The notes beneath the pieces were generated by a model. It was not told where the DNA came from, did no database searches, and was given only the letters and a program-made list of their open reading frames with translations. Shown in pieces: positions 1-64,000 of a DNA stretch of 64,000 nt. Position numbers and translations under genes: made by a program. The stretch comes from Planctomycetota bacterium (GTDB taxonomy: Bacteria > Planctomycetota > Planctomycetia > Planctomycetales > Planctomycetaceae), in the NCBI GenBank assembly GCA_041161565.1, contig JBEAUF010000156.1, positions 9,916-73,915 on the forward strand. The letters run 5' to 3'. How positions within the stretch are numbered: position 1 is the stretch's first letter; the number at the start of each line of letters is the position of its first letter.

Positions 1-153
1 TTGAGAAGCCGCTGCGCTGCGAACGGTTTTTTCAGCAGAGTGTCTGCTGGCAGAAATCTTTTGATTTTGACAATTCGCAGACCCGATAGCGCGCCCTGTT
101 GCCAGGTAGTGCTCAAACGGATCCGCACGCAGCATTTTTGATGAGGGCCGAAC

Positions 154-1254
154 ATGGCTGCCCCCGAATCAGTTTCCAATTGCCCGCATCTCTGCCGCGG
201 GAGCGTACGCACCCTGCCGCTCGGCTGGCTTGGCGTTCTCTGCCTTGCGATGTGCCCCGATCCCCTGTTCTCACAGGATTCCTCTGAGACCTCAGACGGA
301 GATTCGGCCGCCACGGTACTCAACACCTCCGCGGAAAATTCTTCGGCCGCAGCCGTGCCATCAGTCGCGGAAGTTCGTTCCTACACCTGCTTGCATCTGC
401 CCGAATTTGCGAGGCGTGGCACACTGCAAATTGACGGACGGCTGACTGAGGCAGCCTGGGAGATGGCGGCATGGAGCGAGGAATTCATCGATATTGAGGG
501 GCCGAGCAGGCCCCGACCGATGTTTCGAACAAGAATGAAAATGCTTTGGGATGCCCACGCCCTGTACATCGCCGCAGAACTGCAGGAGCCGGACGTTCGC
601 GGTTCACTCAAAGGCCGAGATTCCGTGATCTTTCACGAAAATGACTTCGAGGTGTTCATCGATCCCGATGGGGACGGCCTGAATTACGGCGAACTGGAAA
701 TCAACGCCCTGAACACAGTCTGGGATCTGCGACTGCCCCGACCGTACAGTGCCGGTGGCCAGCCCGACGATGGCTGGTCACTGCAGGGGATGCGATCTGC
801 CGTATGGGTCGATGGAACATTAAACGATCATCGCTCGCCCGATGCAGGATGGACGGTGGAAATTGAACTTCCCTGGAACGGCCTGCAATCGCTTCATGAC
901 ACCTCACAGCCAGTGCGACGAGCCGTTCGCGATGGTTCGCTTGTACGCGGCTACGAACTGCTGGCAGCAGAGGCGGGGCAGGGAAGTGAACGCAGCGTCG
1001 CTGCTGTGAAGGAGCTACGTGTGCCTGTTGCAGGAGACGTCTGGAGGATCAACTTTTCACGGGTTCAATGGCCGGTGGAAATCAGCGGTGGGAAATATCA
1101 AACACCGTCAGGGGCACGCGAGAATAACTGGGTGTGGTCTCCGCAGGGCGTAGTGGACATGCATCGCCCTGAAACCTGGGGAAGACTGGTCTTTGCTGCG
1201 GCACCAGCTCAGGAGAACGGCGGCCGGGGGCCGGTCAGGATCATCAGGCGATAA
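154..1254 (+). CDS. secreted carbohydrate-binding family 9 (CBM9/DOMON-like) domain protein
   Basis: 366-aa ORF with a hydrophobic signal-like N-terminus (LPLGWLGVLCLAMC). The block IDGRLTEAAWEMAAWSEEFIDIEG...MLWDAHALYIAAELQEPD...HENDFEVFIDPDGDGLNYGELEINALNTVWD fits the family-9 carbohydrate-binding module pattern as I recall it. An alternative ATG lies at 250. Confidence 0.75.
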   Translation: MAAPESVSNCPHLCRGSVRTLPLGWLGVLCLAMCPDPLFSQDSSETSDGDSAATVLNTSAENSSAAAVPSVAEVRSYTCLHLPEFARRGTLQIDGRLTEAAWEMAAWSEEFIDIEGPSRPRPMFRTRMKMLWDAHALYIAAELQEPDVRGSLKGRDSVIFHENDFEVFIDPDGDGLNYGELEINALNTVWDLRLPRPYSAGGQPDDGWSLQGMRSAVWVDGTLNDHRSPDAGWTVEIELPWNGLQSLHDTSQPVRRAVRDGSLVRGYELLAAEAGQGSERSVAAVKELRVPVAGDVWRINFSRVQWPVEISGGKYQTPSGARENNWVWSPQGVVDMHRPETWGRLVFAAAPAQENGGRGPVRIIRR

Positions 1255-1305
1255 CGGCAGCCGGTTGCTGGAATCTGATGTCAGCAGTCAGCCGGCAACG
1301 GAGCG

Positions 1306-2574
1306 TTAGAAGCGGATAGCTTCAAGATAAGCAACGCCCGCAGCAACCCGACCATGCCGATGCAGACAACGCCGGACTAACCCATCTCGGACGTCCTGCG
1401 TGGGTGGCTGAAGCTGAAGAAGCGCGCTTTGAAGCGCAGTTTCGGACTTTGAGTCGAACAGCTGGCCGTACCCAAGGGCGTCCAATCGCTCGGGAAAAGC
1501 ACCGTGATCAGGAAGCAGACAGGGCACTCCCGCCAGTGCCGCTTCCAGCACGTACAGGCCTTTGGGTTCCTTATATGCGGTTGGAACGCAGAGCCAGTCG
1601 AGCTGCGACAGGAATTCGAACTTGCGGATTCTGTCCGGGGGACTGCCGAGCCAGGCCAGGCGATCGCCCACGACGCTGCTGACTGTGGCAAGTTTTTTCT
1701 GGAATTGCTTTGCATGCCTGGCCGGAAGGTAGCCGGCGATCACAAACCGCAAATCACTCCGTGTTTGCAGTGCTGCAGTGGCAGCATCAAGAAACTGGAA
1801 GGCCCCCTTTTCGGGGCAAATCCTCGCGAAGTACCCCACGGTCGTAACATCGGCATTCCGCCGAGCCGGGACATTGATTCCTTCGGGCATGTTTTCCACG
1901 ATCAGCGGAACACTGTGGAACAGCGAGTGATCAAGTGACAGGTAATCGGCCATGAAATCCGCATAGTATCGACTGTGGGTGAGGAACCCGTCGAAGTGTT
2001 TGCAGTTGTCGTGGATGAGCTGCAGTGCCGAGGCTTTCCACGGTTCCTGCAGATCCTGCAGAAAGATGTCGTCGCCCTGAATGAGGCAGAGCAGGCGACC
2101 ATTCCAGAGGCGTCGAAGCTCTGGAACCACGCCGGAGAGCAGGGCATTGCTGAAGATAACCACGTCTGGTCTGAGTTCAGCAGTGATGAACTGCACCAGT
2201 TCCCGGATTTCTGCGGCGCAGGGACCACTGGTCCCCCGCAGCATATCCACGGTCAGTGGCCCGAGATCCGAAGCCTGGGTACTGCTGCCAAATCGCGAAA
2301 GCAGCCGCACGATGGCGGGCGTATCGAGCCAGCGTTTAAATGCTCGAGGCAGATATCTCCAGCCCGGCAGCCGCGAATCAAGGTACACGTTGATGCCGCC
2401 CAGAAACACCTTTTCGCCAGCCGCGTTTTCTTCATCAACGCGAATGGGTGTGTAAGTTGGGAGCAGCAGCGCATCAGCCCCCGCCATCCTCAGAGCCCGA
2501 ACAAGAGTGTTGTCCTGCATGCAGGAACCGCAGAACATTCCGGCTCCACCCGCTGTGATGATACAGATTTTCAT
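1306..2574 (-). CDS. glycosyltransferase family 4 (GT-B fold)
   Basis: The track ORF 1306..2829 is over-extended. The internal ATG at 2574 gives MKICIITAGGAGMFCGSCMQDN, a typical GT N-terminus. The C-terminal EX7E-type region is EPKGLYVLEAALAGVPCLLPDHGAFPE. Confidence 0.85.
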   Translation of the reverse strand: MKICIITAGGAGMFCGSCMQDNTLVRALRMAGADALLLPTYTPIRVDEENAAGEKVFLGGINVYLDSRLPGWRYLPRAFKRWLDTPAIVRLLSRFGSSTQASDLGPLTVDMLRGTSGPCAAEIRELVQFITAELRPDVVIFSNALLSGVVPELRRLWNGRLLCLIQGDDIFLQDLQEPWKASALQLIHDNCKHFDGFLTHSRYYADFMADYLSLDHSLFHSVPLIVENMPEGINVPARRNADVTTVGYFARICPEKGAFQFLDAATAALQTRSDLRFVIAGYLPARHAKQFQKKLATVSSVVGDRLAWLGSPPDRIRKFEFLSQLDWLCVPTAYKEPKGLYVLEAALAGVPCLLPDHGAFPERLDALGYGQLFDSKSETALQSALLQLQPPTQDVRDGLVRRCLHRHGRVAAGVAYLEAIRF

Positions 2575-2647
2575 CGCGGCGATCTCCGTATGTTTGCCAG
2601 AGGCCCCGGCAGCATCTGCTTCCGGAGCCCTCGCTGAATGCAGTGAA

Positions 2648-3802
2648 TCAGCAGCGAGCCAGCAGGCTGGTGGCCAGTGCCAGCACGTCATCGTTCGTTC
2701 GGGCGGCCTGCTCCAGAAGATCGGGGCGTCCGGCATCAAGGCAGGCTGTAGTAAAGGAAAATCCGTTGGGATCCTCCATTCGGCTGAGCCATGGCGCGAC
2801 GCGTTCGAGCAACTGTGGAGCGCGGCCAACGCGGTTGGCCAGATCGATCAGCACAAAAGCGATCATCCGCTGATCAGCGGCATCCGGCTCCTGCTGGAGT
2901 CGGGCGGCAAACCAGTCAAGCCCCCCCTGTTCATCTTCTCCCGAGAGCGTCCTGAGGAAGCAGATACTGGCCGTGTAGTAATCGTCGAAAGGCACATCCG
3001 CCGGGTAGCGAAGATGTTCACTGAGCTGCTGGCCGTAGCAGGCGAGCTCCACCGCCAGCTTCAGTTCCGGATCCTCGCGCTGCAGATTTCGAGCAAAGCC
3101 AACGATGGAGTGCAGATGGGACACGTCGATGTGATAGTTGCCGTCCGCAAAGAGGAATTCCCGGCCGACAATCAGCTCGCGGAGCGGTATCTCGGGTCGC
3201 AGCAGGGGCTGCCGACGCTCAATATCCCGACGCACGCTGCTCTGAAGATCCGTGTAAAGATGTCGCACAAGAATTGCGGCCGCCTGCCGACGCTCTTCAG
3301 GAGTCATCTGAGCAATTACCTGGCTCATGGCAGTCACTGTGTTGCAGGTACCATGCGTTCGCAGCAGCAGCCGGATACCTTCCACCATGTGGGCGCCATC
3401 ATACAGGGCCAGATTCAGCAGCTCCTCACGGTCCTGATCAGAAAGGCGAGCGTAATCCGCCACCTTAGTCTGGATTGCCTGCCGAATCGGCTCAGGTTCC
3501 TGAATCGTTCGGAAGTAGGCCCACGCGTCGGCCAGCATGCCGTGTTCAAGGAACAGCTGACCGATATTTCGAGCGGTGTCTGTCCATGCTGTTCGAAAGG
3601 TTGGCTCGAGCTCCCTGGGGACATCGGACAGAGCAGCAGGACGGGTGATCTTAAGGCCCATACGGCGACGGATGCCGATCATGCGGGCGTCGAACAGTCG
3701 ATGAAAGTCCCGTTGCTCAAGCAACACGGCTTCAAGCGCTGCGAGTATGGAATCCGGCTGGCCGGGCTGCAGCTGTTTTTCAAAGGCGGCGATGGTTGTC
3801 AT
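2648..3802 (-). CDS. conserved hypothetical protein (helical, no recognised domain)
   Basis: 384-aa ORF with protein-like composition. It is co-directional with the flanking peptidase and GT genes, with gaps of 57 and 73 nt. The overlapping plus-strand 742-aa ORF is judged an antisense artefact. Confidence 0.7.
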   Translation of the reverse strand: MTTIAAFEKQLQPGQPDSILAALEAVLLEQRDFHRLFDARMIGIRRRMGLKITRPAALSDVPRELEPTFRTAWTDTARNIGQLFLEHGMLADAWAYFRTIQEPEPIRQAIQTKVADYARLSDQDREELLNLALYDGAHMVEGIRLLLRTHGTCNTVTAMSQVIAQMTPEERRQAAAILVRHLYTDLQSSVRRDIERRQPLLRPEIPLRELIVGREFLFADGNYHIDVSHLHSIVGFARNLQREDPELKLAVELACYGQQLSEHLRYPADVPFDDYYTASICFLRTLSGEDEQGGLDWFAARLQQEPDAADQRMIAFVLIDLANRVGRAPQLLERVAPWLSRMEDPNGFSFTTACLDAGRPDLLEQAARTNDDVLALATSLLARC

Positions 3803-3859
3803 AGACGCAGTTCGCGATTCTTACTGAAAGGTGTTTTCAGGGCATCAGAAACGGGCAAC

Positions 3860-6031
3860 CTACTTCGGGCCGGGAGGGCAATATTCTCTGAGCCACGAGA
3901 AAATTTCGTTGTGCCAATACCTGCTGTTGGCCGGTTTGAGCACCCAGTGACCCTCGTCGGGAAAGTTGATGTACTTGCTGGGCACCCCAAGACGCTGCAG
4001 GGTTGTGAACAGCTGGTCCCCCTCGGAGACGGGCACGCGGAAGTCGAGATCGTTGTGGATGATCAACATCGGTGTCCGAAAGTTGGCCGCGAACCGATGG
4101 GGGGAGTGCTTTTCGTAGGATTCGCGGTTGGCCCCCCACGGAGGACCACCGTGTTCGTACTCGTCAAACCAGAGTTCCTCGGTCGTGGCGTACATGCTTT
4201 CAAAGTTGTAGACGCCACAGTGCGTCACAAGAGTTTTGAACTTGGTTGTATGGCCCTGAAACCAGTTCATCATGTAGCCGCCGAACGAAGCACCTGCGGA
4301 AAACATCCGCTGCGAATCGATGTAGTCCTGCTTTTCGAGGAATTCCAGTCCGGCCATCAGGTCAACATAACAGCGGCCCCCCCAATCCCCGCTGATCTGG
4401 TCGGTGTATTTCTGGCCAAATCCGGTGCTGCCCCGAGGATTTGGAGCAGCAACGACGTAGCCCTGGGCTGCCCAGATCTGAGGATTCCAGCGAAAGCTCC
4501 AGCCGTCCGACCAGGCGCCCTGGGGACCACCGTGGACCAAAAACGCGAGCGGCCAGCGGCGACTTTTGTCGAAGCCCGGTGGCTGCAGAATCCACATCTG
4601 CATGGGATCACCATCGGCACCCGGAACTTCCACCGAGGATGCGTCAGGGAGATCCAGTTGTGCGAGCAGCTCGGCGTTGGCTCTGGACAGATCCAGACCT
4701 GGCAGACGAGTGCGGAGGATTTCGGGTTCCAGTAATGCCGCGTAGACTTCCGGGGGAGCGGTCAACCGACTCCGGTTGCAGACGAGAACTGCTCCGTCAG
4801 CCGAGACTGCGAGCCCGGAGAATGTACCTGCACCCTGTGCCTTTTCGACCACGTCGGGTTTACTCACGGTGATACCGAAGACCGGTTTCTCTCCACGAAA
4901 CTCAGCAGTCGTGAGCAGCCGCTGCTCGTCCCTCCAAACAAGTTCATCGAACGACAAATCGATTTTCTCGGTGAGCGAACGCGGCTGACTGGTAAGAGTC
5001 CCGTCCGGCTGGCAGTCCGCCAGCATGATTTCCCACTTGTCCGCCTCATAACCGGCTCGACGCTGTCTGCGATACGCAAACTGACGCCCGGAGGGCGAAA
5101 ACGTCGGCAGACCATCGGCAGCCGGATTTGACTCGGTGAGAGTCTGCCAGGAAGTGGTTCCGCCTGAGATGGGCACGCGGCACAGGTCGTAGTTCGTGCT
5201 CCACGCCTCATTCAACGCTGGCACAGCAGTAAATATCAGATGTGAGTTGTCCGGGGAAAAGCAGAAATCCGCCGTCGCCGAAAAGGTACTTGACGTGGGA
5301 TATGCGTCACGATCCCCCGGCGTCACGTCGCGTGGAACCCCGGCCCGCAGCTCCCACTCCGACACCGGCTCAACATCAACCACAAACAGGTGCTGTCGCT
5401 TGTCCTCAACGTAGCTGTCCCAGTGCCTGTAGAACAGCCTGCGATGAACCCGCGCCTTCACCGGAGAAGCTGCACGCTCCTCATCCAGAGCTTTGTTCTT
5501 CGCGTCGCTTTCCGAAAACGGCAGAGTTGAAAACTCGGGAGCAACTGCGGAAACGAACGCGATATGCCGCCCATCCGGAGACCATACCCCGCTGGAAGCG
5601 CCGGTACTGATACTGGTCAGCTGCCGAGCTTCGCCACCGAGTGAACTGATGACCCACAGCTGACTGCTGCCGGAGCGATTTGATTCGAATAAAATCCAGC
5701 GCCCGTCCGGTGACCACCGCGGATTGGAGTCGCGTCCGGAGGGGTTGGTGAGCTGACGCGGGGGCGAACGGAGATCCGTGGGCGCGACCCACAGGCGGGA
5801 CACCGATTTATTCAACCGGGAATCCGTGATTTCCGTCACAGCGTAGGCCACCCACTGTCCGGTGGACTCAAGCGCTGGGGCCCCCACACGCCGAAACGAC
5901 AGCAGATCCTCAACGCTCATCGGTCTCCGAGCAGGAACAGGAGCTGGACTGGACGTCTGAGCAGTCGCCGAGGACATCAGGATCACCAACAGCCCCACAG
6001 CAGAAACGCGAACCAGCAACGATCCGATCAT
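3860..6031 (-). CDS. S9 family serine peptidase (prolyl oligopeptidase/acylaminoacyl-peptidase type) with N-terminal beta-propeller
   Basis: 723 aa with signal peptide MIGSLLVRVSAVGLLVILMSSATAQ. TolB-like propeller repeats are present (NPRWSPDGRWILFESNRSG, SGVWSPDGRHIAF). The nucleophile elbow is GASFGGY, followed by downstream HNDLDFRVP and FPDEGHW. GGAG lies 8 nt upstream of the ATG. Confidence 0.9.
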   Translation of the reverse strand: MIGSLLVRVSAVGLLVILMSSATAQTSSPAPVPARRPMSVEDLLSFRRVGAPALESTGQWVAYAVTEITDSRLNKSVSRLWVAPTDLRSPPRQLTNPSGRDSNPRWSPDGRWILFESNRSGSSQLWVISSLGGEARQLTSISTGASSGVWSPDGRHIAFVSAVAPEFSTLPFSESDAKNKALDEERAASPVKARVHRRLFYRHWDSYVEDKRQHLFVVDVEPVSEWELRAGVPRDVTPGDRDAYPTSSTFSATADFCFSPDNSHLIFTAVPALNEAWSTNYDLCRVPISGGTTSWQTLTESNPAADGLPTFSPSGRQFAYRRQRRAGYEADKWEIMLADCQPDGTLTSQPRSLTEKIDLSFDELVWRDEQRLLTTAEFRGEKPVFGITVSKPDVVEKAQGAGTFSGLAVSADGAVLVCNRSRLTAPPEVYAALLEPEILRTRLPGLDLSRANAELLAQLDLPDASSVEVPGADGDPMQMWILQPPGFDKSRRWPLAFLVHGGPQGAWSDGWSFRWNPQIWAAQGYVVAAPNPRGSTGFGQKYTDQISGDWGGRCYVDLMAGLEFLEKQDYIDSQRMFSAGASFGGYMMNWFQGHTTKFKTLVTHCGVYNFESMYATTEELWFDEYEHGGPPWGANRESYEKHSPHRFAANFRTPMLIIHNDLDFRVPVSEGDQLFTTLQRLGVPSKYINFPDEGHWVLKPANSRYWHNEIFSWLREYCPPGPK

Positions 6032-6309
6032 TGGGAGGCTCCAAAACTGAATAACGATGCCAGCTCCGGCCGGCCGCCTTCAGCAGCAGACTCCGGATGG
6101 TCAAGCCCAAAGCATCTCACAAGGCACGGTCCACTGTCCAGCGAACAGGGACACCACGCGAGATTTCCCCCGGATTTGGGGCACGCTCAGCCAGCGGGCC
6201 CGAAATACGGCTGCGGCTACGCAAGCCGTCAAAACGGCGGGACCATCTGAAAAAGTTCGGCACAGCAGTGCGTGTTGCCGTCGGCAAAGGCCGCACAAGA
6301 CCGCCGCGC

Positions 6310-6627
6310 TCAGTCTTCGCCCAACCAGCCCGGACCATCCTCAAGCGTCAACGGTGCTCCGTCGTCCGCATCAAACGTGTCCTCCAGCAGACCACCGGAG
6401 GTGCTTGCCGTGCCACCAGCGTCAGTCACACCGGCATACGAGTAAGCCTGATTCAGGAAACCCATGGCGTCAGCAAAATCATCGAGCTCCGTAAGCACAC
6501 TGTCTCGAACGCTGGTGATTCCCACAAGCAGTCCCAGGATGGCAACCGTGGCAATCAGCAACGCCTCTGATGAAAGAATAAATCCTTCCTCATCCGCAAT
6601 GAAATTCCAGTACAGCGTGACACACAT
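6310..6627 (-). CDS. small Flp/Fap-pilin-like membrane protein (hypothetical)
   Basis: The internal ATG at 6627 is preceded by AAGGAG with a 5-nt spacer. The product (105 aa) begins MCVTLYWNFIADEEGFILSSEALLIATVAILGLLVGITSV, resembling the Flp prepilin leader plus hydrophobic helix, and ends in an acidic tail. The canonical G/xxxxEY motif is not present. Confidence 0.55.
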   Translation of the reverse strand: MCVTLYWNFIADEEGFILSSEALLIATVAILGLLVGITSVRDSVLTELDDFADAMGFLNQAYSYAGVTDAGGTASTSGGLLEDTFDADDGAPLTLEDGPGWLGED

Positions 6628-7037
6628 TGGAACTCCTTCATGACGACAGCACACACTTGCCTGATGCGATCCCCGGTGCCGGGTGCCAGCCGCTGACAAT
6701 CGATCGCCGGCCGCACTTGATACTCTACAGACGGCAATTGCCGAGCCCGTTATGAAAAGGATTCTCGGAGGCGAAAAAAGGGAGTTTTCCCTATCAAAGA
6801 CGGCAAGCTGAGCAGCTGATTACGATCGTAGGGCCGAGAATGACGGTATGGTGGCCATAGAGCGTCCCGGATATCGGGCGCCCGACTGTCCCTGGGGCGC
6901 CCCAATTGCAAAGCAGTTTTGCGGAACTCACTGCAATTTCATCGTTGGCAGCCATACAATTCAGACTGCCGGGGTCCGTTCCTCAGCCGCAATCACATTC
7001 GCCACGATCATTTCCACCGCCCCCCGGGACACCTGGC

Positions 7038-8195
7038 ATGCCAGCCTCCAGCTTTCTGATTGCATGGGCCCAGCTGACCCATCAGCGAGTGAAACTGATC
7101 GTAGCCTGCGCCGGTGTCGTGGTCGCCGTGATGCTGATGCTTGTGCAACTCGGGATCCGTGAAGGGGCCATGGACAACAGCGTGGCCATCGCCCGCAGGT
7201 TCACGGCCGACCTGGTAATGGTCAGCCCACGAACGAAGACCATTTTTGCCTCAGCCACTTTTCCCCGGGTCCTGCTGTACCGCGCAGGGGCGCTGCCTGA
7301 AGTGGAGAAGGTAACCGAGATGTACATGGCCCAGGGACGCTTCCGCAATCCATGGGATCGGCTGGAGTTTCCTGTGAGTCTCTACGGAATCGACCCGCAG
7401 GACCCCATGATGCAGCTCCCGGGAATTGAAGCTTTTACCCAGGAGTTACAGGAGCAGGACCGGGTACTGTTTGACGGACTCAGCCGCAAGAACTACGGCC
7501 CCGTACTTGGATTTCTCCGGCAGCAGGGAATGCTGGACGTGGAGGTCAACCTGCGAAAAGTCCGCATTATTGGGGCGATCAACGTCGGCATCTCGATAAA
7601 TACGGATGGCAACCTGTATATGTCGCCAGCCAATTTCCTGCGACTGTTTCCCGACCGTCGCCCCGGCGCGGCGGACGTTGGACTCGTTCGACTGCAACCT
7701 GGCACCGACGTCGAGCAGGTCCGCAGGCGTTTGCAGCAACTCGCCGGTAACGAAGCGAAAGTCATGACCCACGAAGAACTCGTCAATGGCGAAATTGCCT
7801 TCATCCGCGAAAATGCACCGATCGACTTCATCTTCGGCATGGGTGCGGCTGTTGGCTTTTTTGTGGGCTTCGTGGTTGTTTATCAGATCCTCTACACAGA
7901 AGTGACCAACCACCTCCCGCAATACGCAACACTCAAAGCCATGGGGTTTTCAGACAGCTATCTGCTGCGAGTCGTCTTTCATCAGGCCATGCTCCTGTCA
8001 GGTCTGGGCTATCTGCCCGGTTTCTTTCTCGCCATCGTGCTTTACCGCGTGGCAACCAACGCAATTCAGATGCAGTTTGAAATGACAGTCTCTCGAGCAG
8101 CGCTGGTGTTCTGCCTGACGGTTCTGATGTGCTGCCTCAGCGCTCTCATGGCCATGCGCCGGATCCGCACTGCAGATCCGGCCGAGGTTTTTTGA
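7038..8195 (+). CDS. DevC-type ABC exporter permease (FtsX-like)
   Basis: The ATG at 7038 gives MPASSFLIAWAQLTHQRVKLIVACAGVVVAVMLMLVQLGIREG...ADLVMVSPRTKT, which matches the DevC/FtsX-like N-terminal pattern. The C-terminal four-TM FtsX region is VGFFVGFVVVYQILYTEV...LSGLGYLPGFFLAIVLY. Confidence 0.85.
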   Translation: MPASSFLIAWAQLTHQRVKLIVACAGVVVAVMLMLVQLGIREGAMDNSVAIARRFTADLVMVSPRTKTIFASATFPRVLLYRAGALPEVEKVTEMYMAQGRFRNPWDRLEFPVSLYGIDPQDPMMQLPGIEAFTQELQEQDRVLFDGLSRKNYGPVLGFLRQQGMLDVEVNLRKVRIIGAINVGISINTDGNLYMSPANFLRLFPDRRPGAADVGLVRLQPGTDVEQVRRRLQQLAGNEAKVMTHEELVNGEIAFIRENAPIDFIFGMGAAVGFFVGFVVVYQILYTEVTNHLPQYATLKAMGFSDSYLLRVVFHQAMLLSGLGYLPGFFLAIVLYRVATNAIQMQFEMTVSRAALVFCLTVLMCCLSALMAMRRIRTADPAEVF

Positions 8196-8428
8196 AGGCT
8201 CAGGAGCCTGCAGGGGCTGGGTTTGTAAAAATGACAATTCAGCTCGCTTGTAATTTTTGCAACGGCCACTCCTGCACACTCGCCGTTGCCCCAAATCAAT
8301 TTCCAAACCGCGCTTTATTAAAATCACAAACCATTACCAAATAACGATTTACAACCTTTCCAAAACAATTTCAGAAGCTGACCGTAAAGATTCAGAGGCC
8401 ATTGGCACGCAGCTTGCATATTACTTTG

Positions 8429-8608
8429 CCAGAGAGACGGAAACTGAATCTGAGATCGTCAGTTCCGTGCCGTGGACCTGAGAGCTCCACGGATCCGTGA
8501 GAGAGATGGGCAGTTCGCCTGAGAAACGAATTGCCGACTGCAAGTGCCTGAGAGACCTTGCGGTCCACCACAAAGCCTCCGAGTTCCCCTGAACCGGAGG
8601 TTTTTTTG
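8429..8608 (+). ncRNA. candidate small RNA or terminator-containing leader with a reiterated CCUGAGAGA loop motif
   Basis: No credible ORF covers this stretch. Four consecutive hairpins are present. HP0 is 8442-8464, with arms AACTGA/TCAGTT. HP1 is 8470-8492, with arms CCGTGGA/TCCACGG. HP2 is 8509-8535, with a 9-bp stem containing one G-T pair. HP3 is 8538-8563, with a 7-bp stem containing one T-G pair. Each hairpin has (C)CUGAGA(G/A) in its loop. Single-stranded copies lie at 8429-8437 and 8497-8506. The element ends in a stem plus T7 terminator. A weak -10-like TATTAC sits at 8419-8424. Confidence 0.4.
8576..8607 (+). terminator. rho-independent terminator
   Basis: The stem pairs CCTCCG (8576-8581) with CGGAGG (8595-8600), with an inner GTT/AAC extension, and is followed directly by TTTTTTT (8601-8607). 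The orientation is plus-strand only, because the opposite strand lacks a U-tract. Confidence 0.7.
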
Positions 8609-8791
8609 TGCGCGCATGCGATCGATGCCGGTGACACGCGCCGTCCGGATGACCGCTCCTGAACGGCCGTCACCACATCGACAGGGTTTCAGCAAACAAC
8701 CTGGTCTGATACAACCACGGCAACAGCTCCCGTCCCACTCCGCACCGTTGTCGGCCAACTGCCGCCGGTTTATCTCCAGAGGAGTTTTTTC

Positions 8792-9667
8792 GTGCATCAG
8801 ATTTCGTTTCGAACCTGCCTGATCTTCACCGCCATTCACCTTCTGTCGCCGGGCAGCATTCTCGCGGATGACCTTGCACGCGGACTGGTGTTCCTCGCTC
8901 CATTTGACGGCAGCTTCGATGCAACCGTCGGCACTGACCGCACCCTCTGCACCGCAGAAAATCTCAAGCGCCAGGTGATCAGTCGGGGAAATCAGCGTTC
9001 CGACGTGCACCTTGTCCCCGACGCCGGCCGGTACGGCGGTGCGTTGCGTTTCACCGATGGCGCGGCCACCCAGGTAACCATGTTCCACGGCAGCAACACG
9101 GGCTACCGCAGCCAGAATTGGTCAGGCACAGTATCCATGTGGCTGCGACTGAGCCCCGATGAGGATTTGAAGCCCGGCTACTGCGATCCCCTGCAGATCA
9201 CCGACAAGGAATGGAATAACGCCGCTTTCTTCGTGGATTTTGACAAGGATCTGCCGCGTGTGTTTCGACTGGGTGTCTTCCCCGACTACAAATCCTGGAA
9301 TCCTCGCGACACCCCATGGGAGCAGATCGCAGTTGCCGAACGCCCGATGGTGCCGGTACCACGCCCGCCCTTCCGACGCACCGAATGGACGCATGTGGCA
9401 TGGACTTTTTCAGGACTCAACAGCGATGGCTCCGACGGACTCGCCGAACTTTACCTCAACGGCCAGTCCCAGGGCAGGCTGAAACGCCCCATGACCTTCT
9501 CATGGCAACTCGACAAAACCGCAATTATGCTTGGAATTGCATACACGGGTGACTTCGACGAATTGGCCATCTACGACCGCGCCCTGTCCGCCGCAGAGGT
9601 CGAGACACTCTATCGCCTGCCGAAGGGTCTGACGGGAATCATTCCAGCCAGTTCCGGGAACCGTTAG
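8792..9667 (+). CDS. secreted LamG (concanavalin A-like lectin/glucanase) domain protein
   Basis: GTG start at 8792 with AGAGGAG 8 nt upstream. The signal peptide is MHQISFRTCLIFTAIHLLSPGSILA. The terminal motif GDFDELAIYDRALSAAEVETLY is typical of LamG-domain proteins. Confidence 0.8.
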   Translation: MHQISFRTCLIFTAIHLLSPGSILADDLARGLVFLAPFDGSFDATVGTDRTLCTAENLKRQVISRGNQRSDVHLVPDAGRYGGALRFTDGAATQVTMFHGSNTGYRSQNWSGTVSMWLRLSPDEDLKPGYCDPLQITDKEWNNAAFFVDFDKDLPRVFRLGVFPDYKSWNPRDTPWEQIAVAERPMVPVPRPPFRRTEWTHVAWTFSGLNSDGSDGLAELYLNGQSQGRLKRPMTFSWQLDKTAIMLGIAYTGDFDELAIYDRALSAAEVETLYRLPKGLTGIIPASSGNR

Positions 9668-9670
9668 GCA

Positions 9671-12600
9671 TCATATTTTCTGCGGAGCTCGTGCGCCATT
9701 CCGCTGAAATTCGTCTCCACCGGAGAAATCCGGAACCGGAGCACCGGTGAGGAGTGAAAAGTGGGGGCCCCTCAGCGCGGGCTGCAGCGGGGCCGAGGAG
9801 TCCGCGTCTGCAGTCGGGAACTCGGCAATCTCAAAGATCCGGGACACCGCCGGATCAGCATGGCCGTCACTGCGTTCGGGCACCGCAGTCAGCCTGACGG
9901 CCTTGCGGTCGGCTGCCGCCTCCAGAACTGCACCCAGTGGTCCGGCCAGCAGTGCTGGGAGCAACACGGCATCGCCCCAGAGTGCCGCAGCGACCAACGC
10001 TGCCATGATCCAGCCGAAGCGGCTGATCAGCAGCAGTTCGACCGGCATCAGTGCCAGCATTCCCAGAGCGATCACAGCCGAACTCTGCCAGAGTGCCGGG
10101 CCGCATCGGGCCAGTGCCTGTGCGGCTGCAGACCTGCGATCCAGGCGATTCTGCAGACCATCACGAAACGCCTCAAGCATGTGCAGGGTTCCGTCCACAG
10201 CGATTCCCATGGCAACTGACGCAGTAATCATGGTTCCAACATCAACGCGAATCCCGCAGGCACTGATCAAACCAAAAACAATCAGCACCGGCAGCACATT
10301 CGGCAGCATGGCAATCAGACCGGCTGTCACGCTCCGCAACTGCAGCGACATCACTCCACCGATCAGTACAAAGGCCACTCCAAAGCTCCAGATCAGGCTT
10401 TCCAGCAGAGCCTGCTGGGTTCTTAGAAAAATCGGCACCAGCCCTGTCACGGTGCAGACAGGAGCCCCGCCATTGAGCCCGGCAAGTTCAGTTCTCGTAA
10501 TCTCCGTCAGCTCCTCGGTCAGCTGTTCGAAATCGCTTTCTGAAAGAATACAAGCCTGACAACCGATCCGCCAGATCTCATCCCCGGCGCGGTGCAGCAC
10601 CCGCCGGCCTTCGGCGTCCAGCGAGGCTGTGCGGGACGGTACAGCCAGCAGCGAAGTGATCATCGAAGGCTTTTCACGAGGCGCCGTCACGGCCTCACGA
10701 ATGCGATCTTCCAACAATTCACCTCGAACCCTTCCCCCAGGCCTGCGAGACGCGCGCGGCACCTGCCCTGAACCTTCCCCGGCCGCCTGTTCCGCGTCCG
10801 GACAGATAAAGGAAGCAAGTGATAAAGCCCCGCTGATCTGAGGGTGCTGCTGCAGCCGTTTCTGCAGACGCATCACGGCCCTCGCACGCTGCTCCAGTGA
10901 CAACGTCTCCTGCAGCGTCGCATTGAAGCGAACGATCGCGTCCACAGGCACAATGCCTGACAGCTCATTTTCTATCCGCTGATAGTCCTGAACGAGATCT
11001 GAGGCCTTTGGAAAACTGCAGATGGCGCGGGTCTCGGTTTTGAAATCAGCAAGACCTGCAAACGCCGCGGCTGCGGCTGCCGCTGTCAGCAGCAGGTTCA
11101 CTCCGGACCAGTTCAGCAGCCATCGTCCGAAGCGTCCCCACACGACGGAATCCTGCTGTGCAGCAGGCAGCGGAGGCTCCGGCCAGAGTCGCATCATTGC
11201 TGGCAACAAATACAGCACGGCTGCGAGCGACAGCACACAGCCAATGGCCGCGAACAAGCCGAATTCCCGAACCGGGATCAGCGTTCCGGAGACGAGTGAT
11301 CCCAGCCCGATCGCCGTGGTTCCAGCCGATAATGCACAGGGCAGCCAAGCCTGACGAACCGACTCCGCCACTGCCACCGCCGGATTACCGTGCGGAGACT
11401 GTCGCCAGTAGTTGCAAAGGTGCATGGCGCCAGAAATGGTGATGACAAACAACAGCGTCGGCATGACAGCCAAAACCATGTTCATCGAACCACCCAGTGG
11501 TGTAACAAGTGCTGTCGCGGCCATTGAGGTCAGCAGGGCGGTCAGCTGTACCATCAGGCACAGGCGGAAACTGCGAAGCATGAACCATGAGCAGGCAAAT
11601 CCCACACAGGCAGACGCCAGAATCGGGGACCGCAGCCACAAGTTCCAGGCGGCGGCATCGGAGTTCCAGGCGGCCTTGCACACTGCCGTATTCAATTCGG
11701 CAGCCGCAACGCTCCGCCCGCCCAGCCACAGTGACTCCGGGCTGATACCGGCTTCAGCTGCCGCCGTCTGAATGGCGGCTATCGTTGCTTCATGGTCGAG
11801 ACTGCCTGCGTCGCTCAACAGAACCGAGACACCAGCGGTTGCCCCCGGCACCTGCCAGAGATCGGTCACCACCGGCGCTGTTCCCAGACCATCAACCTGC
11901 AGCTCCCGCAGGGCCTGCAGAAATTCCGCGTTCCGCTGCTCCTCACGATGCATGCCGTCCCAGGACAGTTGCACATCGGCCTTTCGCTGATCCGTCACGT
12001 AGGCAGACAGATCATCAAACAGGCTCCACGCGGCCGCATCATCCGGAGCCAGACGGGCTGATGACGGGGCCGGGAGCACCCGGGTCACGCTGCGAACCTG
12101 AATGCCGAATCCTCTCCGCCCCAGCTCCACCGCGGCCTCTGCCACACTCTGCGCAAATGGCTGAGCAGTTTCGCTCAAAGCCAGACAGATCGGCCCATCT
12201 CCGGTCAGAAGTCCCGAGGTGCGTTTCAAAGCCTCTTCGAGCGATACATGCTGATCACGCATGCGACGCAGAAGGTCTGCCGGACGTGTGACCGCGGCCA
12301 CCAGGGGCGACCCGCCTTCGCGTTCACCCGTCAGCATTGATCCCGCCAGTTTCAGCGAAAACTCGTCAATCTTCGGATCGGTAACCGAACAGCCATCCCA
12401 CGATACCAGGATCCGATCCTGGTCCGGAAACAATTCCTGATGCCAACTGAGCAGCTGTGACTGTTCATCATCCTGTGGCAGCCAGCCGGCAACATCATTC
12501 TTCAGATCAAGATGCGTGAGAGAATAGGCCATCAAGGGCAGCAGAAACGCGGCCAGAGCGAGCAATCGAACGGAACGTTTCCGGTCCGGATGTTCCCCAT

Positions 12601-12682
12601 GGAGCTGCGTTTCCAGCATTTCTGCAACCTTCCTGTCGAGTCCCCTGATCTGGTTCGGGATTCGCGTCCCGCTCTCCTGCAT
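9671..12682 (-). CDS. MMPL/RND-superfamily transporter
   Basis: 1003 aa with two blocks of about six TM helices separated by large soluble loops. It is a paralogue of the 38480..40750 product, sharing the N-terminal pattern DV.GWLP...E.....F....I.VSW.GC...D. An alternative ATG at 12619 has AGGAAGG upstream. Confidence 0.85.
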   Translation of the reverse strand: MQESGTRIPNQIRGLDRKVAEMLETQLHGEHPDRKRSVRLLALAAFLLPLMAYSLTHLDLKNDVAGWLPQDDEQSQLLSWHQELFPDQDRILVSWDGCSVTDPKIDEFSLKLAGSMLTGEREGGSPLVAAVTRPADLLRRMRDQHVSLEEALKRTSGLLTGDGPICLALSETAQPFAQSVAEAAVELGRRGFGIQVRSVTRVLPAPSSARLAPDDAAAWSLFDDLSAYVTDQRKADVQLSWDGMHREEQRNAEFLQALRELQVDGLGTAPVVTDLWQVPGATAGVSVLLSDAGSLDHEATIAAIQTAAAEAGISPESLWLGGRSVAAAELNTAVCKAAWNSDAAAWNLWLRSPILASACVGFACSWFMLRSFRLCLMVQLTALLTSMAATALVTPLGGSMNMVLAVMPTLLFVITISGAMHLCNYWRQSPHGNPAVAVAESVRQAWLPCALSAGTTAIGLGSLVSGTLIPVREFGLFAAIGCVLSLAAVLYLLPAMMRLWPEPPLPAAQQDSVVWGRFGRWLLNWSGVNLLLTAAAAAAAFAGLADFKTETRAICSFPKASDLVQDYQRIENELSGIVPVDAIVRFNATLQETLSLEQRARAVMRLQKRLQQHPQISGALSLASFICPDAEQAAGEGSGQVPRASRRPGGRVRGELLEDRIREAVTAPREKPSMITSLLAVPSRTASLDAEGRRVLHRAGDEIWRIGCQACILSESDFEQLTEELTEITRTELAGLNGGAPVCTVTGLVPIFLRTQQALLESLIWSFGVAFVLIGGVMSLQLRSVTAGLIAMLPNVLPVLIVFGLISACGIRVDVGTMITASVAMGIAVDGTLHMLEAFRDGLQNRLDRRSAAAQALARCGPALWQSSAVIALGMLALMPVELLLISRFGWIMAALVAAALWGDAVLLPALLAGPLGAVLEAAADRKAVRLTAVPERSDGHADPAVSRIFEIAEFPTADADSSAPLQPALRGPHFSLLTGAPVPDFSGGDEFQRNGARAPQKI

Positions 12683-12961
12683 TCGGCAATTCCTGCCGGC
12701 AAACCAAACTCGAAAGCGTTTTCTGCCGCGCCGCTGCGGAAGCCCCGGAGACCCGGATCATTTGCGGCATCTGGAGAAAACAGCGAACTTCCTCCCGAAC
12801 TGCCGCGTTTGCCGTTTAAGCAATCTCTGCCACCTCGCTTGCTCAAAGTTGCAATTGCCAGCCAAACAGCGTTCAATCCGGTTTTACGCAATCGGCCGCT
12901 TCAGGTGTTTTCCCCAAAAACGCCGGCCAGGCGGCGCCGTCTTCCCAGGAAATCTTCACAC

Positions 12962-13978
12962 ATGCTGGCTGGATGCTTTCCGGCGGCTCGCCGAGTGGAA
13001 CTGGTCGAAGTGCCCGAACCAGCATTCCCGGACGCCTCGCTGCCACCCGAACAAGTGCTTTTTCAGCCCGAAGTCACCTGCCTGTGCGGCTCAGATTTGC
13101 CTTTTTTCGACGCCGCTTTCGAAGGCCACCCGATTCCCTATCCACAACCCGTTGGTATGTCACTCCACGAGATGGTGGGCACAGTGATTCGGTCCACCAG
13201 CAATCGCTGGTCTGAGGGCCAGCGTGTGCTTGCTGTTCCACTCGGTCAGCGTGGACTCTTCGAACGCTGCGTCGTCCCGGCCGACCGCATCGTTCCCCTG
13301 ACTCCGGGGCTGGCTGATGAATTTGCAATGCTTGCCCAGCCCTTCGGAACCGTCATTCACGCACTCAAAAAACTCCCTAACATGATCGATCGTGACGTGG
13401 TTGTGCTGGGGCAGGGGCCCATCGGCCAGATGTTCAATGCAGGCCTGCGAAATCTGGGCGCTCGCCGCATTATCGGCATCGATCCACTCCCGCTGAGACT
13501 CCAGCACAGCCACCGGCTGGGCGCCACTCACACCATCGCCGCAAACGGTCGGGACTCGGTTGAGCAGGTCCGAAAGCTGCTTGATGGCGAGCTGCCGGAT
13601 GTGGTAGTCGAAGCCGTAGGCCACCGTGCGCATGCGGTCAACGATGCAATCGAGCTTGTACGCCCCGAGGGTCGCGTGCTCATTTTTGGCGTACTCCCCA
13701 CGTCCATCGACGGCATTAACCTTCGCGCTGCGCTCTGGAAAAATGCTCAAATTCTTACCAGCCTGCACCCGGACTTTGAACGCACATTTCCCCTGGCCAT
13801 GCAGTGGATCGCGGAAGGTCGCGTCAATCTGGCACCGCTGATCACGCACCGCTTTCCCCTGAATCAGCTGCAGCAGGCGTTTGACGTTTTTCGTGATCGC
13901 ACCGATGGGGCACTCAAGGTGATCGTGCACTTTCCGGCATCAGTCTTCGGACAGCAGGTGCAGATCAGCCACCGCTGA
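12962..13978 (+). CDS. zinc-type alcohol dehydrogenase family protein (MDR superfamily)
   Basis: The track ORF starts at 12512 but overlaps the upstream divergent gene. The ATG at 12962 gives a 338-aa product with CLCGSDL and SLHEMVG zinc-ligand regions and the Rossmann motif VVVLGQGPIGQ. Confidence 0.85.
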   Translation: MLAGCFPAARRVELVEVPEPAFPDASLPPEQVLFQPEVTCLCGSDLPFFDAAFEGHPIPYPQPVGMSLHEMVGTVIRSTSNRWSEGQRVLAVPLGQRGLFERCVVPADRIVPLTPGLADEFAMLAQPFGTVIHALKKLPNMIDRDVVVLGQGPIGQMFNAGLRNLGARRIIGIDPLPLRLQHSHRLGATHTIAANGRDSVEQVRKLLDGELPDVVVEAVGHRAHAVNDAIELVRPEGRVLIFGVLPTSIDGINLRAALWKNAQILTSLHPDFERTFPLAMQWIAEGRVNLAPLITHRFPLNQLQQAFDVFRDRTDGALKVIVHFPASVFGQQVQISHR

Positions 13979-14032
13979 TCACAGCCCTGCCAGGGGTCAT
14001 TCCCTCAATCTCAAGCTTTTTGAGGTACTCAC

Positions 14033-15028
14033 ATGGCGAAAAAAGCCATCCAGACAGACAGTGAACGGCACCGCACAACCGGCTTCGCCCGCTGCGGCGA
14101 GGGAGCGGATGGTCCCGCTACGCCGGCTCAGCTTGTGCATGACGGAGACACCATCAACGTGCAGCTCGACGGTAATCTCGGCCTGAGGCTGCTTGGCGTT
14201 GATACTCCTGAGATCAGCTTCTCGCTGCCGACCCAGCCCGGATCCGGTAATAAGTCCGTCTTTCTCGGGCTCGATGACCCCCGCTGGACCGAATTCCTCG
14301 CCAATCCTTTCGCCGATCGCTGGGGCCCCCTGCCTGTCTCCATCCCTGATCGTCTGCGCGCCTGGTTCTCGGCTCGCACGGGTCCCGATGCCGCCGTCGC
14401 CCACTACGAACATGCTGTCGCCTCGCGCGAGGAATTCCGCCGTCAGGTGGAACGGGACATGCAGATCATGCAGCAGGATCCCCGCACCTTCCGCTTCTAC
14501 ATGAACTTTGGATTCGAAATCACGGATGGTTACGGTCGACTGCTCTGCATGCTCAACCGCAATCAGCCCAATCCCACACAACCCACTCCCCGGCCTCCCA
14601 CCTACAACCTCAGGCTCCTCGAACGCGGCCGCGCATTCCCCTATTTCATCTGGCCTAATGTCAATCCATGGGAACGACCCGAAACCATAGATGAAGCCGT
14701 AATTCCCCCCGGAGCCGCCCGCAGGATGGCGGAAGCAGACAGCGAACTCATCCGCGCACGCGGCGCCGTACGCAAGGCCCGCAGCGAACATGTTGGGATC
14801 TTTGACACCATGCGTCCGCTGCTGCTGGAACCATTCGAACTTCGCAGCCTTGCCCGACGCAGCAACCCCTCAAGATTTCTCATCGACCTCAACTCCGATT
14901 CCAGCGAACTCATTCACCCGTTGAACTACCCGTCTGTACCATTCCCGGAAGACCGACTCTGGATTCCCAGCTCCTACGTGCCGCTCTTTGAGAAAGCTGG
15001 CTGGACCCGCCAGCAGGCCCCAGCATGA
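14033..15028 (+). CDS. staphylococcal-nuclease (SNase/thermonuclease)-like domain protein
   Basis: 331 aa. HDGDTINVQLDGNLGLRLLGVDTPE, DGYGRLLCML and NLRLLERGRAFPYFIWPN follow the SNase fold signature. No signal peptide is seen. Its stop overlaps the punA start (ATGA at 15025). Confidence 0.7.
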   Translation: MAKKAIQTDSERHRTTGFARCGEGADGPATPAQLVHDGDTINVQLDGNLGLRLLGVDTPEISFSLPTQPGSGNKSVFLGLDDPRWTEFLANPFADRWGPLPVSIPDRLRAWFSARTGPDAAVAHYEHAVASREEFRRQVERDMQIMQQDPRTFRFYMNFGFEITDGYGRLLCMLNRNQPNPTQPTPRPPTYNLRLLERGRAFPYFIWPNVNPWERPETIDEAVIPPGAARRMAEADSELIRARGAVRKARSEHVGIFDTMRPLLLEPFELRSLARRSNPSRFLIDLNSDSSELIHPLNYPSVPFPEDRLWIPSSYVPLFEKAGWTRQQAPA

Positions 15029-15945
15029 TGCCGGCTGGAGCTGCCGCAAACAGCATCGCTGCTGCTGAATCCTTCCGACGGCTGGCCGGCCTGCCACAGC
15101 ACTGGACGCCCGCCGCGGCCGTTGTGCTGGGCTCCGGCCTTGGCGGAACTGCCACTCGCCTGCTGGACAACGCCACACACCGGACGCACCTGGCCTCCGG
15201 ATTCCCGGTTGTCGAGGCCGCGCAACTTCCCGGTATGGCACCGTCGCGCGTCGCCGGGCACAGCGGACAGTTTGCCGCCGGATTCATGGACGGAGTCCCG
15301 ATCCTGTTCCAGCTGGGACGCATTCATGCCTACGAAGGGCATTCGTTTCACGCGGTGACCGCCAGCGTCCGATTTTTTGCAGCACTCGGCGCTCCCATCC
15401 TGGTACTGACAAACGCGGCCGGTGGAATTCACTCGGATTTCCGCCCGGGAGATTTCATGCTCATTCGCGATCACCTCCGCATGCCAGCAAACATCAGCGT
15501 CACCTGTTCCGGCCTCACAAATGCTTCCATCCAGCATCGCGGCCTGTGGACCCCGGAATTACTGAACACGGCCCTCACTATCCCTGGAGACCTCCATCTG
15601 CATTCTGGAATCTACGCCATGATGCCGGGCCCAGCCTACGAAACACCCGCCGAAGTCCGCATGCTCCGTGCACTCGGAGCCGACGCAGTGGGGATGAGCA
15701 CCGTTCCGGAAGCTCTGCAGGCCGCAGCGCTCGGTATCCGCGTCCTTGGTATCTCGTGCATCACAAACATCGCAGCAGGACTGCAGAATCATCCGCTCAG
15801 CCACGCCGAAGTCACCGAAACCGGCAACCGCGTCGAAGCTGCCTTCGCCGCATGGATCCGCCGTGTGCTGCTCACCATCACGGCCGGTCAGCACAACACC
15901 ATCGGAATTTCACAGGAACACTCGCCGACCGACGCCGACGGTTGA
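15025..15945 (+). CDS. punA: purine nucleoside phosphorylase (trimeric PNP/MTAP family)
   Basis: 306 aa with LGSGLGG, GHSGQF, LTNAAGG and ADAVGMSTVPEALQA motifs characteristic of PunA-type PNP. Confidence 0.9.
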   Translation: MMPAGAAANSIAAAESFRRLAGLPQHWTPAAAVVLGSGLGGTATRLLDNATHRTHLASGFPVVEAAQLPGMAPSRVAGHSGQFAAGFMDGVPILFQLGRIHAYEGHSFHAVTASVRFFAALGAPILVLTNAAGGIHSDFRPGDFMLIRDHLRMPANISVTCSGLTNASIQHRGLWTPELLNTALTIPGDLHLHSGIYAMMPGPAYETPAEVRMLRALGADAVGMSTVPEALQAAALGIRVLGISCITNIAAGLQNHPLSHAEVTETGNRVEAAFAAWIRRVLLTITAGQHNTIGISQEHSPTDADG

Positions 15946-16022
15946 GTTTGCATTTCCCACTTTTTTTTCCCAGGATGCTGCAGAGTGTCGCAAATTCCAG
16001 GGCCTGAGGGTTCGGTGAGGGC

Positions 16023-19000
16023 ATGGCGATGAATCATTCAGCTGCGTATCCGAGTAGTTTCCAGAAGCCTTTCACAACCCGGATGTTCGGCAGACTGACG
16101 CTGCTGTTCGCCTGCCTGACCGTAAACACCGCGTCAGCCCAGCTTCCCGCCACGCGACTGGATGCCATCCATCCCTCCGGCGCTGCCCCCGGCCAGACTC
16201 TCGATGTCACTCTCATCGGTGCAGACCTCGATGACACCGCAGTGCTGCAGTTTGGCCATAGCGGCATCACCGCCACGCGAAAAATGTCTGAGCCAACTCC
16301 CTTTGACGATGGCCCACAGCCGGTGGAAAACGTGTTCACCGTGACGGTCGCCGGCGATGTGCCACCCGGAGAATACGACGTCCGCTGCCAGGGTCGTTTT
16401 GGCTTTTCAAATTCCCGCCGTTTCAGCATCAACTCCGCTGCCCACGTCGTCGAGGCGGAACCCAACGGCGGCGGTGACACACCGAAATGGGTGGAACTCG
16501 ACGGCAAACGCACAAATCCCGCCACTGAAGTCAACCTTCCCGCAGTCCTCCACGGCCAGGCTCTTGGCCCCGCCGATGTGGACTGGTACCGCTTCACGGT
16601 CAAAGCCGGACAGCGCGTCGTTGCCACCGCATTCTGTCGCCGCATGGACTCGCGGATGTCCCCCGTGCTCACACTGCACCGTGCCGACGGCGCAGTGCTC
16701 GGAGAATCTCAGATCGGTCTCTCCGGGGAAGCCGTGGTGGAAACAACCGCAGCGGCAGATGAAGAGGTGTTCCTGAAGGTGCACGACATTGTCTATTCCC
16801 AGGGAGCCCCCTACGTCTATCGTATCCAGGTGGCCGCAGGCCCCCAGGTTGACTTTGTGTTCCCGCCCGCCGGCCTTCCAGGCACTACTGGTCAATTTGT
16901 GATCTACGGACGCAATCTCCCCGGAGGCCAGCCGAGTCCGTGGGTCATCGATGGCCTGCCGCTGCAACAACTCCCGGTCAACATCGGCATCCCGGGTGAT
17001 GCCACCGGCCGACTGCGGTTCAGCTCACTTATCGAACCGCACCAGGCCGGTCTGGACGGATTTGAATACCAGTTGCCAGGGGACAACTCCGGAAACTCAC
17101 TCCTGATCACCCTCGCCACCGCCCCGCCGGTTGTTGAACAACCGAACGAACGCCCCGAGGCTGCTCAGAAACTGACTCTCCCCTGCGAAGTCCTGGGACA
17201 GTTTTACCCTCAGCGCGATGTGGACTGGTACGAATTCACCGGAGTGAAGGATGAAGTCTGGTCCATTGAAGTCATCTCACAACGACTGGGCCTGCTGACA
17301 GACCCCACGATTTTCATCCAGCAGGTCACCACAGACGACAAAGGACAGCAGAAGATCACGGATGCTGCCATGGTGGATGATCTGCCGATCGTCAACAACA
17401 ATGCACGCACGGGTCGTCACGAATTCGATGAGCGAACCAGCGACCCATCGTTATTGTTCAAGGTGCCCGCAGATGGCGTTTACAGAATTCTGCTGCGTGA
17501 TGCCCTGAGCGCGGTCCGCTCCGATCCGCGACTCGCCTATCGCCTCGCCATCCGCAAACCCCTGCCGGACTTTCGGATCGCTGCCGTTCCCGCACAGTCA
17601 GGCAGCGGCCTGCTGCTGCGGCGTGGCGGACGCGAGGCCATTCGGCTGCTGGTCTGGCGTCAGGATGGTTACGATGGTGAGATTCGAGTAACCGCGGCAG
17701 GACTGCCGGAGGGTGTTACCGCGGAAGAAAGCATTATCGGCCCAGGCAACAGTTTCGGCCTGCTGGTGCTGACCGCGGCAGATGGAGCCAGGGGAGTGAG
17801 CGATCTGGTACTCACCGCCAAAGCCGTCATCAACGGCAGCGAAACCCAGCGCGAAGTGCGAATCGGGGCGGCCGCAGTCCCCTCACAGACAAACCAGCCC
17901 GGAAACAACGTGCCCTCTGTACGTGCCCGACTTGTTTCCGGAATCCGGGTCAGCGTCTCGGAATTCGAAGCCGCACCGCAAACCCTCTCCATCGGAACGG
18001 CCGGTCAGGTCCTCGAAACATCCCGAGGTGGCGTCGTGAAAATTCCGTGGGAAGTTCGGCGAGCAGACGGTACTGCTGGAAACATCACGGGCTTTCCGCT
18101 CAACGTACCTCCGGGAACTACCGCCCAGCAGGTCAACATCGGAGGCAATCCGAAGGGAGAATTTGAACTGCGTTTCACCAGTACTGCGGTGCCGGGAACG
18201 TATTCCCTGCATCTGGCCGGATTCAACCAGGGAATGCAGTACAAGCGTTATCCCGAAATGGTGGACCGCGCAAAGGAGCGACAGGCCCGCGTCAGTAAGG
18301 TCCTCATGGAGGCACAGCAGAAAGTCCGGATGCTGACCGAGGAGAACCAGAAACTACAGGCCGAACTGACAGCAGCCACCGCCGCCCAAACCACAGCCAC
18401 AACGGCCAGACAACAGGCCGCTCAAAAGGCCTCTGCCGCCGCAACCGCTCTGCAACAGGCCGAAACCACCCTGAAACAGAAACAGGAACAGTCCGCCGCC
18501 AACCCGGCTGACGAAAGCCTAAAAAAACAGGCTGCCGAAGCTCTGACTGCCCACGATAACGCAAAGAAAGCAGATGCCGATGCCAAACAGGCAGCCGCCG
18601 ATGCCGAAGAAAAACTCAAAGTCGCCACCGAAAAACGCACAAATGCCGATGCCGCAAGAACTAAAGGCCAGACCGAGCTGACCACTGCCCAGCAATTCCA
18701 GCAGACTGCCCAACAGGAAAAAACTCGCGCTGATCAGTTCGTGAACCAAAAACAACAGGAGGCCAATGCCCGAGCCGTGAACGTCGAACTGCCCTCCAAC
18801 TCCATCGTCCTGCGGCTCGCAGATCATCCGCTGAACGTCGATGGACTCCCCCAAAACGCCACAGTCGCTCAGGGAGCCAAAGCCGAAGTCGTCATCAAAA
18901 TCGCCAGAAAATTCGACTTCAAAGGCCCGGTCACCGTGCAAACGGTGCTGCCGCCCGGAGTTGTCGGACTGCAGATTCCCAATGCAACCATTCCAGACAG

Positions 19001-19154
19001 TCAGGACGAGGTCAAGTTCGAAGTTACGGCCGCAGCCAATGCCTCCAGCGGTGAACACGCCGCAAAACTTCGCCTGCAGATCAACTTCAACGGCCAAACC
19101 ATCGTGGTTGAACAGCCATTTGCCCTCCGCGTTACCGAGGTCAAATCGCCATAA
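16023..19154 (+). CDS. large secreted protein with two pre-peptidase C-terminal (PPC)-like domains and a long Ala/Gln/Lys coiled coil
   Basis: 1043 aa with a signal peptide (MFGRLTLLFACLTVNTASAQ; an alternative ATG lies at 16083). DVDWYRFTVKAGQRV and DVDWYEFTGVKDEVW are PPC-type motifs. Roughly residues 760-930 are heptad-like and rich in A, Q, K and T. Confidence 0.8.
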   Translation: MAMNHSAAYPSSFQKPFTTRMFGRLTLLFACLTVNTASAQLPATRLDAIHPSGAAPGQTLDVTLIGADLDDTAVLQFGHSGITATRKMSEPTPFDDGPQPVENVFTVTVAGDVPPGEYDVRCQGRFGFSNSRRFSINSAAHVVEAEPNGGGDTPKWVELDGKRTNPATEVNLPAVLHGQALGPADVDWYRFTVKAGQRVVATAFCRRMDSRMSPVLTLHRADGAVLGESQIGLSGEAVVETTAAADEEVFLKVHDIVYSQGAPYVYRIQVAAGPQVDFVFPPAGLPGTTGQFVIYGRNLPGGQPSPWVIDGLPLQQLPVNIGIPGDATGRLRFSSLIEPHQAGLDGFEYQLPGDNSGNSLLITLATAPPVVEQPNERPEAAQKLTLPCEVLGQFYPQRDVDWYEFTGVKDEVWSIEVISQRLGLLTDPTIFIQQVTTDDKGQQKITDAAMVDDLPIVNNNARTGRHEFDERTSDPSLLFKVPADGVYRILLRDALSAVRSDPRLAYRLAIRKPLPDFRIAAVPAQSGSGLLLRRGGREAIRLLVWRQDGYDGEIRVTAAGLPEGVTAEESIIGPGNSFGLLVLTAADGARGVSDLVLTAKAVINGSETQREVRIGAAAVPSQTNQPGNNVPSVRARLVSGIRVSVSEFEAAPQTLSIGTAGQVLETSRGGVVKIPWEVRRADGTAGNITGFPLNVPPGTTAQQVNIGGNPKGEFELRFTSTAVPGTYSLHLAGFNQGMQYKRYPEMVDRAKERQARVSKVLMEAQQKVRMLTEENQKLQAELTAATAAQTTATTARQQAAQKASAAATALQQAETTLKQKQEQSAANPADESLKKQAAEALTAHDNAKKADADAKQAAADAEEKLKVATEKRTNADAARTKGQTELTTAQQFQQTAQQEKTRADQFVNQKQQEANARAVNVELPSNSIVLRLADHPLNVDGLPQNATVAQGAKAEVVIKIARKFDFKGPVTVQTVLPPGVVGLQIPNATIPDSQDEVKFEVTAAANASSGEHAAKLRLQINFNGQTIVVEQPFALRVTEVKSP

Positions 19155-19431
19155 CAGCGAAGTCTCCCGGGACCACCGCCCCTTTCTTCAGCCCCACCTC
19201 CGCCTCCTCCCCGATCCAAAAGTCCTCTGAATTACTGGAATCCAACTACGTCTTTGTCGAAAAACCGGCGGATTTCTCCTCAAATTCGGCCTCTCCCGAC
19301 GAAATGGGCCCGCTGAGTTCCCCGTGCAGCCCCCTGTCTCTTGTTCCAAGGCTTGCGTCAGCATAAACTCCACAGCCAATTTCGCCCTCAATGATCAGGT
19401 TGGGTGCGGTTCTTACGTCAGGGATACTCCA

Positions 19432-20178
19432 TTGAGAGCGTTGATCAGCGACATCCACGGAAACCTCGAAGCGCTCCAGGCTGTCCTTGCGGATATCCGC
19501 GGTAAGGGCATCACAGAGATTTACTGCCTTGGGGACGTGGTTGGTTACGGCCCCAATCCAGCCGAATGCATTGATCTGGTGATGGACCTGCAGATGTGCC
19601 TGCTCGGTAATCACGACCAGGCTGCCCTGTTTGACCCCGTCGGCTTCAACGCGGCGGCCGAGCGATCCATCTTCTGGACCCGCTCGGTTCTCGAACGATC
19701 CCCAGGACCCAGAGCCGAGCGTCGCTGGGACTTCCTTGGTGAACTCAACCGCCGCTACCGCGACGAAGCCACAAAAACCCTTTATGTACACGGCTCCGCA
19801 CGAAACCCGCTCAATGAATACGTCTTCCCCGATGACATCTACAATCAGGTGAAGATGGAGAAAATCTTCGCCCTCATCGAAAAGACGTGCTTCCAGGGTC
19901 ACACACACATCCCAGGCGTGTTCACAGATACCCTCGATTTTCTCGAACCCGAACAGATCGGTTTCAAGTACCGACTGGGCGCCGGCAAGGTCATGATCAA
20001 CGTCGGCTCAGTAGGGCAACCCCGAAATAACGACCCCCGCTCTTCCTACGTCACAGTGAACGGTGACACTGTCGAATTCCACCGCGTGCCCTACGACGTG
20101 GAAAAAACAATCGCTAAAATCTACGAGATTCCCGAACTGGATAATTTTCTCGGTGATCGTCTTCGGGACGGACGCTGA
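19432..20178 (+). CDS. metallophosphoesterase (YfcE/MJ0936-type phosphodiesterase)
   Basis: Motifs [17 protein letters not shown] and GHTH are present. The track ORF starts at GTG 19324. I prefer TTG 19432, which has AGGGA 8 nt upstream, because it gives the usual short N-terminus (M)[10 protein letters not shown]. The start remains uncertain. Confidence 0.8.
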
Positions 20179-20258
20179 CTCGGGTAATTCAGCACTCCAG
20201 CACACGCCCCCCCGATCCGCATTCCACCAGCACGCCTCACTGTCGAAGGGGATCAGGG

Positions 20259-21575
20259 ATGTGCCGCCACGCTGCTCTGCTCCTGCAACTTCTCCTCATT
20301 CAGTGCTGCCAGGCCACCTTTGCCGTCACCCAGCAATCGCCAACCGCTCCACCAATCAGAGATTCTGTTGCAGACCGTGTGCTGTTGAAAAACGGTGCCA
20401 CTCTGCGAGGCCTGCTGGTGTCCGAACGCCCGCTGCGACTGCTCGTTCGCTCAGAATGGCTTACAGAACACTGCCCGCAACTCCTCGCCGATGAACTTCT
20501 GCCGCTCCTGAGCAAGACCAACAACGAGTCCCGTGAAGCCCTACGGCTCCTCCTGCAACAGGAACTCAGGTCCCAGCCCGCTGTACAGCCTGCCAATGGG
20601 GTCGCAGACATCGATGCGGCCCGCAGGGCACTCCTCCAGGATCTCCTCGAGCGACTCGCGCAAGCAGATCCAATGCAACTGCCGGACTGGATACTCCTCG
20701 AATTCCCGCGATTCCGCGTGCAGAGACTCGAACAGGTCACTGACCAGCGACGTCAGCTCTGCCGACTCGGTATGCTCAACCGAATCCCACAGCTCGAACA
20801 ACTCCCCTCGAAAACCGTGCAGCGGCAGCTTGAAGCCATCCCCGCCGCTCAGCGAATCAACGTCTTTCAGGGCCAGCCACCGGGACAGGCTCAGGATGTC
20901 TCGCTGCTGTTTGAAAAGATTCTGGCAGCCGTCGACATTCGTTCCGGGACAGCATCCCGAGTCATCCAGTCGGGGCCTGTGTGTGTCGATGAAGCGGCAC
21001 CCGGCAGTATCTCGCGGCTCTTCCAACAGGCATTTCAGCAGAACTTCCAGACCACCCTCAATGAACTACTCGCTGAAGCTTCGGGCACTGCTCCCACTCC
21101 CCCCGCCCCCGCGCCGCTGGCCGCCGACGGAGTCCCCCCGGAAGCCGCAGCAGTTGCTCTGCGGCAGGGCAGCAGGACGTTGGTGATCTCTTCCAGCGTC
21201 ACCGACCTCAGCACCGGTTCCGCCATCGTCTCGCGCAGGGTATTCCTGCAGCGCGACGGGGAATGGCGACAGCAGTTTGCCCTGCAGGAACAGGCGACGC
21301 TGAAAGACGTTCCTGCTGACCGCGCACAACAACTGGCTGAGGACCCGCAAATCAAGGACCTGACACAAATCGCGGAAACATTCGGGCTCAGTGGCGATCA
21401 GCTGCAAACCGCACTCGGCATGGGTTCCGTCGTCCAGACCGCACTTGCACGCCTGCAGGCAGGATTCGACGAACAACTGCAGGCACTGCTCACCGCACGC
21501 TGGACTGACAAGTCCGCCATCCCATTGCTGCGGTTCGAAGAGTCGGTCACAGCAAGACCAGCCCCGGAAAAATGA
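20259..21575 (+). CDS. secreted hypothetical protein
   Basis: 438-aa ORF. ATG has AAGGGGA upstream. The signal peptide is MCRHAALLLQLLLIQCCQA. The composition is helical and Leu/Gln-rich, and no domain is recognised. Confidence 0.7.
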   Translation: MCRHAALLLQLLLIQCCQATFAVTQQSPTAPPIRDSVADRVLLKNGATLRGLLVSERPLRLLVRSEWLTEHCPQLLADELLPLLSKTNNESREALRLLLQQELRSQPAVQPANGVADIDAARRALLQDLLERLAQADPMQLPDWILLEFPRFRVQRLEQVTDQRRQLCRLGMLNRIPQLEQLPSKTVQRQLEAIPAAQRINVFQGQPPGQAQDVSLLFEKILAAVDIRSGTASRVIQSGPVCVDEAAPGSISRLFQQAFQQNFQTTLNELLAEASGTAPTPPAPAPLAADGVPPEAAAVALRQGSRTLVISSSVTDLSTGSAIVSRRVFLQRDGEWRQQFALQEQATLKDVPADRAQQLAEDPQIKDLTQIAETFGLSGDQLQTALGMGSVVQTALARLQAGFDEQLQALLTARWTDKSAIPLLRFEESVTARPAPEK

Positions 21576-22015
21576 AAGCCGGTTCGTTGCCGCCTCGCAC
21601 TCCAGGGCACGATATGCTCCGCCCTGAGGACCATTCAGGGCCATCAGCTGGCGCGACGAAGCTTCAGCGGATGCGTTTTGTCCGCTGTTGACGCAGACAA
21701 CATGAAAATCCCAGCCCAGCCGGCCAACGAACGGGGCTGTTCCCCGGACTCAATACCGAAGCTGATCCCTGCGATTCACTTACCTCGGTTCTTCTCCCCG
21801 CCACGTCAGCAACCACGCGGGTCTCCAGCTCAGGCATCCGGACAAGATCTCATCACCGTTGTGCAACGGGGATGGGGGGGCAGGGCAGTGCAGCAGCAAA
21901 TGCGGCAACAAACACCGCCGCGCAAGAACTCAATAAAAACAAGCACAGCAACACAATTTGAAACATTGCGAGCCATCGCCAGCAATTCGGCAGCAGGTCA
22001 GCCACACCGACATTA

Positions 22016-22315
22016 TCAATCGGCTGTTTCCTCCGACGAACGCCCCGGAGCCGCCGCTCGCTGCTGTTTCTGCCGCTGCAGGTACTCCGACCTCTCTCGC
22101 GCGTACTGCTCGGGGTCGATGTCCAGCTTCAACTCACCCTTCTGCAGAGCGGCGTCAAACAGTTTCCGAAGAAACGGCACGCACCACCCGCATCCAGTCC
22201 CAGCTCCGCCACATTCACTGATCTGACTGGGAACCCGCGGCTGATGAATGCGAATGTAATTGACTATCTTTCGCTGGGATACGTGAAAGCAGTAGCAAAG
22301 CTCGTCGTCAGACAT
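22016..22315 (-). CDS. BFD-like [2Fe-2S]-binding domain protein (bacterioferritin-associated ferredoxin-like)
   Basis: The internal ATG at 22315 gives 99 aa: MSDDELCYCFHVSQRKIV...ECGGAGTGCGWCVPF. This has the CxC...CxxC spacing of BFD-like domains. Confidence 0.75.
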   Translation of the reverse strand: MSDDELCYCFHVSQRKIVNYIRIHQPRVPSQISECGGAGTGCGWCVPFLRKLFDAALQKGELKLDIDPEQYARERSEYLQRQKQQRAAAPGRSSEETAD

Positions 22316-22512
22316 GGGATCAGATTTGTACGGGCCTCGAAATGGGGCTGGCTTGTCTTCAGCGTTTCGCGAATGGCCCGGGCGGCTTCTGGATTCCCGA
22401 ATGGTCCCGCAACCCTGCAAAATTTCTCAGCAGTCGCATCCGCACACACCACTGACTACACTGGAGCCAGCTTACGTGTTCAAAGCTGCAAACACAAGAC
22501 AGGGAGACTCTG

Positions 22513-24144
22513 ATGGGCCGAAGTTTGTGGGCAGTATCGCTGCTGCTGGTCGGCAGTTTCTTTTCCGCATCGACGGCTGCGACCGACACCCCATCCGGTC
22601 TGCCGATCGATGTAGCCGGCTGGCCCGGAACCGTCGCTGCTGCCGGTGGCGAAGAAGTTCCAGAGCAGCTGCTCTCCCTGATCCGCCAGGCTACCGGAGA
22701 GAATGGTGTGGTAGCAGTGCTGACAACCGCATCCGATAACCCCGCAGAAGCGGCGGCCAGGGCGGAAGCCTGGCTCAGTTCCGCAGGCTGTAAAAAAGTC
22801 GTGACGGATGCCATGACAACTGACCTCCCCACGCGTTCGGCATTCCTCGACCAGCTCCGCAACGCCTCGGCCGTCTGGATCTGTGGCGGCCAGCAGTCCC
22901 GGCTGGCAGAGGCATGGCAGGGGACGGCAATCGAAGCCGAGCTCCATGGCATTCTGCTGCGGGGAGGCTTCGTCGGCGGTACCTCTGCCGGGGCCGCCAT
23001 CCTGTCACGCATGATGATTGCGTCCGGCAGTGACCAGCCACAGCTCGGTACAGGCTGGGATATGATTCCTGGTGTCATCATCGACCAGCACTTCACCGAA
23101 CGCCGCCGAATGGAACGGCTCGAAATCGCAGTTCGTCAGAACCCAACGCTGGCCGGGCTTGGCGTGGATGAAGGGACGGCGGCTGTCGCTGCGGGCCGGA
23201 CACTGACAGTCGTCGGTTCAGGATCCGTCACCGTGGTGCTTCCCCCGTGCGGCTACCGCAGCGACAATATCATCCGCATCCCGGCGGGCCAATCCGCCGA
23301 CCTCACGCAATTTCGCCGCGCAGCCCGGCAGCGGTCCTCCGGAACTGATCCAGGTAACACCAACACTTCTCTCCCGGAAACTCCCTCTGGATCGCTGGTG
23401 ATTGTCGGTGGCGGATCGATGCCGCCGGATGTCGTAAAACGATTTGTGGAGCTTGCAGGCGGCCCGTCCGGCCACGTGGTTGTGCTCCCAACCGCCGTAC
23501 CCCCTGAGCAAACGGACCGGCGAGTGCCCGGCTTTCTTGCCCAGGCCGGACTCCGCCGAATCACTGTGCTCGACCAGCGAGGAAAACTGGCGGATTCCCC
23601 GGAATTCTCTGATGCTGTCGCTGACGCCACCGGAATCTGGTTCGGCGGTGGACGCCAGTGGCATTTCGTCGACGCCTACGAGGGAACTCGGGCGATCTCC
23701 CTGTTCAGGAACGTACTGGCACGCGGCGGTGTGATTGGCGGCAGTTCGGCTGGAGCCACCATTCAGGGCGAGTTTCTGGTGCGCGGCAGCCCGCTGGGTA
23801 ACACAGTCATGATGGCAGAAGGCTACGAACGCGGGTTTGCGTTTCTTCCAGGTACCGCCATAGACCAGCACTTCAGTCAGCGGGGACGTCAGCCGGACCT
23901 GCTGCCGGTGATCTCACGCCACCCACAACTGCTCGGAATCGGGTTGGACGAAGGCACAGCAATCGTCGTTCGCGGGCGGCGAGCCGAAGTCGCCGGTCTA
24001 CACTCCGCACACTTCATTAACTCCACAAGGCTGCAGCGTCTGAACGGTGGTCTGCTGCCAACAACCCCAGCCGATGCCGCACCGCTGTACGTGAGCGTGC
24101 CAGCGGGAGGAGCGATTGATCTGGGGACACTGCAGGCTGAGTAA
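22513..24144 (+). CDS. secreted tandem peptidase S51 (cyanophycinase-like) protein
   Basis: 543 aa with signal peptide MGRSLWAVSLLLVGSFFSASTAA. There are two complete S51 units. Each has the nucleophile region (GGTSAGAA and GGSSAGAT) and the IDQHF histidine region. Confidence 0.85.
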   Translation: MGRSLWAVSLLLVGSFFSASTAATDTPSGLPIDVAGWPGTVAAAGGEEVPEQLLSLIRQATGENGVVAVLTTASDNPAEAAARAEAWLSSAGCKKVVTDAMTTDLPTRSAFLDQLRNASAVWICGGQQSRLAEAWQGTAIEAELHGILLRGGFVGGTSAGAAILSRMMIASGSDQPQLGTGWDMIPGVIIDQHFTERRRMERLEIAVRQNPTLAGLGVDEGTAAVAAGRTLTVVGSGSVTVVLPPCGYRSDNIIRIPAGQSADLTQFRRAARQRSSGTDPGNTNTSLPETPSGSLVIVGGGSMPPDVVKRFVELAGGPSGHVVVLPTAVPPEQTDRRVPGFLAQAGLRRITVLDQRGKLADSPEFSDAVADATGIWFGGGRQWHFVDAYEGTRAISLFRNVLARGGVIGGSSAGATIQGEFLVRGSPLGNTVMMAEGYERGFAFLPGTAIDQHFSQRGRQPDLLPVISRHPQLLGIGLDEGTAIVVRGRRAEVAGLHSAHFINSTRLQRLNGGLLPTTPADAAPLYVSVPAGGAIDLGTLQAE

Positions 24145-24469
24145 ACACGACAACGTCGGTGGCGGCAGGAATCTGTCGGGAACGGAGGGGCAGACGGGCC
24201 GCTGCTCCGTTAGCGTATGGCAGGCATCCGCCTGCAGAGGCATTAGCCGGACAAATGACAGCCCACAGGCCGGCGAACCCGCAGTCACTCCTGCCAGAAA
24301 AATCTGCTTCAAAGTCCCCTCGGCCCCGCCAAAGTTGTGACTTTACTGCTCTTGTCGCCGATTTGCCCCGCAAATTTGCCCCCTCAGGCACTCGATTGCC
24401 ACTTGCCCGCGTCGTACACTGCGCCCAGCGTCTTCCGCCTTCGGTTTCTCTCAGCTTCGGACTCGTTTC

Positions 24470-25435
24470 ATGCTGCAGTACGATCGTGACACTGTGCCGG
24501 CGATCAGTGTCAGCAAATTATCCCACGCCTTTCGTGGACATCAGGCACTGAACGAGGTCACTTTCTGCGTGATGCCGCAGACACTGCATGGGTTTGTCGG
24601 TCCCAATGGCGCCGGCAAAACAACGACACTGAAAGTCATCTGCACACTCCTTAAACAAAACCGCGGTGAGGTTGAGGTGTTCGGACATAATGTGCGGACG
24701 GACCCTGCCTCGGTACGGCGACGAATCGGCTACATGCCGGATCACTTCAGCATGTACCGTCAGATGACCATTACGGAATATCTCGACTTCTTCGCAGCAG
24801 CCTATGGGCTGCCACTTGAACGCCGCGACCAGGTGATCTCTGATGTGCTCACCCTCACCGATATGGATGGTCGCCGCGATGACCTGATTTCCGGACTATC
24901 GCGAGGCATGCAGCAGCGGGTCAGTCTCGCGCGGGTGCTGGTACACGACCCCGACCTCCTGCTGCTCGACGAACCCGCCAGCGGACTGGATCCGCGAGCG
25001 AGGATTGAGCTGATGGAAATTCTTCGCGAGCTGCGACGACTGGGCAAAACGGTGCTTATCAGTTCCCATATTCTCAGCGAGCTTTCCGAGCTGTGCGACA
25101 GCGTGACGATTCTTGATCGCGGCCAGGTGCGATTCAGTGGCCCGATGAATCTGCTGCTGGATGTGCCGGGCGAGCAGCCACTGTGGACACTGCGACTGCT
25201 GCGTCCTTACCCTCAGGCGGCCGACCAGCTGCGGGGACTCCAGGGGATCGCTGAAGTTTCAGAGCCGGAATTTGCAACAGGGCAGGACTTTATTCTCAGA
25301 CTCACTGAGGGAACAGGCGGAAATGATCTCCTCAGAATGCTCGCCCCGCTCGATCTGCCAATTGCATCGGTGGCTCGCCAGCGCCGGCACCTGAATGACG
25401 CATTTATGGATCTGACCACTCGAGGAGTTCGCTGA
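24470..25435 (+). CDS. ABC transporter ATP-binding protein
   Basis: Walker A is GPNGAGKTT, the signature is LSRGMQQR and Walker B is LLLLDEP. Its stop overlaps the start of the next ORF (TGATG). Confidence 0.92.
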   Translation: MLQYDRDTVPAISVSKLSHAFRGHQALNEVTFCVMPQTLHGFVGPNGAGKTTTLKVICTLLKQNRGEVEVFGHNVRTDPASVRRRIGYMPDHFSMYRQMTITEYLDFFAAAYGLPLERRDQVISDVLTLTDMDGRRDDLISGLSRGMQQRVSLARVLVHDPDLLLLDEPASGLDPRARIELMEILRELRRLGKTVLISSHILSELSELCDSVTILDRGQVRFSGPMNLLLDVPGEQPLWTLRLLRPYPQAADQLRGLQGIAEVSEPEFATGQDFILRLTEGTGGNDLLRMLAPLDLPIASVARQRRHLNDAFMDLTTRGVR

Positions 25436-26994
25436 TGCTCAACGGCGCCGCTGCACTCTTCACATGGACTTTGCGGATGGACAATCGTTACGTCCACCCC
25501 CACCTCGTACGCGCTGCCTTCGCACTGTTCATCCTGTTCTGTCTCTCCATGGCGACATTTGATGCCTTCGGAACAAATCGCACCGGACTTGTATTCTTCG
25601 GACTGGTCTGCCAGCTCAATGTCGTGCTGATCGCGGCAGCGGGCGTGAGCTATTTTGTGACTGCGGTCAGCGAGGAAAAGGACGCCGGAACTTTTGCTCT
25701 CCTGCAGCTTGCAGGCCTCACACCACTCGCCATCACCCTCGGAAAATCCACCTCACGCCTCGTCAGCTCGCTGATGCTGCTTGTGAGCCAGATACCCTTC
25801 ACGTTCCTCGCAGTGACGCTCGGCGGAATTCGCTGGCAGCAGGTCCTCGCCGCGTGGATCTGCCTCGCAGCCTGGATGATCCTCGTTGCCAACATGGCAC
25901 TGCTCTGCAGCGCCCGCTGTAATAATTCTTCACGGGCAGCCGGAGCAGCCGGGGTAATTCTGCTGCTCTGGTTTGGCACCCCCGCCGCTCTGCGAACCAC
26001 TCTTGCTGCTCTCGGCCCCGGGACACTGCCGGCAGGACTCACACAAACTCTCACGCAACTCCCGCTGCTCCTCGAGATCGTCTCCCCATGGAAACAACTC
26101 GATCAGATTCTGCATCAATGGGATTCGGCTGATATGCTCGGCAGCCAGTTCTGGGTCAGCCTGCTGCTCGCAACTCTCTGCTTCGCGGTCAGCACCCTCC
26201 GGCTCAACGCGTGGACTCGCCCCACCGAAGATGGTGCCGCAGGCCAGGAACAGGGTGGCCGGCGGCGCTGGCCCGTCGGACGCTGCTGGCGACTGCCGCT
26301 CGCATGGCGGGATTTTCACTTCTTCTCCGGCGGACGCACCCTCTTTATGGCACGCTGGCTGGGCTGGCTGCTGATTTACTCAACCTTGATCGGAATACAG
26401 CACCTGCAGCTGAAGGCATGGAACTGGGCCCTTACTGGCGACTGCGGACTGCAAATGCTGCTGCTCCTGGCTGTCACACTCAGCATTGAATGTGTGCTGC
26501 TGGCCACGGGAACCCTGCACTCCGAACTGCGGCAGATGACGCACTCCTCCCTCGCCATGCTCCCGCTCTCCAGCACTCGCATCTTTATTGAAAAATCAAT
26601 CGGGTGCGGCCTGTCCGTCCTCCCGACACTTTCCTGGATTGGCTTCGTGTGGCTCCTTTCCGGGGGAACTCTGGCTAACCAGATTGACGGAAATCTGGTA
26701 CTCACCTGGATCCTGCTGCTGATCTTCAGCACCCATGTTGCAGCCCTGCTCTCCCTCTACACCCGCTGGGCTGCCTTCCCTCTGACTCTGCTCGCAACAT
26801 TCGTCGCGTTTTTTGTGATCGCCGGACCAATCCTCCTGATTCCATCCACGGTCGGCATGCTGGCAAGAACTCACAACTTCCAGAACTCTCTGCCGCTCGC
26901 ATGGGCCATCACCATCTTCTGGACATGGGTGCTGCTGGTGCTCCCCATCCAGCTCGCAATCCGAGAACGATGGCTCGTGATGGTCCGCAAATAG
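25435..26994 (+). CDS. ABC-2 family transporter permease
   Basis: 519-aa polytopic membrane protein. The EEKDAGTFALLQLAGLTPLAITLGK motif resembles the E-K-x-x-G-T...L-L motif of ABC-2 permeases. It is translationally coupled to the ATPase. Confidence 0.78.
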   Translation: MLNGAAALFTWTLRMDNRYVHPHLVRAAFALFILFCLSMATFDAFGTNRTGLVFFGLVCQLNVVLIAAAGVSYFVTAVSEEKDAGTFALLQLAGLTPLAITLGKSTSRLVSSLMLLVSQIPFTFLAVTLGGIRWQQVLAAWICLAAWMILVANMALLCSARCNNSSRAAGAAGVILLLWFGTPAALRTTLAALGPGTLPAGLTQTLTQLPLLLEIVSPWKQLDQILHQWDSADMLGSQFWVSLLLATLCFAVSTLRLNAWTRPTEDGAAGQEQGGRRRWPVGRCWRLPLAWRDFHFFSGGRTLFMARWLGWLLIYSTLIGIQHLQLKAWNWALTGDCGLQMLLLLAVTLSIECVLLATGTLHSELRQMTHSSLAMLPLSSTRIFIEKSIGCGLSVLPTLSWIGFVWLLSGGTLANQIDGNLVLTWILLLIFSTHVAALLSLYTRWAAFPLTLLATFVAFFVIAGPILLIPSTVGMLARTHNFQNSLPLAWAITIFWTWVLLVLPIQLAIRERWLVMVRK

Positions 26995-27024
26995 CCCCCG
27001 GCATACAACCTGGGCCCACGCCAG

Positions 27025-28707
27025 TTACGGTCGGGGACGCCCCCGCCGCAACTGCTTCTCGGCCCATGCAGCGAGCGTCTCACGGTGGATTTTCACGTTA
27101 TGCCGAGTATCCACGGGCAGCGAACGATGAAACAGCACCGTGCGAATGGTGCGAGTCAGAGGACTTGACCGCGCCAGCTCCAGAAGGCTCCGACGAAATC
27201 CGTCAGCCACTGCCGCAGACGACGGAAAACACGATTGCTCCGGTTCAATCACAATCACCGGCTCCTGCCTGCCAGCCGGACCATATCCAACAAGTGCCGA
27301 ACGGTACACGTCGGGGTGCTGATCGAAAATAGCTTCACAGCACACCGAATACATGGGTCCGGAAGCCGCATGGACTATGTGGGCCTTGCGGCCACAAAAC
27401 CAGAGTCGCTGCTGATCATCGAGATAACCCACGTCTCCCATGCGGTGCCAGAACGAGTCACCGTCGGGAATTTTGGCCAGCGACGTCGCCTCCGGACGCC
27501 GAAAGTACTCACGCGTGGCGACGCGACCCCGAACTATGATCTCGCCAATCTCACCCTCTGCCAGAAAACGAACAGCCGCGATTGAACTCAGCGGACCATC
27601 CGTCGCCTCGATAATTCGCACCTCCATCCCCGCGAAGGGAGTACCAACGCAGGTGCCACGACCGGATGCTGACAGGGAAGCGGTCTCCCGAAGAATCTCT
27701 CGTGCGCCAATTGACGCCACCGGCAGACATTCCGTGGCACCGTAGGGAGTGAATAAATCAGCGTCGTCCGGAAGAGCACTGGTCATGCGTTTCAGCACAT
27801 GCAGAGGCACCGGAGCACCCGCGGAAAGCACTCGCCGTAACCCCGCCAGCCGAAGCCCTTGCATCTCACAATAACGCCCCACACGATTCCACATTGCCGG
27901 CGAACCATATGCCTGAGTGGCGTTGTGCGATTGCAGCGCCTCAAGAATGTTCTCCGGGGCCACAGCTGCCGGCCGCGTCGGATCCATCTCCGGTATCACG
28001 GTAGTCACCTGCATTGCCAGATTGAACAGGGCGAACAGGGGAAATCCCGGTACATCAGTCTCCCCGGGCTGGATTCCGTAGCGATCGCGGATCAGGTCCA
28101 CCTGAGCGTCAAACATCCGGTGCTCAAACACCACTCCCTTCGGAGGACCTGTACTGCCGCTTGTAAAGATCACCGCAGCCGGATCTGAACCTTCAGTCAC
28201 CGGCAGAGTACCGGGAGAGCGACGGCCAAGATCCACCAACTCCGCGTCACTCATACAACCCAGCCGCACTCTTCCCGGACGAACAATCACGTTGAATCGA
28301 GCCCTGCGGAATCGCCATGGCATCAGTCGCCTGAGGAAGTGCACCGGAGGTATCGCCAGAAAGCCGTCCGGATCCACCTCGTCAAGGCAGCCCAGCACGC
28401 TGGACTTACCCATACCCGGATCAATCAGCACACACACCGCGCCTGCGCGAAACACCGCGAATGTCAATGCGATAAACTCAATCGACGGCCGCACCATCAG
28501 CACAAGCCGCTGCCCAGGACGCACGCCCAGGTGCACCAGACCACGGGCCGCGGCATCGACTTCCGCATCGAGTTGCTCAAATGTGATCGTCGTCCATGCC
28601 GTTCGACCACGACGGTCCCGAGCCTGAGGAACGCGTATCGCAGGGCTTCGCGGAACCAGCCGCGCAGAGACACGGAGGCGATCGGCAATGTTCAATGCTT
28701 GGGACAT
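27025..28707 (-). CDS. fatty-acid CoA ligase family / acyl-AMP-forming adenylating enzyme
   Basis: 560 aa. The adenylation core motifs are IFTSGSTGPPKGV, YGATE, GEIIVRG and the C-terminal K region. Confidence 0.9.
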   Translation of the reverse strand: MSQALNIADRLRVSARLVPRSPAIRVPQARDRRGRTAWTTITFEQLDAEVDAAARGLVHLGVRPGQRLVLMVRPSIEFIALTFAVFRAGAVCVLIDPGMGKSSVLGCLDEVDPDGFLAIPPVHFLRRLMPWRFRRARFNVIVRPGRVRLGCMSDAELVDLGRRSPGTLPVTEGSDPAAVIFTSGSTGPPKGVVFEHRMFDAQVDLIRDRYGIQPGETDVPGFPLFALFNLAMQVTTVIPEMDPTRPAAVAPENILEALQSHNATQAYGSPAMWNRVGRYCEMQGLRLAGLRRVLSAGAPVPLHVLKRMTSALPDDADLFTPYGATECLPVASIGAREILRETASLSASGRGTCVGTPFAGMEVRIIEATDGPLSSIAAVRFLAEGEIGEIIVRGRVATREYFRRPEATSLAKIPDGDSFWHRMGDVGYLDDQQRLWFCGRKAHIVHAASGPMYSVCCEAIFDQHPDVYRSALVGYGPAGRQEPVIVIEPEQSCFPSSAAVADGFRRSLLELARSSPLTRTIRTVLFHRSLPVDTRHNVKIHRETLAAWAEKQLRRGRPRP

Positions 28708-28804
28708 GCGGCAGCGGGATCAGGCGAAAAACGGTTGTACCGGCAGGATTTGCGGCAGAATGGATGGGTTTTGCCGAATTCTCTCCGGCAACTCCCCCGG
28801 AGCC

Positions 28805-28831
28805 GCGTTTCGGCGGTTTTTGCCGAAACGC
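28805..28831. promoter_or_regulatory. perfect 10-bp inverted repeat in a divergent promoter region
   Basis: GCGTTTCGGC-N7-GCCGAAACGC lies between the divergent acyl-AMP ligase (start 28707) and the DUF1571-like gene (start 29091). It shares the GGTTTT(T)GCCGAA word with 28767-28778. There is no U-tract, so it is not a terminator. Confidence 0.35.
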
Positions 28832-29090
28832 ACGGTGAATTTCCAGTGAACACCTGCCGATTCTCTGCCGGGGGGGATGAGATGGAGGAGCTGCGGGGCT
28901 GATTCTGCCCGCAGCCGACACAGGAACTGCAGGGCTGCTTCCGTTTCAATCACCTGTTCGCAAGTGCAGCATACCCGCCGAGAAGGATACCTCGCAGGCC
29001 GCCGCGTCGGTACAGCCATCAACGATCGCCATCTGACAGCTCTGCTTATTAAGGACAGGGCACGGCTGTCAAATTCCCAAGGTCTACAAA

Positions 29091-30098
29091 ATGCCCCGTA
29101 TATCCCATGTCCCTGCATCCGGACTTCCAAACACCTTCGCCGCTCTTCTCACCTGCACATCGGCCCTCGTAATCTTTTCCTGTTTCGATCCCGCTCCTGC
29201 AGGAGAGGATCTGGCGCTGGCAACTGCCAACACACCATCGACGGCTGGCAGCGGGGAAATGGATGTTCCTGTTCCCCCGGAAGCCCGGCACCTCGTGGCT
29301 CAGCCCGCAGATGCATCAACCCCGAAGCAGATCATCCCGGAAATCAACACCGATCCACAGCCGACCTTCACCGGAGACATCGGTGACGAACACCGCACAT
29401 TCTTCCTTCTGATGCTCCAGGACGGCGTGCGGTTCCTCGAAAATACCCGCGAATACTCAACCATGTTCCACAAACAGGAGCGGCTGCAGGGAGACCTCAC
29501 TGAAGTCCAGCAAATTGAAATGAAAGTACGGCACAGCCCCCATTTCAGTGTTTACATGAAGTGGAAGAACGGAGACGCCGGGCGACAGGCTCTCTACAGC
29601 GAGGCTTACGAAGACAGAAAAGTCTCCGTCAAACTTGGTGGTTTTCGTGGCCGCCTTCTGCCCGCCATCAAACTGAACCCGGCCGGTGATGAAGCCATGG
29701 CCGAAGCCCGTCACCCGATCACGGAGGCCGGTCTGCTCTTTCTTGCCAAACGATTGATCAACGACCGACGCTCTGAACTCACCAGGAACATACCCGTTCG
29801 ATGCTCGCGGCTGCAAAACACCACCGTCGATGAACGCCCCTGCTACCAGTTCCAGTTTGAATTCCCCAACGTCGACGTAAATCCCGAATACCGGAAGTCC
29901 ATCGTCGCGATCGACTCCCAGTACCACATCCCGCTGCTCGTGCAGAACTGGACATGGTCTTCGGACGCCGCGATTATCCCGGACTCGGAACTCGACGAGC
30001 AAACCCTTGTTGAAAGCTACTCCTTCTCAGGGCTCAATTTCGGAGTCAACTATGCTGATCTGGACTTCAGCAGAGACAATCCGAAGTACCGCATGTAG
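29091..30098 (+). CDS. DUF1571-like (LolA-fold-like) exported protein
   Basis: 335 aa with an N-terminal hydrophobic segment ALLTCTSALVIFSC. The block YSTMFHKQERLQGDLTEVQQIEMKVRHSPHFSVYMKWKNGDAGRQALY resembles the DUF1571 signature as I remember it. The family assignment is unverified. Confidence 0.65.
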   Translation: MPRISHVPASGLPNTFAALLTCTSALVIFSCFDPAPAGEDLALATANTPSTAGSGEMDVPVPPEARHLVAQPADASTPKQIIPEINTDPQPTFTGDIGDEHRTFFLLMLQDGVRFLENTREYSTMFHKQERLQGDLTEVQQIEMKVRHSPHFSVYMKWKNGDAGRQALYSEAYEDRKVSVKLGGFRGRLLPAIKLNPAGDEAMAEARHPITEAGLLFLAKRLINDRRSELTRNIPVRCSRLQNTTVDERPCYQFQFEFPNVDVNPEYRKSIVAIDSQYHIPLLVQNWTWSSDAAIIPDSELDEQTLVESYSFSGLNFGVNYADLDFSRDNPKYRM

Positions 30099-30101
30099 CC
30101 C

Positions 30102-30998
30102 TCAGGCCACGCGACGAACCCGCGGCTGACTGCCATAGATTTCAAGCGCCCCGGCCAGCCGCGCCGCATACTCACCTCCAACCCTGCCAGCCATACCACC
30201 GGCGAGCCGCGCAAGAAAACGCGGCACTCCGATACCGAGCGGCGCTCGAACCTCGATCCGCTGCCCAATCGGTCGCTCTTCAAACCCCATGCACCGCTTG
30301 AATGTCTCGAGCGATGACATCTGTGGCTGCAGCGACTGAAGCCCAATACAGACTTCGGTCGTATCCGTACGCTGCAGGGCCTGTTGCAGGAACGTAAACA
30401 GCATCGCGTTGTTTGGACGGTGCCTGAGCAGCTCAGCACGAGATCTGACGATGCAGATGTTCTCCACTGTACCGATCCGGAACGATATCAGGAACGAAGC
30501 CAGCCGTCCCTCATACCGGCAGGTCCAGACCGTGGCCGCAGGACATTCAGCAAGAGCTTCGAAATATCGCCGCCAGTAATCTTCGTAGCCCCTTGCCAGA
30601 CGCCGACCCTGACGAATCAGTGTCTCCGCGTGCAACTCGATCCCCTCACCCGCAATCTCTCGCGCGTCGGCAGCACCACATACGCACTTCTCCAGACCCT
30701 GACGTGTCTGATTGCGAGCCTTTGACTCGAGCGACGCAAAACCATAGTCGCCGCCCGATACCACATGACGAAAACCCGCTGCGCCATCGTCCACCCTGCA
30801 GCAGTAACGCACCAGCCCCCCGCGATCCCCTTCCAGAATCCGCGACAGGTCAATCTCCGACGGCGACAGCTGAGTCTCCAGCGGGAAACAAATCCACGCG
30901 TGTGAAAACACGTTGTACCAGTACACACCGTGGGCCTCTCGAACGGTGTGCCCCAGTCTCTCCAGAAACTCCGCGTAAACCTGCGGTTCCATGTTCAT
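30102..30998 (-). CDS. GNAT-fold acyltransferase, FemAB/BioF2-like (Acetyltransf_6-type)
   Basis: The ATG at 30998 gives 298 aa starting MNMEPQVYAEF. The C-terminal half (ATVWTCRYEGRLASFLISFRIGTVENICIVRSRAELLRHRPNNAMLFTFL) looks like a FemAB-type GNAT. The longer track start at 31088 overlaps the upstream gene by 41 nt. Confidence 0.65.
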   Translation of the reverse strand: MNMEPQVYAEFLERLGHTVREAHGVYWYNVFSHAWICFPLETQLSPSEIDLSRILEGDRGGLVRYCCRVDDGAAGFRHVVSGGDYGFASLESKARNQTRQGLEKCVCGAADAREIAGEGIELHAETLIRQGRRLARGYEDYWRRYFEALAECPAATVWTCRYEGRLASFLISFRIGTVENICIVRSRAELLRHRPNNAMLFTFLQQALQRTDTTEVCIGLQSLQPQMSSLETFKRCMGFEERPIGQRIEVRAPLGIGVPRFLARLAGGMAGRVGGEYAARLAGALEIYGSQPRVRRVA

Positions 30999-31047
30999 CC
31001 CCCCCGCACGCACAAACGTGACAACACGCCCTCGGCTTCTCACTTCG

Positions 31048-32016
31048 TCACGCGGCAAAGGACTGCGACGAGGCTCGCGGTGTCGCACTCTCCCGCATCA
31101 CTGCACACGCCGGCTTACGAAAAATGCACAGTTCCTTGGAACAAAAATTCAGCCGACCACCAGTCAGTCGGTACAACGCAGCCGCACCAGCATCCCAGAT
31201 GCTGCGAAACAATTGACGCGATGGACGATCACTCCGAGGCATACTCTCCGGGTAAGACGCCACCAGCTCAAAACCACACAAACCAGCCAGACGTGAAAGC
31301 GTCTCACGCGTGTAATAGAAGTAGTTCACCCCGGCGTTCAGCCGCAATGGACGCCCCGTCAGCAACTGGCAGATCAACCCGGATCCGAACAGCATCCGAA
31401 ATCGATGGCCAGGAATCTCAATCGCCAGCACACCGCCCGGTGCCAGCACCCGGAAAAACTCCTGCATGTCCTCACGTGGATTCCTGTGACAAATAAATGC
31501 GTCCATCGAACACACGACGTCAAACGCACCGTCAGGAAATCCCTGATCCGCCAAAAAACCCTGATGCACCGTCACACCAAACTTCTCACGTGCATAGGCC
31601 GCCGCCACCCGCGATGGCTCAACACCTGCAACCTCCCACGCCGGATCCCCCTTGAACTGTTTCAGAAAAAAGCCAGCCGCAGTCCCTACGTCCAGCAGTT
31701 GCCCGCCTGCCGGCGCGTGCCTGCGAATCCGAGCAGCACTACGCGTCAGGCTTTTTCCCCGCGAGTCAACGTACGTCACCTCGGCAGACTTGTCGTCCGC
31801 AACGTACTCCTCACTAAAAAATCTCTGCGTCTCGCTGGGGTCCGGACACTCCGAGACATACACGAGACCACAACCTTTGCAGGTCACCACCGGCAGTTGT
31901 CCGCAAATCCCCACCGGCTCAACGGGTGCCGGGCCACAAATTGGACAAATGACCCGGGTTACGCCGTCTCCCAGTGAGCTGACGCGGACGGCCGCCTTGG
32001 CTGACGACTTCTGCAT
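31048..32016 (-). CDS. class I SAM-dependent methyltransferase with N-terminal zinc ribbon
   Basis: 322 aa. CPICG...CKGCG is a four-Cys ribbon. Motif I is LLDVGTAAGFF and the post-I/II region is DVVCSMDAFICH...LAPGGVLAIEIP. Confidence 0.85.
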   Translation of the reverse strand: MQKSSAKAAVRVSSLGDGVTRVICPICGPAPVEPVGICGQLPVVTCKGCGLVYVSECPDPSETQRFFSEEYVADDKSAEVTYVDSRGKSLTRSAARIRRHAPAGGQLLDVGTAAGFFLKQFKGDPAWEVAGVEPSRVAAAYAREKFGVTVHQGFLADQGFPDGAFDVVCSMDAFICHRNPREDMQEFFRVLAPGGVLAIEIPGHRFRMLFGSGLICQLLTGRPLRLNAGVNYFYYTRETLSRLAGLCGFELVASYPESMPRSDRPSRQLFRSIWDAGAAALYRLTGGRLNFCSKELCIFRKPACAVMRESATPRASSQSFAA

Positions 32017-32244
32017 GAGAAATCCCTTCCTCCTCAGGTGTTCGATCCACTAAACACCCTGCGCTTGCAAAAATTGCTGTTCAAGCAAAAACTGTACGGA
32101 ATTCGCCGGAGCCCTGCAAGGGGGAACTGCAGCGTTGCCGTCGTCGTTTGCTTTTCCCCGCCAGATCGGTTTTGATTAGCAGCGACGGCTTCGCAAATCG
32201 CAACAGGATTGCCGCACCAGCCTAACCACACAGGGAGCAAAAGT

Positions 32245-33345
32245 ATGCACGGGTATCTTCTGATGTCTGCCGCAATTCTGACAGGGCTTGCCATGCCAGC
32301 CCCCACCTTCGCGGCCGATGTGAATGGCCTGAAACCAGGGACTCCCGACCTGCAGTCCGCAACGACACTCGCCTTTGGGCCTGCAGATATTCTCTTCGTC
32401 GGCGACGCTAAGTCCGCGGCCGTCTTCGCAATCTCCACCGGAAACACAGAGGGCAATCCGGCAGCATCGTCAATCAATATCGATGACCTACCGCAGGTTC
32501 TCAGTGCTGCACTGACAGCAAAAACGGTCGCCGTTAACGATGTCGCCGTAAATCCCCGCACAGGAACTGCATTCGTTGCGTTAACCGCCGATGAAAAGCC
32601 GGCCATCGTGCAGATTGACGGTGCCGGCAAGGTCGCCCCGCTCTCACTGCAAAATGTCAGGTTCTCAAAAGTCGTCCTTGCTGATGCCCCGGAGGACAAG
32701 GTTGTTGGAGAGGGCCGCCGAGCTGGGAATCGACGGACAGAGTCCATCACGGACATCGCCTTTTTCGAAAACAAACTGCTCGTCTCAGGACTCAGCAATT
32801 CCCAATCCCCCTCCACCCTGCGGGAAATCAGTTTTCCCTTTGCGGAAGCGGATAAGGGCGTGGCTGTCGAGATCTACCATGCCGCTCACGGCAAAAGCGA
32901 AGACTACGCGGCCATGCGGACCTTTGTTCCCCTGATGATTGATGGCGAACCTGTCGTACTTGGCGCCTACGTCTGCACTCCGCTGGTGAAAATTCCCGTC
33001 AAACAACTGGAAACAGCCGGTGACCGAATCAAGGCGGATACCGTCGCTGAACTGGGCAATCGCAATCGACCACTGGATATGATTTCCTATGCAAAGGACG
33101 GATCTGCATGGCTGCTGCTCAGCAACAGTGCCCGCGGCGTGATGAAGATCAGCACTGCAGGACTCCGGGATGCCAAAGCTCTCACGGAACCCGTTGCCGG
33201 TGGTGGCACCGCCGGGCAGAAGTTCGAGACTGTCGCATCGCTGTCGGGAGTGGTGCAAATGGATAAACTCAATGAGACGTCTGCTCTCGTGCTTCTGCAG
33301 ATCGAAGGCCAGCCACTTCACCTCCGCACCGTGCCGCTGCCATAA
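32245..33345 (+). CDS. secreted hypothetical protein
   Basis: The ATG at 32245 has GGGAG 7 nt upstream. The signal peptide is MHGYLLMSAAILTGLAMPAPTFA. The composition is beta-rich and no domain is recognised. Confidence 0.7.
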   Translation: MHGYLLMSAAILTGLAMPAPTFAADVNGLKPGTPDLQSATTLAFGPADILFVGDAKSAAVFAISTGNTEGNPAASSINIDDLPQVLSAALTAKTVAVNDVAVNPRTGTAFVALTADEKPAIVQIDGAGKVAPLSLQNVRFSKVVLADAPEDKVVGEGRRAGNRRTESITDIAFFENKLLVSGLSNSQSPSTLREISFPFAEADKGVAVEIYHAAHGKSEDYAAMRTFVPLMIDGEPVVLGAYVCTPLVKIPVKQLETAGDRIKADTVAELGNRNRPLDMISYAKDGSAWLLLSNSARGVMKISTAGLRDAKALTEPVAGGGTAGQKFETVASLSGVVQMDKLNETSALVLLQIEGQPLHLRTVPLP

Positions 33346-33441
33346 TTTCCGGACTCGGCAGTTCCATCCGGATGTCCGCAGCGCGCTCCGCTGCGGACGC
33401 AGCACCAACTTCCTCGCCCCCGCTTTTGAACGGCTGCTCCA

Positions 33442-36400
33442 ATGACCTGTGCGTTTCGGCGTTCGCTGGCCATCCTGACACTGCTTGCCTCATTCCCGGT
33501 TTACGCCCCACCCTCAGCGATAGCCCAGCCCCCGGCCAAAAAGGACATCCCTGCGCCGGACCCCGCACTCGAACAGGCGACATTCCGCGTTCCCGAAGGT
33601 TTCGAGGTCCAGCTGTACGCAGCAGACCCGGCAATCGCCAAACCCATCCAAATGAACTTTGATGAAGACGGTCGGTTGTGGATCGCCAGCAGCGAAGTCT
33701 ACCCACAGATCGTCCCCGGTGCCCCGGCCACAGATCGTATCCTCGTGGTGGAGGATACTGATCACAACGGCGTTGCCGATCGCACGCACGTCTTCGCCGA
33801 AGGTCTCCTCATTCCCACCGGCGTCGCTCCCGGCGACGGTGGAGCATGGGTCGCGAACAGCACCGAACTTGTCCATTTCGCCGACACCGACGGAGACCTG
33901 AAAGCGGATTCCAAACGAGTCGTTCTCTCAGGTTTCGGCACCGAAGACACCCACCACATTCTGCACACTCTGCGCTGGGGCTACGATGGCTACCTGTACT
34001 TCAATCAGTCAATCTACATCCATAGCCACGTTGAAACTCCCTGGGGCGTCCGACGACTGAACGCCGGCGGCATCTGGCAGTTCCGCCCCGATACGCTCGA
34101 ACTAGGAGTGTTCCTCCGGGGGCTTGTCAACACCTGGGGCCACCACTACGACCGCTGGGGCCAGTCCTTTGCTACCGACGGAGCAGGGGGCGAGGGCATC
34201 AACTACGTCATCCCCGGTGCTTATTACTTCACCGCCGCCGATGCCGAACGAATCGTCCGTGGCCTGAACCCCGGCAGTCCAAAACACTGCGGCCTCGAAC
34301 TGGTCGATACACCCATGCTCCCCCCTGACTGGCAGGGCAATGCCATCACCAACGATTTTCGCGGGCACCGAGTCGTCCGGTTCGTACTCACGGAAGAAGC
34401 CTCCGGATATGTCTCCCGCGAACAACAGGAAGTCATCTGGTCCAATCATGTCGCCTTTCGCCCCATCGACGTGAAGATCGGCCCGGACGGAGCAATCTAC
34501 GTGGCAGACTGGTACAACCCCATCATCCAGCACGGCGAAGTGGACTTTCGGGACGAACGCCGCGACCGCACACACGGACGCATCTGGCGTGTCACCTGGA
34601 AGGGAGCTCCCAAACGCGAATATCGCCGGATGAGCGACCGCAGTACGGAGCAGCTCTTCGAAAGCCTGCGTTCAGCTGACGGCGTTGAACGCCAGTCAGC
34701 CAAACAGCTGCTGCGGCAACGCGGACCTGAAATCGCCACAGACCTCACAAACTGGCTCAACCAGACACAACTCTCAGCAGAGGAGCGTGAACGCGTGCAG
34801 CTGGAAGCTCTGTGGTGCTACCAGACGGCTCGCTCGGTCCAGCCGGAACTGCTCAACACTCTCCTCAACAGCAGCGATGGACGAATCCGCGCCGCTGCCG
34901 TCCGAGTACTCAGCCACTGGAAATTCTTCATCCCCAACTCACTCGAACTGCTCACGCGAGCAGTCCAGGACGCACACCCCCGCGTCAGGCTCGAAGCCAT
35001 TCGCGCACTGTCCTTCTCACCACTTCAGGATTCCGAGCAGCAGATCGCAGACGGGTCCGCCTTTCCTGAGGAATCCCAGCCAACAACCAAATCCATCGTC
35101 GATCGTTATCACCACCCACGGCTGATTGAAACAGCACTGCTGCCCCTTCGACAACCGCTCGATTCCAACCTCGATTACGCCCTCTGGCTCACCACGAAGG
35201 AACTGGCCTCTCGCTGGCGCCCCGCCTTTGAGAAAGGTGAGATGAATTTTTCCGGTGACGCTGAGCAGGTGGCTTTTGCTTTCGCCGCCGTGGGGGCCGG
35301 AGCTCCCGTGGACCTCTTGATGAAGGATCTCTACAGCCCAAATATTCCCGAATCCCGCAGAGCACGGCTGGTCCAGCTGATCAGTGCCAGCGCTAACCCC
35401 GAACAACTCGGAAGACTCGCCGCCGCTGCCCTCTCCGCAAAGGATTCAGCCACCCTCCAGACGCTGCTTGCCACTTCCGCAACACGTAAAGTCGTCCCTC
35501 CCATCGAATCCACCACGCTTCAGCCACTGCTGAAGGACGAAGATCCCATCCTGCGGCGGCTGGCACTCCAGATCATCGGCCAATGGAAAATCGCGGCTCT
35601 CAATCAGGATCTCACGTCCGTCACTGCCGACCCGGCAGCGAACTCCGGCGATCTTGCCGCTGCAGTAGCCGGAATCGTTGCCGGTCGCGACGATCGCCTG
35701 CTCGACCAACTCAGGCTGATCGCCGATACAGACAGCACACCAATCGAACGTCGCCTGCTGATCCTCGACGCACTCGCTGCTGTCCGCCCGGCTCAGTCGG
35801 CCCCGCAGATCGCAGCAATTCTGGAATTGTCCGCCGACCCCAAAGCTGCCGCTGCCGTCAAAACCCTGATCAGTGGCCGCAATGGCCCGGAACTGCTCGC
35901 CAGCGCTCTGCAGAACCGCCGCCTTGAAACGGCAGTCGCCCTCGAGGTATTGAGGGTGCTGAGAGAGAGTGGTCGCTCCGACGCAACCCTCGAGGCCACC
36001 CTCAGAACAGTCGGCAGCATCCCCGCCAGAAAATCACTGTCCCCGGAAGCCCGCGCCGCAATTCTGACCAAAGCCGCCACCAGTGCCAACGCCGCAACTG
36101 GAGAAGCAGTCTTTCGCAGTCCACAGCTCGGTTGCCTCAAATGCCACGCCATTGGCGCCGCAGGTGGGCTGGTAGGCCCGGACATGATCAGCCTCGGAGC
36201 CAGTGCTCAACCAGACTACCTTCTTGAATCACTCCTCAATCCCAACGCCAAAGTCAAGGAAAATTATCACACCACGGTGATTGCAACCACAAGCGGCCAG
36301 GTGATTGCAGGTGTGCAGATTCAAAAATCTGATAAGTCCGTGACCCTCAGAACCGCAGAAAACCAGGTGGTAGTGGTGCCTGCCGCCGATATCGAAGAGT

Positions 36401-36963
36401 CAGGGCAGGGTGTCTCACTAATGCCCGAAGGACTCGTTGATGCACTCACCGACGACGACCTCGCAGCACTCGTCCGCTTCCTCTCAGAACTTGGTCGCAC
36501 TCCCGAATATACCCTTTCCAAACTCAGATTGGTTCGTTCCTGGCAGGTTCTGCAGCCGACTCCCGAAGGCCTTCAGAAAATCAGCAGGACCAGCTTCAGT
36601 GCTGCCGCCACCGGCGATCCGGCATTTACCTTCACACCCCAGTACAGCCTCGTCTCGGGAGCTCTTCCACTCGCTGAAGTACCGGTCCTGAGACTGCGCG
36701 AACAGTCGGTGAGCTTCGTACAGACGCGAATTCAGGTCACAACTCCCGGAAAGATCGGCTTCCGTGTCGATCGCCCGGACGGGCTCGAAATTCGCATCGA
36801 CGGAGTCCCCATGCCGGCGGATGCTGAGTTCTCTGCAGAACTTGCGGCTGGCAATCACGTGCTCACAGTCACCATCGACCGCTCAAAACGCTCTGATACA
36901 CTCAACCTGCAGTTGACCGACGAAACTGGAGCCGGGATCGGAAATGCGGAAGCCCTGAACTGA
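33442..36963 (+). CDS. PVC-type heme-binding CxxCH protein (membrane-bound-dehydrogenase domain, HEAT repeats, cytochrome c domain)
   Basis: 1173 aa with a signal peptide. The N-terminal propeller-like dehydrogenase region is [12 protein letters not shown]...[18 protein letters not shown]. The centre is HEAT-like. A single CLKCH haem site sits in [19 protein letters not shown]. Confidence 0.9.
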
Positions 36964-36995
36964 AGATCAGCTACGGATTTCTGCGGAGTCAAAAT

Positions 36996-38459
36996 ATGCA
37001 TCCGATCGTTGATTGGCAACAACTGCAACTGCGCCGCCACTTCCTCTCCAGTGGCCTGCGTCTGGGGGGCGTTGCCGCGGCACTGCTTGCTTCTCACGAA
37101 TCAACAGCTGCCAGCCCGGTTGCCGCACGCGTACATCCGCCGCTCGCGGGCCTGCCACACTTCGCTCCGCGCGCGAAAGCTGTCATCTATCTGCACATGA
37201 ATGGAGGGCCATCGCAGCTGGACCTCTGGGATCACAAACCAGCACTCCAGCAGCATTTCAACGCCGACCTCCCGGACTCCATTCGCAATGGACAACGCAT
37301 CACCACCATGACCAGCGGTCAGTCCAGGCTGCCCGTGGCGCCATCCATGTTCAAATTCTCGCAACATGGTAACAGCGGTATGTGGGTCAGCGAACTTTTG
37401 CCCCATACCTCGCGCTGCGTGGACGACATCGCACTTGTCCGCAGCGTGTTCACCAACGCCATTAACCACGACCCAGCCTGCACGTTTGTGACTACCGGCA
37501 GCGAAGTACCAGGAAAACCCAGCCTCGGATCGTGGCTTGCTTATGGTCTCGGCAGTGAGAGCAACAACCTGCCGGCCTTCGTCGTACTGACCCCGCGCTG
37601 GTCCTCAAGGAACGCAGCTCAGGCACTCTTTTCCCGCATGTGGAGCAGTGGATTTCTGCCCTCCAGATACACCGGAGTTGCTCTCCGCAGCGTCGGCGAC
37701 CCAGTGCTTTACATAGACAACCCGCAGGGCGTGGCCCCCGCCAGTCGCCGCATGATGCTCGATTCGCTCGCTGCTCTTAACCAGAGAACCGCAGACCGCT
37801 TTAGTGACCCGGAAACACAAACTCGCATCGCCCAGTACGAAATGGCATGGCGTATGCAGAGCAGCGTTCCGGAGCTTGTGGATCTTTCCGGCGAGACTCG
37901 CGAAACACTCGAACTCTACGGACCGGAGGTGCAGAAACCAGGCTCGTTCGCCGCAAGCGCTCTGCTGGCACGCAGAATGGTGGAACGCGGAGTCCGCGCT
38001 GTACAAATTCTGCACCGCGGCTGGGACCAGCACGGCTCACTGCCCAGCGAGATCAGCTATCAGTGCAGCGACACGGACCAGCCTTGTGCTGCACTGCTGC
38101 AGGACCTTCGTCAGCGCGGACTGCTGGACAGCACCCTTGTTGTCTGGGGCGGCGAATTCGGACGCACGGTTTACTCGCAGGGCACCCTCACGCAGACCAA
38201 CTACGGTCGCGATCACCATCCTCGAAACTTCTGCATGTGGATGGCCGGTGGTGGTGTGCGTGGCGGAATCGTCTACGGGGCCACCGATGACTTCAGCTAC
38301 AACATCACCGAAAAACCCTGTCATGTCAACGATCTGAATGCCACGATTCTGCATTGTATGGGTATCGACCATGAACGCTTCTCAAAGCGTTTTCAGGGTC
38401 TTGATCAGCGGCTCACGGGCGTTGAGCCGCAGCGGGTTGTGGATGAAATACTGGCCTGA
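36996..38459 (+). CDS. DUF1501 domain protein (sulfatase-like fold, Tat-exported)
   Basis: 487 aa. The twin-arginine leader is [21 protein letters not shown]. The architecture and length are typical of the DUF1501 family that pairs with planctomycete cytochrome-domain proteins. Confidence 0.9.
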
Positions 38460-38479
38460 GGGACGGCCCGTCGGGCCGC

Positions 38480-40750
38480 GTGCGGTGCAGTTGGATGTGG
38501 CAGTCGCTCTTCGAACGCCATCGCGAGAAAATCGCAAAGCTTGGCTGGTGCCTCCTCCCGTTTGTCGGTCTGCTCGGCCTTTCTGCTCTCGGCACTGCCC
38601 GCAATGATGTGCGGGACTGGCTCCCGGAACGCTACGAACAAACTCAGGAATACCGCCGCTTCCAGACCGCCTTCGGGAACGACGAATTCATCGTGATCTC
38701 CTGGGAAGGTTGCACGCTTGATGACGAACGCGTTGATCGACTCAGCCGGATCCTCGCACCAACCGGGAGCAGCACCGACCTTGTGGAACGAATTTCCACG
38801 GGGCGGGAGGTTCTGCAACGCCTGACCGCCCCACCGCTGAAACTACCCCGCGAACAAGCCATCGACCGCCTCCAGGGAACGCTCGCAGGTCCCGACCGAC
38901 AACACACCTGCGCGATGGTCTGGCTCACACCCGCTGCTCGCGCCGACGTTCCTGCCAGCCTCCAGCGACTGCGTGCAGCCATTGAACAGGCCGGAGTCCC
39001 CTTCGAGGAAGTCCGCTGGGCCGGGGCCCCTGTGCTGAATCGGGCACTCGACGAAGCCAGCCTCAATGCCATGCTCAAAGCAATCGTACTAAGCTGCCTC
39101 GCGGCAGTGCTGATTGCATGGGCCGCACTTCGAGATGTTCGCATCACGGCGTTGGTACTGGTCACCGGCTTCTATGGTGCCACCATGAGCCTCGCAGTGC
39201 TCCCTTTGAGCGGAACCCCCATGAGTTCCCTGCTCATCACCATGATCCCAATGGTCTATACCGCTGCCATCTCCGGAGCCATCCACCTTTGTAATTATTA
39301 CCTCGAATCCCGACGGACCTGCGCCCCAGGAATGGCAGCCGCACGCGCCGTCCGCGGTGGCTGGCTTCCACTCGCACTGGCCGCGGGCACCACAGCCGCC
39401 GGACTGCTCACACTTTGCCTGAATGATCTGAAGCCTGTTCAGCAGTTTGGCTGGTTCTCGGCCATCGGAATCGGGCTCAGCTGGTGCCTTGTGGTCCTGT
39501 GGCTCCCCGCTGCTCTGGCTGGCATACGGCGTTTGCCTCAAAGCCCCGACACACCGGCAGGGCACCCCACTCCAATCGAAGATGCTCCGCTGCCCCGCAT
39601 CTGGGTCTGGGCAGGCATACAACTGGTCCGCTGCTCTGTCCCGGTCTGCCTCGGCTGCCTGTTCGCCGGTGTCTGGGCGGCCATCGGCGTGCCACGGCTG
39701 GAAATCACACTGAACCTGCTGAAGGAATTTCCAGATGGCGTCGAGGTTGTTGAGTCGGGCAGATGGCTGGAAGAAAAACTGGGAGCACTCACGTCACTGG
39801 AAGTGCTCATCGAAGTTCCCGCCAACTCCCCACTGAGCCCGCTGGAACGCCTGCAGCTTGTCAAACGCCTCGAAAGTCGACTGCTGACACACCCCGATGT
39901 CGCCGGGGCACTTTCCATCGCCGGGTTCGCGCCGGATCCCGGCAGCGGAGGGGCTTCATATCTGCAGCGATCTGAACTGAATCGTCGCCTGCAGCGACAG
40001 CGCGACCAGTTGCTGTCATCCGGCTTTCTTGCAGTAACTCCCTCCTCCGAGCTCTGGCGACTGAACCTGCGACTGAACCGCGCTGAACAACTTGACTACA
40101 ATCAACTCACAGCCGAAATTCGACAGGAGGCGGCGACGATCGTGGACACCGGTCGTGCCAGTGGTACTCGCGTCTGGAGCACTGGAATTGCGCCCTTGAT
40201 CTATCGCGCACGACGCTCCATGGTCGACGGCCTGATGCACGGACTCTGCACCGACGTACTCCTGATCGTCGCAGCTATCATCCCTGCGATGCGCAGTGGC
40301 TGGAACGGACTCCTGCTGTTTCTCACCAGCCTCTTCCCCACACTGCTTGTACTTGGAGGTCTGGGCTGGTTCCAGATCCCTATTAATGTCGGCGCCGTAC
40401 TGGCTCCCTGCGTAGCACTCGGTGTTACCGTTGATGATTCCATACACTTCGTAGTCTGGTTCCGCCGCGGAATTCGGGATGGCCTCAGCCGTGGCGAAGC
40501 TGTGCTGCTCGCCTGGCGAGCCTGCGTTCGACCTATCTACCAAAGCTGGCTCCTGCTGGGCCTCGGCATGCTCACCCAGGCCGTCAATGATTTCAGCTCC
40601 ATCCGACATTTTGGACTGATGATGACCGCCATGCTCACCGCCGGACTTGCTGGTAACCTGATTCTCCAGCCAGCACTGCTGGCAAGCCCGGCAGGCGAAT
40701 GGATCGCACGAGCATTTCGACGTGCCGCAGACAGCCAGTCTGCACCCTGA
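38480..40750 (+). CDS. MMPL/RND-superfamily transporter
   Basis: 756 aa (GTG 38480; an alternative ATG lies at 38495). There are two six-TM bundles. The N-terminal motif is shared with the 9671..12682 product. Confidence 0.85.
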   Translation: MRCSWMWQSLFERHREKIAKLGWCLLPFVGLLGLSALGTARNDVRDWLPERYEQTQEYRRFQTAFGNDEFIVISWEGCTLDDERVDRLSRILAPTGSSTDLVERISTGREVLQRLTAPPLKLPREQAIDRLQGTLAGPDRQHTCAMVWLTPAARADVPASLQRLRAAIEQAGVPFEEVRWAGAPVLNRALDEASLNAMLKAIVLSCLAAVLIAWAALRDVRITALVLVTGFYGATMSLAVLPLSGTPMSSLLITMIPMVYTAAISGAIHLCNYYLESRRTCAPGMAAARAVRGGWLPLALAAGTTAAGLLTLCLNDLKPVQQFGWFSAIGIGLSWCLVVLWLPAALAGIRRLPQSPDTPAGHPTPIEDAPLPRIWVWAGIQLVRCSVPVCLGCLFAGVWAAIGVPRLEITLNLLKEFPDGVEVVESGRWLEEKLGALTSLEVLIEVPANSPLSPLERLQLVKRLESRLLTHPDVAGALSIAGFAPDPGSGGASYLQRSELNRRLQRQRDQLLSSGFLAVTPSSELWRLNLRLNRAEQLDYNQLTAEIRQEAATIVDTGRASGTRVWSTGIAPLIYRARRSMVDGLMHGLCTDVLLIVAAIIPAMRSGWNGLLLFLTSLFPTLLVLGGLGWFQIPINVGAVLAPCVALGVTVDDSIHFVVWFRRGIRDGLSRGEAVLLAWRACVRPIYQSWLLLGLGMLTQAVNDFSSIRHFGLMMTAMLTAGLAGNLILQPALLASPAGEWIARAFRRAADSQSAP

Positions 40751-40946
40751 TCTGCCATCCAGGCAGAACCTTCGCATTTTTCGAACTGGCTCAGAATTCG
40801 CGGTGAAAAATCCTGCGACTGCTTCGCCTTTCCCCGCATGGCCCGGTAAACTCAGACCCGCAGCCACTTGCTCTGCCCACCCAGACGATTCGGCTGCCGT
40901 TAACCGTGCAGAATTCTGTTTGGTCATTGCAGCAAAAGGCAGGTCC

Positions 40947-42818
40947 ATGCGACTCTTGACAACACTGATTTCAGCGCCCCGCCCGGCCCTCTGGACCATA
41001 CTTTTCATCCCGCTCCTCCCCGTACTGCTCACCGCAGAGGAACCCGGCCGCGAACAAGTCCTCGCTCGTGTTAAGGGCGACATCGAGTATCTCGCATCCG
41101 ATGAACTCGAGGGGCGCGGTGTAGAAACCAAAGGCATCGAACTCGCCGCCGAATACATCCTCAGGGAATACCAGAAAGCAGGCCTCAAGCCCGGACTCCC
41201 GGACGGCACCTGGCGCCAACCCTTCGAAGTAGCCATGGGTGACCTCGTCGTTGAAGCATCTACCGCTGTGCGTCTCAAAGGTCCCGGTGATCTCACTCTC
41301 GACTTGAAAACCGGCGTGGATTTTCAGCCCATCCGACGCGGCGCCAACGGTGAAGCCTCAGGAGAATTGGTGTTCATCGGCTACGGCATCACCTCCACAG
41401 AAGATAACTATGACGACTACGCCGGCATCGATGTCAAAGGCAAGATTGTTGTACTCATTCGCCGCGAACCACAAAATCGCCCAGACGGAGCGTTCAAGGG
41501 TCAGGAAACCAGCACACATGCCTACATTGATCGCAAACTGGAACTTATCCGCCAGTCCGGTGCCGCCGCCGTTCTGTTTGTGAACGATCACGGCAGTGCT
41601 CCAACTGCCGACCAGGATGAACTGCTGGAACCCACTGCGTTTGGCAACAACGGTGACTCCGTGCCCTTCGCCCATGTCAGACAGGCCGCAATCGACAAAC
41701 TCCTGCAGGCAGCCCCACTGCAGGCCGACGGGAAATCCCTCGCCAGCCTCCACGATGTCAGCACGTACATCGACGAAACACTCAAACCCGTTTCACAACC
41801 CATCCCCGGCTGCTCTGCTATTGTAGCCACACGGTTCAAATCAAATTCCGTCACCGCCTTCAATCTCGTTGGAGTCGTCGAAGGCGAAGGACCACTAGCC
41901 GATGAAACCATCGTCATCGGCGGTCACTACGATCACCTCGGTTTTGGTGGCTATGGCTCGCGAACACAAAGCCGCACCGGTGAAGTTCACAACGGAGCAG
42001 ATGACAACGCATCCGGAACCGCCGCCGTACTCGAACTCGCTCGCCGCGTTGCAAATGGCCCCAGGCCCAAACGACGAATGGTCTTTATCTGTTTCTCCGG
42101 AGAAGAACGCGGCCTGCTGGGCAGTGCTCACTACGTCCAAAACCCCATCTATCCTCTCGAAAACACCATCGCTATGCTCAATTTTGACATGATCGGAAAC
42201 CTCAAGGACAACCGCGTCGAGGTCAACGGCGTTGGCTCAAGCGCCGCTTTTCCGGACATCGTGCAAAAGGCCGACGAAGCTGTCCCCATCGATATCACCG
42301 TCAACCCCAGTTCATTCGCCGGCAGCGACCATCTGCCGTTCTACCAAAAACAAATTCCCGTGATGTTCTGCTTCACCGGCATGACCGACATCTACCACAC
42401 CCCGGATGACGACTCCAAAACACTCAACATGGAAGGCGCCGTCCTCGTCATCGACTATTCCGAACAACTCCTCCGCGGCATGGATGCTCTTGAAACCCGA
42501 CCAACCTTCTCAGAAGGTCCAGCCCGCAGAACGCGCCCCTCACGCCGGACTCCCTTCCTCGGGCTCCAACCGGACCTCGGAGCATCAGGGGCCGACGGAA
42601 TCGTCGTTCGATCCGTGCGACCTGCCTCACCTGCTGCCGAAGCCGGAATCGCCGCTGGTGATGTGATCACCAAAGTTGCAGATCAGCAGGTCGAAGGCTA
42701 CCAGACTCTCGTCGAACAACTCGTGGCCGCCAAACCGGGAGATCTGATGAAACTCACCGTGAAACGAGGTGAGACAGTTTCAGAGATCGAAGTCAAACTC
42801 GGTGAACCACAGCGGTAA
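40947..42818 (+). CDS. M28 family metallopeptidase with PA and C-terminal PDZ domains
   Basis: The track ORF from 40722 is over-extended. The ATG at 40947 gives the signal peptide MRLLTTLISAPRPALWTILFIPLLPVLLTA. The metal and catalytic motifs are HYDHLG, GADDNASG, FSGEERGLLGS, NFDMIG and GSDHLPF. The C-terminus is PDZ-like (GIVVRSVRPASPAAEAGIAAGDVITKV). Confidence 0.88.
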   Translation: MRLLTTLISAPRPALWTILFIPLLPVLLTAEEPGREQVLARVKGDIEYLASDELEGRGVETKGIELAAEYILREYQKAGLKPGLPDGTWRQPFEVAMGDLVVEASTAVRLKGPGDLTLDLKTGVDFQPIRRGANGEASGELVFIGYGITSTEDNYDDYAGIDVKGKIVVLIRREPQNRPDGAFKGQETSTHAYIDRKLELIRQSGAAAVLFVNDHGSAPTADQDELLEPTAFGNNGDSVPFAHVRQAAIDKLLQAAPLQADGKSLASLHDVSTYIDETLKPVSQPIPGCSAIVATRFKSNSVTAFNLVGVVEGEGPLADETIVIGGHYDHLGFGGYGSRTQSRTGEVHNGADDNASGTAAVLELARRVANGPRPKRRMVFICFSGEERGLLGSAHYVQNPIYPLENTIAMLNFDMIGNLKDNRVEVNGVGSSAAFPDIVQKADEAVPIDITVNPSSFAGSDHLPFYQKQIPVMFCFTGMTDIYHTPDDDSKTLNMEGAVLVIDYSEQLLRGMDALETRPTFSEGPARRTRPSRRTPFLGLQPDLGASGADGIVVRSVRPASPAAEAGIAAGDVITKVADQQVEGYQTLVEQLVAAKPGDLMKLTVKRGETVSEIEVKLGEPQR

Positions 42819-42893
42819 CCCACCCGTCACCGCCTGCAGACGCCCCCGCCTGACTCCCTCTGACCCCTTCAATAACGACCCGCGGACCTCAGA

Positions 42894-43409
42894 ATGACCA
42901 CAGCCAACCCACTCGTCTCCGTTGTGATGGGAAGCCGTTCCGACTGGGAGACCATGGCTGAAGCATCCGCGGTACTGGAACACTTTTGTGTTCCCCACGA
43001 GTGCCTCGTTGTCTCCGCACATCGCACCCCTCACTGGATGTGCGAGTTTGCAGACGCTGCCGCTTCGCGAGGAATTCAGGTTGTGATTGCCGGAGCAGGG
43101 GGAGCCGCGCACCTGCCCGGCATGATCGCTTCCATGACCACCCTTCCCGTACTCGGCGTCCCCGTCCAAAGCAAGGCACTCAATGGCCTTGACTCGCTCC
43201 TCTCCATCGTCCAGATGCCTGGCGGCGTACCGGTCGGCACCCTTGCGATCGGACAGGCTGGCGCAAAAAACGCCGGCCTTCTCGCGGTACGAATTCTGGC
43301 ACTCCGGGATGCTCAACTCGCAGATAAGCTCAAAGCCTGGATGCAAAATCAAACGGATACGGTGCTCCGTAATCGCTCAATCACCCCTCCCACACCCGAA
43401 CCCCAATGA
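42894..43409 (+). CDS. purE: 5-(carboxyamino)imidazole ribonucleotide mutase
   Basis: 171 aa. [17 protein letters not shown] and [13 protein letters not shown] are class I PurE motifs. It is followed by purK. Confidence 0.95.
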
Positions 43410-44596
43410 AGGTCTCCCGAACAGAGACTTCAGTTATGCTCACCAAACCCCGAACTCTACTGCCTGGCGCCACACTCGGAATGCTCGGCGGAGGCCAGCT
43501 CGGCCGAATGTTTGCACTTGCCGCACGCCCGTTCGGCTACCGCATCGCCATGTTCGGCGACCCAGCAGACTCACCATGTGGACAAGTCAGCGACTTCAGC
43601 ACTCCACAAAGCTTCAACAATTTCGATGCTCTCGAACAATTCGCCAAAACAGTTTCCGTGATCACCTACGAACAGGAAAACATCCCACTCGCCGCCGTTC
43701 AGTTCCTCGAAAATCTCGCTCCCGTATTTCCCAACTCGCAACTCCTCAAAGCTTCCCAAAATCGTCTGCTCGAAAAATCCGCCGTCCGCTCCATCGGTAT
43801 CCCAACCGCCGACTTTCTTGCCGTCGGCTCCCCCCCTGAACTCCAGACAGCGTTGAAGAAACTTGGCGGAGACGGCATCCTGAAAACCGTCACCATGGGA
43901 TATGACGGCAAAGGGCAAACACGAGTCCGCTCTGGAGATCACGTCGCAACCGCATGGCAGTCACTCGGCGTTACACAGGCAATCCTCGAAAAACGGATCG
44001 ATTTTGCCTTCGAAATGTCCATCGTTGGCGCAAGATTTGCTGATGGTACCTGCCAGTTCTTTGCTCCCACCGTCAACACTCACGTCAACCATATCCTCGA
44101 CGTCTCTGTCTGCCCTTCGCCACTCATCACACCAACACTCGCCGAACAGGCACGTCAAATCGCCCGAGCAATCCTTGAGCATTTCGATGTCATCGGAGTG
44201 CTGTGTGTCGAGTTCTTCGCAGTTTCTGAAAACCTCCTGCTCGTCAACGAAATTGCCCCACGCCCCCACAACAGCGGCCACTGGACTATCGAAGCCTGCC
44301 GCTCCAGCCAGTTCCAGCAGCAGTTCCGGGCTGTGGCCGGACTCCCATCCGGAGACACCAACGCGTTATCTGCAGCAGTCATGGTAAATCTTCTCGGCGA
44401 CCATCTGCTGCACCTCACCAGCGACCGCTGGAAAGCGGCCTGCGCAGTCCCCGACTCCACCATTCACCTCTACGGAAAAGCGGAAGCCCGACGTGGCCGA
44501 AAAATGGGCCATATCACGGCACTCGGCTCTGATCCACGTGAAGTCGAACAACGAGCACGCCACGTCCGACTGCTGCTCGGCTGCGAAACCAACTGA
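43406..44596 (+). CDS. purK: 5-(carboxyamino)imidazole ribonucleotide synthase
   Basis: ATP-grasp protein with [12 protein letters not shown] and [13 protein letters not shown]. It has an ATGA overlap with purE. An alternative ATG lies at 43436. Confidence 0.92.
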
Positions 44597-44618
44597 ACCT
44601 GCTGAGCACGAGCAAGCC

Positions 44619-45083
44619 TTACGGGCCCACTCGCCCCTTCCACCTGATTCCACGCAGAACAATCACCGCAAACGGCCACCACCAGATGATGTCATGAAGC
44701 GGAATCAGCCAAAGCACATTTGCTGATACCTGGCCCCTACCTACAGCCCAAACCATCCCCACAGGACCGAGAATCTTCGCCAGCAAGCCGACCAACACAA
44801 CAACATAATGGCGATAGGGGTCAAAGGCCGCCAGAGCATAACCCAGACCGTACAGCAGGATCACAAGCCCCATACCCTGCCACAGAAACTCGTCCTCAAC
44901 TGGTCTTGAAAACCCGTACGCTGCACCCGCAGCGACCGGCGCCAGAATGATAAATGGCCCCCAGATCAGGCACTGGCAGGCTGCTGCAAGCAAACAAACT
45001 CTCGCCCATCTCGGGCGACCCGACGGCGCAGTTCGCGCAAGAATCCCCATCGGTTCTGCTCCGCTTCGCCCCGGACCATGCAA
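44619..45083 (-). CDS. small integral membrane protein (hypothetical)
   Basis: 154-aa ORF (TTG 45083; an alternative ATG lies at 45050) with about four hydrophobic helices. It begins 4 nt after the stop of the upstream SDR gene. Confidence 0.6.
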   Translation of the reverse strand: MHGPGRSGAEPMGILARTAPSGRPRWARVCLLAAACQCLIWGPFIILAPVAAGAAYGFSRPVEDEFLWQGMGLVILLYGLGYALAAFDPYRHYVVVLVGLLAKILGPVGMVWAVGRGQVSANVLWLIPLHDIIWWWPFAVIVLRGIRWKGRVGP

Positions 45084-45087
45084 GCCG

Positions 45088-45987
45088 CTAGCTCAGTTCG
45101 TTCCGCAGACACGTCTGCAGATCTGCCTCAGTAAAGCTGAATCCTGCCCCCCTGAGCACTGCAGGGGTCACACGACTACTGGACAACAGCAGGTGATCTG
45201 CCATCTCGCCAAGCACGATCCGAGCCATGAAAGCTGGAAGCGGAAAAAGAGTGGGCCGCCGCAGCACAGCCCCAAGCGTCTTCGTGAAGTCGAAATTGGT
45301 CACCGTGTGCGGACTCACCAGGTTTACCGGCCCGGTCAACCCCGGGTTCTCAACACAAAATGCCAGAGCTCTCGCAAGGTCAGTCAAACCTATCCAACTC
45401 CAGTACTGGCGACCGTTACCCACTATCCCACCTGCACCCATTTTGAACGGCAGAAGCATCTTCTGGAGGGCACCGCCTTTTCCGGACAGCACCACCCCAA
45501 TTCGACCACAAACCACTCGCATCCCGAGATCCTTTGCGGCCAGAGCAGCCTGCTCCCAGTCTCGACAGACATCCGCAAGAAATCCTGTTCCCGACGGAGA
45601 CGTCTCGTCCAGAACCTCATCCCCGCGATTCCCGTAAAAACCGATCGCTGACGCGCACACAAAGGTCGCGGGGCGTTTCTCCAAAAATCGCAGGGAATCC
45701 ACGATACTCTTCGTGCCCAGCACACGACTGTCTCGGATTCGCTTCTTTACCGCGCTGTTCCATCGGGCCCCGGCAATATTCTCGCCGGCCAGATGCACGA
45801 TGGCATCAACAGAACTGAGTCTTTCCGGGTTTAAAAACCCACGAGCGGGATCCCAGAGAATGGCATTCGATTCAGACGAACGGCGACTGATAGGCACCAC
45901 CGTATGACCCGCTTCTCGCAGAACCGACACCAGTCGGGTACCAACAAGACCAGATGCTCCGGATACAGCGACCGTCTGTTTTGCCAC
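45088..45987 (-). CDS. TIGR01777/YfcH-type NAD-dependent epimerase/dehydratase family protein (SDR39U1-like, DUF1731)
   Basis: GTG 45987 has GGAG 9 nt upstream and gives (M)AKQTVAVSGASGLVGTRL, a Rossmann GxxGxxG N-terminus. The track TTG start at 46056 adds 23 implausible residues. Confidence 0.85.
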   Translation of the reverse strand: MAKQTVAVSGASGLVGTRLVSVLREAGHTVVPISRRSSESNAILWDPARGFLNPERLSSVDAIVHLAGENIAGARWNSAVKKRIRDSRVLGTKSIVDSLRFLEKRPATFVCASAIGFYGNRGDEVLDETSPSGTGFLADVCRDWEQAALAAKDLGMRVVCGRIGVVLSGKGGALQKMLLPFKMGAGGIVGNGRQYWSWIGLTDLARALAFCVENPGLTGPVNLVSPHTVTNFDFTKTLGAVLRRPTLFPLPAFMARIVLGEMADHLLLSSSRVTPAVLRGAGFSFTEADLQTCLRNELS

Positions 45988-46068
45988 AGTGAATGCTCCG
46001 CGAAAGCAGGTTGAATTTCGACTGAACGTTTTTAGGCTGCAGCCGAAAAAAGTCAACCCGGGTCAAAA

Positions 46069-47346
46069 TCACAGGTCAGTCCGCTGCAGGCCAGGCTCGT
46101 CAACTCGTCCAATTACCAGCGACACATTGTGACCACCGAAACCAAAGCTGTTGTTCACAGCATAACGGCAGGCTTTCTGCAAGGCGGCATTCGGAATGTA
46201 GTTGAGGTCACATTCAGGATCCGGAGTGTCGTAGTTGATTGTCGGAGGCAATATCCCGGAGGCCAGCGCGAGGGCACAGGCCGACATCTCAATCGCACAC
46301 GCAGCACCAATCATATGCCCAAGCATGCTCTTAATTGAACTCACCCGCAAATCCGCCGCCCGGGATCCGAACACCGACTTCAACGCCACTGTCTCCATTG
46401 CGTCGTTGTAATGGGTACTGGTCCCGTGAGCACTCACGTAGGTATCTCCCGCAATCTCATCCGGATTCAGCCCCGCCTTCTGCAACGCCTGCTGAATCGC
46501 ACGAACGGCCTGCTGCCCCTGCGGGTCGGGTTGCGTGAGGTGGAAAGAATCACTGGTGGAGCGCCCCGAGAGGACTTCGGCCCACGCTCGGCCACCACGC
46601 CGCCGCAAATGCTCCTCCGTCTCGAAGATCAAAATCGACGCCCCCTCGCTCATAATGAAGCCGCCACGGTCCGCATCAAATGGACGCATGGATTTCTTCG
46701 GCCTGTCATTGCAGGACTTGTTCATCGCCCGCATGTTGACAAATGACGAAATACCCAGACGCGTCAGGGACGCCTCTGTTCCGCCGGTGATCACAAAATC
46801 AGCATCGCCCCGACGAAGATACTCAAACGCGTCAATCATCGCATGCCCCGACGAAGAACACGCACTGCTCGTCGTGTACGCCGTACCGCGAATCCCGAAC
46901 GCCAGACTCACGTTTCCCGGAGGTGCATTTGGCATCAGCATCGGGATCGTAAACGGACTCACCCGAGAAGGGCCACGCGTCAGCAGCTTTTCATGCTGGG
47001 CTTCGTAGGTTTCCAGCCCCGCCAGACCAGCCCCCAGGATCACAGCAGCGTTGTCCCCGATATCACTGATCGGCAGCCCCGCGTCTTCCAGAGCCTCAAA
47101 CGTGGCATGCACCGCAAACTGAGAAGCACGGTCCATCTTCCTCGCCGAAACCCTGTCGTTCACGTTCACGCGTGATTCGTCCAGTTCCAGCACCTCACCA
47201 CCGATGTTCACCTCCATGTCGCGCGTGTCATGCACCTTCAGTGTGTCGATTCCGCACTGTCCTGAAATCAGGTTTTTCCAGAGTGTGCGGCGGTCATTTC
47301 CCAGACAGCTGACAGCGCCAATTCCAGTGATGAAGATCCGATTCAT
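46069..47346 (-). CDS. fabF: beta-ketoacyl-ACP synthase II
   Basis: The ATG at 47346 gives MNRIFITGIGAVSCLG. The Cys-His-His triad contexts are TSSACSSSGHA, SAHGTSTHYND and LGHMIGAACA. The track extension to 47634 overlaps the upstream gene. Confidence 0.92.
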   Translation of the reverse strand: MNRIFITGIGAVSCLGNDRRTLWKNLISGQCGIDTLKVHDTRDMEVNIGGEVLELDESRVNVNDRVSARKMDRASQFAVHATFEALEDAGLPISDIGDNAAVILGAGLAGLETYEAQHEKLLTRGPSRVSPFTIPMLMPNAPPGNVSLAFGIRGTAYTTSSACSSSGHAMIDAFEYLRRGDADFVITGGTEASLTRLGISSFVNMRAMNKSCNDRPKKSMRPFDADRGGFIMSEGASILIFETEEHLRRRGGRAWAEVLSGRSTSDSFHLTQPDPQGQQAVRAIQQALQKAGLNPDEIAGDTYVSAHGTSTHYNDAMETVALKSVFGSRAADLRVSSIKSMLGHMIGAACAIEMSACALALASGILPPTINYDTPDPECDLNYIPNAALQKACRYAVNNSFGFGGHNVSLVIGRVDEPGLQRTDL

Positions 47347-47491
47347 TCGAGCGGCCTGAATCCATGGGTAACGTTCGGGCCGAAATGTCCTGCGTCCAGC
47401 CCGCTGAAAACTCTGCGTAGTACAGCAAACTCCACAATCCCTGCAACCCTGCCGCACGGGATTCCAGGGGAAATGGGAAGACCTGCAGTAC

Positions 47492-50400
47492 TTATCGCCG
47501 AACCTCACGCATGCGAACCCGCGCACCACGCGGATAGTACTCCAGCAACTGCTCGTGCAGTACCCGCTCGCGCTCACGCCAGTCCGGAATTGACCAGTCA
47601 CGCACCGGATCACGCACAAACCACGGCGTCCCATCCGGATTCAAATACAGCTTCCTCTGCTCCGCCAGAGACAATGGCCCCGCCCCCACTCGACCAAAGA
47701 CCGCCAGCTGATTCCCCGCTTCGTCCACCGCCCGATCCCGGTCCACTCCCTCTGAAATGAAAAGTGCTTCTCCGCCCTTCGGAAACTTCCAGCTGGCAAT
47801 CAGCATCGGCTGCATCCGCGGACTGAAACCCGAATAGCCGGGCGTCTGAGGAGATGTGAGCTGCACCACATGTACGCCATTCCGTCCATCAGCCAGATAC
47901 GCAAACTGGCTGGTGTAGGTAATCCCGAGCTTCACATCCCGCAAATCACAGATCCTCCCCCCCGCGTTGTAAATCTGATCGACCCGCGGCGACTCCGGAT
48001 TCGAAACATCGACGATCACCAACCCCTCGCTGCCTCCTGAAATAAACGCCCACGTACGCGCCACATAGATGTTTCTCGCTTCTTCCAGAGGCATCATGGC
48101 AGCAAGCCGGGGAACTGTCGGATCGGTAACATCAAGCACCTTCAGACCATCTTCATCAACCACAAATCCGTATCGAAACTGAAACTCAACAGCACGCGGA
48201 TTTCTCACCACATCAGCACCAAGAATGCTGGCGATCACTGGTTTCTCCGGGTCCTCAATATCCACAACCACCAGACCCGCATGGCAGCAAATCCACGCGT
48301 AATGCCCGAAAATCGTGATCGATGTGGCTCCGTGAAGCACATTCCCCGGGTTGAAAACCACATCCTTTTTCAGGAAGTTGTTCAGCGGATCTCCATCAAG
48401 CAGCGTGCCGGCTCCAATCATCACCAGCCCCTCCTCGAAGTCCGTCGCATACAAATAACCATACATCTTTGCCACCGGCCGCTCGAAATTCTCCGGGCGA
48501 TGCGTCCGAGTCGGATCCGGAGCGATCGTGGTGGGAGAGGCAATATCCGTGGCGAATGGAGTCTTCACGTGAAAACGCTGCCCCGCCGGTGATACCGGAG
48601 CCGTCACAATCCTCTCCGAAAACCCCTTGTGCTCGATGAAAGCCACATCATACACGCGAATACCGCCATCACCGCACGCCGCGTAACAATACTCCCCGCG
48701 AACCTGCAGGCTCAACACCTGGTGCGGACGCCCCGGATTCAACAACTGACGACCGATGTCATGCCCCGGATGCTCATGCGCATGATGCAACTCTCGCCCA
48801 TGCTTCACATGCTCCTCATACCGCTGCGGATAGACGTCGTGGTGCATCGTGCTGCCAATCACAGTCTGCGGTTCATCCCGCTCAGTGACCGTCACAGCAA
48901 ATAATCCATGCTCACCCGCTGCAACCCATGCGTTGCGGCCGATAAAGTTCATGTAATTGGTCCCCTGCATCAGCAGTTGAGCGATCAGCGCGTTGTTGTC
49001 ATTCTCAGCTGACAAGTGACAGTCCGTGCAGGTCTTCGTCTCTCCCTTCCCACGCACCGTATGCGGCACATTCGTGCTGAAAGCGACACCGCTCAACCCC
49101 TCAGCCGATATCGTCTGCTGCTGGGTGTAGATCGTTTCCCGATTGAGATTGTACGACGTGACGTGAATGGCACAGGATGAACGCGAAGGCCCGATGCGGT
49201 TGCCCGTCACGTTCCCATCTCGCGCCAGCATGAAGACTTCATCGCGCAGCGTCTGAAAGTTATACGCCACGTGGTTGCGACTGATGTCACCTTCATTATG
49301 CAGAGACGGCGTTTTGCGCGCGGCCTTCTGCGGCAGGTGACATCCATAACAACTGGGATTCCACGATGTATGACAGGCGATGCAGGACATACCGCGATTC
49401 GAATGTGCAAAAGTCTCCGCATGCGGATCACCCCAATCGAAACCTCCAGTCTCTGAACGGCGGACTGTTTTTGCAAGCGCTGACGCAGCGTTGTAATCGG
49501 GATGCTCCGGATTCACCGTATCGGCAACCTGTGTGAGTTCCCAGCTCAGTGTCGGATCAACCATAGAGTTCTGAATGATACGCGGACCAATCCTCTCAAA
49601 CCGTCGCTTCCCAAACGGCGTCCGCATATCCGCCAGCTGACGTCCAATCGGATTGCCTTCGGCGTCCTCAGCAGCTGCCGGACCTGATGTGATCAACACC
49701 CTGCCAGCGTCCTTCGCATCCAAAGATCCATGGCAGTCAATGCACTGAATCTCGATCGCCGCCCGCACCTCACCATACAGCTTACCATTCCCATGCACAT
49801 CCTGTACAAAATGACAGTCAACACAATGCATCCCGCGCTCAAGATGAATATCAAGCATATGCACAGGTACATTGTCTTTTTCCGCCAGCAACCGCGCCTC
49901 CAGGTCCCGCACCTGCTGCAGAAGCTGCTCTTCAGGCTGCGTCCAGTCCACCTCCCGCTGCAACTGCTGAGCAATCTCAGGGATCCGCATCGCCTTCTGA
50001 CGCTGCTCGGAAGACGGCTGCGGAATAGGCTTGCCTGCATAGTCCACGGCAATACCCTGACGGTCCTTCCTGAACACAGCCTGAAACATCCAGCCGTGAC
50101 CATGAAAATCCGCAAACTGCGTGTGCTCCAACTGAGGATTCAACTCCGATGATCGCGCAAGAAACTCAGGATCGCTCCAGTTCCCCCGCGCCGTGGCTTC
50201 GTGTGGATCCGACATCGTCGCCTCCACAAACTCCTCCGAACTCGGATGCCGCTCTTCCCGTGGATACATCAGCCGCGCATCCGTCTCCATGTCCCACCAC
50301 ATGAAACCGAGGTAACTGTTCATCACAGTCGTTCCCGGATGAATGTGACAAACAATGCACTGACTCGTCGGTATCCCAACCGTAAACCGATGCGTCACTG

Positions 50401-51652
50401 GATGCCCCGGCTCAGTCTTCGGTATCGTGGGATCAGGAGGTCCCGCAAGGTCGTCTTCCGCCGCAGCTGCCAGCCCCCGATTGCCAAATCGCGCCCATGG
50501 ACCGGAATTGACCGGTGAGCGATCGTTGGCGTAAACCATATGGCACGCCGTACAGCCACTCGATCGATAATCCCCCGGATGGTCATTCGTTCCCAGAAAA
50601 TTAAGCGTCGGGTCCAGCAGACGCGTCTTCTGCAGACCAATAAATACCGGATCAGTTCGATTCGCTGTGCCCAGACCGCGATTACTTAGCCGCGTGCGTG
50701 GCCTGCCTGACTCCTCAAGCCTCTCCGGAATGCCCACGTCAGGAACAAACCTCCCTCCACGCTCAAAAATTCGCAGAATATTTCCCGGTTGCGTTACCTC
50801 GAACCTCGGCAGAGGATCCAGATATGGCAGAACGCCCTTCCGCGCGGTTTCTTCCGGAGTGGGCGTCGGAACAGTCTGCAGCCGCTGCGGAACGCCATGC
50901 ATGCTGTAGCTCTCGCCATAGGTCGGCCACTTCCCCGGTACCGCGCCATTGTTGTAAAGAGCTGCTCCCCAGAGCATGCAGCCGTGAGTCATCATGCTCT
51001 TCTTCACCTGCAATGTCTCAGTGCCATGACACCCCGCGGTTCCACAACTGATATGCGCAACTCGCAGATCCCCCGGGTTCACAAATCGAATAAACGCCGG
51101 ATCTTCATGATTCAGCACAGTGTAAGATCGAACAGGATTCGCCGACGATCTGAACACGTCACCAAAACGAGGCTGCACGTGGGCCGCCTGCTTATCGGCT
51201 GCCAGCGGATTGCCGCCGTGGCAATCGACGCACCCCAGCTTCACGCTGACGCTCATATGCGGGTCATGCGCGTTCAAATGGCAGCGAATACACCCCGCAC
51301 TCTTCGCATCAGCCTGCTCCTGCGACTGCCGTGATAAATCCGGACCTGCCTGCTCCGACAGTGCCCCCAAAGTCTCACCGCCCGCGGTATGATCAACGAT
51401 CGCCCCGCCTGCCTCATCCACCCGAGAACGCAGCCGAAACCGTGTCGCAGGGCGGATTCCCGGGGCAGTTCGCGCATCGGAATCCTCCGCGTCGACATCG
51501 TCCAGAGACGCTCTGCCAACAGTCCGCAACTTGTCGTCACTCGCCAACAGGTGGCGATCCGACTGGCGGACATGCTGCAGCCAGAGCAGACAGCCGAGCC
51601 ACAGTGCGATCCAGGCCGCAAAAGCAGCAAGCGCGCGTACGGTGCGGTTCAT
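47492..51652 (-). CDS. multihaem c-type cytochrome fused to an LVIVD-repeat beta-propeller
   Basis: 1386 aa with an N-terminal TM/signal anchor. There are nine CxxCH sites (CIRCH, CVDCH, CTACH, CIVCH, CVDCH, CIDCH, CIACH, CYGCH, CTDCH) plus one CGTAGCH. The C-terminal third carries LVIVD-type repeats (GLVVVDIEDPEKP, GLKVLDVTDPTVP, GLVIVDVSNPESP). Confidence 0.9.
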   Translation of the reverse strand: MNRTVRALAAFAAWIALWLGCLLWLQHVRQSDRHLLASDDKLRTVGRASLDDVDAEDSDARTAPGIRPATRFRLRSRVDEAGGAIVDHTAGGETLGALSEQAGPDLSRQSQEQADAKSAGCIRCHLNAHDPHMSVSVKLGCVDCHGGNPLAADKQAAHVQPRFGDVFRSSANPVRSYTVLNHEDPAFIRFVNPGDLRVAHISCGTAGCHGTETLQVKKSMMTHGCMLWGAALYNNGAVPGKWPTYGESYSMHGVPQRLQTVPTPTPEETARKGVLPYLDPLPRFEVTQPGNILRIFERGGRFVPDVGIPERLEESGRPRTRLSNRGLGTANRTDPVFIGLQKTRLLDPTLNFLGTNDHPGDYRSSGCTACHMVYANDRSPVNSGPWARFGNRGLAAAAEDDLAGPPDPTIPKTEPGHPVTHRFTVGIPTSQCIVCHIHPGTTVMNSYLGFMWWDMETDARLMYPREERHPSSEEFVEATMSDPHEATARGNWSDPEFLARSSELNPQLEHTQFADFHGHGWMFQAVFRKDRQGIAVDYAGKPIPQPSSEQRQKAMRIPEIAQQLQREVDWTQPEEQLLQQVRDLEARLLAEKDNVPVHMLDIHLERGMHCVDCHFVQDVHGNGKLYGEVRAAIEIQCIDCHGSLDAKDAGRVLITSGPAAAEDAEGNPIGRQLADMRTPFGKRRFERIGPRIIQNSMVDPTLSWELTQVADTVNPEHPDYNAASALAKTVRRSETGGFDWGDPHAETFAHSNRGMSCIACHTSWNPSCYGCHLPQKAARKTPSLHNEGDISRNHVAYNFQTLRDEVFMLARDGNVTGNRIGPSRSSCAIHVTSYNLNRETIYTQQQTISAEGLSGVAFSTNVPHTVRGKGETKTCTDCHLSAENDNNALIAQLLMQGTNYMNFIGRNAWVAAGEHGLFAVTVTERDEPQTVIGSTMHHDVYPQRYEEHVKHGRELHHAHEHPGHDIGRQLLNPGRPHQVLSLQVRGEYCYAACGDGGIRVYDVAFIEHKGFSERIVTAPVSPAGQRFHVKTPFATDIASPTTIAPDPTRTHRPENFERPVAKMYGYLYATDFEEGLVMIGAGTLLDGDPLNNFLKKDVVFNPGNVLHGATSITIFGHYAWICCHAGLVVVDIEDPEKPVIASILGADVVRNPRAVEFQFRYGFVVDEDGLKVLDVTDPTVPRLAAMMPLEEARNIYVARTWAFISGGSEGLVIVDVSNPESPRVDQIYNAGGRICDLRDVKLGITYTSQFAYLADGRNGVHVVQLTSPQTPGYSGFSPRMQPMLIASWKFPKGGEALFISEGVDRDRAVDEAGNQLAVFGRVGAGPLSLAEQRKLYLNPDGTPWFVRDPVRDWSIPDWRERERVLHEQLLEYYPRGARVRMREVRR

Positions 51653-51715
51653 CTGCCAAATCCAAAGTGTGGAATTTTAATACTGAAATTGAGAATCGAT
51701 ATCCGGATGCGTCAA

Positions 51716-53794
51716 TTAATAAGTCAGCACGAGATCCATGAACATGCCATATAAAGTTTCCGCCTTGCCAGAACTTCCTGACACCGCCGCAATCGGATCA
51801 AGCACTCCGTAAAGATCATCAAACCCCGCTCCAGGAATCAATGATGACAGGCCGCCCGCCACAATAATGTTATCACTTAGCCGTGGGCGGTACTCCAGAC
51901 CAAGACTCAGATCCGTTCCGATACTTCGTGCGATCTGATCCTGAAAAGTAAAACGCTCCAGTACCTCTGTCTGGTCAAACCACAGAAAGTTCACGTTGCT
52001 GATCGCTCTGAGCTTCGGTGTGATCTCAAAGTCCATCCCCGCATTCAGCAAACGCACTCCCGGATTCACAAAATTGCTCTGTCCCTGAAACTTGCTGCTT
52101 CGCAGATTTGCCAGCAAACTCTCCCGCTGCGTCAGGTTCACCCCAAACAGCTTAATCTGCTGCCGCTGCCAGAAACTGAACTGCCCACCGGCAAAGTTGG
52201 GATTGTCCAGCACCGCATCAAATCCCTCCGCCTCTCCATCGTTCGGATCATCGTCCCCGGAGGCCCAGAAACCGGATGTGCGAAAGCGAATCCAGTCCCG
52301 ATCAATCGACAATTCAATAGCCGCCATATTCGCCCGGATATCAGCCCTTTGGCCCTCAATCGGATTCAGACTGTCTCGCCCGGTCACGTGATAAAATGCG
52401 TGGCTGATATTGACTCGACCAATATGCCCATCACCCGCGAAGCCAAAATAATACGCATCCACTTCATGCGGCCGGAATACCCCGGATGGATCAGGCCTGA
52501 CAAGGAATTCATTGCGGTCAAACTCAATGCTGGGCTGATCATTGTTATAGTGAAAACTAAGCTGTGCTGTGTATCCGGGAAACACAAAGTCCTGCCGGAA
52601 ATAATTCAGGATCAGAGTGTTCTGATGCCGGTCGTCAAATGTGTTCAGCAGACTAGTCGTCTCCTTTTCAGTCTGATCGAACCAGATCACATTAAACTGG
52701 TCCCGATTGGCAAGTCGAGTGCCAAAAATCCTCACCGCTCGGTTCGTGTCAGCAAAGACAAAACCTCGAAAGTCACTGACAAACGGCTGCGATCCTGCGC
52801 GCACAGACACAAAATCGTAGTCCGGACTCAGGTCCGCAAGCTTCGCCTCAACAAACCATTCCTCCAGTGCTGCGTCCTGACGATGGCGCGATGCCCCCCT
52901 CCGCACATCAGGATTCACAACCGCAAGCTCGTTCACATCCAGATAATTCAGGTTCAAAACCGGGGCTGCACGCAACTGCCAGTCAAAGGGTTTGAAGCCT
53001 GCGTCGCCATGCGAAAGATTGAACTGCAGTTTCAGGTTGTTCACGAAGAAATATTGGTCAGGATCACCGTAAAACTCCCGCTGGCCGGCTCCCACCGTAC
53101 TTTCAAACGGGGAGGTCGGAATCGGAGTCTGTCGAAATTCGTGCAGCATGAAATTCGTCGCCGTAATATTCAAAAACGTATGCTGACCGATGATCGGATA
53201 GTCTCCCTTCAGCACATTTTGATTGTACGGATCCCACCAATGTCCTTTCTCGTAGGGCTGGTCCACCCCCTGCGGATTTGGATCCGAGTATCGCTGCCAG
53301 TCCGGAAAGCCAGCCCTCCAACGATCTTCAATTGGAACAAAATCGAGGCTTTGCTGGGCCTCGCTCGGCCGAATACCAGAAGCCCCCGTGTACCCCAGCG
53401 GCGTGCGAATCAGCGGACGGACAAACTCCGGAGCAGACGGCGCCGGCTGAAATTCCTCCGCGACTCCCTGTGACGGCACCGCAGGCTGAAGGACATCCGG
53501 ACGCGCCTCACCACCAGCGCCCTCCTGTGAACCCACAGGCCCTGCAAACTGGTCTGCAGCCGCCCCGCCAGCCGCCACCTGAAACTGCGGAACCAGTCCG
53601 TCAGCGAATGGCGGTGTACCTGGAGCCTCACCCGCATCCTGCAAAAAGCCGCAGGCCGTCGGCGGAAACACAGACGCAAGGCAAAGCATCATCGCTGCGC
53701 ACACAGGAAACCGCGGTGACGGGAGACACCCCGCCAACTTCCTCGCGGCGGAAATCCGCCGGAACTTCACCGGTTCCGCGATATATCCGTGCAT
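51716..53794 (-). CDS. putative outer-membrane beta-barrel protein (hypothetical)
   Basis: The track ORF runs to GTG 53911. I prefer ATG 53794, which has GGAAG upstream and gives a basic N-region followed by the hydrophobic FPVCAAMMLCLASVF. The body is rich in alternating aromatic/polar stretches and Gly/Asn/Asp turns. The C-terminus ends DLVLTY. It lies 63 nt upstream of the cytochrome gene. Confidence 0.7.
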   Translation of the reverse strand: MHGYIAEPVKFRRISAARKLAGCLPSPRFPVCAAMMLCLASVFPPTACGFLQDAGEAPGTPPFADGLVPQFQVAAGGAAADQFAGPVGSQEGAGGEARPDVLQPAVPSQGVAEEFQPAPSAPEFVRPLIRTPLGYTGASGIRPSEAQQSLDFVPIEDRWRAGFPDWQRYSDPNPQGVDQPYEKGHWWDPYNQNVLKGDYPIIGQHTFLNITATNFMLHEFRQTPIPTSPFESTVGAGQREFYGDPDQYFFVNNLKLQFNLSHGDAGFKPFDWQLRAAPVLNLNYLDVNELAVVNPDVRRGASRHRQDAALEEWFVEAKLADLSPDYDFVSVRAGSQPFVSDFRGFVFADTNRAVRIFGTRLANRDQFNVIWFDQTEKETTSLLNTFDDRHQNTLILNYFRQDFVFPGYTAQLSFHYNNDQPSIEFDRNEFLVRPDPSGVFRPHEVDAYYFGFAGDGHIGRVNISHAFYHVTGRDSLNPIEGQRADIRANMAAIELSIDRDWIRFRTSGFWASGDDDPNDGEAEGFDAVLDNPNFAGGQFSFWQRQQIKLFGVNLTQRESLLANLRSSKFQGQSNFVNPGVRLLNAGMDFEITPKLRAISNVNFLWFDQTEVLERFTFQDQIARSIGTDLSLGLEYRPRLSDNIIVAGGLSSLIPGAGFDDLYGVLDPIAAVSGSSGKAETLYGMFMDLVLTY

Positions 53795-54017
53795 TACAGC
53801 TTCCGAACGCGCCATCAGCCGACCCATCAGCCCCACAGATTCCTGCAAGGCTGAAAGCCGGACCCTAAGGCACCATAGACAACCGCCGCAAGCAGAAGTC
53901 AGGGATCGCACGGATGTCCGTTACAGAAATCCTCGCCTGTGAAGGACAGATCTGCAGGAATGGGGGATTCGCCGCGCCGATTGTGGCAGGACCTGCCGCT
54001 TTCGTGAGCACTCCGGT

Positions 54018-55085
54018 CTAATTCACCGGAACCGATAATTCGCGATACTCTCCGCTGTTTTGTCCCGCCAGCTGCTGCAACCAGTGGTCCGTGCTGCGAG
54101 ACCAGTTGCCGTCTCCAAACCGGATCACATGGATGGTCGTTCCTCCTGCGGCATGCCTGATGTCACGCAGGTCAGACACGGAAAGCTGTGGCTCATCACC
54201 GTCAGTCAGAAAATACACCACATCAGGATGCAGCCTGAGCGCCTCCAGCAGTGCTGGCCTGTGATCAGTTCCCGCATCTGAAATGATCGAATCAATTTCC
54301 TGCGCGGCCAGTTGGCGGTTCACCTCAGTGGCAAAATACAGCGGCTGCTCAACCTGCCTGCGAAGTTTCAGCCGCTGAGTTGTTTCGTTGTACAGAATCA
54401 CGGCGAACTGCTGATTGGGCTGCAACAGACGCAGGCTGGCTTTGAGCTGACTTTTAGCCTGCCGCAATCTGGGACCATCCATGCTGCTGCTGGTGTCGAT
54501 TACATACACGAACGAGCGTCCCACACCCACGATGTTCATAAAGGTCGTTTCACCAACTCCACCCCGCCCACCGCTGCGGCGAGCACCGCCAGCCTCTGTC
54601 GGCTCAACCGCTGAATTCCCGCCGCCCCTCGTACCGCCGCTGCGGCCGGAACGCAGCAAACCAGGACCAATTAATTCCGGTAATGCCGACTCTGAAGCTC
54701 CACTCCCCTCCTGCTCCGTGCTCGCAGCCAGAAGCCCGGCAACACCAGGTATTTCCGCAGGCACGTCTGACCGTGGCCCCTGCTGCCGCTCAACAGCAGC
54801 CTCCGGCGATGGCTCCGTCGCCTCGGTCTGCCGCGGGCGAGTCACGGTCGCATCGCCGCCGCCAGCAGATGTGCCAACATCGCTCAGGCCGTCGTCAGCC
54901 CCTTCAACCACAAACAGGCCGACATCACGAAATACCTCGCCGCCTGCCTCACCGGGGCTGCGGTGGACACACCCCCGCATCATCAGCACCACAGCAGCAA
55001 CCGCGACAACGTGGAACAATACAGAAATTGCTGCTGAGGACAGCAAACTGCGGCGTGTGAAGATCCACGTGGACGTCAGTCTCAT
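54018..55085 (-). CDS. membrane-anchored von Willebrand factor A domain protein
   Basis: 355 aa with an N-terminal TM (LLSSAAISVLFHVVAVAAVVLMM) and a Gly/Arg/Pro-rich linker. The VWA domain has the MIDAS motif DTSSSM, plus TDH and LTDGD. Confidence 0.85.
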   Translation of the reverse strand: MRLTSTWIFTRRSLLSSAAISVLFHVVAVAAVVLMMRGCVHRSPGEAGGEVFRDVGLFVVEGADDGLSDVGTSAGGGDATVTRPRQTEATEPSPEAAVERQQGPRSDVPAEIPGVAGLLAASTEQEGSGASESALPELIGPGLLRSGRSGGTRGGGNSAVEPTEAGGARRSGGRGGVGETTFMNIVGVGRSFVYVIDTSSSMDGPRLRQAKSQLKASLRLLQPNQQFAVILYNETTQRLKLRRQVEQPLYFATEVNRQLAAQEIDSIISDAGTDHRPALLEALRLHPDVVYFLTDGDEPQLSVSDLRDIRHAAGGTTIHVIRFGDGNWSRSTDHWLQQLAGQNSGEYRELSVPVN

Positions 55086-55219
55086 CGCACGACCGTTGGT
55101 ACCGGAGGGACTGTAAAGCGAATGCTGACCCGGCTGCAGCTTATCAAAGACCAGCCAGACGTAAACCTCAGCCCCCTCAAACGGCCTTATGTCGGCAGAG
55201 ACAGCTCCACGAACCCCGT

Positions 55220-56620
55220 TCAGGGAGCTTCAGGAGCACCGGAGTTGAACGCCGCATCCTCAGCAGGGACCGTTGACTGCCCGTTGTCCGCCTGCCCCAG
55301 CAAGGCCTGACGGATTCGACTCGCCTGCTCCATGTCAGCATCCGCCTCAGCCGTCTTTCCCGTGGCCCGCTGCTGCTCCGCCCGAGCCTCGAAAATATCA
55401 GCAACCTCAGCATCAAACCGCTGTGCGGCCCCATAGTCAGCCAGTGCCCGGTCGTAGTCTTTTTTGGCGGCCCAGAGATCACCCCGCAGTGAAAAGGCTT
55501 CCGCGCCCGCACCGGCAGCCACCGCCTCATCACAGTCCTGCATGGCCTTTTCTGAGTCCTTTACTTCCACCCAGCAGCGAGCCCTTGCTGTGAGGGCCGC
55601 AGGCTGCTTTGGACTCAGCAGCAACACACGCGTCAGATCCTCCACCGCCGCAGCGAATTCACCACCATCCATCAATAACCTGCCACGGCGAAGCCAGCCA
55701 TCGGGACTGGAAGGACTGCGCCGCACCTCCTGAGTCATTTGCTGCAGCTGTGTTAACCACTCCATGCGACCAGCATCCGCCTGAGCTTCGCTGTATCGCT
55801 CCATTTTGAGCAGTGCTGCGCGACGATGCCCAATCCAGCGCAGATCAAGCGGCTCAAGCTCCACAGCCCTGCCGAAAGCCTGCACCGCTTCTGCATAATT
55901 CTCCTGCTGCATGGCAATCAAACCTCGATTGTTCCACGCCGTGACGTAGTTTTCGTTCAGTCGGAGCGCCTGCCGAATGTCCAACATCGCAGGCTCGAGT
56001 TCCTGCTTCTTCATGCGAGCAAAACCACGATTGTTCCACGCATCAGGAAAATCCCCGTTCGTTTCAATCGCCTTCGTAAAGTCGGCCTCCGCAGCCGCAT
56101 AGTCCTGCTCCGACAACCGCAGCAGCCCTCGATTGTTGAGCGCTGCCGTGTGCTTCGGATTCAACAGGACAGCCTGGTCAAAATCAGCCAGAGCATCGCT
56201 GCCAAGTCCACGTGACATCAGGAAATAGCCGCGAAAATTGTACAGGTCAGCGTTGCGTGGCTGCAGCCGAATCGCCGTACTGAAATCCGCTCGAGCATTG
56301 GCATTTTCACCAACCAGAGCATACACGTCGCCACGCATCCGAAAAAGCGGTGCTTCATCGGGCCGAATCCCAATCGCCTGACTCAGCGATTCGATGGCAG
56401 TGGCATGTCGCCCCTGAGTCACAGCGACGTTGGCTCGCTGCAGCAGTGTGCGAATCTCCGGTGGCCAGTCGCCCGGCGTTTTTCCAGGTACAGCATCCGG
56501 CTGCGGGCCGGGAATGGCCAGCGGTACTGCAGCCTGAGTTCCTGCAGCTGAACTGTCAGACTGCTGCTTGCCGCAACCACATGCCAACAGCACCAGAATT
56601 CCCGGTAATAACCACCGCAT
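55220..56620 (-). CDS. tetratricopeptide-repeat lipoprotein
   Basis: The ATG at 56620 gives MRWLLPGILVLLACGCGK (lipobox-like). About ten TPR units are recognisable (for example AWNNRGFARMKKQELEPAMLDIRQALRLNENY). Confidence 0.85.
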   Translation of the reverse strand: MRWLLPGILVLLACGCGKQQSDSSAAGTQAAVPLAIPGPQPDAVPGKTPGDWPPEIRTLLQRANVAVTQGRHATAIESLSQAIGIRPDEAPLFRMRGDVYALVGENANARADFSTAIRLQPRNADLYNFRGYFLMSRGLGSDALADFDQAVLLNPKHTAALNNRGLLRLSEQDYAAAEADFTKAIETNGDFPDAWNNRGFARMKKQELEPAMLDIRQALRLNENYVTAWNNRGLIAMQQENYAEAVQAFGRAVELEPLDLRWIGHRRAALLKMERYSEAQADAGRMEWLTQLQQMTQEVRRSPSSPDGWLRRGRLLMDGGEFAAAVEDLTRVLLLSPKQPAALTARARCWVEVKDSEKAMQDCDEAVAAGAGAEAFSLRGDLWAAKKDYDRALADYGAAQRFDAEVADIFEARAEQQRATGKTAEADADMEQASRIRQALLGQADNGQSTVPAEDAAFNSGAPEAP

Positions 56621-56822
56621 CTGCACACTCCCTGTGCGTAAAATCCGCTCGCCGAAGCAACCCGTTTGGTTGTACGCCAGCCCCGGGACAACTGTCAATT
56701 CGAGTTTTCAGACTCAGATGGCTCGGAATAGGCCTTTTCGCTGCCCATTTCTTTTGTACATTTAGTGCTCGCGGTGCAGCAGGGCAGGGTCGGGCAGGGA
56801 GCAGCGAACACTCGGAGTAACT

Positions 56823-58319
56823 ATGGGCGTAGAGACAAACGGGCCTGAAACCGACCTCAGCAATCGAAGCATCGGAGAATTCCAGCTCCTGCGACGACTT
56901 GGCAGTGGAGGCATGGCTGATGTCTACCTCGCCGAACAGCATTCTCTCGCGCGACACGTGGCCGTCAAGATCCTCAAGACTGACTCCCTCCAGTCCAATG
57001 GTGAGGTACTCCTGAAGCGATTCGACCAGGAGGCCCGTGCAGCAGGCGGCCTGAGTCATCCCAACGTCGTCCAGATCATCACAACCGGACGCGACGGTGA
57101 CCTTGCATGGATTGTTCAGGAATACGTGCCAGGTCTCAATCTGAGCCAATGGATACGACGACACGGACCACCGGACTACGCCACCGGACTACGCTGGCTC
57201 CAGCAGGTTGCTGCAGCACTCCGGGCAGCGGCCGAAGCGGGAATCGTACATCGGGACGTTAAGCCGGAAAATATCCTGCTCACCCGTAATGGAATCGCCA
57301 AAGTCACCGACTTCGGCCTGGCTCAGCTCAACCAACCCCGGCAGCCAAGAATGAATCTTACGCAGGCCGGCACTACCATGGGAACCCCCTGGTACATGAG
57401 CCCGGAACAGATCGAAGGTCGCCCACTTGACCATCGGTCCGACCAGTACTCTCTCGGAATCACCGCGTGGCACATGTTCGCCGGACGGCCGCCGTTTCCC
57501 GGCAAAAACCCGATGACGGTTGCAGTACAACATCTCAGGGAAATTCCCCCGCCGCTCGCACGGTTTCGTGCAGATCTTCCCGCCGCGCTCTGCAGGGTGA
57601 TCGAACGCATGCTGCAGAAAAAGCCGGAGGATCGCTACCCGGACATGGAAGCCCTCGAACGGGCACTGCTCGAACTCAATCACGTTTCCGTCAACGATTC
57701 CCTGCAGGCACATGATGGCTGGCGAGGATTGCTAAGGAGGTCCCGCGCGATTCTGACCACAGCCGGTGCAGTCCTCGCTGTCTCCTTCCTCAGCGGCCAC
57801 TTCACCGCCCGTTTGGTCAATCCTCCGATCCAACTGCCCCCGCCACGGCAGAATGCAGAGGTGGCCGGAGAAAGCTCCGCAGCACGTCAGTACGCGCGAG
57901 CCATGCTGCAGCCGGATCGGCTCGACCTCTGGCGCGCTGTTGTGCATGAATTCCCCGATACATTTGAAGCTGACATGGCGTCCATGCAGCTGGGAATTGC
58001 ACTGATGTCGGGGCCCGTCCCGGATCCTGAGCAGGCCCAAAAAGCATTCAAAGCCGTGCGGGAACGGGGCGAACTCGCCATCGAAAAACGCCATCTCCAG
58101 CTCCTCGGAATGATCGGCGAGGCCTGGGTTCTGAAAGATCGCCTAAGAACAGCCGAACTGGATCTGCTGCTGTCTGAAATCTACAGCCGCATAGATGAGT
58201 ATGATTCCGAGGATATTCTGCAGCTGGATATCGATCAGGCCCCAGGAGAGTTGCAGCAGTTCTTTTCACGCATCCTGCAGACACGCAGACAACAGGATGC
58301 ATCCACAAATGCAGGCTGA
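56823..58319 (+). CDS. serine/threonine protein kinase with TM segment and C-terminal helical domain
   Basis: The Hanks motifs are GSGGMADVY, VAVKIL, HRDVKPENILL, DFGLA and YMSPEQ. A TM segment lies near AILTTAGAVLAVSFLSGHF. GGAG lies 7 nt upstream of the ATG. Confidence 0.92.
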   Translation: MGVETNGPETDLSNRSIGEFQLLRRLGSGGMADVYLAEQHSLARHVAVKILKTDSLQSNGEVLLKRFDQEARAAGGLSHPNVVQIITTGRDGDLAWIVQEYVPGLNLSQWIRRHGPPDYATGLRWLQQVAAALRAAAEAGIVHRDVKPENILLTRNGIAKVTDFGLAQLNQPRQPRMNLTQAGTTMGTPWYMSPEQIEGRPLDHRSDQYSLGITAWHMFAGRPPFPGKNPMTVAVQHLREIPPPLARFRADLPAALCRVIERMLQKKPEDRYPDMEALERALLELNHVSVNDSLQAHDGWRGLLRRSRAILTTAGAVLAVSFLSGHFTARLVNPPIQLPPPRQNAEVAGESSAARQYARAMLQPDRLDLWRAVVHEFPDTFEADMASMQLGIALMSGPVPDPEQAQKAFKAVRERGELAIEKRHLQLLGMIGEAWVLKDRLRTAELDLLLSEIYSRIDEYDSEDILQLDIDQAPGELQQFFSRILQTRRQQDASTNAG

Positions 58320-58388
58320 CGGCAGACTGCAGCGGCAGCGGCAGGACCTCAGACTTCACTGCACAAAAATTTCCCGGCCACAACGTCC

Positions 58389-59024
58389 TTATGTCCGCGG
58401 CAAACAAACCTGCCTCTTCAACAATCGCTCGACCTCGTCATCAGTCACCTGGCCAAAGTCTTTGTAAAATTCACCAACTGCCGCAAAAATTTCCGGTGTC
58501 TGCAGACAAATCACCTGATCTGCGATCGCGGCAATTGACCGCACCACCTCCGGTGGCCCCACGGGCACCGCCACCACAATCCTGGCCGGACGCTTCAGCC
58601 GAACGACAAGTATCGCAGCCTGCATACTGGCGCCCGTTGCAAGTCCGTCGTCAACCAGAATGGCCGTACGACCATGCAGCGGCGGCAGTGATCTGCCCCC
58701 ACGAAAGCGACGCACCCGCTTGCGAACCTCAAGGTTCTCTGCATGCACGCTGCCTGAAATGTCAAACCCCGCATCAGCGGGATCCTCACTCAGGACCTTC
58801 ACACCATCCTCAGCCACAGCACCTACAGCCAATTCCGGATTGGCCGGATGCCCTAACTTCCGAACCACAATGACATCGAGAGGAGCTTCCAGCAGCCGGG
58901 CAACCTCGGCAGCCACCGGAACACCGCCCCTCGGCAAACCTAAAACGGTCGTATACCCGTTCACACCCAGCGAACGGATCCTCTCCGCCAGACGCTGACC
59001 GGCCTCGCTGCGATTCGCAAACAT
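58389..59024 (-). CDS. phosphoribosyltransferase family protein
   Basis: The ATG at 59024 gives 211 aa starting MFANRSEAGQRLAERI. LGLPRGGVPVAAEVA and the PRPP loop AILVDDGLATGASM are present. Confidence 0.85.
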   Translation of the reverse strand: MFANRSEAGQRLAERIRSLGVNGYTTVLGLPRGGVPVAAEVARLLEAPLDVIVVRKLGHPANPELAVGAVAEDGVKVLSEDPADAGFDISGSVHAENLEVRKRVRRFRGGRSLPPLHGRTAILVDDGLATGASMQAAILVVRLKRPARIVVAVPVGPPEVVRSIAAIADQVICLQTPEIFAAVGEFYKDFGQVTDDEVERLLKRQVCLPRT

Positions 59025-59301
59025 CAGGCTAAACTCCCGAAAACCCAGGAAAACATCAGCCCATCCTACGAGTTGGATTGAAGCCCGCCGATGAGCAGAT
59101 TCCCAGCCCTCGCTTGCGACCAGATCGCAGTCCACCCAGCGATTACCCGCATCCGAGCTTCCCCGGGGCCGTTTGTAGGGACTGCAGGCACTGGCGCAAA
59201 AAAACGCTCCGCACCGAAGTATCGAGCTTTTCCAGCGCGGACAAAACTGCTGAATTGATCCCTGACTAACGTCGATCCCTCTGCCAGAAGGAGATCAAAC
59301 C

Positions 59302-59493
59302 ATGCTTGTACTGTCCCGTCAGAGCGACGAAGCAATCATTATTGGTGACAATATCCGCGTAACCATCGTGGAAGTGCGGGGCGACAAGGTGCGGATCGGC
59401 ATTGATGCCCCCAGGGATGTCACTGTTCACCGCCAGGAAATCTACGACGCCATTCGACGCGATTCCGCCGGGCGCGAAGCCCGCAGCAACTGA
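59302..59493 (+). CDS. csrA: carbon storage regulator CsrA
   Basis: 63 aa: MLVLSRQSDEAIIIGDNIRVTIVEVRGDKVRIGIDAPRDVTVHRQEIY is near-canonical CsrA. AAGGAG lies 8 nt upstream. Confidence 0.95.
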   Translation: MLVLSRQSDEAIIIGDNIRVTIVEVRGDKVRIGIDAPRDVTVHRQEIYDAIRRDSAGREARSN

Positions 59494-59526
59494 ACTATCG
59501 GCACATTCGTATTGTTTTCACTTGTC

Positions 59527-59554
59527 GGCCTGTGCGGATCTCTCCACGCAGGCC
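59527..59554 (+). terminator. possible csrA terminator hairpin (weak U-tract)
   Basis: GGCCTGTGCGGA-tctc-TCCACGCAGGCC is a 12-bp stem with one mismatch and one G-T pair, 34 nt after the csrA stop. It is followed only by GTTAGCGTTTCC, so termination activity is uncertain. Confidence 0.4.
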
Positions 59555-59583
59555 GTTAGCGTTTCCAAACGCCCCGCCGGAGC

Positions 59584-60717
59584 ATGCGGATGCAGTGCAG
59601 ACCCATTGTTGCCCTCCTGCTTGGGCTCTCATTTATTGCACCATCAGCAGTCGGTCTCACTCACCCCCCTGCAGGCTCATCTGGCAACGTAAAAACCGTC
59701 GCCGGCAATGGAAAGGATGCACCACTGCAACTCGGGGCAGACGCCCTGCAGACTGCTGTTGCGCAGCCCTTCGGGCTTGTAATCGGGCCGGATGGAGCAC
59801 TCTACGTCTGCGAAGTTGGATCGCATGTCATTCGCCGAATTGATCTCAGCACAGGACAGTCGCAGGTCGTTGCCGGGAGTGGCAGGAAAGGCTACCGGGG
59901 AGATGGTGGTCCGGCCGTTTCTGCTGATCTGAACGAACCCTATGAGGTGCGTTTTGATGCAGACGGCAATCTGCTGTTTGTCGAGATGCAGAATCACGTA
60001 GTACGCCGCGTGGACGCGAAGACCTCAGTTATCTCCACAGTTGCCGGTACCGGCAAACCAGGCTTCTCCGGTGACGGTGGCCCGGCGACCACAGCCGAAC
60101 TTCGCCAGCCACATTCCATCGCCCTCGATCAGGCTGGTGATCTCTACATCTGCGATATTGGTAACCATCGAATTCGACGTGTTGACAGCCGGACAGGGGT
60201 GATTTCCACCTTTGCAGGAACCGGAGATCGTGGACCGACTCCCGATGGGGCAGCGCTGGACGGGACTCCACTGAATGGCCCACGAGCACTCGATTTCGAC
60301 GGTCGGAATTCCCTGTTTCTGGCGTTGCGTGAAGGAAATGCCCTGTTCCGCATCGACCTTGAAAAACGCACGCTGCACCACCTGGCCGGCACCGGAAAAA
60401 GTGGCTACTCCGGAAACGGTGGACCGGCCCGCAACGCTCAACTTGCAGGGCCCAAGGGTGTGGCGGTTTCGGCGAGCGGGGATGTCTGGTTTGCTGACAC
60501 CGAAAGCCACACCATTCGCGTATACCGCTCCCGCAGAAGCATCGTTGAAACAGTCGTCGGCGACGGCATACGAGGGAACGGTCCTGATGGTGCGCCGCTC
60601 AACTGCAGACTGGATCGACCGCACGGAGTCTTCGTGGCTCAGGATGGAAGACTATTTATCGGAGACAGTAATAACCACCGCGTGAGAGAACTGCAGTTGC
60701 CGGATGGTAGCTGGTAG
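59584..60717 (+). CDS. NHL-repeat six-bladed beta-propeller protein (secreted)
   Basis: 377 aa with signal peptide MRMQCRPIVALLLGLSFIAPSAVG. The blades repeat as G(D/N)GGPA...L..P.G.....G.L.I.D..NH.IRRV. Confidence 0.85.
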   Translation: MRMQCRPIVALLLGLSFIAPSAVGLTHPPAGSSGNVKTVAGNGKDAPLQLGADALQTAVAQPFGLVIGPDGALYVCEVGSHVIRRIDLSTGQSQVVAGSGRKGYRGDGGPAVSADLNEPYEVRFDADGNLLFVEMQNHVVRRVDAKTSVISTVAGTGKPGFSGDGGPATTAELRQPHSIALDQAGDLYICDIGNHRIRRVDSRTGVISTFAGTGDRGPTPDGAALDGTPLNGPRALDFDGRNSLFLALREGNALFRIDLEKRTLHHLAGTGKSGYSGNGGPARNAQLAGPKGVAVSASGDVWFADTESHTIRVYRSRRSIVETVVGDGIRGNGPDGAPLNCRLDRPHGVFVAQDGRLFIGDSNNHRVRELQLPDGSW

Positions 60718-60727
60718 TTGTTGATCT

Positions 60728-61477
60728 TCAGGTTCTCAACATGCGGCGAGAAAGAAGCCTGAGCACCAGGGGCAGGCAGCCCAGCAGGGCAAGCGTCAGC
60801 ATCACCTCAGGTTTTACGACACCACTCAGACCATCATCCGCAAGTTGCCTGAGAGTCGGAGCTGCAGCCCCGGCAGCAACATACACTGCCGTACCAGGCA
60901 ACATCCCCAACTGACTGGCCCACCAGAAAGTCCACAGGGGCATGCGAGTAAGACCGAGCAGCAGATTGACCATGAAGAATGGCATCAACGGTGTCAGCCT
61001 CAGCAACAGCAGGTATTGCACACCGTCCCGCTCCAGTGCCTCCTGCAGCTGCCTGATTCGCTGACCGTGGCGCTGCTGCAACTGTCGCCCCAACAGCCAC
61101 CGACTAGCCAAAAACGACAGCGAGGCACCACTGGTTGAAGCAAAACTTACGAGCAGCAGTGATGGCCAGAAGCCGAACAGCCACGCTGTCACCAGCGTTA
61201 ACCCGGCCGCAGCCGGCAGACTCAGCCCCGTGGCTGCTGTGTAGATCAGGAAAGCCAGCCCAAAGGCCAGAAATGGATGCAGGCTGCAATACGCTCGAAG
61301 TTGATCTTCGCGGGCCACCAGCTGCTCAAAACTTACCAGCGACGCCCCCAGCACAAATAAGGCTACACCCGCGGTGATCAAAGCCAGTGTCCGCAACCGT
61401 GCCCGGAAGACTTCTTTGGACGAACGCAGCCCTTGCTGTTCAGGGAGCGGAGGTAAGCTGCTGCAAGGCATCTGCAC
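60728..61477 (-). CDS. TVP38/TMEM64 (DedA-related) family membrane protein
   Basis: 249 aa (GTG 61477 or ATG 61471). The family-like core is FASTSGASLSFLASRWLLGRQL...LLLRLTPLMPFFMVNLLLGLTRMPLWTFWWASQLGMLPGT. The start overlaps the STAS gene end by 32-38 nt. Confidence 0.85.
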   Translation of the reverse strand: MQMPCSSLPPLPEQQGLRSSKEVFRARLRTLALITAGVALFVLGASLVSFEQLVAREDQLRAYCSLHPFLAFGLAFLIYTAATGLSLPAAAGLTLVTAWLFGFWPSLLLVSFASTSGASLSFLASRWLLGRQLQQRHGQRIRQLQEALERDGVQYLLLLRLTPLMPFFMVNLLLGLTRMPLWTFWWASQLGMLPGTAVYVAAGAAAPTLRQLADDGLSGVVKPEVMLTLALLGCLPLVLRLLSRRMLRT

Positions 61478-61832
61478 GCGTCTTTACCTGCTGCATACTG
61501 AAATCAATTTTGGGGTTCTCGAGCAACATCAGTGTTCTGAGCATCTCTCGCATGCTGTCGGAAAGATGACATAACACAGTCTGCCCCTGATTGCCGCGGG
61601 CTTTACGGGCAAGCCGCACAAGGATTCCCACAAAAGTCGAGCCGAAATAGTCCAGCAGCGAAAAATCGACCACCAGATGCTTCGTTCCGGGCTGACTCAG
61701 CAGACGGTAGGCTTCGTTGTAACCGTTCCGGATATCACTGTCGCGGAACTCCATGAACGGACCGTGAGCCGTGAGAATCAGAACGTCGCCGGACGATTCG
61801 AATGCAAACAACTGTTTTTCAGTCCCAGACAT
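61440..61832 (-). CDS. STAS domain protein (anti-sigma-factor-antagonist-like)
   Basis: 130 aa. The pattern HLVVDFSLLDYFGSTFVGILVRLARK...VLCHLSDSMREMLRTL follows the SpoIIAA/STAS pattern. It starts 15 nt after the upstream stop. Confidence 0.8.
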   Translation of the reverse strand: MSGTEKQLFAFESSGDVLILTAHGPFMEFRDSDIRNGYNEAYRLLSQPGTKHLVVDFSLLDYFGSTFVGILVRLARKARGNQGQTVLCHLSDSMREMLRTLMLLENPKIDFSMQQVKTRADALQQLTSAP

Positions 61833-61847
61833 CCCGCAGCATGCTCC

Positions 61848-63578
61848 TCAGCCGGACTCTGCCGGGCGTTCTGGTGCCTTCCGGATTCGATAAAGCAAAT
61901 CTTCGCCCATCTTGCCGCTGCACTTGGGGCACTTTGCCTTGGCGATCGCTTTTCCGCTCCCGCCCCCCAGTTTGCTCTTCTTGCGACCCTCTTCGCTGAT
62001 CGCCGCACCACAGGATCTGCAGCGGTATCCGCTGAGCTCCAGTTCAAACGCAGGGTCCTGCTGGTAGTACACCAGTGACTTAACGGCCTCCACCCGCGAC
62101 TGATTCACGAAACAGCTGAGCGTCTCGGTCTTCTCTGACTCAGGCACTCCGTTCTCAGTCGCCGGCAATACCAGCCCGAAGTGTTCCCTGAGACCGGAAC
62201 TGAACTGTCGCCACGCAGAAAGCGGAAACGAACAGTATGCCTGCTGGCCGGGTTCAGTGTCCACGGGCAGGAACACCGCAATCCGGCCCTCACCAAAAAT
62301 TGGCACACCGGCGAACATCGACTCCTGCACCTTGAGAATCGGCTGCACCAGTTTCAGCACCGGGATCTGCTCCGCGGGAATACTGCGGGCTTCACAATCC
62401 GCGAGCCCTGTGAACCCACCGGATGCAGCAACCTGATCGCGAACCTGACGACGAATGACGGACAGGTCCCCAGCCTTTGCGGATGCTCCGAAGCTGAGCA
62501 ATGACTTTTTCTTCTTTTCACCACCCGAGTACGAAATGATCTGCAGACCATCAGCGGTGATCGCTATGTCGGCAACGGTGTGAAGCGCCGACGCACTGCC
62601 GGGCTTCAACGTGACTGAACCTGGCGCGAGCACATGAAACCAGACATCACTGATCCATGTGACGTTTAACTGGACAGCCGGCTTTTCCTCTTTTTTTTCC
62701 GCGACCTTGCGCCGGATCTCCGGGATCTGAATTGGGTTGCGACACTGCTTGCAGCGCACCACTTTGCCCGCAAAATCCTCGTGCACACGAATCCAGGATC
62801 CGCAACTGCAGGGAACCAGCACCTGCCTCTTCTGACGCTCAGCCAGACGCTCGCTGCGTCGCCTTCGATCTTCCTGCTGCTCCTGGAGCGCTATGGCCAG
62901 CAGATCGTCAGGAGCAGGCTTGTCTGACCGCGCAGGAGCCGTGGGCTTCACGGTCTCCACACTCGCCGGTTGACCCTCTGACGGAGACTTTGCCCCCCCT
63001 GCGGGACCAGCAGTCTCAACAACACCACCCGCGGCCGCAGCCGGACGCCTGCCAGTCACCGACTGCGGCTTATCCGGCCCGTCAGAAACTGAAGGTGCAT
63101 TTTCCACCACCGACGAAGATGAGACAGAAGCCGCAGGCACTGGTGCAGAAAAACCCGCACCGCCAGCAGCAGATGCAACGTCGTCTGATAGAGTGAACTC
63201 GTCCCCGTCCTGCGCGGTACCACTCGGCACACCTGCACGCGGCGGCAGAAAATCACTGCGTTGCTCGGGAGGTATCGTGCTGTAGATGATTGGCTGAGGA
63301 TTCTCTGTCAGGTCGCGATAACGCTTCGCAATGTCCGCACGCATAAAACCATTGCAAGACCAGCAGCGCACCAGCCCCGAACGCACCATCTCGCCACAGT
63401 GCGGACATGCCTCGCGAACCTCAGAGCCTCGGGAAGAACTTGGCGCAGGCGCCTGCTGTAGCACCACCGCCGCCGTGGGACGACGCTGATAAAAGACATG
63501 CCCACACTCGGGGCACTGATCCGTGTCGGACAGGATCAGTGATTTGCACCCGGGGCAATTGCGAATAACTGCTGACAT
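61848..63578 (-). CDS. multi-zinc-ribbon protein (hypothetical)
   Basis: 576 aa. There are four CxxC...CxxC ribbons: CPGC..CPEC, CPHC..CWSC, CSC..CKQC and CRSC..CPKC. A Pro/Ala/Ser-rich linker separates them from a ~250-aa unassigned domain. Confidence 0.75.
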   Translation of the reverse strand: MSAVIRNCPGCKSLILSDTDQCPECGHVFYQRRPTAAVVLQQAPAPSSSRGSEVREACPHCGEMVRSGLVRCWSCNGFMRADIAKRYRDLTENPQPIIYSTIPPEQRSDFLPPRAGVPSGTAQDGDEFTLSDDVASAAGGAGFSAPVPAASVSSSSVVENAPSVSDGPDKPQSVTGRRPAAAAGGVVETAGPAGGAKSPSEGQPASVETVKPTAPARSDKPAPDDLLAIALQEQQEDRRRRSERLAERQKRQVLVPCSCGSWIRVHEDFAGKVVRCKQCRNPIQIPEIRRKVAEKKEEKPAVQLNVTWISDVWFHVLAPGSVTLKPGSASALHTVADIAITADGLQIISYSGGEKKKKSLLSFGASAKAGDLSVIRRQVRDQVAASGGFTGLADCEARSIPAEQIPVLKLVQPILKVQESMFAGVPIFGEGRIAVFLPVDTEPGQQAYCSFPLSAWRQFSSGLREHFGLVLPATENGVPESEKTETLSCFVNQSRVEAVKSLVYYQQDPAFELELSGYRCRSCGAAISEEGRKKSKLGGGSGKAIAKAKCPKCSGKMGEDLLYRIRKAPERPAESG

Positions 63579-63816
63579 GGCGACCGCACTGCTGACGCTG
63601 AGTCCAACCTGGGAAACCGCCGCAGGCTCGGGAAAGTTCCCTCAAATATCAACCTTCAATTCAACTCTTTACCGCATAGGGAGCCCGGAGAAAAGCACTG
63701 AATTGAACACCGGCTCCGAAAATCGGAAGTTTTTCCCCCGAAGGTGCCGTTTTCTCCAGATCGCCAACATTCTCAAAAACAAGAACACTAGAACCTGAGC
63801 CAGTTTTGCCAGGCCG

Positions 63817-64000
63817 TCACCTCGGAAGCTGCAAGGCCCCCTCGAGTGGATTAAGGCCCGGTCGCAGGTATTGGCACTTCAGGCGGCGCCCACTCGGCAA
63901 ACGCTCCGCAGCCAGAATCGCAGCCAGATTCTCGGAAGACGTGCTCTCATAGCCATCCAACCCGAGCAGAATGTCGTTTTTTCTGAGCAGGGATGCGGCA
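63817..64000 (-). CDS. C-terminal fragment of a PDZ-like domain protein (gene continues beyond the window)
   Basis: The open frame from the window edge to TGA (complement of 63817-63819) reads ...AASLLRKNDILLGLDGYESTSSENLAAILAAERLPSGRRLKCQYLRPGLNPLEGALQLPR. The motif NDILLGLDG is PDZ-like. It is not in the ORF track because the start lies outside the window. Confidence 0.45.
   Translation of the reverse strand, partial: AASLLRKNDILLGLDGYESTSSENLAAILAAERLPSGRRLKCQYLRPGLNPLEGALQLPR

What the first reader, a model, noticed from the sequence alone, without database searches (positions are those of the whole stretch)
8429..8608. Four tandem stem-loops presenting the same CCUGAGAGA loop motif, closed by the window's only canonical intrinsic terminator
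The 596-bp gap between the devC-like gene and the LamG gene has no credible ORF, yet it is highly organised. Four hairpins follow one another. HP0 (8442-8464) has arms AACTGA/TCAGTT and loop aUCUGAGAucg. HP1 (8470-8492) has arms CCGTGGA/TCCACGG and loop CCUGAGAGC. HP2 (8509-8535) has arms GGCAGTTCG/CGAATTGCC with one G-U pair and loop CCUGAGAAA. HP3 (8538-8563) has arms CTGCAAG/CTTGCGG with one U-G pair and loop ugCCUGAGAGAc. Two more copies lie outside those four hairpin stems: CCAGAGAGA at 8429-8437 and GUGAGAGAGA at 8497-8506. The pentamer UGAGA occurs 5 times in 103 nt (8451, 8479, 8498, 8520, 8549), against roughly 0.1 expected by chance. The array ends in the stem CCTCCG/CGGAGG plus T7 (8576-8607). 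I did not spot another classic stem-plus-U-tract terminator by eye in the 64 kb. The stems differ in sequence while the loops are conserved. That is the signature of selection on a displayed single-stranded motif, as seen in protein-sequestering RNAs (the CsrB/RsmZ logic) or in multi-seed trans-acting sRNAs. The loop motif is not the canonical CsrA GGA site, so the partner could be a different RNA-binding protein or a set of mRNAs carrying UCUCUCAGG. A further two-tier hairpin at 8630-8674 also carries CCUGA in its loop. An alternative reading is therefore a long attenuator-type leader of the LamG gene at 8792.
Basis: seen in the sequence. Interest (0 to 1): 0.7.

Follow-up and report, generated by a model that had tools for sequence, protein, structure and literature searches.

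The report
Sigma-54-driven small RNA, three identical loops
This is a previously undescribed small RNA gene of about 180 bases in a planctomycete, with its own sigma-54 promoter, activator sites and terminator, whose hairpins change sequence between relatives while three loops always show the same seven letters (CCUGAGA), so it most likely acts as a regulatory RNA whose partner is still unknown.

Summary
Every hairpin, motif copy and coordinate checks out, and five UGAGA in 133 nt against 0.10 expected is not chance.

A perfect sigma-54 promoter (TGGCACGcagcTTGCA, 8403-8418) lies about 11 nt upstream of the first motif. It is the only 16/16 consensus match on either strand of the window. Two conserved palindromes (TGYAA-N3-TKRCA, 8224-8236 and 8249-8261) lie about 155-180 bp upstream of it and look like activator sites.

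I recovered seven homologues from Planctomycetaceae-like metagenome contigs. All have the palindromes, promoter, four hairpins and terminator.
- 47 pairs are 94.9% paired, and 20 pairs carry compensatory changes (0/500 shuffles reach this).
- The three loop heptamers are 100% identical. Stems are 70% identical and other unpaired positions 52%.
- G-U pairs, promoter and terminator all point to the + strand.
- Conservation collapses after the terminator. LamG orthologues exist without the RNA, and one homologue sits next to tadA. The LamG-leader reading therefore fails.

There is no Rfam match. The closest analogue is NrsZ, which is RpoN/NtrC-dependent with three stem-loops carrying an identical loop motif. 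CrcZ, Qrr and RsmZ are looser parallels.

Whether the loops act as a protein decoy or as base-pairing seeds is unresolved. I lean slightly towards a decoy. This is a new, narrowly distributed sRNA family.

The parts
8224..8236 (+). Upstream palindrome 1 (TGTAAAAATGACA). Candidate binding site for an enhancer-binding protein, about 181 bp upstream of the -24 GG.
   Evidence: Present at the same distance (-176 to -186) in all 8 homologues. It is the most conserved stretch of the intergenic region outside the RNA, with pairwise identity 0.80.
8249..8261 (+). Upstream palindrome 2 (TGTAATTTTTGCA), 25 bp downstream of palindrome 1.
   Evidence: My regex scored a second site 25 bp from the first in the window, L039, L042 and L046 (TGCAA-N3-TTACA). 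Read by eye in the same output: L001/L002 carry TGTAATTTCTGCA there, L026 has TGTAAGAACTTCA at -161, and L036 has only a degenerate copy (TGAAATTTCTACA).
8403..8418 (+). Sigma-54 (RpoN) promoter TGGCACGCAGCTTGCA. The -24 GG is at 8404-8405 and the -12 GC at 8416-8417.
   Evidence: It is the only 16/16 match to TGGCACG-N4-TTGCW on either strand of the 64-kb window. It is conserved in all homologues, with the known tolerated variants TGGCAT and CTGC.
8429..8607 (+). Predicted sRNA of about 179 nt. The start is inferred from the promoter geometry and the end from the T7 run.
   Evidence: The covariance model built from the 8 homologues scores 174.8 bits over 8428-8607 and finds no second copy in the window. 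The conserved island ends at the terminator.
8431..8437 (+). 5' single-stranded purine tract AGAGAGA.
   Evidence: Seven of the 8 homologues carry GAGAGA at this position. L001 and L002 have a shorter GAGA(CGA).
8437..8468 (+). Hairpin HP0, with the stem extended to ACGGAA/TTCCGT. Its loop is variable.
   Evidence: Four of 5 pairs show compensatory changes. The loop motif is not conserved. Four homologues instead carry GAUCCUCC and L001/L002 GAUCCUC.
8470..8492 (+). Hairpin HP1, a 7-bp stem with loop CCUGAGAGC.
   Evidence: 100% of cells are paired and 5 of 7 pairs have compensatory changes. The heptamer is invariant.
8497..8506 (+). Single-stranded linker GUGAGAGAGA.
   Evidence: GAGAG is invariant (A3 columns 85-89) and is preceded by G(A/U) in all 8 sequences.
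8509..8535 (+). Hairpin HP2, a stem of 8-9 bp with one G-U pair and loop CCUGAGAAA.
   Evidence: 100% of cells are paired. The G-U pair is kept in 5 sequences and replaced by A-U or G-C in 3. The heptamer is invariant.
8536..8565 (+). Hairpin HP3, with a loop containing CCUGAGAGA.
   Evidence: Five of 9 pairs have compensatory changes. The heptamer is invariant.
8570..8607 (+). Intrinsic terminator: an A-rich tract, a GC-rich stem with one bulge (CCTCCG-A-GTTC / GAAC-CGGAGG), then T7.
   Evidence: Present in all 8 homologues. L026 has a completely different stem sequence. The local fold energy is -16.6 kcal/mol directly before the T run.

Best explanation
This is an independent gene for a small RNA of about 180 nt, found in one clade of Planctomycetaceae.

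Transcription is inferred to start near 8429 from a sigma-54 promoter. Such a promoter is silent until an enhancer-binding protein opens the complex. That protein would bind the two conserved palindromes about 155-180 bp upstream of the promoter. The RNA would therefore be made only when one particular signalling pathway is on. Transcription stops at the intrinsic terminator at 8607.

The RNA folds into four hairpins plus the terminator hairpin. Three hairpins hold the invariant heptamer CCUGAGA at the 5' side of a loop of 9-12 nt. Two single-stranded GAGAGA tracts sit at the 5' end and between HP1 and HP2.

The RNA acts in trans through these reiterated, exposed elements. My preferred mode is a multivalent decoy that titrates an RNA-binding regulator which normally binds purine-rich sites on mRNAs. 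This is the logic of CrcZ (also sigma-54 driven) and RsmZ. The partner is not a canonical GGA-binding CsrA.

Shown here: gene boundaries, strand, structure, motif invariance, promoter and palindrome conservation.
Inferred: dependence on sigma-54 and an activator, the exact 5' end, action in trans, and the decoy mode.
For: - Promoter. There is a perfect sigma-54 consensus, unique in the window. It is conserved in all 8 homologues, including the divergent L026.
- Upstream sites. All 8 homologues carry the first palindrome at a fixed distance, and a second site 25 bp from it was scored or read by eye in all of them, degenerate in L036.
- Literature. Sigma-54 regulons and enhancer-binding proteins are documented in Planctomycetia (PMC12316311).
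- Structure. 47 pairs are 94.9% paired and 20 pairs have compensatory changes. The covariation score is 0.361 against 0.184 in shuffles (0/500) and 0.04-0.09 when the partners are slid.
- Strand. I tallied 32 G-U cells against 9 A-C cells. Promoter and terminator have the same orientation.
- Discreteness. Conservation peaks at the palindromes, the promoter and the RNA, and falls to 0.24-0.42 after the terminator. The devC-like gene has its own hairpin plus T6.
- Displayed motif. The loop heptamers are 100% identical across 3 loops in 8 sequences, against 70% for stems and 52% for other unpaired columns. Between the window and L026 the stems are only 58% identical.
- Decoy leaning (inference). 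There are five to six purine-rich sites per molecule. Each of three non-homologous hairpins keeps its loop independently. The motif is not anti-Shine-Dalgarno-like, as the reiterated seeds of RsaE or CcsR are.
Against: - No transcript data exist, so the 5' end, sigma-54 dependence and expression are all predictions.
- No rpoN gene or enhancer-binding protein lies in the 64-kb window by signature search, so the activator is unknown.
- No candidate binding protein is identified.
- Three loops plus two tracts is a low valency for a sponge.
- The closest architectural analogue, NrsZ, is proposed to work by loop-mRNA base pairing (PMC4253122).
- A strong terminator with a U tail preceded by an A-rich stretch is also typical of chaperone-dependent base-pairing sRNAs.
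- Only 8 sequences (about 5-6 lineages) support the model. My strict scans of 185,579 species genomes found no copy. Those scans would have missed the promoter variants seen later.
Confidence: 0.45

Rival explanations
1. Same sigma-54-dependent sRNA gene, but the three CCUGAGA loops are redundant base-pairing seeds. They would form kissing or loop-linear contacts with UCUCAGG in one or more mRNAs, as proposed for NrsZ and shown for multi-seed sRNAs such as RsaE/RoxS. In some lineages the HP0 loop (GAUCCUCC) could add an anti-Shine-Dalgarno seed.
For: - A 7-nt invariant block is a typical seed length.
- NrsZ has the same layout of an RpoN promoter plus three stem-loops with an identical loop motif, and it regulates rhlA through that motif (PMC4253122).
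- A terminator hairpin with a long U tail fits this class.
- GAUCCUCC sits in the HP0 loop of L036, L039, L042 and L046.
Against: - None of the ten UCUCAGG sites outside the RNA (counting both strands) lies near a gene start in the sense orientation. I compared positions with the ORF map. A 64-kb window is far too small for this test.
- The motif is purine-rich rather than anti-Shine-Dalgarno-like.
- With three redundant seeds, some drift in individual loops would be expected. None is seen.
Confidence: 0.35
2. The hairpin array is a cis-acting 5' leader or attenuator of the downstream LamG-domain gene (8792).
For: - The RNA lies upstream of LamG on the same strand in 7 of 8 loci.
- A further hairpin at 8630-8674 lies between the terminator and the gene.
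Against: - The conserved island ends at the terminator. The 185 nt up to LamG are at background identity of 0.24-0.42.
- LamG orthologues in L037, L043-L045 and L050 lack the RNA.
- L026 has the RNA with no LamG gene within the 270 nt that follow.
- No alternative antiterminator pairing is conserved.
Confidence: 0.04
3. The functional transcript is on the minus strand, or the element works at the DNA level as a repeated protein-binding site or REP-like repeat.
For: - The minus strand folds about as well: -84 kcal/mol, z = -3.8.
- Heptamer arrays at the DNA level are common in phage genomes.
Against: - 32 G-U cells would become A-C mismatches on the minus strand, against only 9 the other way. 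I tallied these.
- The sigma-54 promoter and the T7 terminator both point along the + strand.
- Compensatory changes in the stems, with variable spacing between motif copies, argue for RNA rather than DNA recognition.
- There is only one copy in the window.
Confidence: 0.04

Closest known systems
NrsZ (Pseudomonas; RpoN/NtrC-dependent sRNA; PMC4253122)
   Same: - Transcribed from a sigma-54 promoter with an enhancer-binding activator.
- About 200 nt and non-coding.
- Three stem-loops expose the same loop motif.
- Function resides in the loop motif.
   Different: - The loop motif is ACAGGCAG, not CCUGAGA.
- NrsZ modules are near-identical direct repeats, stems included, are processed apart, and vary in copy number. 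Here the three stems are unrelated to each other and only the loops are shared.
- NrsZ lies next to ntrC. This RNA lies between devC-like and LamG genes.
- There is no Rfam match to NrsZ even at E <= 10.
- The phylum is different.
CrcZ/CrcY (Pseudomonas; RpoN/CbrB-dependent decoy for Hfq/Crc)
   Same: - A sigma-54 promoter plus an upstream activator drives a non-coding RNA.
- That RNA carries several copies of a short purine-rich motif and acts by titrating a translational repressor. I state this from general knowledge and did not test it.
   Different: - The CrcZ motifs are A-rich (AANAANAA) and mostly unstructured, and the RNA is about 400 nt.
- Here the motif is CCUGAGA, held in hairpin loops.
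- No sequence or Rfam similarity.
Qrr sRNAs (Vibrio; sigma-54/LuxO-dependent)
   Same: - Sigma-54 promoter.
- 13-bp palindromic activator sites upstream. The LuxO site TTGCA-N3-TGCAA is of the same type as TGYAA-N3-TKRCA (general knowledge).
- A multi-hairpin sRNA ending in an intrinsic terminator.
   Different: - Qrr RNAs have one long conserved single-stranded seed rather than reiterated loops.
- They occur as several gene copies.
- The half-site sequence differs.
- No Rfam match.
CsrB/RsmY/RsmZ family (decoys for CsrA/RsmA)
   Same: - Hairpins of varying sequence each display one short conserved motif in the loop.
- A csrA gene is present in the window.
   Different: - The defining GGA / ANGGA loop motif is absent from all conserved loops.
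- Those RNAs depend on GacA or UvrY, not sigma-54.
- No Rfam match.
RsaE/RoxS and CcsR ('cuckoo') sRNAs
   Same: Two to four hairpins or unpaired regions repeat the same short motif, which is used as a seed.
   Different: - Their motifs are C-rich or CCUCC anti-Shine-Dalgarno sequences. Here the motif is purine-rich.
- Only the HP0 loop of some homologues carries CCUCC.

Membership tests
Sigma-54-dependent transcription unit | -24 GG and -12 GC elements with the exact spacing, matching TGGCACG-N4-TTGCW | tested here: met
   TGGCACGCAGCTTGCA at 8403-8418 scores 16/16 and is the best site on either strand of the window. It is conserved in all 8 homologues.
Sigma-54-dependent transcription unit | Upstream activator sequences for an enhancer-binding protein, roughly 80-200 bp upstream | tested here: met
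   Palindromes TGYAA-N3-TKRCA lie at -181 and -156 from the GG, 25 bp apart. All 8 homologues carry the first, and a second site 25 bp from it was scored or read by eye in all of them, degenerate in L036. Binding by a protein was not tested.
Sigma-54-dependent transcription unit | rpoN and a cognate enhancer-binding protein encoded in the genome | not testable with these tools
   No GAFTGA motif or RpoN box occurs in the six-frame translation of the window, and the rest of the genome is not available. The literature reports sigma-54 regulons in Planctomycetia (PMC12316311).
Structured non-coding RNA | Base pairs maintained by compensatory substitutions across homologues, beyond controls | tested here: met
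   20 of 47 pairs carry double changes, 94.9% of cells are paired, 0/500 shuffles reach this, and the slid controls give 35-47% paired.
Intrinsic terminator | A GC-rich hairpin immediately followed by a U tract, conserved in homologues | tested here: met
   Stem plus T7 at 8576-8607. All 8 homologues have a stem plus T6-T8, and L026 has a different stem sequence.
NrsZ | Loop motif ACAGGCAG in repeated stem-loops, and a match to the Rfam model | tested here: not met
   The loops are CCUGAGA. cmscan found no NrsZ match at gathering score or at E <= 10. The motif is taken from PMC4253122.
CsrB/RsmZ-type CsrA decoys | Multiple GGA motifs in hairpin loops or single-stranded regions | tested here: not met
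   No conserved GGA occurs in any loop. The few GGA in the window copy lie in stems and are not conserved. No Rfam hit.
Qrr | The conserved Qrr core sequence, and a match to the Rfam model | tested here: not met
   No Qrr match in cmscan at E <= 10 over 8150-8850.
CrcZ | Several A-rich AANAANAA motifs, and a match to the Rfam model | tested here: not met
   The only A-rich stretch is the tract before the terminator. No Rfam match.
Rhodopirellula-1 motif (Weinberg 2010) | A single bulged hairpin with conserved sequence at its base | tested here: not met
   The description and example sequences in the supplement of PMC2864571 bear no resemblance to this multi-hairpin RNA.

The most novel reading that the evidence does not exclude
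The RNA is the antagonist arm of an undescribed global post-transcriptional system in Planctomycetes. An RNA-binding regulator that recognises CCUGAGA (and GAGAGA) on mRNAs would be titrated by this sigma-54-induced decoy. That would be a functional counterpart of Csr/Rsm or Crc/Hfq with a new motif and a new protein.

A weaker extension is that the same heptamer behind sigma-54 promoters has the same partner in other settings. These are an HMO-2011-like phage family (L021, L051-L055) and other contigs (L023, L027, L029, L033).
Probability: 0.3. Interest if true: 0.8.

Novelty: new member of a known kind. Interest (0 to 1): 0.55.

Why it matters
- Regulatory RNAs of Planctomycetes are almost unexplored. 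My literature searches found no described sigma-54-dependent sRNA in the phylum.
- This locus gives a complete, testable unit: candidate activator sites, a textbook sigma-54 promoter, a 180-nt RNA with a covariation-supported structure, and an invariant 7-nt loop motif that can be mutated.
- The palindrome sequence offers a route to the activator and therefore to the inducing signal.
- The loop motif offers a route to the partner, by pull-down for a protein or by target prediction for mRNAs.
- If the partner is a protein, this would reveal a new RNA-binding regulator.
- If the partner is a set of mRNAs, it extends the NrsZ-type design (sigma-54 plus reiterated loops) to a distant phylum. That would suggest convergent evolution of the architecture.

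Tried and rejected
1. Rfam. cmscan of the whole window at gathering thresholds gave 0 hits. Over 8150-8850 at E <= 10 it gave only noise, RNAI at 17 bits and SNORA77 at 16 bits.
2. Synteny walk through DevC homologues. The RNA is kept only in the closest relatives. L004-L009 (DevC 76-81% identical) have no copy near devC.
3. Scan of one genome per species (185,579) with 'sigma-54 core + CTGAGA + CCTGAGA'. This gave 10 hits and none was real. The two with four motif copies (L012, L016) are tandem repeats inside coding sequence. The pattern later proved too strict, because real homologues use TGGCAT or CTGC. Absence from that collection is therefore not shown.
4. Metagenome scan. It found one true divergent homologue (L026) plus several sigma-54 promoters followed by CCUGAGA arrays.
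   - I tested whether these arrays form a cross-phylum class.
   - Triple arrays of two scrambled heptamers are as common in viral contigs as CCTGAGA arrays: 33 and 35 non-coding arrays against 23.
   - 'Sigma-54 + 2 x scrambled heptamer' gave 0 and 0 hits, against 5 contigs that form one phage family.
   - L027 and L029 do not fold better than shuffles.
   - Verdict: suggestive at most, and not used as evidence.
5. CsrA sponge. A csrA gene is present, but no conserved GGA occurs in the loops.
6. Small ORFs. The alignment has 1-, 2-, 4- and 5-nt indels and its substitutions are compensatory. The ORFs listed are not conserved.
7. Targets. No UCUCAGG lies near a gene start in the window. This is uninformative at 64 kb.
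8. Signature search for a sigma-54 activator, RpoN or Hfq in the window found nothing.
9. tRNA-anticodon-loop mimicry (CUGAGAA read as C32-A38). I considered this because L026 sits next to a tadA-like gene. I dropped it because the loops are 9-12 nt with inconsistent closing positions.
10. The Rhodopirellula-1 motif is a different structure.

Full report
**1. The observation**

Reading 8100-8900 confirms every coordinate in the finding.
- CCAGAGAGA lies at 8429-8437.
- HP0 lies at 8442-8464.
- HP1 lies at 8470-8492 with loop CCUGAGAGC.
- GUGAGAGAGA lies at 8497-8506.
- HP2 lies at 8509-8535 with loop CCUGAGAAA and one G-U pair.
- HP3 lies at 8538-8563 with loop UGCCUGAGAGAC.
- The stem CCTCCG/CGGAGG plus T7 lies at 8576-8607.

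The minimum-free-energy fold of 8400-8615 reproduces the hairpins. Its energy is -81.7 kcal/mol, with z = -3.9 and no shuffle folding as well out of 200.

UGAGA occurs five times in 133 nt against 0.104 expected from the window's own frequency (P about 9e-8). No other stretch of that length on either strand holds more than two copies.

One detail is wrong. This is not the only stem-plus-T-run in the window. The devC-like gene ends in a hairpin plus T6 at 8160-8193, and there are one or two others.

**2.

The sequence TGGCACGCAGCTTGCA at 8403-8418 is a perfect match to the sigma-54 consensus TGGCACG-N4-TTGCW. It lies eleven nucleotides upstream of the first motif copy. It is the only 16/16 site on either strand of the window, and the next best scores 15.

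The usual geometry puts the transcription start about 12 nt after the -12 GC. That places the start near 8429, at the CCAGAGAGA tract, and predicts an RNA of about 179 nt ending at 8607.

About 155-180 bp upstream of the promoter lie two 13-bp palindromes, TGTAAAAATGACA (8224-8236) and TGTAATTTTTGCA (8249-8261). They are 25 bp apart. This is the arrangement expected for binding sites of a dimeric enhancer-binding protein.

**3. Homologues**

The flanking genes are a DevC/MacB-type ABC permease (6906-8195) and a LamG-domain protein (8792-9667).

The closest DevC and LamG homologues come from Planctomycetaceae-like metagenome assemblies. I fetched their contigs and recovered the RNA in these loci:
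- L001 and L002
- L036
- L039 (identical in L040 and L041)
- L042
- L046 (identical in L047 and L048)

A pattern scan of JGI metagenomes added L026. This is a much more divergent copy in a different context, next to a tadA-like deaminase gene.

More distant DevC or LamG orthologues have no copy. These are L004-L009, L037, L043-L045 and L050.

My scan of one genome per species found none. The pattern required TGGCAC and TTGC, whereas real homologues also use TGGCAT and CTGC. The known distribution is therefore a lower bound.

**4. Structure, strand and boundaries**

Alignment A3 contains eight sequences from about five to six lineages. It gives a consensus of four hairpins plus the terminator, 47 pairs in all.
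- 94.9% of cells are paired, against 85.1% in column shuffles and 35-47% when the partners are slid.
- 20 pairs carry changes on both sides.
- The covariation score is 0.361 against 0.184, and 0 of 500 shuffles reach it.

I tallied 32 G-U cells and 9 A-C cells from that table. This favours the + strand, as do the promoter and the terminator.

The three loop heptamers are 100% identical across all loops and all sequences. The stems are 70% identical (58% between the window and L026) and the other unpaired columns 52%.

Over the whole intergenic region, identity peaks in three places:
- at the palindromes (0.80);
- at the promoter;
- over the RNA (0.61-0.83).

It falls to 0.24-0.42 after 8627.

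The 8630-8674 hairpin is therefore not part of the element. Together with the LamG orthologues that lack the RNA, this rejects the LamG-leader reading.

The covariance model R1 finds one copy in the window (174.8 bits) and L026 (127.9 bits). It finds nothing else in the roughly 346 kb of relatives' loci that I gave it.

**5. Other conserved features**

The 5' end carries GAGAGA in seven of the eight sequences. The HP1-HP2 linker carries an invariant GAGAG, preceded by G(A/U), in all eight.

HP0 keeps its stem by compensatory change, but its loop varies. The window has AUCUGAGAUCG. Four homologues have GAUCCUCC, which is anti-Shine-Dalgarno-like.

An A-rich tract precedes the terminator stem everywhere.

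**6. How it probably works**

Shown by sequence and comparison:
- a discrete, structured, + strand RNA gene;
- a conserved sigma-54 promoter and upstream palindromes;
- loops under far stronger constraint than stems.

Inferred:
- transcription requires sigma-54 and an unidentified activator, so the RNA is a signal-induced regulator;
- it acts in trans through the displayed CCUGAGA and GAGAGA elements.

Sigma-54 regulons in Planctomycetia are documented (PMC12316311). No rpoN, activator or Hfq signature lies in this window.

Two modes remain open.

I lean towards a decoy for an RNA-binding regulator, with a probability of about 0.45. My reasons are:
- the sites are purine-rich and mRNA-like;
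- there are five to six per molecule;
- each of three unrelated hairpins maintains its loop without any drift.

Reiterated base-pairing seeds, as in NrsZ, are nearly as likely at about 0.35. A canonical CsrA partner is unlikely. The csrA gene at 59302-59493 is real, but no loop carries GGA.

**7. Comparison with known systems**

Rfam 15 has no match.

NrsZ of Pseudomonas is the closest analogue. It has an RpoN/NtrC promoter, about 226 nt, and three stem-loops with the identical loop motif ACAGGCAG that is needed for function (PMC4253122). It differs in these ways:
- the motif is different;
- the NrsZ modules are near-identical repeats that are processed apart;
- the genomic context is different;
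- the phylum is different.

Looser parallels are CrcZ (a sigma-54/CbrB-driven decoy), Qrr (sigma-54/LuxO with 13-bp palindromic sites) and RsmZ/CsrB (a loop-displayed motif). I name these from general knowledge.

The Rhodopirellula-1 motif, the one planctomycete candidate RNA I found in the literature, is a single bulged hairpin.

This is a new RNA family of a known general kind.

**8. A side trail**

The collection scans also returned canonical sigma-54 promoters followed directly by tandem CCUGAGA arrays in unrelated contigs.
- One is a phage family with two or three tandem sigma-54 promoters (L021, L051-L055). It is distantly related to HMO-2011-type marine phages.
- The others are L023, L027, L029 and L033.

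Controls weaken this.
- Scrambled heptamers form non-coding triple arrays in viral contigs just as often.
- 'Sigma-54 + scrambled heptamer' gave 0 and 0 hits against one phage family.
- L027 and L029 are not structured.

I record it as unexplained and do not use it as evidence.

**9. Verdict**

The finding is a well-supported, previously undescribed, sigma-54-type sRNA gene with three invariant loops, restricted so far to one Planctomycetaceae clade. Its partner and its inducing signal are unknown.

Interest is moderate to good, at 0.55. The gene itself is solid and immediately testable. Its general design has precedents, and its distribution appears narrow.

Noticed in passing
L021 49-141; L051-L055 (IMG/VR contigs), e.g. 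L053 5398-5480: A phage family distantly related to HMO-2011-type marine podoviruses carries two or three tandem canonical sigma-54 promoters. A 10-nt-period array CCCTGAGACTACCTGAGAATACCTGAGAATG follows directly, starting at about the predicted +1. Sigma-54 early promoters in a phage are unusual in themselves.
   Followed up: partly
L023 5088-5250; L027 10353-10500; L029 227-430; L033 (minus strand) around 3553-3300: Four further metagenome contigs have textbook sigma-54 promoters followed by 3-5 copies of (A)CCUGAGA(A) in tandem units of 10-47 nt. L027 and L029 do not fold better than shuffles. Scrambled-heptamer controls in viral contigs gave 0 hits, but no control was possible in the metagenome collection.
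   Followed up: partly
L028 4600-4760: A sigma-54 promoter lies upstream of a nifH-like gene (MRQVAIYGKGGIGKST...). Its leader carries a duplicated CUGAGAUGUCGCAACAAC element.
   Followed up: no
window 8160-8193: The devC-like gene ends in a hairpin (CGGATC...GATCCG) followed, after 6 nt, by T6 that overlaps its stop codon. It looks like a terminator and would insulate the sRNA promoter from read-through.
   Followed up: partly
window 59302-59493 (+): A 63-aa CsrA homologue ([48 protein letters not shown]...). No strict sigma-54 promoter lies upstream of it in this window, although the literature predicts one for Pirellula csrA.
   Followed up: partly
L026 826-912: Just downstream of the sRNA terminator, GGATGGACATTCCTGTCCGT occurs twice as a direct repeat, followed by one inverted copy (CGGACAGGAATGTCCA). 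It resembles a REP-like palindromic element.
   Followed up: no
L004 6990-7300: An intergenic region holds two copies of an element of about 120 nt (…CCTCGCCCCCGCAG.GGGAGAGGGGCCGGGG.GAGGGGG…GCAGTCGTCACTGCCCT…), followed by a (GACAACT)n tandem repeat.
   Followed up: no
window 52708-52739: The second-best sigma-54-like site in the window (TGGCACTCGACTTGCC, minus strand, 15/16) is part of a perfect inverted repeat with TGGCAAGTCGAGTGCC on the plus strand. It may therefore be a palindromic operator rather than a promoter.
   Followed up: no
It lies in the low-identity stretch between the terminator and LamG.
   Followed up: yes

Follow-up and report, generated by a model that had tools for sequence, protein, structure and literature searches.

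A linked β-barrel and ten-haem cytochrome as the probable core of an uncharacterized electron-transfer system of the bacterial cell envelope

In a 64,000-nucleotide stretch of planctomycete DNA (hereafter, the window), a gene encoding a predicted outer-membrane β-barrel is followed by a gene for a ten-haem cytochrome that ends in a propeller. We consider it reasonably probable that this pair forms the conserved core of a widespread, uncharacterized, multi-component system for electron transfer in the cell envelope, in which the barrel does not sheathe the cytochrome. The pair is co-inherited in hundreds of bacterial species and is therefore probably the outer end of such a system, hitherto unstudied. 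A preceding sequence-only reading had proposed a porin-cytochrome-type envelope redox module by analogy with MtrB and MtrA or with the Geobacter porin-cytochrome (Pcc) complexes. The term 'envelope redox module' is supported as a fair description because the pair is part of a wider group that includes further cytochromes and redox proteins of the membrane, and the predicted barrel and the co-conservation in two phyla agree with it. The Mtr or Pcc analogy is not supported, and the same applies to an Mtr-type sheath, for which the barrel is too narrow and to whose families neither protein gave a match.

The two open reading frames are as originally described, with the barrel gene preceding that of the 1386-aa cytochrome on the reverse strand across a 63-nt spacer (51653..51715) in which neither a terminator-like hairpin nor a promoter-like site was detected. 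Read from an upstream GTG start, the barrel frame (51716-53911) would encode 731 aa, but alignment with 24 homologs places the true start at M40 of that frame, yielding a 692-aa product (51716..53794, reverse strand; TAA stop at 51716-51718). The gene is present in one copy in the genome, and Pfam and NCBIfam searches returned no family match for the protein. Its N-terminus (residues 1-49; 53648..53794) is basic, then hydrophobic and signal-like, with a single hydrophobic stretch at residues 29-47 and the last letters PPTACG; it is weakly conserved (0.15). The low-complexity linker that follows (residues 50-130; 53405..53647; conservation 0.20, pLDDT <50) is rich in Ala, Gly, Pro, Gln and Glu, varies in length, and is replaced by HEAT repeats (PF13646) in some relatives (P0041, P0048, P0058 and P0124). 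The pre-barrel segment (residues 131-205; 53180..53404), PLGYTG...EDRWR...DPYNQNVLKGDYPIIGQH, is conserved (0.65), with numerous invariant columns among Planctomycetota and a core motif, DRWR...DPY..N.LKGD.PI.G, that recurs in the consensus sequence of more divergent members. This segment, presumably periplasmic, is not confidently modeled by AlphaFold2. Cysteines are confined to the signal-like region, so the barrel protein lacks an MtrB-type CxxC; the signal-like N-terminus, the missing N-terminal CxxC and the C-terminal ...DLVLTY had all been correctly recognized beforehand.

The start of the cytochrome gene (47492..51652, reverse strand; ATG at 51652-51650) agrees with that of homolog P0127, which is 89% identical and likewise 1386 aa long. 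Our motif count reproduced the ten haem sites reported earlier, namely nine CxxCH (residues 121, 141, 367, 432, 610, 637, 757, 768 and 875) and a single CxxxxCH (CGTAGCH, residue 203). All ten are invariant in 17 orthologs, which identifies the CxxxxCH as a genuine tenth haem site; it aligns with a normal CxxCH in some planctomycete and all aligned proteobacterial orthologs. By hydropathy, the protein begins with one hydrophobic helix (residues 4-26; 51575..51643), a signal anchor or uncleaved signal, after which no small-x-small cleavage site was seen by eye; two proteobacterial and some planctomycete orthologs, judged by eye in the alignment, have seemingly normal cleavable signal peptides. 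The adjoining acidic linker (residues 27-108; 51329..51574) is weakly conserved, with gaps and variation in the alignment. The cytochrome is an exported protein and, in this organism, is probably tethered to the inner membrane through the helix and this 80-residue linker. The haem domain (residues ~109-960; 48773..51328) contains the ten attachment sites and, beyond these, a very large number of invariant residues. Among curated cytochrome families, it touches NCBIfam ExtM alone, a weak match over short stretches only (71 bits, with a cut-off of 800), and its AlphaFold2 model is unreliable (pLDDT mostly <50). The C-terminal part (residues ~961-1340; 47633..48772; PF08309 LVIVD, E 3.9e-16) is predicted to be an LVIVD-repeat β-propeller of 7 or 8 blades (pLDDT ~85-95), and its Foldseek matches are propellers, with cd1 nitrite reductase at the top (E 3e-7). 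The simplest reading of the propeller, which has no obvious metal ligands, is that of a module for docking or substrate binding; the ortholog alignment of this part contains no invariant His, Cys or Met.

For the first protein, AlphaFold2 predicts 18 strands from residue 206 to 691, that is, a β-barrel domain (residues 206-692; 51719..53179) with two long conserved loops and an aromatic C-terminus, LTY. The overall pLDDT is 62, with most 10-residue blocks of the barrel at ~60-89 and three loops dipping to ~40. The top Foldseek matches of the model are AlgE (E 2.6e-13, target TM-score 0.55-0.62), followed by porins of 16-18 strands; MtrB is absent from the top 50. The barrel-like character first noticed in the amino acid composition is borne out by these matches to solved outer-membrane barrels, and the model supports a genuine outer-membrane-type β-barrel. 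A divergent family member adjoining an LVIVD decahaem gives a borderline match to Pfam Alginate_exp (PF13372; E 5.9e-5), and the Steroidobacter homolog is named 'Alginate export domain-containing' in UniRef; the PF13372 search produced no match for the window's barrel or five proteobacterial homologs. Conservation is high for a porin, ~60% identity between planctomycete families, loops included. The two long loops (residues 336-364 and 512-579) score 0.77 and 0.76, compared with 0.64 for the strands, and are likely to fold into the pore or across it. There is no cytochrome near the most distant relative examined (28-32% identity), so the barrel fold per se is not bound to redox function.

The functional unit exceeds the two window genes. 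The gammaproteobacterial pair shares one operon with five further genes. In Steroidobacter sp. S1-65 and in proteobacterial MAGs, the operon has the order flavo/cNMP/FeS protein, 290-aa membrane protein with two HX13H motifs (candidate di-haem-b sites), decahaem, HbpS-like lipoprotein, barrel, LVIVD decahaem and c554-like cytochrome. The HbpS-like protein of Steroidobacter has a lipobox, and its gene lies directly upstream of the barrel gene in the proteobacterial operons. Counterparts of the operon genes are found on contigs C401 and C212 of the window genome, except for the flavin domain of the first operon protein, for which no counterpart was found. Partners encoded elsewhere in this genome comprise a tandem HbpS-like protein, two c554-like penta-haem cytochromes, an anchored decahaem, the HX13H membrane protein and a cyclic-nucleotide-binding FeS protein. 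The HbpS-like partner belongs to the HbpS/GlcG family (Pfam PF03928), whose characterized members bind haem. Altogether, the gene set accounts for ~29 c-type haems plus FeS clusters. The genes flanking the pair in the window (VWA, TPR and fabF) are unrelated and kept in close relatives only.

Under the reading that we favor, the FeS protein and the HX13H membrane protein, taken as di-haem-b, would carry electrons out of the cytoplasm without quinones, and periplasmic cytochromes would relay them to the propeller-bearing decahaem protein, which the barrel and the HbpS-like protein would hold at the outer membrane. We infer that a small or polymeric redox substrate may reach or leave this cytochrome via the barrel or, alternatively, that the barrel may dock the cytochrome; the barrel would have no sheathing role, unlike MtrB around MtrA. 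A physical complex of the two proteins is suggested by their linkage, and the outward direction of electron flow by the NAD(P)H-type flavin domain of the proteobacterial operons, of which no counterpart was found in this genome.

The barrel could instead be a pore that exports or imports non-electron cargo, as in the AlgE-AlgK analogy, with the cytochromes serving cargo chemistry rather than respiration; the HbpS-like protein and the propeller would then handle this cargo, either a polymer or a molecule related to tetrapyrroles or haem. The AlgE-like fold and the obligatory HbpS/GlcG-family partner are in line with such a role, as are the propeller matches to the tetrapyrrole-binding cd1 nitrite reductase, NirN and BtuG, although generic propellers score similarly. 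This reading is nevertheless unlikely: no conserved polysaccharide or tetrapyrrole synthesis genes lie beside the pair in the loci examined, the propeller has no invariant residue of the kinds able to ligate haem, and the abundance of c-type haems and FeS clusters, together with the two-HX13H membrane protein, suggests bulk electron transfer.

We also regard as improbable a true MtrAB/Pcc-type conduit, where the barrel would be threaded by a stretch of the ten-haem domain or by one of the partner cytochromes (for example, a c554-like one), and haems spanning the outer membrane would pass electrons directly to or from minerals, humics or electrodes outside the cell. Such a conduit has been put forward in print for the related PCC4 (PMC5566968) and ptd (bioRxiv 10.1101/2023.11.21.568154) clusters. 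The barrel-then-decahaem order, the tight spacing and the strict co-inheritance follow the same logic as the mtrAB, pioAB and pcc clusters, and the system includes several more multihaem cytochromes, but Pfam and NCBIfam place neither protein in an MtrB_PioB, DmsE/MtrA or Geobacter Pcc family, and the examined genes include no evident lipoprotein cytochrome of the extracellular kind. Furthermore, with ~18 strands, the AlgE-like fold and long conserved loops likely to occupy the lumen, the barrel appears narrow: calculated from ideal geometry, the Cα diameter is ~33 Å for 18 strands versus ~47 Å for the 26 of MtrB. At 1386 aa and with a confidently predicted globular propeller of ~350 residues at its end, the cytochrome is too large and globular for threading or for MtrA-like sheathing. 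The named hosts in our match lists (Planctomycetaceae, Steroidobacter and Povalibacter) are, moreover, mostly aerobic heterotrophs.

The linkage of barrel and cytochrome exceeds chance by far. Of the 63 Planctomycetota loci with room downstream of the barrel gene, 60 have the cytochrome gene next, in the same orientation, and the two are adjacent in all six proteobacterial loci examined. Three divergent barrel copies (34-36% identity) are likewise linked to a cytochrome; the genes are apart in 3/63 loci and in a few well-assembled genomes. Across 121 genomes of the window's family, both genes occur in 36, the barrel only in 0, the cytochrome only in 1, and neither in 84 (Fisher p = 5e-30). The tandem HbpS-like protein is present in 36 of these genomes, exactly the barrel-cytochrome set, and the second decahaem in 23, every one inside that set. 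The pair is accessory, occurring in ~30% of the family and ~12% of a phylum sample. A chance juxtaposition of a general porin and an unrelated periplasmic multihaem enzyme, which the missing family annotation of the barrel, its cytochrome-free distant relative and the poorly conserved window flanks might suggest, is highly improbable and nearly refuted by this co-occurrence, together with adjacency in two phyla at 35-45% identity and the unusual conservation of the barrel.

Among known systems, MtrCAB, MtoAB and PioAB (Shewanella, Sideroxydans and Rhodopseudomonas) similarly pair the gene for an outer-membrane barrel with an adjoining one for a c-type cytochrome of ten haems; both are co-inherited and belong to a cytochrome chain that starts at the inner membrane. 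However, MtrB-type barrels have 26 strands, as in the MtrCAB structure, and an N-terminal CxxC, whereas the window's barrel is AlgE-like, with ~18 predicted strands and no CxxC; MtrA is a rod of ~330 aa, a quarter of the size of the propeller-bearing cytochrome; and neither window protein gives a match to the sequence families of these systems. The Geobacter Pcc (OmbB-OmaB-OmcB) and Ext clusters also join a porin-like protein to multihaem cytochromes, and ExtM is the weak match noted above. The set described here yielded no octahaem OmaB-like or lipoprotein OmcB-like partner, and its HbpS-like, HX13H membrane and cNMP/FeS partners are not Pcc components.

The 18-stranded alginate exporter AlgE (PF13372) is the top structural match of the barrel, and the lipoprotein gene directly upstream of the barrel in proteobacterial operons recalls AlgK, the partner of AlgE. 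Unlike AlgE, the window's barrel has no alginate or other polysaccharide genes nearby, carries an additional conserved segment at its N-terminus as well as a conserved acidic loop of 68 residues, and pairs with a cytochrome rather than a polymerase complex.

The claim that no such conduit has been characterized in Planctomycetota stands; PCC4 (He et al. 2017, PMC5566968) and ptdABCDEFG (bioRxiv 10.1101/2023.11.21.568154) are hypothetical, uncharacterized clusters reported from Proteobacteria and Planctomycetes. Their published descriptions list a porin, cytochromes with four, five and ten haems, a membrane protein of five helices that bears two HX13H motifs, an FeS protein, which in ptd binds cNMP, and a FAD/NAD(P) protein. 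Contig C401 of the window genome bears their inner set, and the proteobacterial operons join a PCC4/ptd-like inner set to the barrel-cytochrome pair. PtdB and the PCC4 porins are compared with the window's barrel here on their published descriptions; the two papers mention no propeller-bearing second decahaem or HbpS-like protein, and the gene orders differ. NOX/FRE enzymes have no counterpart of the downstream chain of ~29 c-type haems and the outer-membrane barrel, and the flavin domain was not found in this genome. Their likeness concerns the partner genes rather than the barrel or the LVIVD cytochrome: the proteobacterial operons place a cytoplasmic NAD(P)H-type flavin and FeS protein before the two-HX13H membrane protein, an arrangement that He et al. 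(PMC5566968) compared with ferric-reductase domains.

The window encodes a representative of a widespread, uncharacterized type of envelope module that consists of a porin and a cytochrome. The cytochrome reading frame (47492-51652, minus strand, 1386 aa) lies 63 nt downstream of the barrel reading frame on the same strand, and its start agrees with that of an equally long homolog sharing 89% identity. The long barrel frame spans 51716-53911 (minus strand); alignment of homologs places the start at M40 of this frame, yielding a protein of 692 aa (51716-53794). Neither a terminator-like nor a sigma-70-like site was found in the 63-nt spacer. The sequence-only reading of this region, which described a barrel-like protein next to a cytochrome with ten heme-attachment sites, proves accurate in every checkable detail, including the frames, the gap, the heme motifs (nine CxxCH and one CGTAGCH) and the barrel termini, with a signal-like N-terminus, an LTY end and no CxxC. 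The accompanying interpretation, an electron conduit analogous to MtrAB or to the Geobacter complexes, survives in part: the co-inherited porin-plus-cytochrome envelope module stands, whereas the tests for membership in the MtrAB and Geobacter Pcc/Ext systems failed.

Beyond the pair, the 3' end of the cytochrome gene is overlapped by a long fabF frame (46069-47634, minus strand), in which conserved KAS II sequence begins at about residue 97 (MNRIFITG..., near 47346). This lies approximately 145 nt beyond the cytochrome stop, and the interval contains no terminator-like site; fabF was detected in none of the related loci. The flanking genes of the window are retained only in close relatives, with VWA and TPR genes recurring in the closest relatives only.

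Homologs of the barrel are numerous, with more than 3200 matches in a 90%-clustered database, 1707 clusters at 50% identity and, in one scan, occurrence in at least 588 GTDB species genomes, mostly labelled Planctomycetota. The named hosts are mostly ordinary aerobic heterotrophs. The linkage noticed in the window is conserved: among the best 80 loci, 63 have room downstream, the cytochrome gene follows on the same strand in 60 of these 63 and not in three, and the pair is adjacent in Gammaproteobacteria as well. In a sample of 121 genomes drawn evenly from the window's own family, Planctomycetaceae, the barrel was detected in 36 genomes, the cytochrome in 37 and a tandem-domain HbpS-like protein in 36. 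The HbpS-like protein is present and absent exactly where the barrel is, and the three sets are identical save for one 78%-complete genome, in which the cytochrome lies at a contig end. A second, smaller decaheme cytochrome was detected in 23 of the 121 genomes, every one of them among the 36. Phylum-wide, the barrel is found in 25 of 201 sampled genomes; the system is an accessory one with a patchy rather than universal distribution. We considered whether the window's contig might be misplaced, given that the homologs in the phylum sample are 32-51% identical and none was detected in its nine family genomes, and rejected this possibility on the larger sample, where the barrel occurs in 36 of 121 family genomes at 56-88% identity.

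Several loci carry more divergent versions of the pair. A second, adjacent pair is present in the family genome G250 (locus L094, contig C132, 3784-9716), and this and two further divergent pairs (L092 and L093) show 34-36% and 40-44% identity in BLASTP comparisons with the window or Steroidobacter protein; at L092 and L093, the pair lies beside cytochromes with 15, 16 or 18 CxxCH motifs. Four records of metagenome-assembled genomes with pairs clearly of the planctomycete type (L010, L027, L053 and L012) bear the title 'Candidatus Kuenenia stuttgartiensis' or 'uncultured Chitinophaga sp.', labels that look doubtful.

Structure prediction on 51716-53794 bears out the suspected barrel: the AlphaFold2 model, built with 50 homologs, contains 18 beta-strands in residues 206-691, with pLDDT of about 60-89 in most 10-residue blocks and dips to about 40 in three loops, the N-terminal third remaining unmodelled. 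The twelve top Foldseek matches in the PDB are all AlgE (E 2.6e-13 to 1.5e-11, target TM-score 0.55-0.62), followed by 16-strand general porins and then by OprB and Occ channels, and MtrB is missing from the top 50. AlgE is the 18-strand alginate exporter of Pseudomonas. Sequence searches add little to this assignment. For the barrel, the Pfam and NCBIfam collections yielded no family at E <= 0.1, nor even at E <= 10, ten distant representatives and five proteobacterial homologs likewise match no family in them, and the barrel profile found nothing meaningful among the sequences of solved structures. The alginate export family Alginate_exp (PF13372) has no match in the window's barrel or in five proteobacterial homologs; one divergent barrel that adjoins an LVIVD decaheme scores 22.5 bits (E 5.9e-5) against a cut-off of 25.2, and the UniRef label of the Steroidobacter homolog reads 'Alginate export domain-containing'. 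As modelled, the barrel is a distant relative of the AlgE fold and, by the Pfam criterion, not a member of PF13372.

No cysteine of the barrel lies beyond residue 87 of the long frame; all are in the signal-like N-terminal region, and the mature protein contains no CxxC motif. Residues 50-130 form a low-complexity linker, followed in the family by a conserved pre-barrel segment of 75 residues, whose core motif recurs in the consensus of the divergent sequences, Proteobacteria included. In five homologs (P0041, P0048, P0055, P0058 and P0124), HEAT repeats, identified by PF13646 or by NCBI name, take the place of the linker; planctomycete barrels with this extension are 860-920 aa long, and the repeats suggest a protein-binding, presumably periplasmic role for it. 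Two loops, 336-364 and the acidic 512-579, are more conserved (0.77 and 0.76, respectively) than the strands (0.64), a pattern expected of loops that fold into the pore or are held by a partner rather than of free surface loops. A crude count of the alternate strand residues presumed to face the pore gives 12 Arg, 1 Lys, 9 Asp and 4 Glu, a tally uninformative as to pore charge.

The cytochrome starts with a hydrophobic helix (residues 4-26), which is followed by a variable acidic linker, a ten-heme domain and an LVIVD propeller. The heme domain (residues ~109-960) is rich in invariant non-heme residues, and its ten heme sites, spread across some 760 residues, are all invariant in an alignment of 17 sequences from two phyla. 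In several orthologs, an ordinary CxxCH occupies the column of the atypical CxxxxCH motif, which is therefore a genuine tenth heme site with a two-residue insertion. By eye, the signal peptides of the proteobacterial and some planctomycete orthologs look ordinary and cleavable, which indicates that the LVIVD cytochrome is exported; the window's protein may stay tethered to the inner membrane. The LVIVD repeats were recognized by PF08309 (E 3.9e-16, 58.5 bits against a gathering cut-off of 20.2). In a model of residues 118-1317 (1200 residues, 42-sequence alignment), the propeller is predicted with pLDDT of about 85-95 and the heme domain is unreliable. Structure comparison of the propeller returned cytochrome cd1 nitrite reductase first (E 3e-7), closely followed by BtuG, NirN, AztD and WD40 proteins; a specific kinship with the cd1 enzymes was dropped because other propellers score nearly alike, making the match generic. 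No invariant His, Cys or Met was found in the propeller across the 17 sequences, which argues against a metal or heme center and for a role in binding or docking.

The sole curated cytochrome family touched by this protein is ExtM (NF040943), whose 599-position model requires 800 bits but gave 71, in three short stretches; the Steroidobacter ortholog reaches 66 bits, so that the kinship would be remote at most. TIGR03508 (DmsE/MtrA) is not among the NCBIfam matches, and comparison with the sequences of solved structures gave nothing meaningful. Two orthologs have unusual gene structures. At L090 (11836-15691), a gammaproteobacterial metagenome-assembled genome (MAG), gene calling divides the cytochrome into a 672-aa heme protein and a 609-aa propeller protein, reflecting either a natural split or a frameshift, and this locus shows the two domains to be separable modules. 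The ortholog in the family genome G261 (contig C34, 21877-25728) contains one in-frame TAG, which could be a sequencing error, a mark of a pseudogene or a read-through site.

The pair belongs to a larger gene set. In Planctomycetota, an HbpS-like gene lies near the pair in 50 of 81 loci, usually divergent from the barrel, and two or three multiheme cytochrome genes converge on the 3' end of the cytochrome gene in 22 loci; no other recurrent neighbors were found in the planctomycete loci. Distant relatives of the barrel occur in Gammaproteobacteria (Steroidobacter, Povalibacter and Pseudomonadales MAGs), where the pair sits within one co-directional operon and its two proteins share 42% and 45% identity with those of the window. 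The genes of this operon encode, in order, a protein combining a thioredoxin-reductase-like flavin domain with cNMP-binding and 4Fe-4S domains, a 290-aa membrane protein with two HX13H motifs, a decaheme cytochrome of about 580 aa, a tandem HbpS-like lipoprotein, the barrel, the LVIVD decaheme and a c554-like cytochrome. A shorter form contains only the c554-like, HbpS-like, barrel and LVIVD cytochrome genes. Of two c554-like partners compared with solved structures, one gave nothing meaningful at the sequence level and the other only a weak match to cytochrome c554.

The window's own genome has counterparts of the operon genes, the flavin domain excepted, on two other contigs. A five-gene cluster on contig C401 (L082, 4024-13330, minus strand) encodes a 757-aa cNMP-binding/4Fe-4S protein, a 644-aa membrane protein with HX13H motifs at 81 and 618, and cytochromes with 10 hemes (606 aa), 4+1 hemes (513 aa) and 5 hemes (603 aa). 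The HbpS-like protein is encoded on contig C212 (L083, 911-3622, plus strand); it has 903 aa, two PF03928 domains and a weak matrixin-like N-terminal region. The two decahemes of this genome are not recent paralogs, as BLASTP aligns them only at the heme motifs.

Genes for Ser/Thr phospho-signalling also appear in the neighborhood, in the window at 56823-58319 (plus strand) and in the proteobacterial loci L084 (17093-18908) and L088 (6185-7915 and 17133-18906). Twelve of 80 planctomycete loci, like the window itself, encode a Hanks-type kinase no more than 9 kb from the pair; PP2C phosphatase and double-FHA genes close two of the proteobacterial operons, those of L084 and L088; and one decaheme has a weak FHA match. 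In the kinase-rich Planctomycetota, this association may be due to chance.

What emerges is an outer-membrane barrel of modest size and an exported ten-heme protein with a docking-type propeller, obligatorily co-inherited with the HbpS-like protein and associated with about 29 c-type hemes, an HX13H membrane protein and a cytoplasmic FeS protein. We favor, as the probable reading, a multi-component envelope electron-transfer system with a non-sheathing barrel. The FeS protein and the HX13H membrane protein, the latter interpreted as a di-heme-b protein, would pass electrons out of the cytoplasm without involving quinones; periplasmic cytochromes would carry them on to the LVIVD decaheme at the outer membrane; and the barrel would admit or release a small or polymeric substrate or anchor the complex. 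A more specific version is speculative. The barrel, the propeller-decaheme and the HbpS-like protein could form the outer terminus of a quinone-independent exporter that runs from cytoplasmic reductant through the putative di-heme-b protein and the c-type hemes to the AlgE-like pore, gated by cyclic nucleotides in view of the cNMP-binding domain of the cytoplasmic FeS subunit. Such an exporter would be a bacterial counterpart of the eukaryotic NOX/FRE enzymes that spans two membranes, and in oxygen-respiring heterotrophs it might reduce Fe(III), Mn or humics, either outside the cell or in the periplasm, or oxygen to superoxide.

Three other explanations were weighed. The barrel might be a pore for cargo, either a polymer or a tetrapyrrole; the AlgE fold is that of a polymer exporter, the surroundings of the pair show no conserved genes for polysaccharide synthesis or export in 81 planctomycete and 6 proteobacterial loci, and we consider this reading unlikely. 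Genuine Mtr-like threading of hemes through the barrel, the arrangement evoked by the pairing of a porin with a ten-heme protein, is improbable: the barrel cannot sheathe the cytochrome as MtrB sheathes MtrA, because an ideal 18-strand barrel measures about 33 Å across C-alpha compared with about 47 Å for 26 strands, the conserved loops probably lie in the lumen, and the cytochrome, a large protein, terminates in a globular propeller. That adjacent barrel and cytochrome genes are mere neighbors is hardly credible, their co-occurrence across the 121 family genomes having a Fisher's exact p of 5e-30.

Our searches of the literature for LVIVD cytochromes, for alginate-export barrels with cytochromes and for HbpS with decahemes found no characterization, and the combination of an AlgE-fold barrel, a decaheme-propeller fusion and an HbpS-like protein was not found reported in the searchable literature. 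A complex of the proteins in the favored electron-transfer system, if one exists, would represent a new architecture by which electrons reach the outer membrane, and it could hint at redox activity so far unrecognized in bacteria common in soil, in freshwater and in the sea. The system is directly testable because cultured carriers exist, among them Steroidobacter sp. S1-65 as well as Stratiformator vulcanicus and Rubinisphaera, both represented here by the cytochrome only.

To our knowledge, all experimentally characterized trans-outer-membrane conduits follow a few designs, namely MtrAB-like, Geobacter Pcc/Ext and the fused porin-cytochrome Cyc2, and they come mostly from metal-respiring or iron-oxidizing specialists. 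The pair described here belongs to a strictly co-inherited gene set that is distinct from these designs. MtrB/PioB barrels have about 26 strands, hold a decaheme rod and carry an N-terminal CxxC, whereas this barrel has 18 strands, predicted with moderate confidence, lacks the CxxC and matches no MtrB_PioB family model. MtrA, DmsE and PioA are compact proteins of 300-350 aa, in contrast to the 1386-aa, ten-heme, propeller-ended LVIVD cytochrome. The likely mode of working somewhat resembles that of porin-cytochrome complexes, yet the membership tests for MtrAB and Geobacter Pcc/Ext failed, the ExtM cut-off included. With AlgE, the barrel has the 18-strand fold in common but neither Pfam membership nor genomic context, and the cytochrome belongs to the LVIVD propellers of PF08309 by both gathering score and fold. 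The porin-multiheme cytochrome cluster of Verrucomicrobia, with eight hemes and a barrel of at least 20 strands (PMC5615132), was rejected as the same system. The nearest likeness is to two published clusters, both genomic proposals: PCC4, found in Proteobacteria and Planctomycetes, with a porin, 4-, 5- and 10-heme cytochromes, a five-helix HX13H membrane protein and an FeS protein (PMC5566968), and ptdABCDEFG (bioRxiv 10.1101/2023.11.21.568154). Neither paper describes a propeller-decaheme or an HbpS-like protein. The window's genome holds the same gene set, a likeness by composition only, over three contigs, C401, C212 and that of the window with the barrel; the C401 cluster, without porin or flavin protein, resembles the inner module in composition, and PCC4 and ptd, their porins being compared by description only, correspond to the inner portion of the present system.
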